Positions 1 to 55,220 of a stretch of DNA of 55,220 bases are shown piece after piece (within the stretch, counting starts at the first letter, position 1; every line of letters starts with the position of its first letter). A program made the translations under genes and the position numbers. The notes below the pieces were generated by a model. That model worked only from the letters and a program-made list of their open reading frames with translations, made no database searches and was not told the origin of the DNA. Source of the DNA: Fistulifera solaris (lineage: Eukaryota); contig AP026124.1 of the NCBI GenBank assembly GCA_030295235.1, forward strand, positions 2,418,001 to 2,473,220. The letters are read 5' to 3'.

Positions 1-3000
1 GTATGGAGGAGCCAGTCGCCTCTACGTCAATTTCGAAACGTGCCCGAAGTTGTCGCTCGCAAGCTGGAGCGAAAGAGTGACATAGAATGGGCTAGATATA
101 TTGATCTAACACCCGCCGATATCGGTGAACTTGTTGGAGTCCCTAAAATGGGAAGAGCCCTACATAAGCTAGTACAGCAGTTTCCACGAATGGAGCTTTC
201 TGCGCAAATTCAACCGATATCGAGGTCCATGCTCCGCGTGGAGTTGACATTGGTCCCAGCGTTTCAGTTCGACACGACTATTCATGGATACTCACAACTG
301 TTCCATATTTTAGTGGAGGATGTGAACGGTGAAACCATTCTTCATCATGAAACGTTCGCACTCGAGAGCAGGGTAGCAGAAAGCGAGCATATTCTTGTCA
401 TTTCCGTTCCGATCATGGAGCCGTTGCCCCCGGCTTATTATATCAGAGTTTTGTCAGATCGCTGGCTTCATTCGTCGTCCGTTCTCCCAATCTCTTTCCA
501 ATCGATGATATTGCCAGCGAAATTTCATCCCCCAACGGAGTTATTGGACTTGCAACCTTTACTACCGAGTGCGCTTGGCGAGCGGTCTTTTCAAAAGCTG
601 TTTCCTTTTGGTGAATTCAACCCTATACAAACGCAAACATTTCACGAACTGTACAAGAGCTCCAAGAACTGTCTTGTATGTTCCGCGTCTGGGACAGGAA
701 AGAGCATTTGCGGAATATTTGCAGTTCTCCGAATGTTAACAACGGATGCTGATGGAAAGTGTGTCTACGTTGCGCCAACTGATGAGATAGCCGACTTCAC
801 ATTTGACGAATGGGTTCGGTGTCTCGGATCCATCCTACCGAAGTCATCAATTACTCGATTAACGGGGGAAACCACCCCGGATCTTGTACTTCTGCATGCA
901 TGCAAGGTCGCAATTTGCTCAGTGCGTCAGTGGGATATTTTAAGTCGACGCTGGAGGCAACGCAAAGATGTACAAGCAGTTACTCTTTACATTTTCGACG
1001 AGATTCATTTTCTCGGAGGTGAAATTGGGCCCACAATGGAAGTGGTTATCTCTCGCACTCGGTACATTAGTAGCCAGCTTCAAGAAAAAGACAATAATAA
1101 TAAGATCCGCATTGTAGGACTTGGTGCATCGCTGGCCAATGCAAGAGATATTGGGGAGTGGATGGGCGTACCTGCTAAAAGTTTGTTTAATTTTTCGCCA
1201 AAGGCAAGACCGTTTCCTCTGGAAATTTATTTTCAATCATTTGAGCAAGCAAATTTCTCAAGCCGTTTGATGGCAATGGCAAAGCCAGTTTACAACGCAG
1301 TGGAGAGACATCACGCTGGACGCTCATCTATTGTATACGTCCCGAGCAAGCGTCAGGCCCAGCTAACGGCGATCGATCTTATGACCTACGGTGAAAGTCA
1401 AGGAGAGCGCGTGTTTGCAGCGCCAAATCTCGGAGAATACGCAGTACGCATTGAGAGTGTGCGTGAAGCTGCGCTGCGTCAAGTGCTGGAAGCTGGTATT
1501 GGTTTTGTGCACAATGGAATGGTCGAATCCGATACGTCGACTGTAGTAGATTTGTACCAGGCAGGAGCGATCAAAGTTCTCGTCTGCCCGGCAGACTTAT
1601 GCTGGCGCATCAGGTGCGTTGCACACTTGATTGTCATAATGGGAACTGAATACTACGACGGTCGTGAGGGAAGACACGTTGACTATCCGATCACTGATAT
1701 GCTGCACATGATGGGTAGACAAGAAAGTACATCTAGTGGGAAATGCGTGATTCTTTGCCACGCCCCCAAGAAGGAATATCTCAAAAAGTTACTTTATGAT
1801 CCTTTGCCCATTGAAAGCCACCTTGACTCATACCTTCATGATCCACTGAACTCTGAAGTTGTGACGAAAACGATTACGTCAATGCAGGACGCGATTGACT
1901 ACTTGACGTGGTCATTTCTCTATCGCCGTCTGACAAAGAATCCAACCTACTATGGCATGCAAGGGACGTCGAATGCATATCTGAGTGAGCATTTAAGCGA
2001 AATGGTCGAAGCTGTCATCGGCGACCTTGAGGAAAGCAAGTGTTGTAGTGTTTCTGAGGACGGAAATGTGACGGCTTTAAACTTGGGCATGATCGCGTCA
2101 TATTATTATGTTCAATACAGAACGCTTGAATTGATCGCGTCATCCGTCACCGCCAAGACAAAAATCCGTGGAGTTCTTGAAATTCTATCCGCTTCATGGG
2201 AATTTTCTGCCTTACCGATTCGGTTTGGCGAAGAAAAGACAATGAAGATAATTGCAAGAACTTTGACCCATAAACTTCCTGATGACTCCACTTACGATTC
2301 CAATACAAAGGCGTTGATTCTTTTGCAAAGCCATTTCAGTCGAACCGTACTATCTGCAGATATGCACATGGACCAGAAGACTGTTTTGAAAGAATCAATC
2401 AATTTGGTGCAGGCGATTGTCGATGTAATCAGCAGCAATGGCTGGCTAAAACCAGCGCTGGCAGCCATGGAATTGAGTCAAATGCTTGTGCAGGGATTAT
2501 GGAACAAAGACCATGTACTCCGCCAGATCCCTCATTTCACAGAAGAAATTGTTCAGCGCTGTCTGAAATACAAAGGCGAGGAGGCTATCGAAACCGTGTT
2601 TGACATATTGTCTCTAGAAGACGACGTTCGCAATAACTTACTTCAGTTACCCGATGATAAAATGGCCGACGTTGCGACTTTCTGCAACACTTATCCGAAC
2701 ATTGAAGTTACTTATACCGTAGAGGATGCCGACGAAATCACAGCAGGAGACGCCGTGAAGATGGTGGTGACACTTGAGCGTGAAATAGACGAGGGGGAAG
2801 AAGTGGATGAGCAAGAACTAGGGAAAGTTGTCGCTCCTCTTTTCCCAGGCGAAAAGAAAGAGGCCTGGTGGGTCGTCATTGGTGATTTGGCTAACAGCAC
2901 GCTTTTTCAATAAAACGAGTCAATTTGCAACGCCGTAAACAGCTCACATTGGAGTTTTTGGCCCCCGAGTCGGCTGGAGACTACGACCTCACGCTATTTT

Positions 3001-3101
3001 GCATGAGTGACAGCTACCTTGGATGCGACCAAGAGTATTCGGTGTCATTGAATGTTGGAGCAGCTGAGTCGGAAAATGAAAGCGAAAGTGAAGACGAATA
3101 A
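1..3101 (+). CDS. BRR2: U5 snRNP 200 kDa helicase Brr2/SNRNP200, C-terminal half (5' part outside window; apparent 1-bp frameshift at ~2905)
   Basis: Sec63 and second helicase cassette motifs (FNPIQTQ, SRRWRQRKDVQAV, DEIH, PIESHLDSYLHD, DAIDYLTWSFLYRRLTKNP, NGWLKPALAAMELSQM). After the T-run at ~2903 another frame continues IKRVNL...FCMSDSYLGCDQEY to TAA at 3099-3101. Confidence 0.95.
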
Positions 3102-3156
3102 GACTATCCTTATACATTTAACTTGAACCACAAAGCAAAAATATTACAACGAGTTC

Positions 3157-4182
3157 TCATCCGAAATATTTCGAGGTCGAGCGCTCATTGCCGCCATGGC
3201 TGGAGTAGTCGCACGCTTGGTGCGTTCCACTGTCCGAAGAGTAGGAACCATGGTCCTCTTGAAGCAAACGAATTGTTAGTGAAGTCGGGGCGCAACCAAT
3301 CCTATATCCTGTCATGATACTTACCACGATAATACAAAGGGTAGTAAGGGGCATAATACGGAGGCTGCGGTCCGTAACGTTCCACTGGACGATACATCTC
3401 CCGGTGCTCTTCTGCTCTCGTGTACGGGTGGGGTCGAAAGACTCCCTCCGGAATACTCGCTCGGGACAAACCTAAGACCAAGGGCTCATACATATCAGGA
3501 TCAACGGACGGTGGCTCCGGAGCGTCCATAGGATGCAGCTGTCGAATGCCTGCATTTTGCTGAGCTTGTTCCACGCGCCATGCGGCAATGTCTTCCTTGT
3601 ACTGAGCCCGTTCACGCTCTTCTTCTTCCACATACGGCGCTCGCTCGGCCGGCGTGGCATTGCGCCACATTTCTCCCAACAAACGCGAGACGTCCGTATT
3701 GCTCATGTCGGGATTTTCGTGCTTGACTTTGGTCCGACGCTTTTGCGAGTATTTCAAAAAGGCCGACATGGGTCGTTTGGGTGCAAGGGGGTGTTTCTTG
3801 GCGCGTCGTTTGGGAATGTTCCACGGCCCCTTGTATTCGGCTTTCTCGCGCACATAGCGGACCTTGTCGTTGCGCGCTTCTTCGTCCCAAAAGGCGCGTT
3901 GGTGGTCCGTAAGACTTCTCCACTCATCCGCAACGTACTTCAAAAAGTCCTGATGCGTTGTTTGTCCCGATTTCTCCTTCTTTTTGGCATCCGAGAAACA
4001 AATAAAGGCAGATCGTGGAGGCTTGGGAGGACTGACGTTCTCTTCACCCTCCACAACAATCTGGTCTTTTTGCTCGCGGAAGGAAAGCTCTGAAAAAAAG
4101 GGATGCAGTGTTGAGTGTTATCTGTTGAGAATCTTTAAAGAGGGGTCTCACTCAAACGTACCGCACGGATAGGAGAAGGCAT
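3157..4182 (-). CDS. Double HMG-box DNA-binding protein
   Basis: Two HMG boxes (PPKPPRSAFICF...W; APKRPMSAFLKY...LGEMW). Probable introns ~3258-3324 (GTAAGT...CTAAC...CAAG) and 4090-4151. Start codon tentative. Confidence 0.85.
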
Positions 4183-4617
4183 TATTCAAGCGATCGATTG
4201 TGTTTTTGAGGCGAATACTAATTATGAAGGTATCGCTTGACACGGGAAATACGAACTGCAAAAAAGGAACATATTGAGCAAAGAGGGAAAAGTTTTGAAG
4301 CACAAGCGTTGCGTGACTCTTGCACTCAATACTCAATAAGAACTTGCTTGATTATGGAAACACACGCTATTTTGATGGGATTTGTGAGAGTTGAAAATCC
4401 TTGAGACTGCATCGTGGGGGACTGGTTTTCGCAACGGAGTTGTCGTCACAAAATAAATCACGCTTAGTACAATCGTCATAGACTCCTCCGTTACGGTCGA
4501 ATACTATCACATTAGATTTTGAATGTGTCCGTGGATGATAATAACTGAAACCGTAGCTAAACCGCTGTGTCGCAACGGAGTTAGAAGATGATCTCGACAA
4601 TGCGTTGTATCTTGTAT

Positions 4618-4747
4618 GGGAGACTTCCGTTAGGTCTCCAACCAGGGTGAACCTCTTCCGATAGCTCTCCCGTTAGGAGAGACGTTAACTGACTACATTC
4701 AACTTTACAGTAGAGTACGCGCCATTGGATGTGGTACTAATTACTTA
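4618..4747 (+). repeat. Left TIR of MULE
   Basis: Reverse complement of 10345-10474. Confidence 0.95.
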
Positions 4748-4850
4748 GAATCTACTTAGGTTGCTCGATAAAGTAACAAAGCCTTATGAATGACAGTCCC
4801 GGATGATTCATGAATCACCCCTCTAAGATAACCAAATCCTCAATAAACAA

Positions 4851-4995
4851 TAGTCAGCGAGCGCGACCGCTCTTGATAAAGAAAAGTCAGCGAGCGCGAC
4901 CGCTCTCAATTGTCAATAAAGAAAAACCAGCCTACGTGACCCTGATGCAGCGAGCGCGACCTTCCAATAAAGAAAAACCCAGCCTACGTGACCTT
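4851..4995 (+). repeat. Subterminal direct repeats inside the MULE left end
   Basis: CAGCGAGCGCGACC occurs three times, and AATAAAGAAAAA(A)CC(C)AGCCTACGTGACC twice. Confidence 0.8.
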
Positions 4996-5112
4996 CCACC
5001 GATCAAGGCTTTCGTCGAAAACTACTTCGTGTAAATAATCAAAACCCAATCTACACAATTTCAGTTTCAAACTAGACTTGGTTGATTAATATCACACATT
5101 ACTCTATACGTG

Positions 5113-5800
5113 TCATTCAGCCAATTGAAACATAACATCAAATACAAAAGGTCGGAGATCATCTCCGACTCCAATCTCCGAAATAGAGTCAAGGAACCAT
5201 GTCCTCTCATTGAGGGCACGTCGACCATGTTTCAGAATTGTCGCCGCATAAAAACATACATATGGTCCGCAACTATGGCCATCATGTTGCAATAGTTTAT
5301 TGGGAAGACGCATTTCTTGGTATTCCCACGGAGCCGTAAATCGGGTAATGTTGATTCCTGCTGCTCGCTTGTTGACGCGATTCTAATTGCTGCCTCACCG
5401 CGCGAATTTAAATAAACCTGAAAGCCAGACAGCATTAGAGTAGTGATCGTCCGGATCTTCGAGGGAGTCGAGCGAATAAATAACTCGATTATCGGCATCA
5501 ACCACCATCAACCACCAGTGCCTCTCCTTGCACATAGGGAATAAATGAATGCCCAAATTGTTCGATTTTGTCATAGAATTCAATGCCACAAACGCTGAAC
5601 TAAGCTGCAGTCTACCCTCTCTCTTAATATTTTGGTTGGCGGAATCCCACAGATTACTCATGACATACGACGGGTGTGCAATAACTCCCTCATCCGTTAC
5701 GGTCTTGCTTGTTATGCTTTCAAGGAAACTGTTCACAATCGCGTCATTGAAATAACATTGCGAGTTCATAATTTCAAGGCATTCACTGGTTATGGATGCC
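5113..5800 (-). CDS. Ulp1/SENP-family (peptidase C48) cysteine protease domain inside the MULE, frameshifted at ~5350-5400
   Basis: YFNDAIVNSFL ... HWWLMVVD ... YSLDSL ... LQHDGHSCGPYVC: His, Asp, oxyanion Gln and Cys in the C48 order. Confidence 0.85.
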
Positions 5801-7007
5801 GTGGCACCACTCTAGCACCTTGATATGATGCTTCTTTCCCTCTTCAGGTCGTGACGACTCAGCGACCTTTATCAACGCCCTTTGCACTGGATTGCAAAAA
5901 GGAGTGACCGAAGAGATCCCCTGGCATCTTCTTTGTTGTAAATCAGATCGTTTCCATTCTTTCTTGTCCCTACAGTGATAAATGATTCTATTCCACTTCT
6001 TTCCTTTTGCTGTCTCTGCAAGAGTATTCCGGCGCACGTGGATTGCAATATTGTTCTCACTCACAAGTCCTCGCTGGTTTGCGCCCTTGGCGTTTTCGGG
6101 TTGAAGCCCTTCTTTTCATCGTTAAATCATTTGTTTCCGTTTTCCGTGAAATGATTCTGGAATATCAAACTCGTGTTCTTGAACCAAACAATTTAATTGC
6201 TCAATGGTTCCCACAAATGGATAAGCTGTGTCGTAAAAATAGGATACGATCTTTGATGGTTCATCAGTAATGACTGGGGGTTGCAAAGGGGCTACTCCAA
6301 TTTGCCTTACTTGTTGTCGACGTAATGAAAATTGATTTTCATTTCTGGGATCTACAATCTTACGTCTCAGGTCGAAGGGTGTTCTCAAGAATTGTGATGA
6401 GGTCCCACTAGTGGCAGTAGCGGGACTTGTTATAGCTCTACGAGTTCTTCTGGTTTTCGGAATACCCACTGAAAATGAACTTGAGAGCGCTTCATTTTGT
6501 GCCAAGTTCTTTCTTCGCAGATCTAGCGGCATTTTCAGGAAATGCGACGAATCGTCACTGAGATTACCGGATTTGGCGGGACTTGCATTCTTCTTTTGGA
6601 TGTCTAATCGCCTTTTAAATACATGTGATGAATCGTCACTAGCAGACGTGGCGGGACTTGCATTAGTGGGTTCTGTCTTCGGTATCTTTATAATCATATC
6701 TTCAGGAATCGTGATACTTCGGTTGTTGGACTGTTTCGAATGAGATCTTGGCAGTGCTCTCAGATTACCCCTCTTCATAGTTGGCATCTCAACTATGGAA
6801 GAAACTGCTGTGGCGGGACTTCCTGCTTTTGCTTCTGCAATCGGTGGCGGTTTCAACTTCTTTTTACGGGCATGAGTCGGGCCTTTGGCTCTGGAATTTG
6901 CTGTCAGTTTCGATCTTTTCCTTTTTGTGTTGTATTCTCATTCATTGAAGACTCGATAGTCAAGGCATGAGCTCTGATATCAGGTGGTGGCTTCAGATTT
7001 TGACTCT

Positions 7008-10000
7008 TCATGGTCGGCCTCTCAAAGATTGACGAATCAGTTGTGGCGGGACTTGTTCCTTCAGCTTTTTGATTTGGTGGCTGTTTCGGCCGTTTCCTCT
7101 TCTCGTTGCCATTTTGACTAATGAAAAATCTGTTGTTGCTGGACTGGAAGCACAAGCTGTTGTGGTCGGCGGTGGTTTCAAATTCGGTCTGGATGCGGTC
7201 GCTGTCTTCAATATCGATGACTTTGCGGTAGATGGACTTGCCTTCTGCGCTTTTAAATTCGTTACTTGTTTGGATCTCCTCTTTGTTCTAGTTGTTGGCA
7301 TTTCATTTACTGAATATTCTGTTGTTGCGGGACTTGAGGCAAAAGCATTATGTGCGGTGCTTGGTTCCACATCTTCATCCTCTAGAATTGTCGACAGATG
7401 ACCCGAGTGTGCACTGTTCAGACGGGAATCGTCATGGATGCCTACCTCGACATCATCAACCATGGTCAATTCTTGTTCGTGACTTCTTCTTTCCGTGTAA
7501 TCCTTGTCACGAATAATTACTACAATATCTCGGTTACTACCTGACGGAGCAAGGTCCATATCCAGAAGATAGTTATTTTCGTTGTCGTCTTCAGCGTGAA
7601 TTTCTGCAGCGTCTTCTCCAGTAAGCTTTAAAATCCGTGACTGGACAATGGCATTGGCTGCATCAGAGTCTTCTACTAAGCCAATCTTGTCAATATTGTG
7701 AAGGCCATGTCCTCCGGAGGTATCATCGTTGTCCAAATCTTCAGAAGTAATTCCTGCATCCATGTCAATGACGCATGTTGGGAAATGGTTGACCAGAATT
7801 GCGCCAGTTTCAAGTAATGCAGGATCCATGTACCTTCGATCATCTTTGAGGTAGTCCAGACACTGTCGAATTGTGTGATTCGGTGATCTGCAGTGAAAGC
7901 AGTGCCGAGGTAAGGGCTTGCCGCCTCTACGCTGGCGTCCAAGAGTTGATTCTAGCTGTTGCATGTGTTCCGCCTTTGGTTTGGTCCCAAAATCAAACAG
8001 ACCATCGGCGGCAATCGCTTCTGCTATTGCATCGTTATTTCGACTGAGCTTGTTCTTTGAACTTGGCTCATACTCCTTTGTCATTCGTGCTGATTCCAGC
8101 GCCGATTGCTTCTTTTTCTTTGACTTACGTGGTCCCGGTTCACCATTACTGATTATTCTGTTCCCCGAGTTAAGCTTGTCAGTGTAAGTTGGTGATGGAT
8201 AAATGTTTTCTGATTGATAAGCAAGCTTGATATCCCCAAATCCCGGGACGTCAAGTCGCTCGGATAGTTGTTAAGAAACTCTGTAAGGAAGCCGGCGATC
8301 ACCACTTGTCGGAACTTTTCCAAACTCTTCGTGAGAATTGCGAAAACACAGAGGGTGGGATTGAGGGCCAAGTTGAGGATCTTGTACGTGAAACAAGGTT
8401 GATGTGGCCGCAGTAGATTTCCCGCATCGCTGTTCTACTGCAGGAGCAGTACAGGGACGGAGTGCTCGTGGGTTCATAAGTAACATACTCCGTCTTCTTG
8501 TGCTTTTCAGCGTACAATTTGAATTTCAAACTGCCATCGGGCATCCTTCAGCATCCTCTATTACAAAATCTAGATCTTCATTGCCTGTATCTTGCAAGCT
8601 TCGAAAGTATATGGTGAGGAACCTAGCAGATTTGGTTGTTATTTCATCTCGAAATTGTCGAAGAGATTCGGCAGCCGCCATCAAAAAGTTAGAAATGGCT
8701 AGTGGAGGGGTATTAGTCCTCACTTCATGATGTAGAAGCCACTGCTGGGCCGATTCGACATGATTTGTTGAACAGAAACCATATAAAGGGAACTTGTTTC
8801 CAACTGGCACGTGATCGTTGAGCAACCACCTCCATTCGCCGACGTCTCCACTTATCTCTGTGAAGCCATTCACTTCAGCTAGATAGGTAAAATATAGGGG
8901 CTCCCACATAGATTCATGTTGACTCGGTGTATTTCCAAACACAGTCCAATGAGTAGGATGAATTGTCCCAAGAACATAGATAACAATTCAGCACCGGTAC
9001 TAAGAGTTTCGTTTTCTTCAATTTGTGGAAGCGCTTTGACAAGCTTCTTCGCAGCATCCAAGAAGGCGTTAACATCTGAGCTTTGCATCTCGGCCATGAT
9101 AAACCAAGCGACCGCTCTGCCCTCTCAGCGATCGTTGATTGATATTGAATAGATGGTAAATGTTTCAAGAATATGAATCAAGCAATACTTCACGGAAACA
9201 ACCAGTCCATAATGTTCTGCCAACGCTCGGACAGCGTAGAATGTGTCCTCGGTCAGTGAATACTGGAAACTCTTCGAAATTGAACCCAGCTTGATACATC
9301 ATGAGAAGGATATATATCATCCCTTGCTTGTTTTCCGAGGGAATCAACCCAAAACCAAGTGGAATGTTACTTCCATTTCCATCGACCCCTATGATCGGGA
9401 CTCCAATTCCATCGTGTTCGGGTATACGGATGTGTGTTCCGTCTAAAAGATTGCAGGAATGCAGGCATTTCTAAAGAAGTGCGCGGCATTCTCAATGAAC
9501 ACAGTTGACCGAAAAAAGCATGAGTTCTGGTCAGTTTCTAAATTGACGGAGGCATTTGGATTTAGCTCGACATATTTCCGAAGATACTGGGCCAACAGCT
9601 CATTGTACATCAACAAATCCTTTCGGTAGACCTCACGGAAGTGTTTCTTGAGATTTGAATGCATTGTCGGGCCAACTTCGATGTCGAAACCCTCTTTCCT
9701 GAGGACGGCGTTGAGATTCTTGCGAGTAGCATGACTGTCGAAGTTTGGTGCCTGGAAGCATGTTTTGAAGAAGTCTTGAACAGCAGGAATGTTCTGCACT
9801 ATCATTGATTTTCTGCGGCAGTCCTTTGGGAGGTCGTTTTGTTGGAGTGCAAAACAAACTGTGCCTGAAGTTAGTACTAGGATGGTCGTGTAGCAATCGA
9901 AGTTCGCCGTTTTCTTCCTTGAACTTAAGTGAGAACGTTTTGCAGCAAGTGCACACGTAGCAAGGGCTTTCTCCGTGCTTGCTGACATCTCGTAAGAGCT

Positions 10001-10174
10001 TTCGATCGCATTACACAAAAGCGATGCTGCGGAGAAGCTCCTCGTGATCATCCTCAGGGATCGGTTTGTCATAGAGAAACTTTTCAAAATCATACGGACC
10101 GGTTGGAGGAAGTGCCCCATATTTTTGCATAATCGTGACGAATGATCGCCGCCCTTCGCTTCAATGATCGACAT
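7008..10174 (-). CDS. MULE transposase (DDE + SWIM + zinc knuckle), broken by several frameshifts
   Basis: Across frames: first D (DGTH ~9435), GVDGNGSNIPLGFGLIPSEN, second D (FTDRGH), CxxH (KYCLIH ~9180), catalytic E (STNHVES), SWIM finger CSCSRTAMREIYCGH, zinc knuckle CFHCRSPNHTIRQC. Confidence 0.88.
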
Positions 10175-10344
10175 GTTAATGTTGTAAAAGAGCAACAGTA
10201 GGAACGGAAGGGCAACTATGACAATAAGGAATGCAGCGTTCTGATCATCTTGTCGGCAGTCGGAGCGGAACAAACGCACAACGCGAACGATTGTGCGGTT
10301 ATTGTGCGTGACCTAAGTAGAACTAATGATGGATGGAAGGCCTT

Positions 10345-10474
10345 TAAGTAATTAGTACCACATCCAATGGCGCGTACTCTACTGTAAAGTTGAATGTAGT
10401 CAGTTAACGTCTCTCCTAACGGGAGAGCTATCGGAAGAGGTTCACCCTGGTTGGAGACCTAACGGAAGTCTCCC
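10345..10474 (-). repeat. Right TIR of MULE
   Basis: Reverse complement of 4618-4747. Confidence 0.95.
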
Positions 10475-10627
10475 ATCTTGTATACAAAGGATCGCGACAA
10501 CAAACTTCGACCATGAAACATACCATGAGAAGAATAAACCAAGTGGACGATCATCCTATAAGCCGAGGAGGATTACAGTAGGTCTAATAGAAATGGTTTT
10601 CTCGCTTCAGTCACCCTCTAGCATTCC

Positions 10628-12019
10628 ATGTTGCTACGATTAATCGTCAGCATTATTTTCTTGCCAATCGCGCTCGCAATCAATACAATACACTTACTGG
10701 ATCCAAAAGACACAAATGTTGATGCATCAGAATGTCAGCAACAAAGCACAGCGCAAGCCATTTGGCTTCCTGAAACGGGAATTATGCAAGATCTAGGTAA
10801 AGGTCAAAGTCCCGATCATATTCAATCACAACTCGTGGAAACGATTTGTGAAATGAATGCTTATTATCGCACTATTGTGCGAAAAGATGAGTGTCAACTG
10901 GCAGCGCCGCGGTGTCAGAATCGACAGCCTTTGTGTGCCTTTTGGGTTCTCCAAGGACAATGTACGAATACAAATTATCGGAAATACATGGAAACCAATT
11001 GTCCGGTCGCGTGTCGTCTCTGTCACACGGAACTATTTCGTGCCCGGGCTTGGCTGGATCTGTTACAAGAATTACATCGGGTGTATTCAACGGATGAAGC
11101 TAGTGTTGATGTTGTGACAAGACGTCAGCGTGTGTTAGAAGAGCTTATGAGTCATTTAGGGATGTCAACGAATCAGTCAAATTATTTTGCCGAAGAATTA
11201 GTGCGACGCATCCATGCCGTGATTCCTCGATTTCTCGCCAAGCTGTATTCCACCAAAGAACCTCTTACCGAACAAGAAATGAGTCTTATGTGTCAATTGC
11301 ACGGCCTGGATCCAAATCTACCGGCGGATCAAGTCAAATTGGCTGTTCTGGTACAATACCGGGAACGCGGTCACATAGTTGCCTGGATGGAATTAACCGA
11401 TGCTCTCATTGTACGACCGATCCAACTCTCAGTAGCTTTTGCGATTCCGAATGAAGAAGCTTTGCAGACGATTCGTGATCTTCATATACCTATTTTGGAA
11501 ATGGGGGCAGGGTCTGGTTACTGGACGGCGCATTTACAGAGTATGGGAATTTCGGTCGTGGCCTACGATGCTGCTCGAGGAGCGGGCAATGCGTTTTTCA
11601 ACGTCTGGTACACGGATGACATTCAACAAGGCAACTGTGAACAAGTCATGCAAGCACAACCAGAACTGGCTCCAACACACGCCCTTGTTACTCATCTGGC
11701 CCAACGACCCCGATCCCATCGATCATCCGCAATTCTGTCACGGCGACGTGTGTGATGACTCGGAACCCGTGTGGGATGCAGCCTGTCTACAGGCTTACAT
11801 GAAGAACGGTGGATCGACCGTGATTTTTGTCGGAGAACGACAGCGGATGTTACAGGAACGTTACGGCACGAATGAAAGTGGCATGTCGGCCACATTGCAA
11901 TTTCAGCGACTTTTGGAAGACTCGTTTGATTTGCAAAAGTTGTGTCGATTCCCCAATTGTGGCTGAATGACGATGATATGACAGTATGGACACGCAAGGT
12001 AGGGACAGACGAATTGTAA
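10628..12019 (+). CDS. Signal-peptide protein with ShKT domain and C-terminal class I SAM-methyltransferase-like domain (frameshifts ~11690, ~11940)
   Basis: Hydrophobic N-terminus MLLRLIVSIIFLPIALA; ShKT CQNRQPLCAFWVLQGQC...YMETNCPVACRLC; FAIPNEEAL...ILEMGAGSGYW...VVAYD; then LLLIWP...WDAACLQAY...TVIFVGE in the next frame. Confidence 0.75.
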
Positions 12020-12429
12020 GCGGAGTGGGTGGGTGCCCCAATTCGAATCAACGAGAGACGACTACATCATAGATCGCCGACATACGATCGTGACTGGGCC
12101 ATGCGATACAAGCCAACGGAGCACATTCGTGTTTGAGGATCTATTTGTCTCCGTTTTTCTCTTTGGTGGAAAAGAAACGAAGCACACGGTAGATTCTCTG
12201 CTAGACGGAGTAGTGAAATAGTTACGAGACTATTTCTTCTAAACTCTTGCTTCATTGTGGTGTTCCTTAGATTTTTGTACTCTATCTCTTACAGTACTGC
12301 GCTGGGTTTATTTTGGTGACAGTTCTCATTGTTCTTGTTGCTGCTCGTATCTTCGATTCTATAATTCCTTCACTCATACTACGGAGTATTTACTATTGCA
12401 ACTAATACATACGAAAGAAAGCCGCTAAA

Positions 12430-13464
12430 ATGCCGCAAGGGAATAGCAATAAATCATCATCAGTTCGGTTTGCCGAGGACACCAAGCCCGACGAACCGCA
12501 TGATGACAATCACGCCAAACGCAAATCCGAACGACCGAACGCCTACGAAGAAGATGATATTGATGAATGGTCGGGTAATGATGATGACGAGCCAGATATT
12601 TATTCAAAAGAAATACAACAGGCCCAAAAGAAACGTCGGTATCAAGACGATGAGGAGGATACTATTACCAATATCAATGCAACGACCTCGTTAGCTTCCG
12701 AAGGCATTGCTGTCGAACCCTTTCATATGAAACAAGAAGAATCGGATGGAACGGGATTTTTTGATGGTGATACGTATATATTTCGACGTGACAATAAAGA
12801 AGAACCGGATGCTTGGTTGGATGGTTTAGAGAATAATAATAGTAGTAATGAAGAACCCGCCGTCCGGTCCGTTTCGCGACCCCGTGAAAAGCCCCGTGCA
12901 GAATCCGAGAATTGGGACAGCATGGAACCTGCCGTATTGTATGCCCGAATGATACCTTTGGTGAGTGAATCGGAGACCGTACTCAAAGCCATTGCGCGGT
13001 ACGGAAACTCTATGAAACGTACCCCGCAAGGGGAAACCAATCAACTGGCACAAGATGCGCTCAATTTGTTGACGAGTGCTTCGAATTCGTTACTGTTACG
13101 GGGTCAAGTGGATATTTATGAAAAGACACAAAAGGATTTATTGCAACTGTTGCCGGAGGAGAAGCACTCACGAGATAGTAGTACCAGCACGGTGCAATGG
13201 GAATACGAAGGACGTCAAGATGGAAAGATACACGGTCCTTATTCAACAGCCGATATGTTGAGTTGGATTCAAGCCGGATACTTTGTAGGGGAATCGGCCG
13301 TGAATGTACGAACGGTACAGAAAAAAGTGAAATCAATGCAAGACGATCTAATGGGCGATTTGCTGGAAGACGACGACGACGACGAAAACCAGAACTACGA
13401 GGACGAGTACGAGCGCGGCGAATGGGTCTTATCCGATCAGGTGAATTTTGCAAAGTATCAATAG
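12430..13464 (+). CDS. CD2BP2: CD2BP2/Snu40/Lin1 (U5-52K) GYF-domain protein
   Basis: IAVEPFHMKQEESDGTGFFDGDTYIFRR...DAWLD N-terminal motif; ETVLKAIARYG; C-terminal GYF domain WEY...IHGPYSTADMLSWIQAGYF. Confidence 0.88.
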   Translation: MPQGNSNKSSSVRFAEDTKPDEPHDDNHAKRKSERPNAYEEDDIDEWSGNDDDEPDIYSKEIQQAQKKRRYQDDEEDTITNINATTSLASEGIAVEPFHMKQEESDGTGFFDGDTYIFRRDNKEEPDAWLDGLENNNSSNEEPAVRSVSRPREKPRAESENWDSMEPAVLYARMIPLVSESETVLKAIARYGNSMKRTPQGETNQLAQDALNLLTSASNSLLLRGQVDIYEKTQKDLLQLLPEEKHSRDSSTSTVQWEYEGRQDGKIHGPYSTADMLSWIQAGYFVGESAVNVRTVQKKVKSMQDDLMGDLLEDDDDDENQNYEDEYERGEWVLSDQVNFAKYQ

Positions 13465-14372
13465 TCTATGCGAAGAATGCCGAAAATAAGCTGTGATACT
13501 TCCCGTTGTGCCGCTTACGGTGTCTACTCAATCGGACACAAAGGACGCTTTATTTAAAGAACGATGCCCACCTGGATGAGTGGGTAAACATCTACGAAGT
13601 CGAGACTCAGCCTACGCACACCCTCTATTTGTCAAAAGCATTCATCATCCATCGTGCTCATTGGATATAGCAGTGCGGCTATAAAACTAAAAGGGGATAC
13701 GTTGTTGCAATCAATTCCTTTGTACTTCCAGCCATCAATCGAAGGATGTCAAGCATCAGTCACCCTTTGCGCTTGGGGCCCTTGTCACGCTCGGCTCTTG
13801 CTGCGGATGCAGAACCGAGCGGAAAATTTGTACTTTTTTGATTTGCGGCAATCTCCGTATCGTCCGCTTCACAGACGCGGGTTCCCTCAAGTATCGAAAC
13901 GTCAATAGAAATAGCCCCTGCTCCGTTTTGGTTAAATGATTTGACTCGAGTTCAACGGAAGGAACTAAACCAAATAATAAAGTTGTCTTGCTTCTGGATG
14001 AATCATTGTTAGGAATCTTCTTGCTTATCTTCATCCACCTTTGTTATTCCTACGTTGCTGGTATCGATGATAAGATGCGATGCGGTGAATGAATAAACGC
14101 GGCGCGGGAACGGCATATATCATGATGCATGTCGTACAGGTATTTCATAAGCGAGATTATGTTGTAGTGCGACGTCCGAAACGCGTTTTTACCGGTCCGT
14201 TTCCTAGTGTGATTCAAAGTGTAGACGACGTAACTTCCCTCTCTTGCTCCGGCAAAAGAAAATATCCTGTCACTTTTCTTCCGTCGTTTTTCGTTTCCCA
14301 AAGAACGCTCTCCTTCTCTTGTTGCGAACCAGACTCAGCTTGCACTCATTCATCACCAAAAACAGTATCAAC

Positions 14373-15027
14373 ATGCTGTTTCAATGCTGTGTCACCGCCA
14401 ATGCACCTTGGCCGCGTCCTCCCAAAGCCAATGAACAGTGCTTTGTGGTCAGCATCAGTACAACTCGTCGGTTGTGTGGCATGTCCTTACAGATTTTGCA
14501 CAAATCGCACGACGATGGCACCTGCTTACCATTGCCTTTGAGGGACGTCGTGGGATTCACGAAAGAGGACTACGATTTTCGTATGCAGCAAATGGAACGT
14601 CGTCTGGCGGAATGGAAGGGTGGTTTTGCCGATACCGTCTTGACGACGTGGGCGTTTCTGGTCATTGTGATGTTTATAGTGGCTTACATGACACCATCGT
14701 TTTGGTTGACGAGCTTTCACGATCATCCCTTTTGGATCTTTTTTACTCATGGTCGGTCATGTCGGTGGATTTTATGGTCTTTATAAGTACATTGGTTCCG
14801 AAAATCGTCGGTTAATCGACAAAGTCGAACACGATATGCAATTGTGGCACGGCATTCGAGTCACCATGAAACGTGTGGCGTGTTTGCCACAGTCTACCAC
14901 TCAAAGTGGCATGTATTGTTTTTGTGTGACACTGCAAACGAATGATGATGACGGCGATGCGGTCACTGTGGCCATCTCGGACGTTCATGAGGAAGAAATA
15001 GCGTGTACACACGAGACGTCCGTGTAG
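14373..15027 (+). CDS. Hypothetical two-TM membrane protein (frameshift ~14745)
   Basis: Two overlapping ORFs join at a T-run, giving two hydrophobic segments (LTTWAFLVIVMFIVAY; WIFLLMVGHVGGFYGLY). No family recognised. Confidence 0.5.
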
Positions 15028-15120
15028 TTTATTTTTTCTAAGATTTTCAAAATTATAATTTTGCAACAAGAGGACTGTACACGCAAGTGTCGTTGTATTT
15101 TACAAAGCAACGAATGATGA

Positions 15121-15915
15121 TCATTCTGTATCCATGGCTTCTACGATTATCGACCCCGCATGCTTTTCTACAGATTCCATTTGCGACCGCAATTCTCGTA
15201 CCAACTGTTTCCGATGCGCCAGTTGCTTTTCTAATAATTCAATGAGTGTTTCGTGGGCTTGATGTTCTCGAAATTTATTGCATTCTTGTAACATTAAAAA
15301 GACATTGTGCAATAACTCGTCTCGTGTTTTTCTGTACGAAAGGAAAGAAAGAAGATTAGCGTACCGCACACAAAGCAAAAATCCACTCAAAAACTCAACA
15401 AATGCAGCAATACTCTATACGTGCTTGTTTTCCAGTGGCCGGTGCACGAGATCGTGTGCCAATTGCGCAAAGAGTTGCAAGACGGTCGCATTCAATCGTT
15501 TCACTTCCTCCCGGACCACGGTCGGATCTTCACACAAATCCAAAGGTTGTACCAGCCAAGGATCTTCTACTACTTCCCCAAAGACTGCCACCACATTCTC
15601 ATTGTCTTCTTCTTGGGATGAGATGGTACCGCCCAAAATGGCGTTGGTGTCACCGAGTCGTTGTCGTTCGGCTTCCGCACGGGCTTCGGCCAAGACACGT
15701 GCGGCACGTTCGGTACCATTCTTTAAAGCTTCTGTAGGTATCGGTGGTGGTTCCAGTTGGTCCGCGAGATGATAATAGAACGGAGGAGGAGGGAATTCAC
15801 TAACTAAGAGTGTCGCTTCACCGGGGGCGACGTGCGGAAGTTCATTGTTGTCGTCGTCGTCTTCTTTTTTGCTAATTGTTGTCGTTCGTGACACTTCCGC
15901 AGCGGCCTCTGTCAT
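15121..15915 (-). CDS. MED7: Mediator subunit 7
   Basis: LVSEFPPPPFYY...LEPPPIP, VAVFGE, then ELLHNVFLMLQECNKFREHQAHETLIELLEKQL. One intron at ~15332-15424. Confidence 0.9.
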
Positions 15916-16444
15916 TCTTGTAATGATGAGTGCTATGAAAGTTGACGTTTGGGTATAAGATTCTCTGGCTTTTGTTTTATTTTCGTAATCTTCCTTTGAT
16001 TATTTATGAATATTATTGCTCCGAATTATTTTGAGACGCTGACGGTTTGGAGATGCGGGCAAACGAGCCGTCACGATGATGTTCTCGACATAGCTAAAAA
16101 TGTGCATGGTACGACGCGCACGTCGTACAGTAAAAGACAAGAGCGAGATCATGATGTCTCGACAAATGTGTCGTTTTGATAAGACAAGAAGTCGAAGAAG
16201 GGGCTGGACGACCTGAAGCTGGGAAAAGGAGTGAGCTACCAACAGAGAGAGAAATGCGTATTTATTTCTTTCGTCTCATATAGTTTGCTTCTACTACCTG
16301 GTATTATACTGTATTATTTATTCTCTTTTGCGGCTGTCTATTATCCAATCTTGTTATTGTGTGCTGCTGTCGTCCCTCATATTATATATTCTCTCCAACG
16401 ATGATGCGGAAACTTCTATTTTTTGGCGTTCCTCATCGGTGTCG

Positions 16445-16973
16445 ATGGCTTTTCCTTCTTTACCAGTATTCTCTTTTTCTCCTCCTCCTCCTCCTCCTCC
16501 TTGTACCAACAACGCTAGCGACTTATACACTCGGCATTCGCGATTCGATCATGATTGCTCACAGTTTTCATCATCATCCGGCCTTTGGACCCGCCGGTGG
16601 TTTGCATGGTGCCACTTATACGTGCGATGTTGAATTTCATTGTGCGCAATTACAACCGGACGTCAATTGGGTGCTGGATATTGGACAAGCTTCCACTCTC
16701 TTGAAGCGCGTTTTACAAACCTACAATTATCAAAATCTTGATACAATATTTCCATCGACGACATTGACAACGACCGAATTCATGTGTCGACAAATTCATG
16801 CCGATTTGTGTCGCGCCTTACAAGAAGAACACATTCCATTTCAAGGAGAATTGACCGTGAAATTGTGGGAATCGCATCATGCGTGGGCGAGTTACCGTGG
16901 AGCTGTTGAAAAGATCAACAGAACAAAGAGGAGGAATAGAGTACATGCGAATGAACTACAACGTTCTAGTTGA
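16445..16973 (+). CDS. 6-pyruvoyl-tetrahydropterin synthase/QueD (COG0720) family protein; start uncertain
   Basis: T-fold motifs YTLGIRDSIMIAHSF...FGPAGGLHGATY...VLDIG...YNYQNLD...TTTEFMC...VKLWESH. Confidence 0.85.
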
Positions 16974-17029
16974 CAATGATAGTAGAACGCTTTTTCAGTT
17001 CGCTCGTTATATATTCACCCTTACACTTA

Positions 17030-18331
17030 CTACTCGATACTCCAATCCCGACTCCGTCGTTGTTGTTTCGATTTGGGCAACTTGACGTGCAATTGTAAAT
17101 CCACTACCGTACATTGAAACAATTTTTGTAGTTCTTTCGTAGCACGCCGACGAATGTGTTCCAACGTACGTCCTTGATGACCCCGGACAATATCCCGATG
17201 ACTTGCGGTCATGACGAGAATATCTTGCCAAATTTGGATTCTGCGTGGTAATCCTGTGTTCGGGTCGGTATCAATGTACCAAAACCGATTTTTTTGTCGC
17301 AATTGGTACGGCAATTCTTGATGCAAGGCTCGATACAATTGTTCTCGAACAATTTCGGTCACCCGTTCTTCTGGTGACAAATTCGTTTGCTCAGACGAGT
17401 CCAATTCCCATTCGTCACAGTCGGTCGCTTCGTCCAACAAAAACTGTAACAAATCTTGCATACCGGGATCTTTGTCACGGGCTAGTGCGGAAACATAGAA
17501 AAACATGGGCATTTGGGGAAGTATGATAGTGTCGTGTTGTTGGGGTGTTCTGTGTGACAGCGACAACGACGACGACGACGACGACGATACTATTTGTTCC
17601 ATTGATGGACGTTTCGGCAAAGAAATAGCATTTCTTTCTTCTGCTTCTTGTTGTTGTTGTTGCTCGAGATAATGATACCAAATGCATTCTTCCGCCAAGG
17701 AACCAATTTCCATTGCAACATCGAGTAATTCGACTTTTGGGTATACCAAGTCGACTTTATTGAGTACGACGGCAAATTTCGGTTTCATTATCGAAGTTGC
17801 TTCTGCAATAGTTAAACTGTCATCGTTTTCGAATACTACTTCGAAACGTCCTTCAGTTTGTAAGGCTAGTAACATGAGCCGCACGAGTGATTCTTGCACG
17901 TCCGTGGTCAATCGTCGCGCTGCATCGACCACTAACAACGTAAAATCCACTTGACTCACTTGTGCAGTACTAGTCATGAGATCGCGATCGACGGCATCAT
18001 CGTGTCGTAAAAATCCCGGTGTATCGACAAACAACAATTGGGTGTTTTGCAAAGTTCGTGCCCCTAAAACGGTTTGAACGGTTGTATGACGTTTCGGTGA
18101 CACGGCCGAAATCCGACTTTTCGTTAAAACATTCAAAATTTGACTTTTCCCAGCATTCGGTAATCCAACAATGGCAATGTCGAGTCGTCGTCGTCGTCGT
18201 CGTCGTCGTTTCTTGTCGTCGTTGGTCGAAAACGATCGACAAAGAATAGGACGACATTTTGGTGATTGCTGTGTGCTCTTTCGTGTGCGAACGATCCACA
18301 ACGGCCAAGTAGTAGTACGTGTTGCATTCAT
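17030..18331 (-). CDS. era: GTPase Era (probably organellar, ERAL1-like)
   Basis: G1 GLPNAGKS, VSPKRHTT, DTPG, NKVD, SAL, followed by KH-like EIVREQLYRALHQELPY. Basic Arg-rich N-terminal leader. Confidence 0.92.
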   Translation of the reverse strand: MNATRTTTWPLWIVRTRKSTQQSPKCRPILCRSFSTNDDKKRRRRRRRRLDIAIVGLPNAGKSQILNVLTKSRISAVSPKRHTTVQTVLGARTLQNTQLLFVDTPGFLRHDDAVDRDLMTSTAQVSQVDFTLLVVDAARRLTTDVQESLVRLMLLALQTEGRFEVVFENDDSLTIAEATSIMKPKFAVVLNKVDLVYPKVELLDVAMEIGSLAEECIWYHYLEQQQQQEAEERNAISLPKRPSMEQIVSSSSSSSLSLSHRTPQQHDTIILPQMPMFFYVSALARDKDPGMQDLLQFLLDEATDCDEWELDSSEQTNLSPEERVTEIVREQLYRALHQELPYQLRQKNRFWYIDTDPNTGLPRRIQIWQDILVMTASHRDIVRGHQGRTLEHIRRRATKELQKLFQCTVVDLQLHVKLPKSKQQRRSRDWSIE

Positions 18332-19063
18332 AATTCTGATTTCGTTCGTTTCTTGTTAATAGTACTTCGTCATTCAATCATTCCTTTCGGAACAAAATAA
18401 AGGAAAATACTAGAATGAAATGTAATATGCGGTGCGGAGAAGAAAAGGCGTGCTTGCAAAACATCTACGGATCATACGGACAGACGTAAAGAATTAGGAC
18501 ATGCTACGTAATAATAATATAATCAGGACACACCATACTGGCTCTAGCTAGAGTGCTAGTAGAGAAATCTCTGAGTAAAATGCTTGAAACAACCACAAGA
18601 GCCAACCGCACATTGCACATCTACCATCTACGAACGAAGTCGCAAACATGTTCCTGTTCCTGGCGGCTCACTCCTTCCATCACGACATGAGCCAATGGGA
18701 CACGGGCCCGCGTCACCAGCATGGCGTTGTTGTTTAACGATGCGTGGGTCTTCTATCAAGACAGTAGCGCTTAGAACACGGCCAAAATTACATCGTTTTC
18801 GTACATGTTGAACAACGCCAAACCATTGAGTCATGACTTGTGTGCATGGAAGATGTAGATTGCCCCCAAAACGGATATCGTTACGGGGACGCAATGTCTC
18901 TTTTCGGCTTCTCCGACAATGACTCAGTTTTATGTTTCCTCTACCAATTCATGATTGTATAGTTTTATATTTCTATCGGCGGCAAACACGATACGAGGGA
19001 TAACGCAACACAGCTCCCTATAATAGACGCATTGCTTTGACTCGGCTGGTGCCAAAATGTCCT

Positions 19064-20046
19064 TTACAAATCCAAATCACCATCTGGATCTTCGTCTTCT
19101 TCATCCGAATAATAATATACATTGTCACTTTTATGTTCCGGATCATTCTCTTGTAGAAAGATACGGGGCATTTTTTGTCGTCGTCGTTTTCAAAATGCAA
19201 TGACACCTTCTTTTTGCCTCGTTGCTGCAACGATATCGTAGCTTCTGGTGGAGTGTTGTCATTGTCATCATTGTCATTATCATTCTCATCATCCTTATTT
19301 GACACGAGTTGTAACTGCAACCCTTCTCCACTCGGACACTTCCTTACACGATACGGTATGGTTTGACGCAACACATTGGATGATTCACGGATTCCTTTTC
19401 TGAGAAAGACCGCCGGATTTTGTTGCGTACACAAGACACCCCACGCCGCATCTTCCAACATCCGATGTTGGGTGTCCGTCAATCCTCCTGTTCTTCTTAG
19501 TACGGGAAGTACTACCGTACCGGGCCATTGTTGCAACAAGTGCCACGTCTTGTGAAAACCGTGCAGTACTAGTAACGGTTGCAAGGATTCGATAAACAAC
19601 CAAGAAGATGCTAGTTGTTGTTGTTGTTGTTGTTGTTGAAAATAGTGGAGACATTGTGACAAATCGTGCAACGGCAACAACGTGGATGACGATGATGATG
19701 AGGTTGTTTCTTCCCATTGAAATGGATCTCGACCGGCTCGTATGACTAGTACCGATGGTGGCATTTGTACCTCTCGACGTCCGGTTGTCATCGTCGTCGT
19801 CGTCGTCGTCGTCGTCGACCAATACGTAATCCGTGGTGCTGTTGTTGTTGTTGTATGTTGCAACAACAACAGTTGTTGTATCATGTATTGAAACCACAAT
19901 ATCGGAGAGGTGGCTTGCCATTGCCATTCGTCGATGCGTCGGCTTTCGTGTTGCAGCAACCACAATCGACAATGACTACTACTATTCGATGAGGAAATCG
20001 CCAAACGCTGTACAATGTGAGCGAAGCTTTCGTTTTCATTCTTCAT
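19064..20046 (-). CDS. ELP5: Elongator complex subunit 5-like protein (frameshift ~19175)
   Basis: RecA-like core (LFIESLQPLLVLHG...LEDAAWGVL). After a frameshift at an A-run the C-terminus reads PRIFLQENDPE...DEEDEDPDGDLDL*, resembling the ELP5 acidic tail. Confidence 0.65.
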
Positions 20047-20433
20047 ATTATTATTGTGTGGTGTGATGTGATAGTAGTAAAGAGTGAAGAAAGGATAAAC
20101 AAAAGAGAGAAAGTGTACCTGGTAATATTAATATCTCTCTAGTAATTTGGAAAACGAAAAATCAAAGACTAGTAATCATGTTATAAAAAAGATGCGATGA
20201 TATTATTTGGTGTTTTTTGGCGTCGGTCGTCGTCGGTCGTCGGTTTCCTGTTACCCGTATGGAGGACAGACGCTTGTTTTCAATCCCACTTGCATTCACG
20301 AATTCTTCGTACGTCTGCGTCAGTCAAATCCGCCACACACGTCGCAGAGAAAAACGAAAACCGAAAGGAGAGGAGAAGAGAAGGAGAAGTCGTTGTTGTA
20401 TTACGTCACACATCATTCGTCGCAATAATAAGC

Positions 20434-20436
<3 letters not shown>

Positions 20437-20475
<39 letters not shown>
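20437..20475 (+). repeat. (GA)n microsatellite
   Basis: ~19 GA units upstream of the sigma factor gene. Confidence 0.9.
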
Positions 20476-20477
<2 letters not shown>

Positions 20478-20651
20478 AAAGACACAATAAGAATAACAGC
20501 GCATTCAATGAGTATTGAAAGAAAAGAAGCAAAAATCTCTAATTTCAAAGTCAAAGAACATAAAATAATGATGTATGAAAATGAGGCGCAATCGACAAAC
20601 AACAACAATTACAACAATATACGCGGCAAACGGCGACGAACGGTGACGGTT

Positions 20652-22121
20652 ATGGCTCCTTTAATGCGGCCGTCCTTCCTTATCGTAGGCCTACTAATAC
20701 TAGCCATGGCAACGACGTCGGCATTTACACGGTTTCCTACAATATCAACGACTCCTCCTTCTGCTACTAAGAATATTAATATTCTACGATCATCGACGAG
20801 TATACAAGTACCAGAGATCTACCCTTCTCTGGAAGAACGAATCTATCATCAACGAACCAACGAGCTGCGCTATATCTTTCCAACGAGTCAAGATCAACGC
20901 TACAAAAAAACCAACAAAATCAAAACCACCACCACCACCAAAGATGAAGAACTGTTCACAGAGCCAGCCAACAAACCGATTCTGACGAGTCGTCGTCGTT
21001 CGACGACCATGCCCGGGTTTCATTCTCCACAACGACGAACCAGACAAAGAAGAAAAACGACAACAACGACAACGACAACAACCACAACCACAACCACAAC
21101 AACAACATCAACTTCTCAACCCCATCCGACCCACACCTTGTACATGCAATCCCCCAATGTGCCCGATTCCATGATTCAATTGACCGATGCCATTCATGCG
21201 ACGACTACTCGTATTACACACGAAAAAGAAGTTGAATTGGGTTACAAAACACAAGCCGCGGTGCGTCTCCAAAGACAATACGACTTTTTATTACAAAAAT
21301 TGCAACGTGAACCAACCGATGAAGAATGGTGTGCGGCGGCGGGGAAAATCAATATGGCGGCCATTCGTGAAACTTTGGAAGAAGGCAAGGCCGCCAAGGA
21401 ACAATTGGTCACATCGAATTTGCGGCTCGTGCAATCGGTCGTCAATACGTATTTGCGCAATGGATTATCAGTACAATACAATGCCGGTGATTTGATGCAA
21501 GAAGGGATTGTGGCCCTCATACGAGCAGCCGAAAAATTTGAACCACAACGGGGATGGAAATTCAGTACGTACGCCATGTATTGGGTCCGATCATCCGTCA
21601 AACACAATCAATTGCAACAAGCCGATGTCATATGGGTGCCCCAACGCATCCAAGAACAATACAAAAAGATGAAGGCGAAAGAACAGGAATTGACTACTCA
21701 ATTACAAAGAAAACCGACGCGAGAAGAATTGGCCGAAGTGATGCAGTGTTCGGTGGAACAATTGGAACATTGTCGTGTCTCGGTGGAACGAACCACGATT
21801 TCCTTGGATGCACCCTTACCCAACAGTAAACAACCATGGAAAGATGGGGCTTCGGTGGCGTTGCAAGAATTGGTGGACATTCCGGATGCAGGCTCGTTGC
21901 GACAAGATCTATGGGATACTTTGCATCGTTATTTGGATTCTCATCAAGTCGAATTACTACTACTAAGATATTGTGTCACACCGACGCAAAGCATTGCCGA
22001 GATTGCCCGACAAGTCGACATGACACCCGACAAGGTACGACGGACGCTGCACAAGAGTTTGAAAATCTTGCGGAATGTGGAAGAAATGAAATACTTTCAG
22101 CAAGCTTTTTTGCATTATTGA
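20652..22121 (+). CDS. Nuclear-encoded plastid RNA polymerase sigma-70 factor
   Basis: Regions 2-4: AKEQLVTSNLRLVQSV, DLMQEGIVALIRAAEKFEPQRGWKFSTYAMYWVR, ISLDAPL, SIAEIARQVDMTPDKVR. Leader MAPLMRPSFLIVGLLILAMATTSAF looks like a bipartite plastid-targeting presequence. Confidence 0.92.
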   Translation: MAPLMRPSFLIVGLLILAMATTSAFTRFPTISTTPPSATKNINILRSSTSIQVPEIYPSLEERIYHQRTNELRYIFPTSQDQRYKKTNKIKTTTTTKDEELFTEPANKPILTSRRRSTTMPGFHSPQRRTRQRRKTTTTTTTTTTTTTTTTTSTSQPHPTHTLYMQSPNVPDSMIQLTDAIHATTTRITHEKEVELGYKTQAAVRLQRQYDFLLQKLQREPTDEEWCAAAGKINMAAIRETLEEGKAAKEQLVTSNLRLVQSVVNTYLRNGLSVQYNAGDLMQEGIVALIRAAEKFEPQRGWKFSTYAMYWVRSSVKHNQLQQADVIWVPQRIQEQYKKMKAKEQELTTQLQRKPTREELAEVMQCSVEQLEHCRVSVERTTISLDAPLPNSKQPWKDGASVALQELVDIPDAGSLRQDLWDTLHRYLDSHQVELLLLRYCVTPTQSIAEIARQVDMTPDKVRRTLHKSLKILRNVEEMKYFQQAFLHY

Positions 22122-22304
22122 AGACTCATGTAATAAAATCAGATCAACATTTCTAAAACGCTTATTTGTTTTGAACTACTGGCGACGATCCGTTCATTTC
22201 GTTTGCCCTCAAGTTTATCAAGCGAATCGCCCAGCAGCATCCAACTGTGATTGTCGGGCACGTAACACGTCATTATCCTATGACAATCGTCGACGCTTAA
22301 ATAC

Positions 22305-23446
22305 TCACTCCATTGCTCTTGGAACGAGAACGTGTCTTCGACTCTGTCGATAGTCTTCCTGTTTCATTGCTCGTATTTGCTCTACATCCTGCAACAGTTT
22401 CCGCGTGGGAGGATACCAACCACGCTGTGCCAAGGCTTGGCGATTGGTTTGCGACTGCGCCAACGACTGTGCCCAGGCTTTCTGGATGAGCGGCATGAGA
22501 TCCGTCGGTTCGACTTTCGGTTCCCAACCCATGTCGCATTGGAATTCCAGCAACTGGAGTGTTTTTCTCCGCAAAGGCACGACGGAATGCCGTCGTTGCT
22601 TCATTCGCATCGACTCCGGCGGCGAGTTGCGGTACCCCCAATGTGATATTCCATTTGTGAGCCGAATCGTTACAGTACTGCAACAAATCCTCGTTGAATG
22701 ACAGACGGCTACGAAACCCATCCAAGAGGCAACACGGTTCCGGAAGGCCCGGACCACGTTCGTAAACACCCAGTTCATCCAAAGTTTTCAAGACATTGCG
22801 AAGAATATCCGAAGTCAGATATCCGCTAGGAGATTGGTACACCAACGTGGGAATGGTAGTCCCACGAAACTGACACACGGGGCCCGATGGAAAATACTTT
22901 CCGGGACCATAATTGGCTATATTTAAAAAGTCGACTTGATCGTCGCGACAAATGGGATCGACGGTCACATCCAAGCCCGAATGCCATAGTGCCAATATTT
23001 TTTTGCCGGCACCGGCAAACACTACCACACACAACGGGGTCCCCCGAAAAGGAAAGTAACGGCAAGATGGTTGTCTTTTTCGGCATTCGATCCATGCGAG
23101 GGAGCTGGCTGGAATTCTTCACGTAAGCGGGATCAATGTCAAGGACGAATTCTTCACCATATAGAATATATTCCGGATGCGTCACTTGAATCGAAGAAGA
23201 AAGCCCGAACGTCGACGATTTTTGATTGACGATCCTTCCTTCTTCATCGTAATAGACGTCGTTCGGTAATTTACGAGCGACACCGGCTTGGCACCAAGTC
23301 GTAAAGTTGTTTTGAAACATTGTTTTTAATCGATCGGGATGCATCGCTTTGTGTTGGTAATGCATCATGGCCGCACGAGACCAACGACTATTACGCTCGA
23401 TATGATGATTACTATCATCTCGGATTATAGGATCATCGGTGGCCAT
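22305..23446 (-). CDS. Protein derived from a pogo/Tc1-mariner-like (DDE_1-type) transposase core, no TIRs seen (frameshifts ~23030, ~22570)
   Basis: HPEYILYGEE ... SGDPVVCVVVFAG ... GPGKYFPSGP ... SPSGYLTSDIL ... CCLLDGFRSR ... WNITLGVP ... DLMPLIQKAW ... ALAQRGWYP follows the motif order of DDE_1-like transposases. Confidence 0.6.
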
Positions 23447-23927
23447 TCTCACGTCTGCGGGAGTAATCTTTCGTTCTTTTTCTTCTTCTTCTTCGTTGTC
23501 GAACTAAAGTGTGAAAGAAAGAAACGAGTAAAAACCTTCCAAGCACACGGGAGCGCAATGCGTTTCGTCGGAAAAAGCGCGCCATAACGCGGGTCATTCC
23601 TATAAGCTCTATGTATTTGTCTCAACGGAATTATCCCTTCCAGCACAGAACAAGAGTTAGTTAAGACACTTGTGCTCGGCAAAATACTGTACAGTTACTG
23701 GTGGTGCTGGTGCGTACCGGTACCCGGTACCGTACAAGAAAAATACGGTTACTTAAAGATGTTTGTCACTACAATACTTTGAAGTAGTGAAGATTAAACA
23801 AGCGCGCGAGACGGAGATTTGTTATTATGAACTTACTAGTAGGCCTTCCGATGAGAACAATCAAAGTTCATCTCGATTAATTTTTGCTTCAAACGTTACA
23901 AACTACTTTTTTCTATTAAAAAATAAA

Positions 23928-24611
23928 ATGAACACCGATTCCTCGTTTATCGCACGCAACAACCTGTTTTGTAAGGCCGAGCTGGAATGAATCATCGGCC
24001 GTTGCCGTGTACGATGCTTCGTCGCCAAAAATGAAACTGTTAGGATGTTTCTGGTGTCACGGACATGGGCTATTTGTTTGCTGGAATGACGGCATTTCAT
24101 GAAACGATTAATGCTTGGAACACGTCGGCGGTCACGAATATGAAATACATGTTTTATAATGCCATCCAGTTTGATCAAAACATTTGGTGACTGAGATACT
24201 GGAAAAGTCACCAACATGGCGTCAATGTTTATCGTTGCTGCGAGTTACAATCAAAATATCAGAGATTGGGATACGGGAACGGTCACCACCATGAACGCCA
24301 TGTTTTATGGGGCGTCGTCGTTCCATCAACCGATTCCATCAACCGATTGACAACTGGGATACTTCCGCCGTCATCGACTTTACCAAGGTGTTCGAAGGCG
24401 CCTTAGTCTTCAATCAACCTTTAGCAGACTGGGATATTGCCCAAGTGACCGGTATGCGCCGTATGTTTGCCAATGCCGCCGCCTTCGAACAAAATTTGTG
24501 TCCATGGAAGAATAATGCGACACTGAACACCAACATGTTTGTGGGAACAAATTGTCCTTTGCGGGCACACCGACTGCCAACGAGTTTTGCGTAGCGTGCC
24601 CGGCTTCCTAA
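23928..24611 (+). pseudogene. DUF285/BspA-like repeat surface protein pseudogene (copy 1)
   Basis: ~25-aa repeats WxTxxVTxMxxMFxxAxxFNQxI. Trp codons changed to TAG/TGA, plus a 13-bp duplication at 24324-24348. Ends LCPWK...MFVGTNCP...FCVACPAS*. Confidence 0.85.
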
Positions 24612-24793
24612 CAAATCTATCAGCTGCAAGACTGAATGCGAAAGATTTTTTTCAAACGCGTTATTCAAAACCATTTTGCGGCGTCTGGAAAGGCTCGCGC
24701 GATTCATAACTGGAACACAACGGTTCCTTGTAGCGCAACAAAATCAAGAAATAAAGACTGTGGTATTTCTTATGCTCTAATCAATGAATTAGT

Positions 24794-25111
24794 TCACCAA
24801 CGACTCTCTTCATTACAAAGCTGACACATAGAATCGCCTGACGGAGTCCCTTGTTGAGCGCAACTGGTATCCCCAAACATGTTCGTTTTCGTGGCAATCA
24901 CATCCTTCAGAGCGCACAAGCTTTGATTGAAGGCCGATGCACCAGAAAACATTTCGTACATGCTGGTCATGATGGTGGTGTTCGAGTCCAATAAGTCTTG
25001 ATTGAATGATGTAACTTTGTCCAATATGGCATTCATGGCGGTCACTTTGGACGTGTCCCAGTCTCCGATATATTGATTGATATTCGAAGCTTCGAGAAAC
25101 ATGGTTTCCAT
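24794..25111 (-). pseudogene. DUF285 3' fragment (copy 2), inverted duplicate of 33946-34266
   Basis: METMFLEASNINQYIGDWDTSKVTAMNAI...TSCAQQGTPSGDSMCQLCNEES closely matches the 33946-34266 protein. Confidence 0.85.
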
Positions 25112-25217
25112 GCAGCAAGTTTTTTTGCATTATTGAAGACTCGTGTAACGATACCAAATAATAGAAAAGCAATTACGAAATGTCAAGTAATGTACACGAA
25201 AACGGAATAGGGAAGTT

Positions 25218-26130
25218 TCAAAACAAAATTCTTTCAAAACAAAAGAATAAGTTCGTTTCAGTAACTTCAGGTAGCCCGATTCTCAGAATCCGCGTCCAAG
25301 CGTCGTCGCTTCGGACTCGAACAGAACCCTGCTTTTCGTGCGACTTCCAGTACATGACGGAGCATGATACGCCCTCCACGACTCTTGCAACGAACGCTCG
25401 CCATGAGTCGTTCTTGTTCCACTTCCTGCAACAGCTTTCGGGTGGGAAGATACCAACCCCGATGGGCCACGCCGAGACAATTGACGGAAACACAACCCCT
25501 CGTCGCCGACCACGCGCGAAGAAATGAGTGGAAGAAGATCGGTGGGCTTTAGTTGCGCCTGTTGTAACATTTTCAATCAATCAATCAATCAACGGATCGC
25601 TTACATCGAGAATGCATTCTTCGCCGTATAGAATATATTCCGGATAAGTGACTTGAATCGAAGAGGTAAGCCCAAAAGACGACGTCGATTCATTGACGAT
25701 CATTCCATTTCGATCGTACGATACAACGTTTGGCAATTCAAAGGCAACACCCGCTTCACACCAAACTGTAAAGTTGTTGTAAAACATTTTTCTTTTCAAT
25801 TGATCTGAATGCCTCCATTTGTGACGATAATAAAGAACGGCCGCGGCTCGGTAGAAAACGCCAACTGAACTCGTTCCTTCCATTTGATCGAACGTACACG
25901 GAACATCGAACGATTGAAAGATGATGAGTAAAAAGGCACGCAAGGAAGCTTCGTTGAGTAGCTACGACGAATTTTTAGGCTCGGACATTCTCGACAACAA
26001 TGCGCGCAAAACTATCGACTACTTGATAAGAATTTGTAAAAGGTGATGATGATGATGATTCCGTCGTCATATTTCTTGGTGTTGCGAAAGAGAGAAGGAC
26101 AAAATAAAAATGCCCCGAGATGATGATTGG
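25218..26130 (-). pseudogene. Internally deleted paralog of the DDE-like gene at 22305-23446
   Basis: KMFYNNFTVWCEAGVA..LPNVVSYD..G.IVN..TSSFGLTSSIQVTYPEYILYGEE joined almost directly to PTDLLPLI...RGWYLPTRKLLQEVEQ; the central ~500 bp is missing. Confidence 0.75.
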
Positions 26131-27332
26131 AGGAAGTATAGGATTACTCGGAATAATAATTTGTTTTTTCAAGTTCCCCTAAATGTGCACGCGGGTCTCT
26201 CGGACCATCTTAAGTATTTTTGACAACGGAGACTAGACCTTAATTATCGAGCAAGCAAATGTACACTTTGTAATTTACGAATGTTTTGACATTGCCGCAC
26301 GAGACAAACTACCAGTACCGGTACCACAATTTTGTTTCAAGGTAAGTTGACCTATGACCTACCGGGTACCCCCCTACTAGCATCTCGGATTTCGGGATCG
26401 TCGGTCGTTATGCTCGCCTCTTCTGGAGTAGTAAATCTGGGTCTTTGTCTTACACGAATGTGAATCAAGAAAAGCGAGTCGTAAAAAGTCTAAATAGATG
26501 TGCACATGAAGCGCCATGCAGTGCACATCCTCCTGTTTCGGCATCCGCCAAAAGCGTGCCATATTAACGCGGGGTCCACCATGGATCTTGGTGATGGGGG
26601 ACACCGGTGCGATTTTTGGCATGGAAAGGCATGTTTTCTCGAGTTAGGTCTTGTCTCCAGAACATTATTGGCGCCGATGGGATACTGCCAAACGTGGAAG
26701 GATAGGTAGGACGTAGGACCTTCCTGTTGTTGGAAGGATCCCCTAAGCTTTTTTCATCGTGACTCGATGGAATACGTCCAGTTGTCATTGGCATGTGAGA
26801 GTCATGTTTCTGGATGCGGCGTCATTCGATAAACAAGACTTGTGTGTGTGTGTCTGTGTGGAAGATGGGGGGCATGCGCCATGCGCCGCCATGCGTTCAA
26901 CAAGTTCAACCCGCGAGTAAACAAAACCGCAATACTCGCGGTCGTCTTGTACATTCTATGAGATAGTACTATTCCGCCAAGACGCGAATCAGCAAATAAG
27001 TGTACGATGGACGGTTCCTAAAACCGTGTTTGATCTATTTCGTATTATTATCGACTGGATACTTTGAACTGCATGCATGCATGCATGTATTTCCAGTATC
27101 GTGGCGCGCTCCTTATTCTTTTTTTTTCTCTCTCTCTTCGTCCTGTGGACTTTATTTTTGTCGTTCGGATCCTCGGATCCTACCCTCGCTCTAGCTAGAG
27201 ATGCGCACTCAAAATATTCTTTCAAATATTTCAACTATCGCTTCGTTGTTTCTTTTGTTATACAGCTTTTCGAAAACTCATTTAAACATGATATTCGAAG
27301 AATCATCATCATCAACGTTCATTCGTCGAAAG

Positions 27333-29666
27333 ATGAAAGTGATTTTCGTCGTATCATCAATCGTTCTGTTCTTTTGTTGTTGTTGTTGGGAACGAAAATC
27401 CTTCACCGTGTCGTCGGCTTTATCGCGAAAAGTCGTTCATCATCGATCTCTGCAATCCGATCACCAAAAAAGCAACAGTAATCAGACTACTTCTACTACT
27501 ACTACTAGTAGTCGCAGTACTAGTAGTACTACAACAACAGTGCTGTTTGGAACACGCAATGGCTACGATCAAGGTGGCAATGAAACCATGTGTTGGAAAA
27601 CGATGTGGAATACTTCTTCTAGTAAAGAACCATCACAAAAATCCAATCTCATTGAACGCAGCAATGAAGAAATGTTTACATTATCGGAAGAATCACAACT
27701 TTTACCGGAATGTTTCCACGATACTGCTTTGACTGTGAATTTATACCATCTCGAACAACAACAACAACAACAATCACCACAATTATATCTCGGACGTCCG
27801 TATACCATACAAGTGGATTTGCAAATGGATTTTGCCCAAGTGACGATTGATTTGTTCAATTCAACGTTACCAGACATTTGGGAAATCTATTTTCGGTTGC
27901 ATTTGTGTGATGCCCTACAACAAGGGTGGTGCGATCCGATTCGTGATACTCGACAAGACGATGCGGCTTTGACACGTCAAGAAGCAGATCAACCGTTGCC
28001 AGGAGAGGAACCTTCTTTGGAATTTCCTGAAAATGCCGACAAGTGGGTATACAATCCCAATGTTACCTTGAATGGATTATTGACCAAGGACCAGAAGAAG
28101 GAAGACTACAATTATTATTATTATTACGGACGATGGTGCAAATGGAAATTGCGACGACAAAATACCACCACATTGTATCGTACGACTATACCGATTACCA
28201 TTGAATTTCCGTTGCCTTCGAAAGACGACAATTACACTGATTTGTATACGACCATGGGCGCGCGACCTTTCTTGTTGGTGGGACAAGCAGTCGTTCCGTT
28301 GGGACTCACTACCGAAGGAGAACAAGTACGATTGGATGTGGCACAAACAATACCGTCCAAAGTCGTGTACGTGTCACCGCCACCGGAGATTGCCGTAGTA
28401 GGGAATCGCACCAAAATTGTGCTGGCGGTGGTCATTGCGATCGCCGGAACGTTTGCTTTGGCCTGTTTCGTGGCCATTCTCGTGTACCGACAACACGCCA
28501 TCATGCGTTTGGCGCAAGCACCCTTCTTGGCCGTCATGGCGGCCGCGTGTGTATTGCAAATTGTGTTTTCGTTCACGCATCTGCCTATCAAAGATGGGTA
28601 TTGTCAATGGCGAGGACCCTTGGTGCAATTGCCGATGGCAATGGTGGGAGCCGTATTGGTGGGACGCGTGTGGCGAGTGTACGGGACTTTGTCGACCGTA
28701 CAACGCCTGGGACGTTCTTCCGAATCCACCACCACCACCACCAAACCATGGCTCGATACGTACGTGGTGGGATGTTTGGATGCCTTGGCACGAATTCCGT
28801 ATTCCATCTTATCATCGAGGTGTCGAACCAAAGACACCCAACGCAAAGGCCCCCGGAAATCCATTCGCAGTGCCGTAACGGCCGCAGAAACGTGGTGTTT
28901 GATTGGCATGTTGATCGCACCACAACTGGCCTTGCAAATCTATGCCGCTTTGCACGAAGATGCTCAATTGATAACGGAACTCAACGAATTGGGCACCGCC
29001 GGACGCGTCGTTTGTGGCAATGTCGATCACTGGATCACGTTGGTGGGAACCGGTATTTCTTGTTGCTTGTATCTTTTGGCCGTGATTATGGCCTGGTTGT
29101 CCCGTGATTTACCCTTTTGTTTCAATGAAAAAGATCCCATTTTTCATGCGGCCACCATTTCGGCCATTATCACGGCCATGTCGATGGCGGTGGCGCAAGT
29201 GATTGATGATCCCAACACCTCGCCGAGTGCCGTCGTTTTGTTGCAATCCATTGTTTCTATTGGAATTGCCGTGACTGTGTTGATATTATTGGTGTGGCCG
29301 AAAATTCATCGGGCTTGGAGTGGTCAAACTGTGATTATGAGTCAATTATTGTCGTCGGGATCTTCCAATGCTTCGTCGAATGCGGCGCATTCCTCTTCGT
29401 CCGAAACCACGACGACGGCATCACGATCCAAAGATCCTGAGGAAGGGGCAACTTCACCCACCGTAAATGACACAACGACGACATGGAATGAACATGAAGC
29501 ATTGCCGTCCCACATTGAATCGCAAATCTGGAATTTGCAACTGACGTTTCGGGGTGTCACCGAGAAATGTGGCAACGGATGTACCCTTTCAAAGACGGAA
29601 TGGCACCAATTGCAAGAAAGTATACAACAATTGCATACAGATATTCATCAAGTTCATGTGGAGTAA
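27333..29666 (+). CDS. Class C (GABA-B-like, 7tm_3) G-protein-coupled receptor with atypical N-terminal ectodomain; start uncertain (ORF open from 27201)
   Basis: Seven hydrophobic segments with class C hallmarks: YRQHAIMRLAQAPFL, C-x-W after TM2, GRVWRVY, SRDLPFCFNEK, LLVWPKI. Confidence 0.85.
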   Translation: MKVIFVVSSIVLFFCCCCWERKSFTVSSALSRKVVHHRSLQSDHQKSNSNQTTSTTTTSSRSTSSTTTTVLFGTRNGYDQGGNETMCWKTMWNTSSSKEPSQKSNLIERSNEEMFTLSEESQLLPECFHDTALTVNLYHLEQQQQQQSPQLYLGRPYTIQVDLQMDFAQVTIDLFNSTLPDIWEIYFRLHLCDALQQGWCDPIRDTRQDDAALTRQEADQPLPGEEPSLEFPENADKWVYNPNVTLNGLLTKDQKKEDYNYYYYYGRWCKWKLRRQNTTTLYRTTIPITIEFPLPSKDDNYTDLYTTMGARPFLLVGQAVVPLGLTTEGEQVRLDVAQTIPSKVVYVSPPPEIAVVGNRTKIVLAVVIAIAGTFALACFVAILVYRQHAIMRLAQAPFLAVMAAACVLQIVFSFTHLPIKDGYCQWRGPLVQLPMAMVGAVLVGRVWRVYGTLSTVQRLGRSSESTTTTTKPWLDTYVVGCLDALARIPYSILSSRCRTKDTQRKGPRKSIRSAVTAAETWCLIGMLIAPQLALQIYAALHEDAQLITELNELGTAGRVVCGNVDHWITLVGTGISCCLYLLAVIMAWLSRDLPFCFNEKDPIFHAATISAIITAMSMAVAQVIDDPNTSPSAVVLLQSIVSIGIAVTVLILLVWPKIHRAWSGQTVIMSQLLSSGSSNASSNAAHSSSSETTTTASRSKDPEEGATSPTVNDTTTTWNEHEALPSHIESQIWNLQLTFRGVTEKCGNGCTLSKTEWHQLQESIQQLHTDIHQVHVE

Positions 29667-29994
29667 AAAATAGGAAAGTGAAGTATAGTGATGTTTCACT
29701 GCAATGGGACTGAAAGGAGGTATTCAGCCGTCTCGGTGCTCATGTCATGGATCCCTAGCCTGGAACGATGAAGCGACGTCATATTATCGCTAACCCTATT
29801 TTTCACAAACACAGTCTCTTGTTTGTCAGTCCGGTATTGTTTTTCTCATTCGTTCGCTCTCCATACACAGTAAACTCAAAATAATCATTTCATGAACAGG
29901 AAAATGTGTGTTAAATATTAAGAGCCTTTTCAATCTCTTCTAAAACAACGTTCTACCACGACTGCAGTTACTAGCACAATAGAAACGAGGGAAA

Positions 29995-30444
29995 ATGTCA
30001 GCAACATCGACACAACAATCCTTATTGCATTTGTATCGCAAATTGTTGCGTGCTTGTCAAACGTACGTATGTTCTGGAACGTCTGTTGAATGTGCCGAGA
30101 TCTCTCTGTATACTCTACTGCAGTATTCATTTCTTTTCTTCTTGTTTTTTTTTTGTAGAACAGATTTCCATCTCGCAAACGTGATTCGATTCATCAAGCC
30201 ATTCGGGACGATTTCCGTGCGCACCAGAACGAAACCGATCCTCACAAAATCGAGCAACACATTTCCGTTGCTATTAAAGGATTAGATCAGTTGCAACAAT
30301 TCAATGTCAGTCGTATGACCAAAGGAAATACTAATAGTAGTACATGGAATGTCCACTTGGAACAAAAATCCCATGCCGAAACCCGATGATTATGAAGAAC
30401 GGAAAAGAAATCGAAAACGTAGTCAAAGGAGGATAGAGTTGTAG
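29995..30444 (+). CDS. LYR-motif (Complex1_LYR) mitochondrial protein
   Basis: LLHLYRKLLRACQT, intron 30063-30163 (GTACGT...CAG), then FPSRKRDSIHQAIRDDFRAHQNETDP...AIKGLDQL. Stop at 30389, or at 30444 if the A-run at ~30365 has an extra base. Confidence 0.82.
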
Positions 30445-30698
30445 TAGGATAGTAGGATTCATGGAAGAAAGACGAGATGACATCGTACTCTGGTCGGATG
30501 CAATGCGTGTTCTATTAGCTCAGGCGAAACAGATCGCCATCCAACAACAACAATTTAGACAATCTATATTTGTCGCTCTTTCTTTTTTGGTAATGTATCA
30601 TTCAGCTTTATAAGAGAATTTTACCTACGTCGCGCCGCCGGGGAGTATTCTATTACAGTGATGGAATGCGAGCAACGTGATCCCGTGTTTGATTTGGT

Positions 30699-32063
30699 TT
30701 AATTCTTTTTCTTCTTGCCACGTTTCTTGCTACTGCTGCTGCTGTTGTTGGGTTCTTCCGTCGTTGCTTCAATACTCTCCTCGCTATTATCGTCGCTATT
30801 ACTCTTCTCTACCACTTCCGCATCTACAATGGCTTGTTTCGTCAACGTCTTGATGCCACCAGTGCTGCTGTTTTCGATCGGCGTCCCAAATCCACTCGGT
30901 TTTTCACGCGGAGGCGTAAAGATGGATGCTTTGCTGGTCGTACTACTAGTACTACTACTACTGCCCGTATTGAATTCCATCGCTGCCGGTGGTGGCATGG
31001 TACTTCGAATGAACAGCGACAAGCCTGTTGTGATGACATTGTTGACGAACCAATACACACACAAGGCGGCCGGGACATTCAAACTGAACCAACCAATCAT
31101 GAGGGGTAACACCTTCAAAATGGCATTGCTTTGTTGTTGGGCCGAGTCCGTCGTTTTGGGTTGCATCAGTTCCATACTGAGATACTGCGAAACAACCAAC
31201 AGAACAGGCAAAATCAAAAACGAAATCGTATCATCCCAACCCAGTGATGGCACTCCGTCGGTCCTGATGACGAAAAAAAAAACGTAAGATAGATAGTGAG
31301 TCACCTTATACAATCCAAGAACACTGGTGTTTTCTGGATCAGACGCACCATCCTTTAAAGAGCCAATCCGATCCCGATGTCGGATCCGCGCCATACGTCG
31401 GACCTTCCAAATTGGGTAACCACAAGAAAGGTTCATTCAACTTATTTTCTTGCGCCAAGTCCAAGACGGCCCTGTATAGACCAATAAAGATGGGAATTTG
31501 TGCCAAACTTGGCAAACAGCCCGCCAACGGATTAATATCGTTGGATTGATAAAATTCGGCAATTTTTTGATTCATAACTTCCGGATTGGATTGATATTTC
31601 GCTTGCAATTCTTTAATGGCGGGTTGCATGGCTTGCATCTTGTTGGTGCTTTCGAGTTGTGTCTTTGTGAGTGGAAAGGTCACGGCTTTAATGAGTAGAG
31701 TAATGGCAATGATACTGACGCCCCAAGCATTCGCACTGACTCCGACCGCCACGAGTCCAGCATGAATGAGTTGCAACAAGAACATGATAGGTCCGGTCAA
31801 GAAACCGAACCAGCCATTGTCCGTTTTGGCGACTTCGGTAGCCGCATCCGCTGTCACTTCCATAGCATCGGCTAAGAATGTGGAAGACGACCCGAACGCA
31901 TCTTGTAGGATACTACTCATATGTTGCGGCAAATCCGAAAAAAGCATCCAAAGGGACCAATGAACGTGCAGTTGTAGATAAAGGAAGATTCACACGTTGC
32001 AATGGTGTTGTAAAGGCTTGTACGCCCGAGAGGAAAAGAAAAAGCCGCCACGGTTACTTTCAT
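30699..32063 (-). CDS. ALB3: Thylakoid membrane insertase Alb3 (YidC/Oxa1 family)
   Basis: Leader MKVTVAAFLFLSGVQAF, frameshift at A-run ~31940. Conserved WGVSIIAITLLIKAVTFPLTK..Q, INPLAGCLP..AQIPIFIGLY, FLWLPNLEGP, LPLMIGWFSLNVPAALCVYW. Intron 31264-31348. Confidence 0.93.
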
Positions 32064-32666
32064 CGTATGCTGTGTTGTTGAAGGAAATGGAAATCAAATC
32101 AATGTAAAATCAGTGAATTGTGTTTTGAATACGTCGTTCGGCGTGCCCTATTCTAAAAATCAATAGAGACACTATTATAAGCGAGACAAAATGGATTCAA
32201 CAAGGACAAACAAGACGCGACGGTTGTCGACGACCGATAATCCGATATAGCAAGATAATAGGATCGAAGAGGTATGTCACTCCTTACTACCAGTAGTATG
32301 AGTATGATGAGATGAGATGAGATTCTTTTTTTGTTGCCGAAAATCATCGGTCGTCGGTCGTCGTTGAACAACGTACGTACGCGGTCTGACTGTCACCTGC
32401 CTGACGTGTCAGTCTCGGGACTCAATCAGCTTGACTCAAAAACGGTTGACTATAGAATACGGAGTAGACTATAAAAATTGCGAGGCAAACTCCAAAAGCA
32501 ACGAATGAAATGAAATGCATTCGAGAAATGTATCCGTATCACGAGTCTCTATTTGATAATGTTCCACAAGTACATTTTTTAATGGTTTTACGTGTCATCT
32601 GCGTTATCTGTATCGTTTCGATCATGTATTTTGCCAACATGTGATGCAAAGTCTCCATTGCATTGA

Positions 32667-33072
32667 CTACGCTTTCGTATAACAGCTACCGGATCCTTCC
32701 GGATCGTCCGGACTATCCAACACGCATACTTTACTGAATTCAGAAAGAACACCAGCGGTGAGAAAACAAAAAAAAATCCATTTCGCATACACCTTTTGCG
32801 GAAAACCATACTTACTCTCGAGAGCAAATCAAATCGCTTCGACACGAGAAACTGATAAAATCATCCAACGCACAGACCAAACAATCCTTATTTTGCGATC
32901 GGGGAAAACACTGTCCTCCATTACTTCCACAAGATTGTCCGAATGACGTGCATTCGGCCGCGCAATCTCGATTCGCACAAAGGCCAAACAATAAAGCCTG
33001 CGCAGTCATGCTGCTGCAAGCTAGAACGATCAAAAAGCGCGTAGTGACAGATACGAATGAATTCATTTTCAT
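32667..33072 (-). CDS. Small secreted cysteine-rich protein (~107 aa)
   Basis: Signal peptide MKMNSFVSVTTRFLIVLACSSMTAQA. Canonical intron 32734-32815 (GTAAGT...TTCAG) keeps the frame and adds DKVCVLDSPDDPEGSGSCYTKA*. 11 Cys in the mature part. Confidence 0.65.
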
Positions 33073-33558
33073 GAAGTTGCAAAGAAGGACCGTCGAACGT
33101 CAAAAACAAGTAATATTCCGTATGATGTGATGGCAATCGTCGTTGCGGCTCGTCGTCATGATGTTGTGTTACATTGTGCTGGCGGTGCTTGGTGCGAAGA
33201 CAAAAAAAAACGAAAGTTCGACAGTTTGACTATTCGAAAGGATGTGGTGAAATTTTTCTTGAATTTCGGATACTGACTACTGATTACTGATGTCATGTCT
33301 ACTCTCTTGTATCACAGAGTCGCGTCAAGGAGCTTTCTGGATTACTACTCGCGGACAGAACATCAGTCGTGGTAAATCGATGATTCTGATATGATGATTC
33401 TTCTCTGAGAATATTTCACACGGAAATAACATCTCGCCGCACCACCACCAAAAAATGAGTCCTTGTTCTGGAACACAAACTCATCGAACACTGATACCAC
33501 TGGCAAGAAGATCATCCACAAACCAAACAACATCACCAAGTAAACAAATCCGTACAAT

Positions 33559-34266
33559 AATGAACGCTTCCCCGTCTCTCTCTTCTCTCTCTTTGCGCTG
33601 TTTTGATTGTGATGAATCTTCCTGTGATGTGGAAGAGTCTTTACCACCCGAACCGATCTGAAGGCCACACTGGACGAATATATTCGGGCACCCCCGGTCC
33701 TTCACCCAATTGCTGGGATGTCTCACAAGTCACCGATACAAATGACTTGAACAAAGATATCAGTGACAAGGCTGATACGTCGGCGGTTACGGATATGCGT
33801 TTCCTGTTCTTGGGGAATTCTGACTTCGATGAAAACATTGGCGATTGGGATACGTACCAAGTCACCAACCATGTTTTCCATGTTTTATTAGGCTACCGCC
33901 TTTAATTAAGACGTTGGTGACCAGGATTCCGCCAGAGTTATCAGTATGCAAACAATGTTCCTCAAAGCTTCAAATTTCAATCAAGATATCGGAGACTGGG
34001 ACACGTCCAAAGTGACCACCATGAATGCCATATTCGACAAAGCTACATCATTGAATCAAGACTTATCCGACTGGAACACCACCATTGTGACCAGCATGTA
34101 CGAAATGTTTTCCGCTGCATCGGCCTTCAATCAAAACTCGTGGTGTGTGTGGAAGGATCTGATTGCCACGAAAATCTTCATGTTTACGGAGACCAGTTGC
34201 GCTCAACAAGGGACTCCGTCTGGTGATTACATGTGTCAGCTCTGTAATGATGAAAGTAGTTGTTGA
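33559..34266 (+). pseudogene. DUF285/BspA-like repeat protein pseudogene (copy 3)
   Basis: PSPNCWDVSQVTD, ENIGDWDT, FNQDIGDWDTSKVTTM repeats; in-frame TAA at ~33907 and frameshifts. Confidence 0.85.
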
Positions 34267-34551
34267 CTTATTTTTATCATAGATTTCGAGCTTGAGAACA
34301 AAGCTATAAGAGTGTTGGAGCAAGATGGGAAGAAAATGTGCCGTTACGATGTAGACTGGTTTTCTAGTTACGAAGCGCGCGAGCCTTTCCTGGCGGCGCA
34401 CCAGTGATCTTTCCACCGCGCCCTAAGTTTTTATCTTTTTCATCATCTGTTTCATTTATTGTCGTTTTTTCATTCAGTCGTTTCGACTCGAATGAGATAC
34501 ATCCTTCAACTCTCTTTTTCTTATACCTTATCGCAACTATCACGATCTACA

Positions 34552-35251
34552 ATGACCATCACCGACGAAGCAGCGACACCCAGCAAAGACGACAAGAAAT
34601 TACATTCGGCGGTCGAATTTGAACCCCCGCTCGCCTGTGTGCGACGCCTCCTCAAACATTCGTTGCCCAGCTCGACGAATGTCGGGAAAGATGCTTCGGC
34701 CGCGTTTGCACGTGCCTGTGGTATTTTTATTATTTATTTAACGGCCTGTGCGAATGATTTTGCCCGTGAACACAAACGACAAACAATTACGGCCAATGAT
34801 GTGCTCGCGGCCGTGCAAGTAAGTGTGACGCGAGGAAAGGCTCATCTATGACAGTGTTTCTCTTACCCTTTCTTGTTAGGAACTTGACTTTGATTCATTT
34901 ACACCCGATATGACGTCCTTTTTGGAATCGTATCGTCAAACAGAAAAGAAAAAGAAAGATGAGAAAGCAGCCGCCAAGAAGGAAAAACAAGAGGGTCGAG
35001 AAGAAGACGACGACGACGACGATGATGATGATGAAGAGGATGACGACGAAGAAGAAGAGGAAGTGATAGAAGAGGAGGAAGACGAAGACGAAGAACATGA
35101 AATGACACCGGAATTTCGGAAACGCAAAGACAGCGATGTGGAGAGTCGTATGGTTGAAACGCCACCTTCGTCTCCCAAGAAGTTGAAGCTCTCCGAAGAA
35201 GTTGAAGTCGAAGTATCGGTCGAGGCAGAATCGGCAGCTGGGGAGGACTAG
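34552..35251 (+). CDS. Histone-fold protein, DPB4/POLE3/CHRAC17 (NF-YB-like) with acidic tail
   Basis: EPPLACVRRLLK...VGKDASAAFARACGIFIIYLTACANDFA...RQTITANDVLAAVQ, intron 34819-34879, then ELDFDSF and a poly-D/E tail. Confidence 0.88.
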
Positions 35252-35752
35252 AAAGTCATTTGAGGTACAAATATCAGGTATTTCATCGGAACATAAACTA
35301 TTCGATTAGTTCTTTACAGACTTTGCCAAATTGTATGAATAAACTAACATGGTCTCGTACAATCTCACTTTTCAAACAAGACCTTATCTCGTCTCAAGCC
35401 TGCATACCTGCAAAAACAAGCAAACGTGAGACACTGTTTGTTTTCCAGAAATATCCATGCTACGGTTATCTCCCAACACGTAATGGCGCCAGAGCGCTCG
35501 TCCAGGAGTGGGAATGTAGCTCGCCAACCGGAGCTCGCCTAGTCAGTAAAGACCCAGCAAGCTCAACGATGGGAACTTGATCTAGAGCTTTCGGCTATCG
35601 CTTGTACCGCAGGAAACTTCGAAACCGTACAGCTTCGAATCAGCGCGAAAAAGGCCAGTGACACTGCTATCCTGTACACGCCTGTGACAACGTGTACGCG
35701 CAGGTCGAGCTCATTGTAAAAGAAAAAAAGCATTAAATTGACTCACCTTTTA

Positions 35753-36689
35753 TTACCAGTCACCGGCGACCGGTTCGTATAATAATCGCTTCCACCGCGG
35801 AATCATTTTCCGGGCCAGACTTGGAATGATTTGCTCAAACAACTTCATTTCGACCGGATCGCCCGAAATCGCTTCGTACATGCCCACCAGATGCAAACGG
35901 GAATCCCAAATTCCTAAATTTCGAATGACTTGATTGTTGAAAGATTTTTGATCCGTTTCCGGAATCAAGCGGGCAATCGTCGGTACCAGATACGTGTTTT
36001 CGAGATGCAACATGGAGCGCGTTTGTTGCGCCACTTGCGCCGAACATTCCGCAATGGATAGAACGGCTGGATCCGATGATGATGCTACGAGCGTGGCGTC
36101 TTGGTTCTGTGTAAGAAGAAAAAGATTGCATGTGTGAGTGTCAACGGAGGCATAGTGATAATTGTGATCGGAGACACATTCGGTCGATACGCACCATCTG
36201 CGACCCCAATATTTGTACGGATTGCCGCAATTCCTCCAATTCCTCCAGTATGACATGGATGGCCGACCCTACAACAGGATTCTTTGCCGAAATTTGTTTC
36301 CGTACCCAAGGAAAGAACAAGTCGGTTTCAATCTGATGCAAGGCCTTCATGTTGAAGCCGACAACATGGTTTACGGCCCGCTGTATCAACGCAGTGTCGT
36401 GCGGTCGACGCAACGCCAATTGCTGCAATCGTTCCGCTTGTCTCGCGAGAGACATGGTATGCCAGCGCCATCCTTGAATTTGGAACGTCGCGCTTGCGTC
36501 AGTCTCTTGCAAAAACGTTTCTAACTGCTCGTAGGCTTCGGCCCGTGACAAACACGAGTGGCTATTCCATTCCGTCTTACTACTCGCAGCAGTATTGCGA
36601 GCAAACAGAGAAAATCCTCGACTCGTCACCAATCCCATCAAGACTTGAAAACAGAGCCACAGACGGCCCAACTGTGTCGTGCACTTCAT
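35753..36689 (-). CDS. Conserved hypothetical protein, hemerythrin/HHE-like helical domain, with N-terminal targeting signal
   Basis: Intron 36107-36194 keeps the frame. WRWH...LHQIETDLFFPW...HLENTYLVP resembles HxxxE cation-binding motifs. Confidence 0.6.
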
Positions 36690-37188
36690 TTTCAAACAGC
36701 AGCAACACACAAACAAACTAAACAGTCCACATGCCTTTGCCGCGCCTTTTACTAACTTTTATTCAGTTGACGTGCATGTTTGACAACTAGAACAATTATT
36801 GTATAGTAAACCACAAACAAAACAATAACAACAGCGATACATGGATACGGATCGGCTGCGTCAATGTTGAAGAATGTGCAATGGATGCGACGAATGATCG
36901 AAATAAAGGGTTGGCAGTTTTTGATTGGATGCGGTGATGCGGTGGTCTCTGTTAGTTGTCGGATGCAAGTGCAGACGCGAAGCTAGTGAATGAATCATGT
37001 TGCAGTCCCGAATGTGGCCGGCGTTCGCCGAATTTTCTTTCTGCGACACTTCTTCGAAAAAAGATCGCATCGAACAATAACGACGATGAGATTATTACGC
37101 AGGCGACGATGCTGTCAAAGACACTTCCTTTTTAGTCTTTTGTTTCATCATTATTTATAATCCTTTTGGCTCAAAAACCTCCGAAAGC

Positions 37189-37706
37189 ATGATGAAGATC
37201 AATCAACAGCGCTTTTTCGGGGTCCTTGCGGTTCTTTTCTTGCATCTGAATTCGTCATGTGACGCCTTTCTTCAGTCTTCGCAACATCACAGCACGCTTC
37301 TCTTTGTCGGAGGCAAGGGTTGGGAAAATAACAATTATTTGGATTCGTTGAGTGGCAATGAACAGGACCGGGAAAAGGCGCAACAGGAGTATCGAGAATT
37401 TCACGATTCGCGTCAAGCCTTTTACAACGACAACAGCAACGCAGTCAAACACCGGAAGGACAGCGATTCTTGCGTGAACAACAACAACAACAGCGAGCGC
37501 AGCAGTCTTCCAACAACTTTGCTGACGACGATGGCACGGGCGACTTTTTTGCCCAATTGGGCGAGAGCAGTGGTGGATCGCGTTTTCGGAAGGTCATGCA
37601 ACAAGCGCAGCGTCAACAACAAAAGAGTCGCACGACGTTTATTGATCCGGCGACGGGCCTGGAAATGAAATTTGCCGTTCCTTTGGACGATGAAGATGGA
37701 AAATAG
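37189..37706 (+). CDS. Hypothetical, probably plastid-targeted protein (frameshift ~37420)
   Basis: Signal peptide ending SCDAF; GGKGWENNNYLDSLSG; continues in the 37470-37706 frame to TAG. Confidence 0.6.
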
Positions 37707-38428
37707 ATTGGCAATCTATTGACAGATCGTATGGATGCAGTCTCGTTGTCAATAAAGGGGAACAATTAGTGAAAGTTTTAAGACAGTAATAACTGCTGCA
37801 TCCGCCGCATATGACTTAAGAGAAATTGATTTGATCATTAGGCGCTTAGATGAGCGTCGTATTGTTCCTCTTTCTATTTCTCACGCACTTTAAAACGCGA
37901 TCGACCCTTCTTAGCCGATTCTAAAAATAATTCGAGCTCTGGATGTGAGACACGTCTCACACACTCGAGCAGCTTCCGCTCTGGGATGGCATCAGGAAAT
38001 AGCTAGGGCATCAGGATTTAGACTAGAGCTTTTTTCCTCATCATCAAGATCTGTGTGCTTTAACTTAGACTAAGCCAAATGCCAACGCCTCGCCTCTGCT
38101 GGTTCCTTGAGAGCGTCCCGAATTTTTCACGTTCCAAAATGGAATTAGTAGACTAGTTAGGCAGCTAGGTCTACTTGTTTCGCCGGATTGCGTAGTTTAT
38201 TCACCTCAAAGACATCAGCAGCTCAAGCAGCTTTGAATGCTTCAGCATTTTGGAACAATTTATTCGCTCTGTCTTTTGTGGCAAAGAGCGTGAGTGGCAG
38301 CATGGGACTTATGACCGCACGAGAAAATCAGCGAAACTCCGACGCACTTTTCAATTTTTGAAAGACTACACCCTACCGTTGTCACAAATTTCTCAATGAA
38401 GCAAAAATTACCACCGAAAGTAAACACC

Positions 38429-39394
38429 ATGATGCTCATGAAACTCCTCACCCCTCTCCTGTTGCTCTTGTCGTCATTTTCTCTTCAAGTCTCGGCCGCT
38501 CCGTCATGCGATCGCAAAGACCGATGCGGCTTTCGTCGAAGCACGGTTTGCCGTAACGGTGTCGAAAGTTGTGCGTTCTTTCTCAGGGGGAGGGACCTGC
38601 GGGCCCTGTCCCACTACTCCAAAGGGACCCCGTTATCTCTATTGGGTCAAGGGTGACACACAAGACCCGGTTGGAGAGGGGAACGGGTCGATTGGCAGAA
38701 TTAACTTGGATAATCCGTCGGAAACATTGGTGTTGTCAGGCTTACCATTGATCACTGCGGCACTGGCAGTGGACTCTTCAACCGGCGATGTCTTTGTCGG
38801 CATGGAAAGTAAAGTTTACCGTTTCAAGGCGGATCTTACCCAGGGAATCGTGATTGCGGACGAAACAGCCCATGGCCTTGCTGTTGACAACGTGAACAAG
38901 AAGTTGTATTGGACCACCTTGGGAAACCAAATTCGTCGATCGAATCTCGACGGTACTGAAGATGAGTCAATCAGTACAAAAAACGCCGAGTTCATTGCCA
39001 TTGCTTTGGATTTGGTGAATGAGCGACTCTACGCCGTGGAGTGCCAATCGTACGAGGCGTACGTTTGCAGCATCAACGAACCGAGTTGCACACCCCTGGG
39101 TCTCAGTGCTGACTGTACCTCCTGCATCGCTGTTGATGTGCCGGCGGGGAAAATCTATACCCCGCAGCCGGACAATTTTTGATGCGAGCCGACTTGGATG
39201 GCGCTAATGCCGAAGAATTCTCATTCGGAGAGTTGCTTACCGGTGTGGCGGTGTCACCTTCCGACAAAGTAATCTATTGGTCCGAAAGAAACGCCATTAA
39301 AATGAAGCCCACGGATAGGAACGCGGAAGCCACCAACCTTTTGACATGGACCGATGATTTGGCGATCTACAGTGTAGCTCTCAGTCAGCCGTGA
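38429..39394 (+). CDS. Secreted YWTD/LDL-receptor class B beta-propeller protein with Cys-rich N-terminus (frameshifts ~38580, ~39180)
   Basis: Signal MMLMKLLTPLLLLLSSFSLQVSA; repeats YLYWV, GLAVDNVNKKLYWT..IRRSNLDGT, IALDLVNERLY, IAVDVPAGKIY..MRADLDG, VIYWSE. Confidence 0.8.
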
Positions 39395-40872
39395 TCTCAC
39401 ACGAAGTAGATAATAACTCTACTAGAAAAGTAAATAAACTCCGAGTCCTGTCGTCCTTGTTTTTTTAATATTCAAGAAAGATGTAGTCAAAACAACACTT
39501 CGTTGTTGGTTTCTATTATTTATTATTATTTGTTGTTCATTGTCGGCGTCCTTATTTTCTCGTCGTTTTGCGGTTTCATCGCGTTTATTTCTTTCTGTTA
39601 TCGTACTGCATATGAGGTCACAACTTCGTGATTCAACACGGGACTCATCCACAGCGCATCACCAAAAAATACGGAGCATACCAGTACAGTAACGACGCAC
39701 ACAATAAAAATCCCAGTATAGGTAGGTAAAGTACCGGTACCTAACGGAGTATATTATTCATCTTTTGATGATCTCACTAGCATATAACAAGGCCAGTTGA
39801 TGATGTTTGCTCAGGAGCTGCAATCGGACGAACGATGACTATCGAAACGTCACGGAAAGGAAGCAAAACGATTGGATAGGGAATGATTGCACGGCGAACG
39901 CATTCTTATTGCTCCGGGTGTGCTTCGATCGCTCCGCAGCGACGTGCCGCCGACATTTCAACAATCCGAAACGCGAGTGGCTGCACGAAATTCTTGGATT
40001 TATGATTTCATGCATGCTGCATGACCATAATGCGGCAGAGTTTTCGATGTCAATTTCGTACGTTGTACCGGAACGAATGTCGTGCGAAGGATTGAAAGTT
40101 GTTCGAAAAAGCGGCGTCGCGCAGGCAAAGAGACCCTAGTCTAGTGCGAGTATCCGGTGACCTTTTGACGAAGACCGGTCACTATAACCAAGAAAATACC
40201 ATGGCGTCGATTACAACAATCAAAAAAAACTCATTGGATGGCCACTCTCCCTTTCGGCCCCTAGCGCAACAAAAAAGGCGTAAGACACCGAATGTGAACC
40301 CGACAATGAATGAACATTTGCGGTTTCATTTATTTTCTAGGCGGCTGTCCGAGTATCAATTTATATGAGGCAAAATAATTGCTCGGAGAAGGATATGCAG
40401 GGCAAGCATGCGTTCAATAAAATTGTTCATTCTTTTCGTGTCGACGGTGACGCGAGGCAGTTTCCGAATTATCAATCATGTGAAACTCGATTTGGTGTAC
40501 GATGTTCGAGTCTTTTCCATCTCGTTCTCGCTGAACGGCATGCTTTCGTAGCTTACATTGTAGGAGACAATAATTACTTTGGGAGAAGCCACATTGAGCG
40601 GAATCGAAATATCCTATGGCCGAAGAAGGAACGCGGATAGTTTCGCTATCGGAAAGAATGATTTTTGAAGGATCTTCGATCATCTTTTCAGAAGAACCAG
40701 ACAAAAGCTGGTCTCTTTTGCAAGTATCACGTGATCCTTTGTCAAGGACCGGTAACGAAAGCATCAAAACTATGTGGATGCTGATTTTCACAATTAATGA
40801 AGCTCCAAATAACAATTTGCGAGGCCTCCCGCAATTCTGTCACCAGCACCACTCCTTGTACGCATCAGTCTG

Positions 40873-41725
40873 TTACACGCATTTCACAAAAAACTCGTTG
40901 CCCGTCGGTGTCGTTGGATGAGGACATTGCGTACTTGTAAACATTTCCGTTATGGTAACTGGACCATCTTTCCACGAACTATGGTTCGTATGGAAGATAC
41001 CGCACCTTGAAACATGTTCGTGACCTCTGTAAAACATTCGATACATGTTGGTGACAGCAGACATGTCCCATTCTTCCAGATTTTGGTTGCTTTCGCTAAG
41101 CAAAACATACCATTCATGTTGGTCACCACTGCGGTGTTCCATCCACCAATGGGTTGATTGAACACCGCAGCACCCAAAACATCCCTGACATGTCTATCAA
41201 CTTGGCCGTCACCTGTTTGGTATTCCAACCACCAATGTCTTGATCAAACGCAAAGGCATATTTGAACATGCTCGTCATGTCTGTGACTTTGCTGGTTTCC
41301 CAAACACCAATCGGTAAATTGAAGACGTCTGCACCGTTGAACATGGCCAACATACTGGTCACTCGGCAGTGTTCCCTCCGCTAATGTCTTGATTGAAGGC
41401 TTCGGCACCCAAAAACATGTCTTGCATACTGCTCACCTTTTGCAGTATTCCATCCACCAATGTCTTGATTGAAGACACTGAGAAAATAAAACCTTCCACT
41501 CATGTCAGTGACTGCGGAAGCATCCCATTTGCCGATCGGTTCGTTGAAGGTTCCCATTCCCAAAAATAAGTCACTGAAATTGGTGACGCGGGAGACATCC
41601 ATCGTATTGGGAGGCAGCCCACTAAGCGACGCTTGGTAGTTTTGCAACGCTCGGCAAAGGTCGGCCTTTGTTTGAGTCATCACTGCCCGATCACAACAGA
41701 AAAGGCAGAATAGGTAAGTGTTCAT
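40873..41725 (-). pseudogene. DUF285/BspA-like repeat protein pseudogene (copy 4)
   Basis: MDVSRVTNFSDLF, FNEPIGKWDASAVTDM, FNQDIGGWNT, FDQDIGGWNT; stop at ~41381 and several frameshifts; ends MFTSTQCPHPTTPTGNEFFVKCV*. Confidence 0.85.
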
Positions 41726-41927
41726 TATTTCAATGAACCAACCAACCAACCAAACAACCAACGAGGAACAGCAGGCGCTGAGGTTTTTTTTGTCTTTGGT
41801 TGAATGTGTTTGTAAATTTTTGAACCATACACCAGCATCGACTTTATAAAGCCGGTCTGCTATCAAATAAACTAGTTTCTATAACCTTTTGCATTATTTT
41901 TTAAAAGAACAAACAACCATATTCCAG

Positions 41928-42884
41928 CTATGATGCAGGGCATGTCACACAGAACTGATTGCCTGTCGGAGTCCCCGGGTGAGGGCAACTTGTGTCCGTA
42001 AACATACCCGTTTTCAAAGCAGCGGAATTCTTCCACGCACAGAGGTTTTGATTGAAGAGTTCAGCAGTTCGAAACATATCTTCCATTGTGGTGACTCTCG
42101 CAATGTCCCAGTTACCGATGGGCCGGTTGAACGAATCCGCTCCATCAAACATGCTTTGCATTGAGATAACTCTAGATGTGTCCCATCTACTCAAGTCTCG
42201 GTTGAATGACTCGGCATTGGCAAACATGAAACTCATGTCGCTTACCGCCGACGTGTCCCATCCTCCGATGGCTTGATTAAAGGCTCTATCGCCCCCGAAC
42301 ATGGAACCCATGTTTCTGACAGCAGAAGTATCCCATTGACTAATATCTCGATTGAAATTAGTATTTGGGAACATGGCGGCCATGGTTGTGACCGCGGCTG
42401 TGTTCCAATCACCAATGTATTGGTTGAAAGCATAGGCAGCATTGAACATATCAATCATGTCCGTGACTGCCGAAGTATCCCATTTTCCAATCTTTTGGTT
42501 GAACACTTCCGCTTGAAAGAACATGCCTATCATACTCGTAACAGCGGAAGTATCCCAGTCGCTAATATCCTGGTTAAAGTCTGTTGCTAAAAAGAACATA
42601 TAGTCCATATTGGTGGCGGCGGATGTATTCCAACGACCGATGGGTTCATTGAAGGTATAGTCTTCCGAAAAGAGTCGACTAAAATCAGTGATCTTCGAAA
42701 CATCCCAACAGTTGGGCTGAGGGACCGAAAGAGGATTGTAGTCTTGTATCGCATTTCGCAGCTCGTCTTTGTCATCAAAGGCCCGGGTTCCATTTGGACA
42801 CGGAGGCGGAGGCGGAGGTTGGTTGCCACAACCCGCAAAAAGGTCGTTACGATCCAAAAGAGACGATGCGTAGTAAAGATTCAT
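41928..42884 (-). CDS. DUF285/BspA-like repeat surface protein, open reading frame intact (copy 5)
   Basis: About nine ~25-aa repeats (FNQxIxxWDTSAVTxMxxMF), an N-terminal cap FDDKDELRNAIQDY...NCWDVSKITDFSRLF, and a Cys-rich tail LCAWK...CPHPGTPTGNQFCVTCPAS. Confidence 0.9.
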   Translation of the reverse strand: MNLYYASSLLDRNDLFAGCGNQPPPPPPCPNGTRAFDDKDELRNAIQDYNPLSVPQPNCWDVSKITDFSRLFSEDYTFNEPIGRWNTSAATNMDYMFFLATDFNQDISDWDTSAVTSMIGMFFQAEVFNQKIGKWDTSAVTDMIDMFNAAYAFNQYIGDWNTAAVTTMAAMFPNTNFNRDISQWDTSAVRNMGSMFGGDRAFNQAIGGWDTSAVSDMSFMFANAESFNRDLSRWDTSRVISMQSMFDGADSFNRPIGNWDIARVTTMEDMFRTAELFNQNLCAWKNSAALKTGMFTDTSCPHPGTPTGNQFCVTCPAS

Positions 42885-42905
42885 TTTGTTTTGATTTTCT
42901 TATTG

Positions 42906-42977
42906 GATGAATGAATGAATGAATGAATGAATAATCGAACGAAAGAATGAATGAATGAATGAATGAATGAATGAATG
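42906..42977 (+). repeat. (GAAT)n microsatellite in the 5' flank of DUF285 copy 5
   Basis: Two interrupted GAAT runs. Confidence 0.85.
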
Positions 42978-43699
42978 GAGCGGTGATGTCTGGATTAAAA
43001 ACAGTTTTGTCAAACAAACATGAGAAAGAGAAAAAAGATCCAATAACGTGCAAGATGCCAGAGGGGAAATACTGGGTACTTGTCGAAACCTCTTCTTCGC
43101 AATTGTGTCATAGCAAACAGTACCTGGTACCGGTACCTGCACGACATCGAATTTCTTGACAACTACGGAGTAACCTACACAAAGAAATATTGCACGTGTC
43201 ACTTGTTATGGTGGTACTACCTTGAGAACAGAGCCAACATATACTCCTTTGACAGAGCGGTCACCGGTCACCCGACTGATCGAAAAATTTCGCTACTCCG
43301 TATCATTAGAAAAAAAGTTCGTGATCACATCCTCGTCATTTTTGCACATCTTTTTGGGCCGTTCATGAAGGATTGAAATAAGTGGCATCACACGGGATGA
43401 ACGAACCACCACCGAAACACTAAACATTGGAATCATCGATTAACGCATTCTTGGTGAGATGTCATGAAAGCCGGATGGGGCCGTCACGGTGGAAATGGCG
43501 TGGCAAGGTCATCAGTGGTGTGCGCGTACGTTCGATCCAAATTGTATGTGGTTCAATTGCTTGTAATGATCCAGGCGCATCATAGTTTGCCAGCACGCTG
43601 GCGCTGATGGCGTATATAGGTGTTACTCATCTCTCGTTTGGGTCCGGTTTGTTAGTGGATAGGATTGATGCTGCATGTGGGGTGGAACGATGATTCAAC

Positions 43700-44991
43700 A
43701 CCAAGCGACCGGTTTCGATGGATTAAGGGCGTCAGGATCAACCGGTGATGGAGGATGGCCAATCGCCCCTAAGTCTTTTTGTGTATCACTATCTCATTGG
43801 CACGAAGAGATATGAACAAAGTCGGGTTGGCAGCAATGAAAATAGTATCTACGGAGGCATCAAAAAAATCATCATGCTCCAACGCATTCATCAGAAAGCT
43901 TTTGTTGGCCTTGACTCCGCAAACATGAAAGTCACAAAGCGCTCGTCTCATTTTCGCAGCCGCTTCACGTCAATTGCGAGCATTGGCTGTAATCTTCACT
44001 GACAGATTCTGGCGAATCAACAACGCGTGATCCAGTCCAGAACGAAACAACAATCAACCAGTGAAACGATCAAAACAAATGGTAGCGACAACAAAAGGAT
44101 ATTAATTGTAACGGAACCGTATCGTTGCTTAGCATGCCAACTAAGTCAACTCGCTCTAGCATGCCAACTATTGCTTTACACGGATGAAAACTCGACAAGT
44201 CGAAGTCGTTCAATAAATACAGTCTTTCAATTAATAAGCTTATTCGCTATCCAGACTACTTCTCTCAACAATCGCCTCAAAACTAAAGACAATAGGTTTT
44301 CCTGCAATGGAGTCTTGTATCATGTTCTTTTTCTCTTTCTTTTGTCCATGTGCCAATAACATGTTTCATGTGCTTCCTTGAATTCAAATAAAGTGAAGCC
44401 GTTGCTCTTTTTCTCAAATCATGGCAAGTAGGCAAGGAGACTGGAAATACAACTCCCCGTTCGTCCATGTCATAAATCATCCTCCGATGTCATCCGGTAC
44501 TCCATCCGTCACTCCCCGTTCTTCATCCTCTTATCCATCCTACCGGTACCCCAACAGTACTCTATCCTATCTCCAATCTGATATTCACCAGCAGAATATC
44601 GTATTGAGGAGAGGAGTGATGCGTCCCAGTCCATCATCGAGCCAAATCCCCATACCCGCCGGCCAACGAAACACACTGATTGTTCTGTATCAGCACAAAA
44701 TTCTTGCGAAGGATCTTCGGTCTTCACACGGCACTGCGTCGCACAATCTTTCGGATACGGGATAGCATCCTGCGTCAAAACCAACCTCGGCAATGTCTTT
44801 CCCGACGCAATCAGAATTTGTAATTGCACCGTATTGATTCCGACAATCTCTTTCGTCACCGCATGCTCAACCTGCACACGCGGATTAACTTCCATAAAGT
44901 AATGATTTCCATTCTTGTCAACCAAGTATTCTGAAGTACCTGTGTTGCGATATTTCGCGGCACTGAGCAATCGAACGTCATCATTCAACAC
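43700..44991 (-). pseudogene. PYC: Pyruvate carboxylase (biotin carboxylase domain) relic, split by a ~0.57-kb unrelated insert
   Basis: 44600-44991: YRNTGTSEYLVDKNGNHYFMEVNPRVQVEH...QCRVKTEDP...VFRWPAGMGIWLDDG..RITP. Resumes at ~44005 with VKITA...MRRALCDFHVCGVKANKSFLMNALEHDDF...VDTIFIAANP...LGAIGHPPSPVDP. Confidence 0.85.
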
Positions 44992-46155
44992 TAGCCAAGT
45001 ATCTGCTTACTCAAACATGACTTACCACTTGCGATTGACGATAATCTCATTGGCTCGATTGCAAATGGTGTGATTTGGGTCTAGGAAAAGGTTGTGAGTT
45101 GTGAGAATGTGAGAGTAAAAATTTTGTCACGCACGTGTCCTCTTTTCGGCCGCGTATAATGGTCAAATATAGCTTCCTCCGTCTCAACGGAAACGTGTTT
45201 CGGTTACTTTGTTGAAAATTAGATGATGGTTATGTTTGATACACAATTTGTGTCAAGCAACGTTTGAAATTAAACAATCCACGCCTAATTATTTTTGATC
45301 AACGGAAAACTGTGCGAATGGCTGGCATTATTAAAGAAAGAGAAAAAGTGTAGCAGCACGCGACGCTTACGATGTTTTTTTTCAAAACACAAGACGGAAT
45401 AACAACGCCTAACTCGTTTCAATCAAGATGACTGTCAATCATCAAGCAATGATAAAACGATGATGTCCTAGTTGAATACGAACAGCAATGAAAACGACAA
45501 TACACGCCGTTACCATAATGTTTCTAATGCGGCCGCATTACAACTGCTTTTAGGTCATGTGCGAGGACGAGAAGAATTATTCATCGGCGACGAGAATGAT
45601 GAGTCTTTAGAAAAGGGAATGTTAAAGGCAAACGACCGACATGATGCATCTATAATTTCTTTGTTTGTCAAAGTGATACGATCGAACAGCGGGCGCTGAT
45701 TACACGCCACAAAGCATATTTGCCGACGGAATTATCGCAAGAGAAAGAAGATGACAATAAGATATCCTCGAGAGATGGTTTCGTGCACAATTGACTGAGG
45801 AAGACGAAGGCGATTTGAATGTCGGGTTTTCCCGAAGGGGTTTGCTATTTTCTCCGGAATTGGAAGAGGAGAGGAGATTGATACGAGAAAAAACCCAGAC
45901 AGAAGGGGAAGGCTTATTTTCCGAAGAACCTTCAGATCTTGGTAGTGAAGATCAAGACTCTTTTGAATTTCTGGATTCTCCTGTTATTATCGGCGAGATG
46001 GATGACAAGGAGGTGAATTCAGCCGCAATGAGTCCAGAAAATGATTTTTTTGTCGACCGGCTGCAAGCCTTTCTACCAGTTTTCGGAGACGATGCCTCGG
46101 AGAAACAATATCTAATTTTTTCCAACCGATGATTTACCCGATGAGTCGACAATGG

Positions 46156-46233
46156 AAGACTCGGACCTTTGCCAACCAGTATATAATCTGGAATAAGACT
46201 CGGACCTTTGCCAACCAGTATATAATCTGGAAT
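46156..46233 (+). repeat. Perfect 39-bp tandem duplication
   Basis: AAGACTCGGACCTTTGCCAACCAGTATATAATCTGGAAT x2. Confidence 0.9.
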
Positions 46234-46329
46234 CCGATCCAGACAATGAACAAAATTACAGCGAAATCTTTCTCTCCGTCTTTGGAACACTGTCGCCGAA
46301 TCGATCGCCGGCACCGACTTGGCGCCGTA

Positions 46330-46990
46330 GGGAAGCTCTTCTCTGGTTCCGAGTGCAGAACCGTCTTCTCAAATTGTGGAGGACAAAACTAGTATCAAGA
46401 AACATGTCCCCTTTTTCCGCTCCAATGGAGACATCCTTCCACGCGCACAGGTCTTGACTGAACGATGCGGCACCGTTAAACACTTGTATCATGACGTCAA
46501 CTTTTTCCGTAATCTATTTACCAATGTCCTGGTTAAATGCAGCGGCAATGGCAAACACACCAATCATGTTGACAACATTCCAGGTACCGGTATCCCAGTC
46601 GCCAAGGTCTTGATTGAAGGATGTGGCACCAGCAAACATTGCAAACATGTTCGTGACAGCTGACGCGTTCCAATTCGCAGTATTTTGCTTTAAAGATGTA
46701 GCAGCACAAAATATTCCGCCCATGGAAGTGATTCGTGACGTATCCCAATTGCCGATGGGTTTGCTAAAAGCAATTGTATTTTCGAATAGGAGCTTAAATA
46801 TGTCACTCTCGACACATCTCATCAGTTGAGAATCAGGCCCTTCGGCGACGTTTCATCATCTAGGATTGCTTGTCGGAGATCGGCAGTGTCGTCAAAAACT
46901 CTTCTTCCGTCTGGACAAGATCGATCACGACATGAAGGGAAACAATTCGTCCGCGCAAAAGAGATAACGGGGATTGATAAACGTCCATTT
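46330..46990 (-). pseudogene. DUF285/BspA-like repeat protein pseudogene (copy 6)
   Basis: CPDGRRVFDDTADLRQAI cap, PIGNWDTSRITSM, FNQDLGDWDT, FNQDIGK* (Trp to TAG), FSQDLCAWKD...MFLDTS. Confidence 0.82.
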
Positions 46991-47255
46991 TCCCGCAAAA
47001 GCGATTTTCAGCTCTCTTGAGAGTGACGTAAATAATGTGAACAAAGAGAAAGGAAGAATTTATTTGTGTGAAATGCTGGCTTGGATCAGCTCCGTAATTA
47101 CAAAGACGAAAATTAGATTGTAAATGGGCTGTTAAAGGCAAGCGTCAAAGCACGACATATATTCTATTGTAGTAATGCTGAAAAATAACCAAAAAAAACA
47201 TACAAGGCTGACCAGAAATTGAAAACCTCAGACTCGGGGACACCGTAGGAGGTGT

Positions 47256-48741
47256 TTAAGGGTCCTGTGCTTCAAGTGGCGTTGATGGAGCCGACTCTGT
47301 TTTATCGTTACAAAAGTTTCCCGGAGCATTGCAATTGATGCGCTGACAGAGTTCTTTTTTCAACGCATCATCACTCAGCAATATACCGGCGTTGGTACCT
47401 TCACAACATGCATCACCTTCGCCGCGCTCTCGACAGAGGCATGCCATGTCAATGAATACATTTTGCTGATTGAAACTCAAGGTTTCCGGGGCGTCTTTGA
47501 CTTTTGCCTCGCTGTAAGCAGCCACCAAACGATTGTACTCGGGTCGTAGTAATGAATCATTCCCATCCTCATCAGCAGTGCTGATCAAATCAAAACATTG
47601 CTCTGCATCAACCTCCTCACTCAATCCAGAAGTTGGCTGAGCAAACGTCACCGTTTGATTGTTAAAATAAGGCCGCAAGTTACGTTCATTCCAGCCCGTC
47701 ATTCGAAACACGCTCACAAAGTCGGTTGTATTAAGAGTCTTTCGATTCGGGTCAATGGCAGCCGACATGACAATACCAGGACACACCAAACATCGGTCTG
47801 TTTGCAAAGCCAGGCTGGGAGATTGTAATGAGTGAGTATATCGAATGGTGAACGGGTAAGCTCACGTTATTATTGGCAGCACTCACCCATTGTTTGCAAG
47901 AATAGCATCGCCTACTACACACGCATCTTGGAAGCAAAGTTTTCCGTCTTTGTATGTAACCCACAGGTTTCCACACGGAGTTGCCGAAACTACCAAAAAT
48001 CCTTCACCCAGCAATGTGGTATCGTAAATATGAGGCACCATGTTGAATAAAAATACATTATTACGCGTTTGTGACGCGTATTGTGAATTTTGAAACTCTT
48101 CAACAAGTACCGAGTCCCCTTTCAAGTATTCATCCATTCGATTGAAGTCCTCTTCTGTACAGCCAATCCAGCTATACCCGTCGGGTGTTTGTCGTGATAA
48201 TAGCGAAGAACTGTTGGTGGCGTCCATTACCGAGACTAAATGGGGATAATAATTCGGAATCAAATCGGCCAGCGACACAGTGTCAAACGACGTTGGCAGC
48301 GGACGATCGATGACATGCAAAACACCGTTTACGACTTGTCGATCCGCCGACAATATAATTGCACCCGCAATGGTTCCGTCAGCTCTGACCGGTAATGTCG
48401 CGTTTGCCAGCGATATGAGCTGGGTGAGTTCCGCCAGCGCATTTTGCAACAGCAATTCATTCGGAATGAAATGATTCCGCAGCGTCTCCTTCAAATGTCG
48501 ATTCCAATTCCGATTCATCCATCGTGAAGAAGTCTTTAGATACTCGTCAGTCGGCGCGAACAATATGTAGGTTACAGTCCGATCCGACAAGAGACTCAAC
48601 AAATCGGGAAAATAATTTTGCAGGCTTTGTGAAAGATGGTGCAGTTCTCTTGCTGCTCGAGCCTCGAGCACTGTCTCGAGATTCTGTGCCGTACACAACA
48701 GTGGGAGTAAGTAAATAGCAGGAACGATGGTGTCGGACCAT
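47256..48741 (-). CDS. Fasciclin (FAS1)-domain secreted protein with Cys-rich C-terminal domain
   Basis: FAS1 H1/H2 motifs TYILFAPTDE...LRNHFIP...ADRQVVNGVLHVIDRPL, and a second degenerate FAS1 ending AILANNG. Intron 47815-47886. 5' end appears frameshifted. Confidence 0.82.
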
Positions 48742-49115
48742 TGTGATGGATTGTAAGTTGTAGAGGAAAAGCAAAAGCAAAATTTTTGGCTTGGGCATTT
48801 TTTGTTGAGGTCCTTCAAGACGATGATCATGCGGTGAGAATGAAGAACAATTGGGACATAGAGCCAAGTGGCATCACTCTCTCTAATCCAGTAGTCCGGG
48901 GCCACCGATCGATGATCGATGTCCGTAAAATGACCCTTTCGAATTAGTTAGCACGTGTGCCAGTCCGACGTCAAACGGTATCTTTTTTCCTTTCTCACTT
49001 CCTTCATGACACGATGGTGTCAGCCGTTTTTCCCCTTTCATCGAGATCGGTGATAATCATCCATAAGGATGAGAAAGTCGCGCTTTTCATTGGCATTAAC
49101 CACCTTTTCTCCACC

Positions 49116-49768
49116 ATGAAATATCTGTTACTTACGATACTTTACTGCTGTCGTTTGCTTCTTTTGCCGGCAATGTCATGCGCTTGGACGACGCGTCCTC
49201 TTCCCAGGCCGATAGTCCGAACGCCGATTTTCTTGCCTCGACAGAATCAGCTACCGCGTCGTACATTCACATCGTGTCCAGCAAAAACGAATTCCACAAG
49301 AGATACGGCACGATCATGGATGGGCTTGAGTTTAACGGCCATTCGAGCGACGGCACGGGCTGCTACGGGCATCAGTTTGACGGCAATCTACGCGAGCACT
49401 TTGGCAGCGACGAGTCTCTGGATTCGTCAAACAATGAAATGGATCTTGTCGCTTGTACCCCCGCCGCTGAGATATTTCGCACAACCGTTTCTTGTACTGT
49501 ATTCGCCCCACTGTTTTGGATACGGCAAGTCAGTCACAATGGCGCACGACGGAAACACCAAAAAGGGACGCATGAAGCTCTTCTGGAAGGTTGGAAACAA
49601 GCTGTCGCACAAGCAGATAAAACGGTATCATACTGGCCGATTCATGTTAGTCAAGATGGAGCTCTGGAGTCCGATTTGTCGGAAATGGATGTTTCCGACG
49701 CAATTTCGGAATCGATTGAACTTACTACGACAAACACAAAGATGCTCCATAATTGCCGAACTTCTTGA
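49116..49768 (+). CDS. Hypothetical protein with signal peptide (frameshift ~49500); last unique gene before the telomeric modules
   Basis: MKYLLLTILYCCRLLLLPAMSCAW leader; LSLTAIRATARAATGISLTAIY...PLRYFAQPFLVLY continues as APLFWIRQV...EGWKQAV..ADKTVSYWPIHV. Confidence 0.65.
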
Positions 49769-49919
49769 TGTGTCCCTTTTCAGGGATACTCCTTCCCTAT
49801 TTTTCTGGGTAATATACGGTTTGCTTTTTAATTTATCATCTTTATTTGTGTTTCAATGAAATTCGCTAATTTTTCTTTGTGTAGGATCCGTACTGAATAA
49901 AGAATCTATGGGACACAAA

Positions 49920-50098
49920 TTAGAGTTAGGGTTAGCTCTGGACGTTAGGGTTACGGTTACGGTTAGGGTTAAGAATTTGGAAATTGGGATATGGAACTTG
50001 GAACTTGGAAAAAGGAACTTAGAACTTAGAACTTAGGGTTAGGAATTTGGAAATTGGGATATGGAACTTGGAACTTGGAAAAAGGAACTTAGAACTAG
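49920..50098 (+). repeat. Degenerate interstitial telomere tract plus ~70-bp duplicated unit built from (G/A)GAACTT heptamers
   Basis: TTAGAG TTAGGG TTAG...TTAGGG TTACGG TTACGG TTAGGG (49920-49970), then A(A/G)GAATTTGGAAATTGGGATATGGAACTTGGAACTTGGAAAAAGGAACTTAGAACT x2 separated by TTAGGGTT. Confidence 0.85.
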
Positions 50099-50213
50099 GT
50101 AAATAGGAAGTAGGAACCAGTAACAAGGGAGTAAGGAAGATGGAATAGAAGGAAATGTTGGAAATAAGGGAAAGAAGAAGATTTCATTGGAAATGCAAAT
50201 CAAACTATCAAAA

Positions 50214-50875
50214 TTATTTTGTGCAACAAAGACAACTGCAGTTCTGAGTGGGTGCATTTGGATCCATTTCACAGACTTTGATCAATGTTGTACCAATGTG
50301 AATGGTGTCCTCTTTGTAGAATTGCTGGGTATGATCATAGAGCTTTGTTGTAGTGAGGTGGACAACTGAAGGCGTCATTATGGAAGGCGATTCCTTGCAG
50401 TGCATCCAAAACAAGCTTGATGCAATTGTCAGCGTCGGGGGCATCGTGACAAACTTGGGTGCATTGCTTTTCAATGGACAGGGTTCTCCTGCGTGCCTCA
50501 CCAGGAAATGGTGCTTTGGACGTGGAAAGTAGAACTTGATGGTAATGGTGCAAGGGTTGCCATTGCAGCGAAAGATTCCAGCAGGGGCTTGCTTCAATGC
50601 CTGTTGAAATGCATCACAAAAGGAGTTCTGATTTGTTTTGCTGGGACTGAACATTTTCACCTTTCCATGTGCTTTGTTTGTTGTTGCAAAATTCACGGTA
50701 CTGGGGCCGTGGCTTCCCAGCAATCTGGCAAGTGAAAGAAGCGAAGGTGATCGTTGAACTCAAACTTTGTTGCTGAATTTGGAGGAAAGTAGTACTTTCG
50801 CCTGGTGCGGTTCCTGGATGCTTGGTGCTCTGTTTCCCATGCAAGCCCGGTGCTTACGTCACCTTCCTTTGACAT
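50214..50875 (-). CDS. rusA: RusA-family Holliday junction resolvase (frameshifted)
   Basis: Across frames: FTCQIAGKPRPQYR...KVKMFSPSK...ITIKFYFPRPKHHF...PDADNCIKLVLDALQGIAFHNDA.VVHLTTTKLY, matching the RusA signature D-x-D-N-x-x-K-x-x-x-D-A-L...D-x-x-V. Confidence 0.82.
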
Positions 50876-51009
50876 AGTTGGTTGTTGCTAGACAAATAGT
50901 AAGAGAAAGAGTAAGATAAAATGCATTGAATAGTTATGTAAAAACCGATTACCTAGAGAAATGCAATGTTGGATGTAATATGAAGGAAATGCAAGAAGGA
51001 GAGAACGAA

Positions 51010-51878
51010 TCACGGCTGCTCAGAGGCGTTGTTGTTGGGCAAGACCATCAATTCATTGTTGTCATTCTTGATGGCAATGATCTGTAAGTCATCCTTGTAA
51101 GCCTTTGGAGAAACCAATCAGGGCAAGATAGGACCTGGGCTGCATGTTAATTGTTGTCAACTGGGCGCCATTGAGGCCAAAGTTTTCTGTTTTCTGCACA
51201 AGGAGGTTCTTTGCAGCAAAAACAGGGAAGAGCCTACATTCGGGCAGCCGCAACAAGGGGACTCTGCATGTTGCGAATAAAGACAGTGACATACTCTTGC
51301 TTCAAACTCAAGTAGAACACCTGGCCGTTAGGAAAGACAGGCCCATTTTCCGCCATCCAAGTCATTGCCAGCTTATGTTCCTGCATATCCGCCTCAGGAA
51401 TTGACCACTCAGGAACAAATGCACCAATTTCAATGCTGGAAAAGTTCCCTCCGCAGCACGCTTGATACTGGCGTGGTCCTCCCAGAAAGATGGATTGCTG
51501 ATTTTCTGACCATTCTCGTTGTAGTAAAACTTCGGTCCCATTCGCGACAGTTCAAGGTGGAAATCTTTTGTCGGTTGCCATGAGTGGAGCGAACAGCATA
51601 TTGGCCTTGTAGTTTGTGGCAAAGCTTCTGGAGTTGGGACGGGTCTCATCACGAGGAGCAATGTTTCCAGCATCACGGTGATGGATTCCAATATTTGAAA
51701 GTGCCGTCAAGAAGCAGGATGCAACAACAGCAGAGAAAAGGTCATTGATGGTAGTGCAAACCGATGCAACATCCATCCCAATACCAGCAAGTTCATTGAG
51801 AGCACCATTTGCATAAGCATTGGAGATCTGTTGGTTATCGGGAACATCCCACCGTTGGCGACTCTGCAGCATGGGCAT
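51010..51878 (-). pseudogene. Unknown ~280-aa ORF upstream of and co-oriented with RusA, interrupted by one TGA and frameshifts
   Basis: MPMLQSRQRWDVPDNQQ...DKRFPP*TVANGTEVLLQREW...WMAENGPVFPNGQVFYLSLKQEYVTVFIRN...; reading resumes in frame after the stop. No family recognised. Confidence 0.45.
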
Positions 51879-52483
51879 TAGCCGGCTCCAAAGTGATGTT
51901 TTGAATGCGTGTCAGCACGGATTAAGGATCGGGCCTACGTTGCCGTTGGCATTTGGCCCATAGTGGCTTATGCCGCGCACAATGCAAGGGGAAGGGTTAG
52001 ATCACGAACAACATTCACATGACGATGAGCCTGGGGTGGATTCTCTTCCCCAGCTGCCTCTGGCACCGAAACAGAGAGCTCCAACAGTACCTGTAGGAGC
52101 AACCACGTGATTAGCAGCAGAAATGCCGCCGGTGAAGCAATCTGTTTTCACGGGGAGGGGAAAGCGAGCACAGAACTGGGGTCTTCCTGCTCCATGAGTC
52201 TCTGACAAGCACCACAGAAACATGTCGGATCATTTCGACATGGACAGTGATGAAAGGATAAGTTACCTCAAAGGGAAGGGCGCGGAGCAGAGGACGCCGC
52301 GTGGTGAGGCGGAAGCTGCTCGCTGCTTCTTGTATGGATTGCGAAAGGGTAGCATGGTGGGAAGTTTCAAACAAATGGATGTTCCTTACCTGAATGGATG
52401 GCCGAATGCAGCGATTCTGTTTTTTCTTTTGTGGTACCAATGGATGCACAGCACAGTGCAACACTTCTTGGGGGGCAACAAAT

Positions 52484-52834
52484 GAATAACCAGTTAAGAA
52501 AATTGCTTGGGCATAATCACAAAGAACAAAAATTCTCTATTTGTGAACCAGGTTTTTATGTTAACTGGTAAGTCTGAAATGGATATTATACCAGCCAAGC
52601 AGGAAGTTCAATGTTCCAGTGTTCCTTTGCTTCCCTTTATTTGGCCAACGAATCACCAGTAAAGAAAATTGCTTGGAAGGCAATCAAAAGAACAGAAGAT
52701 TTACTATTTGTCCACCGGGTTTTTATTTCTTAAATGGTAAGTCTGAAGCGGATATAATACCAGCCAAGCAGGCATTGCAATGTTGCAGTGTTTTGTTGGT
52801 TCTCCTTTTTTTGACAAGCGAATTACCAGTGAAA
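52484..52834 (+). repeat. Diverged ~167-bp tandem repeat (2 copies + start of a third)
   Basis: GAAT(A/C/T)ACCAGT starts at 52484, 52650 and 52820; copies share AAGAAAATTGCTTGG, TGGTAAGTCTGAA and ATACCAGCCAAGCAGG. Confidence 0.85.
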
Positions 52835-52869
52835 TTTAATGTCCCGGTGTCCTCTAGCTTCTGTTCTTC

Positions 52870-52897
52870 GGGTTAGGGTTAGGGTTAGGGTTAGGGT
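52870..52897 (+). repeat. Interstitial telomere tract (TTAGGG)4
   Basis: GGG TTAGGG TTAGGG TTAGGG TTAGGG T, directly abutting the 3' end of the retroelement. Confidence 0.95.
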
Positions 52898-54774
52898 GGA
52901 AAAAAGCAGCTATAGGAAGAAATTAAGCTAGAACTACGAAAACCAGCCTGTTGAGACATGTGGGGTGATGGGGAAGATGCAATGAGAATGATGCAGCCAG
53001 AAATGCAAGTGGCAGGTTGCACAAGAGAAGAATGGACTCCAGATGGGAGAGCAGCAGCTCTAATAGAGCAAAAGACCTGAGCCATCCCAGGTGGGTCTGC
53101 TCGCGGAGGGGCTCCATCCCTCGGTCGCGCAGCAACATGCTGACAGACCCGGACCAGTGAGATACTCAGAGGCGATCGTACAAATCCACACCGCGGTGAA
53201 ATGCGATCGCCCCCACTTTTGGACGAAGGCCGAGCCAGGCGTGTGAGACGGCCGTGGCTTGCTTTCGCCCATCAACCATCCACAGAAAAGAGCGAGGGGA
53301 GTAAAGTCTGCGTCGGCGTGCCCTACAGGAGCTCTTCATAGAGGTCCCGCTTCTCACGCTCCTGCTTGGCAAGGACTTTAAAGGGGTCCTGGCCTGAATG
53401 GGATGGGGGGCGTCAGTGTCCGTGACTTTCGGACGTCGAAGATGGTGGTCTTACCCGGGTCCAGAACCCATGGGTAGAGATGTCTCCACGCAACTCCGAA
53501 GCTTCTGCGTCTAAGCCAACAACCGGTGTGTCGCGATAGGTGTTGATTTTGGGTTCATCGCCCGAACCGCACGGGGCTGAAGAGCCTGTGCACAGAGGAC
53601 ATGACTTCCATTTTCAGGTCATCATGTAGCATCGTTACCAGGCCACCCCTTCTTGCACGTTTGGGAGTGCCCGAGAGTGAAGGGTTGCCACACCATCACA
53701 GGTGACTGGTAAACGCGGTCACTGGGAGACCGATGGGATCTGGGGCGGCTGTCGCGGAACTCATCGCGGGAAAGGTCCGTGCCGTTCAGGGTCTGGGGAA
53801 GGACAGAAAGCCAGAGACCTGTGTGTCTGGCTTTAAGGAGAGCAGCGAGTTTCAGCGGGCCCTCCTACTGACAGATCTGCTGGAGCTGGGCAGCATCTGC
53901 AGCCTATCTCTCCCCCCTGCAGTCGCGAGGCACGCTCCCTCGCATCGCGACTGGTGTGCCGCCAACATTCAAGGGAGCGCTTCGAGAGAAGACTGTCACG
54001 AGCGGATTCCGTGATGGAGAGAGAGCTATGGCGTGATTGTGGGCAGCCGTGGAGGTGGGGTTGAGGATCCCAAGGCCTGCAGACTTAACGCTCAGCTTCG
54101 TCAGGAGAGCGCAGTGCATCTCCTAGCGCTTCATTCTCGCCAAGGAGGGCAGGAATGAACTTCTCCCGGATTTCACGCTCCAATGGGGCGAAGGCTTCAC
54201 CGCGGTCGGGAAGCACTCTCTGCAAGTAAAACCACTCAGCCTGGAGTGACTTGCAGAGGCCAGCATATACAGTCTGTGGATACTGCATTGCGGCTTTCGC
54301 CAAACCGCGGACCCCGAAGCACCACGCATCGATCTGTGGCTTAAGCCACTCCAGCTTGATCAATGGGGCTTCCAATGAATCCTCCAGGTAGCGAGCTCCT
54401 GTGGCATACTGAAAGTGAAATGCATAAAGTTGTCGCTGGGCCTGAGCCTGGTGTGCTTCGCGGCAGACCAGGATGCTCTTCCGGTTAGGAAGTAACCACG
54501 GTGGGGGCCAAAGCGCTGCAACAAAAGTGTTGCATTAAAGCAATGCCACGGACACGTTCCATATAACCATATCGTCGAGGCGTACCAGGGCTGAACAACA
54601 TCCTTGGTAGCGGCGCGAATTTGCTGGCGAGTGGTGTAAGAGTGAGACCATACAGGACCATGCTGAGAGGGTCACCTTGGGTGACGCCTTCCGACTCAGT
54701 ATGGTGCAGCGCAGGGCATACGATCGTTGGCGGACAATCAGCACACGCCCGCATGGCATAGCATTGAAAGGCAA
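52898..54774 (-). mobile_element. 5'-truncated non-LTR retrotransposon, CRE/SLACS/MoTeR-like (RT + zinc finger + restriction-like endonuclease), inserted in telomeric repeats
   Basis: Across many frameshifts: EGVTQGDPLSMVLY, PWYA(.)DD, GPHRGYF...KSILV, RYLGGFIG, YPQTVYAGLCKSLQAEWFYLQRV, LSVKSAGLGILNP, TCDG...HSQTCKKGGLV..LHD, LRGDISTHGFW..GKTTIFDVR.TDTDAP, EREKRDLYE, FSVDG. Confidence 0.88.
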
Positions 54775-55220
54775 GGTTAGGGTTAGGGTTAGGGTTAGGG
54801 TTAGGGTTAGGGTAGGGTTAGGGTTAGGGTTAGGGTTAGGGTTAGGGTTAGGGTTAGGGTTAGGGTTAGGGTTAGGGTTAGGGTTAGGGTTAGGGTTAGG
54901 GTTAGGGTTAGGGTTAGGGTTAGGGTTAGGGTTGGGGTTGAGGGTTGGGGTTAGGGTTAGGGTTAGGGTTAGGGTTAGGGTTAGGGTTGGGGTTAGGGTT
55001 AGGGTTAGGGTTAGGGTTAGGGTTAGGGTTAGGGTTAGGGTTGGGGTTGGGGTTAGGGTTAGGGTTAGGGTTAGGGTTAGGGTTAGGGTTAGGGTTAGGG
55101 TTAGGGTTAGGGTTAGGGTTAGGGTTAGGGTTAGGGTTAGGGTTAGGGTTGGGGTTGGGGTTAGGGTTAGGGTTAGGGTTAGGGTTAGGGTTAGGAGTTA
55201 GGGTTAGGGTTAGAGGTTAG
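54775..55220 (+). repeat. Terminal telomere (TTAGGG)n with scattered TTGGGG/TGAGGG variants
   Basis: ~74 hexamers running to the end of the window, G-rich strand pointing to the end. Confidence 0.98.

Follow-up and report, generated by a model that had tools for sequence, protein, structure and literature searches.

How does a chromosome end come to hold protein-coding units between tracts of its own telomere repeat, and do the units stacked there belong to one system? The question is raised by the right-hand end of the window (the whole 55,220-nucleotide stretch of Fistulifera solaris contig AP026124.1 analysed here), a true algal chromosome terminus closed by a genuine TTAGGG telomere. The reading we prefer, and hold to be fairly probable, is that a dead retroelement and a multi-copy two-gene subtelomeric cassette, unrelated to one another, have been stacked behind this telomere.

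Telomere tracts at the chromosome end

A search with TTAGGGTTAGGG allowing at most one mismatch gave 74 matches (shuffles expect 0.07), all on the plus strand and none before 49920. There are three TTAGGG tracts, all on one strand: a degenerate tract at 49920-49970, a perfect internal tract at 52870-52897 and the terminal tract at 54775-55220, which reaches the window end; TRF recovered them at 49944-49971 (period 6, 90% matches), 52870-52897 (4.7 copies, 100% matches) and 54775-55220 (74 copies, 96% matches). The G-rich strand runs 5' to 3' toward the window end, as a right-hand chromosome terminus should. The innermost tract consists of TTAGAG, TTAGGG and TTACGG variants with a 7-base interruption, and its sequence is matched with 0 substitutions by an independent contig (X1 record 1); the perfect internal tract has TTCGGG just before it. 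The repeat search and TRF thus bear out the claim of an earlier note on this DNA that three tracts of the same orientation bound two modules. The note had also placed the end of the unique genes at about 49.8 kb, in agreement with a summed contig depth (not to be equated with copy number) that is flat at 18.6–18.7 to 49775 and higher beyond. Its view that the recognisable genes read away from the end held as well, since all three lie on the minus strand.

The innermost tract leads into a telomere-like G/A-rich repeat of 70 bp on the plus strand (49963..50116), with embedded TTAGGGTTAGG and TTAGAAC/TTGGAAC units, which has 1.9 copies with 98% matches to 50096 and runs on as related 7- and 21-bp repeats up to 50116. 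The summed contig depth of the bin 49970-50163 is 877, against 18.7 in unique DNA, and the repeat has several alternative continuations among the contigs, as loose ends; it is a very abundant telomere-associated satellite. Behind the terminal telomere two modules, unrelated to each other, are stacked: a proximal one of 2.9 kb (module 1, 49971-52869) and a distal one of 1.9 kb (module 2, 52898-54775).

The distal module is a truncated retroelement

A tblastn search with P0001, a relative of 1127 residues, aligned residues ~562–1127 of this protein, its 3' half, to the minus strand of module 2 from 54775 to 53063, and the ORF at 54085-54534(-) has 73% identity to it. The module therefore holds a 5'-truncated retroelement ORF (53063..54775, minus strand) that runs from the QGDPLS/YADD region of the reverse transcriptase on and includes an endonuclease-like region. 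As the P0001 C-terminus maps to 53063, a 3' untranslated end of ~165 bases (52898..53062, minus strand) is left, abutting the internal tract; the depth of the bin that contains it (52880-53073) is about twice that of the ORF. The 5' truncation point is exactly the start of the terminal telomere, and the 3' end adjoins the 4.7 internal repeats in register.

The family to which module 2 belongs has a non-LTR-type reverse transcriptase domain. The window frames contain QGDPLS and YADD-type motifs, P0001 falls among eukaryotic RVT_1 clusters in the atlas, and the RVT_1 profile matched a second relative, P0002, with an E-value of 1.5e-6 and 28.5 bits, just below the Pfam cut-off of 29.6. A PDB search returned no significant match for either the reverse transcriptase (best E 0.16) or the endonuclease (best E 0.37), the best, non-significant rows for the former being LINE-1 ORF2 and R2. 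C-terminal of the reverse transcriptase, at about 53430-53700, lies a CCHC/RHD/RGD endonuclease-like region, for which the predicted fold reached a pLDDT of only 37; P0001 and P0002 have the motif order CCHC, RHD/N, E, RGD, D, and pieces of it are seen in the window's three frames, with LHD where the relatives have RHD. The REL pattern published in the passages cited from PMC12857005 is C-X1-3-C-X7-8-H-X3-4-C-X9-10-RHD/N...E...R/KPD-X12-14-D/E; P0001 and P0002 miss its strict form three times (X8 for X9-10, RGD for R/KPD and X15 for X12-14), and according to the same passages MoTeR and FoTeR themselves carry RAD at the R/KPD position (PMC12857005). Judged from its sequence, module 2 represents a non-LTR retrotransposon copy, dead and truncated at the 5' end, with a reverse transcriptase and a putative C-terminal restriction-like endonuclease region, apparently of a telomere-targeting kind. 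The P0001 match, the motif order, the truncation and the capping agree with what the earlier note had recognised here, a retroelement combining a reverse transcriptase with a restriction-like endonuclease.

The closest parallels in layout and motif order are MoTeR1 of Magnaporthe/Pyricularia oryzae and FoTeR of Fusarium oxysporum, although by clade module 2 may be CRE, R2, R4, NeSL or HERO. As far as the cited passages describe them, both fungal elements have, like module 2, a reverse transcriptase with a C-terminal CCHC/RHD/R-x-D endonuclease-like region, a 5' end directed toward the terminus and a short TTAGGG tract at the 3' junction (3–7 repeats in FoTeR, 4.7 here), and they have truncated copies capped from short telomere seeds (PMC12857005, PMC7367193), to which the single copy examined here, capped from a short in-register seed, corresponds. 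In addition, FoTeR co-resides with telomere-linked helicases in the portion of text cited (PMC12857005), and module 2 likewise shares its subtelomere with a gene for an enzyme of DNA metabolism, in this case RusA. Module 2 differs in that its host is an alga and not a fungus, in that its family departs from the strict published motif spacing, and in lacking a non-autonomous partner with shared ends such as MoTeR1 has. The MoTeR 5' ends reported in the cited passages are TTCGGG(TTTGGG)n (PMC7367193), whereas the module 2 copy is truncated, so that a variant-repeat 5' terminus would lie outside what remains of it.

Telomeric retroelements need not all use an endonuclease. The Penelope-like elements Athena and Coprina are without an endonuclease domain and have a PLE-type reverse transcriptase, and Gladyshev and Arkhipova (2007) reportedly proposed that such endonuclease-deficient elements are added to the natural 3' overhang. 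An addition of module 2 to an overhang in this manner, without endonuclease cleavage, is in our judgement very improbable indeed: the capped, 5'-truncated end facing the telomere and the short repeat stretch at the 3' end would fit it, but the best matches of the reverse transcriptase, non-significant as they are, are to LINE-1 and R2, and the anatomy alone accommodates nick priming and overhang priming equally. As the C-terminal CCHC/RHD/RGD region is present, the module 2 family is not endonuclease-deficient, and we rejected an Athena/Coprina-type element as its identity.

The proximal module is a two-gene cassette

Module 1 contains two co-oriented intronless genes. The first (50217..50875, minus strand) is spread over at least three frames in the assembly and encodes a RusA-like Holliday junction resolvase. 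Pfam RusA (PF05866) matched the window ORF 50335-50613(-) with an E-value of 5.6e-7 and 30.6 bits (cut-off 22.8), and consecutive parts of the PHROG 140 profile were matched in two frames of the gene; PF05866 is also annotated on all eight of the family proteins that we found (P0004–P0011). The critical residues of RusA are D70, D72, K76 and D90 (PMC1636454), and the corresponding D-x-D-x3-K-x13-D is kept in 7 of the 8 family proteins, in the window copy and in two further contigs (L001 and L002). These matches and this spacing liken the cassette protein to RusA of E. coli and lambdoid phages. It differs in being encoded in a eukaryotic nucleus, in having ~70 additional residues at the N-terminus and in ending in a cysteine-rich tail; its best relatives in viral contigs are 30–34% identical, and its family profile found no RusA in the PDB at E ≤ 1. 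By its sequence, the gene encodes a divergent RusA-type resolvase with a complete set of catalytic residues, from which any activity would be inferred; that the proximal module holds a RusA gene, as the earlier note had it, stands on Pfam, PHROG, the eight-protein family and the catalytic spacing.

The second gene (51025..52355, minus strand), which does not appear in the earlier note, encodes a protein of ~440 residues and is frameshifted in the assembly: its 446-residue relative P0012 maps from 52355 to 51025 in three frames. Its family comprises 131 uncharacterised representatives; none of the 78 members searched against Pfam gave a match at E ≤ 0.001, and the protein had no PDB sequence match and no usable atlas match. 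An AF2 model (pLDDT 83) predicts an OB-fold C-terminal domain. With this model, all 50 rows listed by VIA-align were OB-fold nucleic-acid binders at Z 4.9–6.7, values in a range (below 8) where a match may reflect a common arrangement alone, and the top Foldseek rows were SSB, RPA, Pot1 and TEBP (best E 0.026, none ≤ 0.001). The partner thus resembles ssDNA binders of the RPA/SSB/Pot1/Teb1-like kind by predicted structure and not by sequence family, and on the strength of the model it is probably an OB-fold protein that binds ssDNA.

The pairing of the two genes is conserved. They adjoin in L001 and L002, contigs of 1.1–1.3 kb with neither a reverse transcriptase nor telomere repeats (none was found in the 140–170 bases after RusA in either), and an NCBI contig of 4379 bases is the source of P0012 as well as of P0009, presumed to be the same contig from the equal size. 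The cassette is also present in a run of a second organism, at 95–99% (three pieces) and 90–95% (two pieces), where the unique flank is missing. In the contigs of X1, of which 68 matched the window with differing likeness, summed depth is 40–130 across most of module 1 and ~44 across module 2, compared with 18.7 in unique DNA; the several diverged contigs and the raised depth suggest that module 1 is multi-copy.

Yeast Y' elements and fungal telomere-linked helicase (TLH) genes are multi-copy subtelomeric units that encode proteins of DNA-recombination and repair type and are bounded by internal telomere repeats. By analogy, we read module 1 as a Y'/TLH-like subtelomeric cassette: it too appears as a multi-copy subtelomeric unit with recombination/repair-type proteins and internal telomere repeats at its borders, and a spread between ends by recombination would be plausible for it. 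Unlike Y'/TLH, however, the unit is merely 2.9 kb long and carries a RusA-type resolvase and an OB-fold protein instead of a RecQ-like helicase; a RusA resolvase together with a probable ssDNA binder is not what a chromosome end ordinarily carries.

Contiguity and sequence quality

X1 record 1 spans 49000-50002 with 0 substitutions and 3 gaps, and so confirms that unique DNA continues, by way of the degenerate tract, into the first part of module 1. The contiguity that the earlier note had wanted confirmed is therefore secured for this interval; among the contigs listed, none bridges the junction of modules 1 and 2 (52861-52903, a repeat that the mapping skipped) or that of module 2 and the terminal telomere (54775), and contig cover is absent at 51716-51909. 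Sequence quality is poor over the last 5 kb: module 2 differs from an independent contig by 55 gaps and 53 substitutions in 1.6 kb, where unique DNA has 3 gaps and 0 substitutions in 1 kb. Many of the frameshifts in the two modules are probably assembly indels; among the indels listed, independent contigs show some at or near the frame switches of the RusA gene, and those of an independent contig over 53040-53440 restore the retroelement frame.

This error density, along with the unbridged 52861-52903, is what could be expected if the assembly had created part of the stacked layout by way of a long read, noisy or chimeric, that brought together one end with the cassette and another with the retroelement. 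We think this quite unlikely, as the junctions are clean and make biological sense, the 3' end of the element meets in-register repeats, the tracts all have one orientation and the innermost junction is confirmed by an independent contig; moreover, worse polishing of repeats, which is often seen, would explain the errors without chimerism.

Relation between the two modules

The earlier note had likened this end to MoTeR arrays, in which an autonomous element is accompanied by a non-autonomous one. The endonuclease-bearing element, its orientation, the tract at its 3' end and the capped truncation bear this out, but the autonomous/non-autonomous pair does not, as the ends are unshared. Blastn of module 1 against module 2 gave no match, and in local alignments 43 of 300 shuffles did equally well or better for the 3' ends, as did 45 of 50 for the whole modules. 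In the passages cited from PMC7367193, MoTeR2 has 860 bp at its 5' end and 77 bp at its 3' end in common with MoTeR1 (PMC7367193); modules 1 and 2 share no sequence beyond chance, and we consequently dismissed a MoTeR2-type partner as the identity of module 1.

On the MoTeR analogy, module 1 would be a non-autonomous retroelement that the reverse transcriptase of module 2 had mobilised in trans. It has the same orientation as module 2, telomere tracts on both sides and two intronless genes, and the TTCGGG before the TTAGGG units at its distal border recalls the MoTeR 5' ends in the cited part of PMC7367193. We nevertheless consider this very unlikely: besides the ends, the GC content differs (40–51% in module 1 compared with 56–59% in module 2, and ~44% upstream of the retroelement ORF), as do the depths, and module 1 consists of two genes, each conserved in its own right and set apart by an intergenic spacer, a pair found in L001 and L002 with no reverse transcriptase nearby. 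The earlier note's idea that retroelement and resolvase module make up one system finds no support as a functional pairing.

A proposed history of the chromosome end

That the end grew stepwise on former telomeres, as the earlier note put it, is a reasonable supposition, and from the anatomy we infer an order of events, a priming mechanism and a mode of spread. Module 1 may once have formed the tip of an end that had healed, or recombination or break-induced replication may have placed a copy of it on a telomere that had become short; its position between the decayed tract with its satellite and the short perfect tract is what either course would be expected to leave. As the sense strand of the retroelement is the C-rich strand, a 3' end of the G strand, within a telomere or at its tip, would have primed its cDNA, and this 3' end would have been either that of an endonuclease nick (presumptive target-primed reverse transcription) or the natural overhang. 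Synthesis would then have halted halfway through the reverse transcriptase, after which the truncated end would have regained its TTAGGG repeats from a GG seed, by rejoining or by capping anew.

Although we favour this stacking of unrelated units, the cassette could conceivably be a telomere-associated recombination module, acting as a selfish end-to-end copier through strand invasion at telomere repeats and junction resolution or as a host device for end maintenance, which we take to be unlikely. The conserved gene pair, the intact catalytic residues of RusA and the likeness of the partner model to ssDNA- and telomere-end-binding OB folds point in this direction, as does a multi-copy cassette that is present in the second organism's run and lies here between telomere tracts. 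However, only one genomic context is known, a fold likeness at Z 5–7 shows no function, and subtelomeres collect unrelated gene families that have no functional link to telomeres. There is a low probability that we are dealing with an undescribed eukaryotic telomere-associated recombination module, in which a binder of overhangs or ssDNA and a junction resolvase, both encoded in the subtelomere, would favour the invasion of one chromosome end by another or resolve such invasions. If so, the OB-fold/RusA module would maintain ends by recombination beside telomerase or spread selfishly, and its interstitial telomere tracts would be targets also used by the neighbouring telomere-seeking retroelement.

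One further feature of the cassette is a 169-bp tandem repeat (52478..52830; 2.1 copies, 79% matches), which lies upstream of the partner gene.

Architecture of the chromosome end

Three tracts of telomere repeats lie in the final 5.3 kb of the window, each with its G-rich strand on the forward strand, and our searches confirmed the placement and shared orientation claimed for them in the earlier note. Tandem Repeats Finder located an innermost tract at 49944–49971 (90% matches), an internal tract at 52870–52897 (4.7 perfect units) and a terminal tract at 54775–55220 (74 units, 96%) that runs off the window; the 12-mer of two TTAGGG units, allowing at most one mismatch, had 74 matches, none before position 49920, as compared with 0.07 expected from shuffling. 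TTAGAG, TTAGGG and TTACGG units are mixed in the innermost tract, which has an interruption and continues into a 70-bp repeat (49963–50096, + strand, 1.9 copies) that contains TTAGGGTTAGG and TTAGAAC/TTGGAAC units. Four sequencing runs, none of them RNA and each holding less than half of the window's words, were compared over 49000–54790; one contig of the run coded X1 covers 49000–50002 and differs from the window there by 3 gaps and 0 substitutions, confirming the join between the unique DNA and the innermost tract. From inward to outward, the end may be read as unique DNA, a decayed tract with satellite, a two-gene cassette (module 1, 49971–52869), 4.7 repeats, a truncated retroelement (module 2, 52898–54775) and the telomere. 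The unique DNA that precedes the chromosome end also holds a perfect 39-bp tandem duplication (46156–46233, 2.0 copies, 100% matches).

A truncated retroelement with an endonuclease-like C-terminus

Module 2 has a GC content of 56–59%, against ~44% in the 10 kb before it, and its minus-strand frames, when combined, contain the reverse transcriptase motifs QGDPLS and then YA/DD across a frame change, followed by a long C-terminal region. Its longest intact ORF (54085–54534, minus strand, 149 aa) had three longer relatives among 405 candidates: P0001 (1127 aa, 73% identical to the ORF), P0002 (779 aa) and P0003, a hypothetical protein whose source names a Thalassiosira species. A tblastn search aligned only residues ~562–1127 of P0001 to the window, from 54775 to 53063 in three frames, so that the 5' half of the ORF is missing from module 2, which is broken off exactly at the terminal telomere; at its other end, ~165 bases separate the stop codon from the internal tract. 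P0002 carries RVT_1, with a Pfam match (E 1.5e-6, 28.5 bits) just under the cut-off of 29.6, and a Pfam scan of P0001 and P0003 gave no match; in the protein atlas P0001 falls among eukaryotic RVT_1 clusters of 970–1150 aa. Nothing significant was returned by a PDB sequence search with the retroelement protein (best row R2 at E 0.16) or by a PDB profile search with the three-sequence alignment (LINE-1 ORF2 and R2 rows at E 0.37–1.7).

The C-termini of P0001 and P0002 contain, in order, C-X2-C-X7-H-X3-C-X8-RH[DN], then E, then RGD-X15-D. Measured against the strict restriction-like endonuclease spacing, for which we used the pattern of SLACS/CRE and of MoTeR/FoTeR quoted in the sections consulted of the FoTeR paper (PMC12857005), both proteins are off by one residue in two places and have G in place of P, and their third motif reads RGD, whereas in MoTeR/FoTeR that position has A. 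Pieces of these motifs are visible across frames in the window copy, with LHD instead of RHD. The predicted fold of P0002, made from 3 sequences only, reached a pLDDT of 37, so that it is on the motifs that the endonuclease assignment depends; they suggest that the module 2 family bears an endonuclease-like C-terminal region. Five endonuclease-bearing clades (CRE, R2, R4, NeSL and HERO) are listed in PMC4640811.

The truncated 5' end of module 2 meets the terminal tract as ...AAGG followed directly by TTAGGG, and on the sense strand its 3' end runs ...TTTTTTCC directly into ACCCTAA. As the sense strand of the retroelement is the C-strand, the cDNA would have been primed from the 3' end of a G-strand, which could be supplied by either an endonuclease nick or a natural overhang. 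This layout agrees with that of the fungal MoTeR and FoTeR elements, which, in the portions of PMC12857005 and PMC7367193 used here, always have their 5' ends nearest the chromosome end, as does the window retroelement, are separated from their neighbours by (TTAGGG)n of 0.5 to >20 units (3–7 at FoTeR 3' junctions), and have more truncated than full copies, the truncated ones being capped from short in-register seeds. We read the retroelement part of this end as a new, algal instance of the MoTeR/FoTeR strategy. Endonuclease-bearing retroelements that target telomeres occur in fungi, insects, Giardia, Chlorella, a lizard and rotifers (PMC10088271), and the consulted part of that survey names SART/TRAS, GilM/GilT, Zepp1, MoTeR1, Tx1-1_ACar and Athena, and no diatom element. 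RTE-like elements are the only non-LTR elements mentioned for T. pseudonana in the relevant part of PMC2806351, the consulted parts of the two diatom long-read papers make no mention of end-associated elements, and we found no telomere-targeting retroelement of diatoms or other stramenopile algae in the literature searched; a known telomere-targeting strategy would therefore be extended to a new lineage.

Frameshifts and sequence quality

Mismatches between the window and the X1 contigs become denser toward the chromosome end, rising from 0 substitutions and 3 gaps per kb in the unique DNA to 53 substitutions and 55 gaps in the 1.6 kb covered by an X1 contig over 53006–54625. This raised density indicates that the terminal repeats are near raw long-read quality, and hence that ORF calls there are unreliable. 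When we removed only the nine listed positions absent from the X1 contig (53148–53427, most of them in short homopolymers), a match in two frames became a single stop-free frame of 129 aa corresponding to residues 1004–1127 of P0001 (E 4.7e-36). In the partner gene of module 1, too, the reading frame switches where indels are listed, at 51101 and 51452. An open copy therefore exists in the organism. The frameshifts are either assembly indels or private to the window copy, and we rejected the reading of them as the mark of an old decayed pseudogene, as removal of the nine positions lacking in X1 yields the single open frame; frameshifts aside, the module 2 copy is dead through its truncation.

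The RusA gene and its partner

The RusA gene of module 1 (50875 to 50217, minus strand) matched Pfam RusA above the cut-off (E 5.6e-7), and two of its frames matched successive parts of PHROG 140. Its family is conserved and includes eight proteins (146–232 aa, 48–68% identity), all eight with PF05866. The critical residues of E. coli RusA are D70, D72, K76 and D90 (PMC1636454, in the part consulted), and the window copy, seven of the eight relatives and two metagenome contigs, L001 and L002, keep the same D-x-D-x3-K-x13-D spacing; a catalytically complete RusA-type resolvase is thus predicted. Among the relatives the exception is P0009, whose gene model departs from the family frame. This NCBI model (180 aa) leaves the family reading just past DIDNCVKLV and ends in a 27-aa tail with 78% identity to the window (50285–50395) in another frame; the deposited model is probably mis-spliced or frameshifted at that same spot. 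The family profile found no PDB chain at E ≤ 1, and a scan of viral sequences with the RusA alignment gave 72 loci, all distant RusA genes (25–34% identity over longer matches, the best 30–34%), which together mark the family as divergent. The corresponding metagenome scan found 138 stretches encoding a relative, and among the 80 loci kept the only full-length family members were L001 and L002, on contigs of ~1.1–1.3 kb each; (TTAGGG)3 occurred in none of the 152 metagenome and viral loci with RusA relatives. In the literature searched, we found no relevant report of an algal or subtelomeric RusA.

The earlier note had recognised the RusA gene but overlooked a second gene upstream of it, at 52355 to 51025 on the minus strand, to which P0012 is collinear, with no introns, in three frames. 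The ORF at 51552–51911 (minus strand) within it matches P0012 (446 aa, 85% identical) and P0013 (433 aa), and an exhaustive search gave 131 family representatives at E ≤ 0.001 (74 at 1e-10 and 34 at 1e-30) that share a C-terminal domain of ~260 aa. None of 78 members matched in a Pfam scan, no significant match came from PHROGs or from PDB sequences, the protein atlas gave no usable match, and a pattern scan of viral and prokaryotic collections gave no relative. The AlphaFold model, from a 78-sequence alignment, had a mean pLDDT of 83 and exceeded 90 over most of residues 120–440. Its best Foldseek rows were SSB, RPA70, human SSB1, Pot1 and Oxytricha TEBP (E 0.026–0.5, none at 0.001), and the 50 rows shown by VIA-align, from 48,161 chains, were OB-fold nucleic-acid binders only (Z 4.9–6.7), including Teb1, RPA70, Pot1, CST, SSB, PriB, MCM and HIN. 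With moderate confidence, the partner protein is thus probably an OB-fold binder of single-stranded DNA, and nothing more specific. Between the start of the partner gene and the internal tract, most of the space is occupied by a 169-bp tandem repeat (52478–52830, 2.1 copies, 79% matches), which may be a promoter region or an additional subtelomeric repeat.

In both L001 and L002, RusA is preceded on its own strand by the end of a partner-family ORF, bases 1–198 of L002 matching 51296–51101 of the window. P0012 and P0009 are each encoded on an NCBI contig of 4379 bases, and from this equal size we infer one shared contig. As judged from this gene order, the RusA and partner genes form a conserved pair.

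Relationship of the cassette to the retroelement

That module 1 might be a non-autonomous partner of the retroelement, as had been proposed, was not borne out. A blastn comparison of the two modules gave no match, and shuffled sequences scored as high or higher in 43 of 300 cases for the local alignment of their 3' ends and in 45 of 50 for that of the whole modules. MoTeR2 and MoTeR1 have 860 bp in common at the 5' end and 77 bp at the 3' end (PMC7367193, in the part consulted), whereas modules 1 and 2 share neither end, and the analogy therefore fails its defining test; no test we made supports a functional link between resolvase cassette and retroelement.

For the cassette, the best comparison is with yeast Y' elements and fungal telomere-linked helicase (TLH) genes. 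Y' elements are repeated subterminal units that code for DNA-transaction proteins and are bounded by internal telomere repeats, and the cassette would resemble Y'/TLH in each of these respects, but it encodes a resolvase and a probable single-stranded DNA binder instead of a helicase. To our knowledge, these subtelomeric helicase genes are the only well-known parallel to it. Fungal telomere-linked helicase genes co-localise with FoTeRs, according to the part of PMC12857005 consulted. The distal border of the cassette (...TTCGGG, then TTAGGG units) looks like a healed break; recombination or break-induced replication between ends would also produce the layout of the cassette, and copying between ends by these routes is documented for MoTeR arrays in the part of PMC7367193 used here. 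The cassette is the more unusual part of this end, pairing, in several copies, a nuclear RusA-type resolvase with a probable OB-fold protein that is conserved but uncharacterised; resolvase and single-stranded DNA binder would provide a different set of recombination tools where Y'/TLH elements have helicases, offering a concrete protein pair for testing recombination-based end maintenance in algae and a lead to the function of an unannotated family of 131 sequence clusters.

Copies in the sequencing runs

Over 49000–54790 we obtained 68 X1 contigs of varying likeness (25 at ≥99%, 18 at 95–99% and 25 at 90–95%). Among those listed, none crosses 52861–52903 or the terminal junction, and 51716–51909 is without cover. 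Their summed depth, which is a sign of repetition and not a copy number, was 18.6–18.7 on unique DNA, 59–130 across RusA and the greater part of its partner gene, 33–39 over 51910–52880, ~42–44 over the retroelement ORF and 87 at the 3' end of the retroelement; we take these values as pointing to repetition of both modules and, most of all, of the satellite. Over the G/A-rich 70-bp repeat region (49963–50163) the summed depth was 877, with several alternative continuations, and this repeat is probably a telomere-associated satellite that many chromosome ends share and that far exceeds both modules in abundance. The contigs of run X2, from a second organism, contained neither the unique flank nor the retroelement; they included five cassette pieces on 50159–51531 (three at 95–99% and two at 90–95% likeness, depth 2.5–5), and the three from the RusA region had only 2–4 substitutions each.
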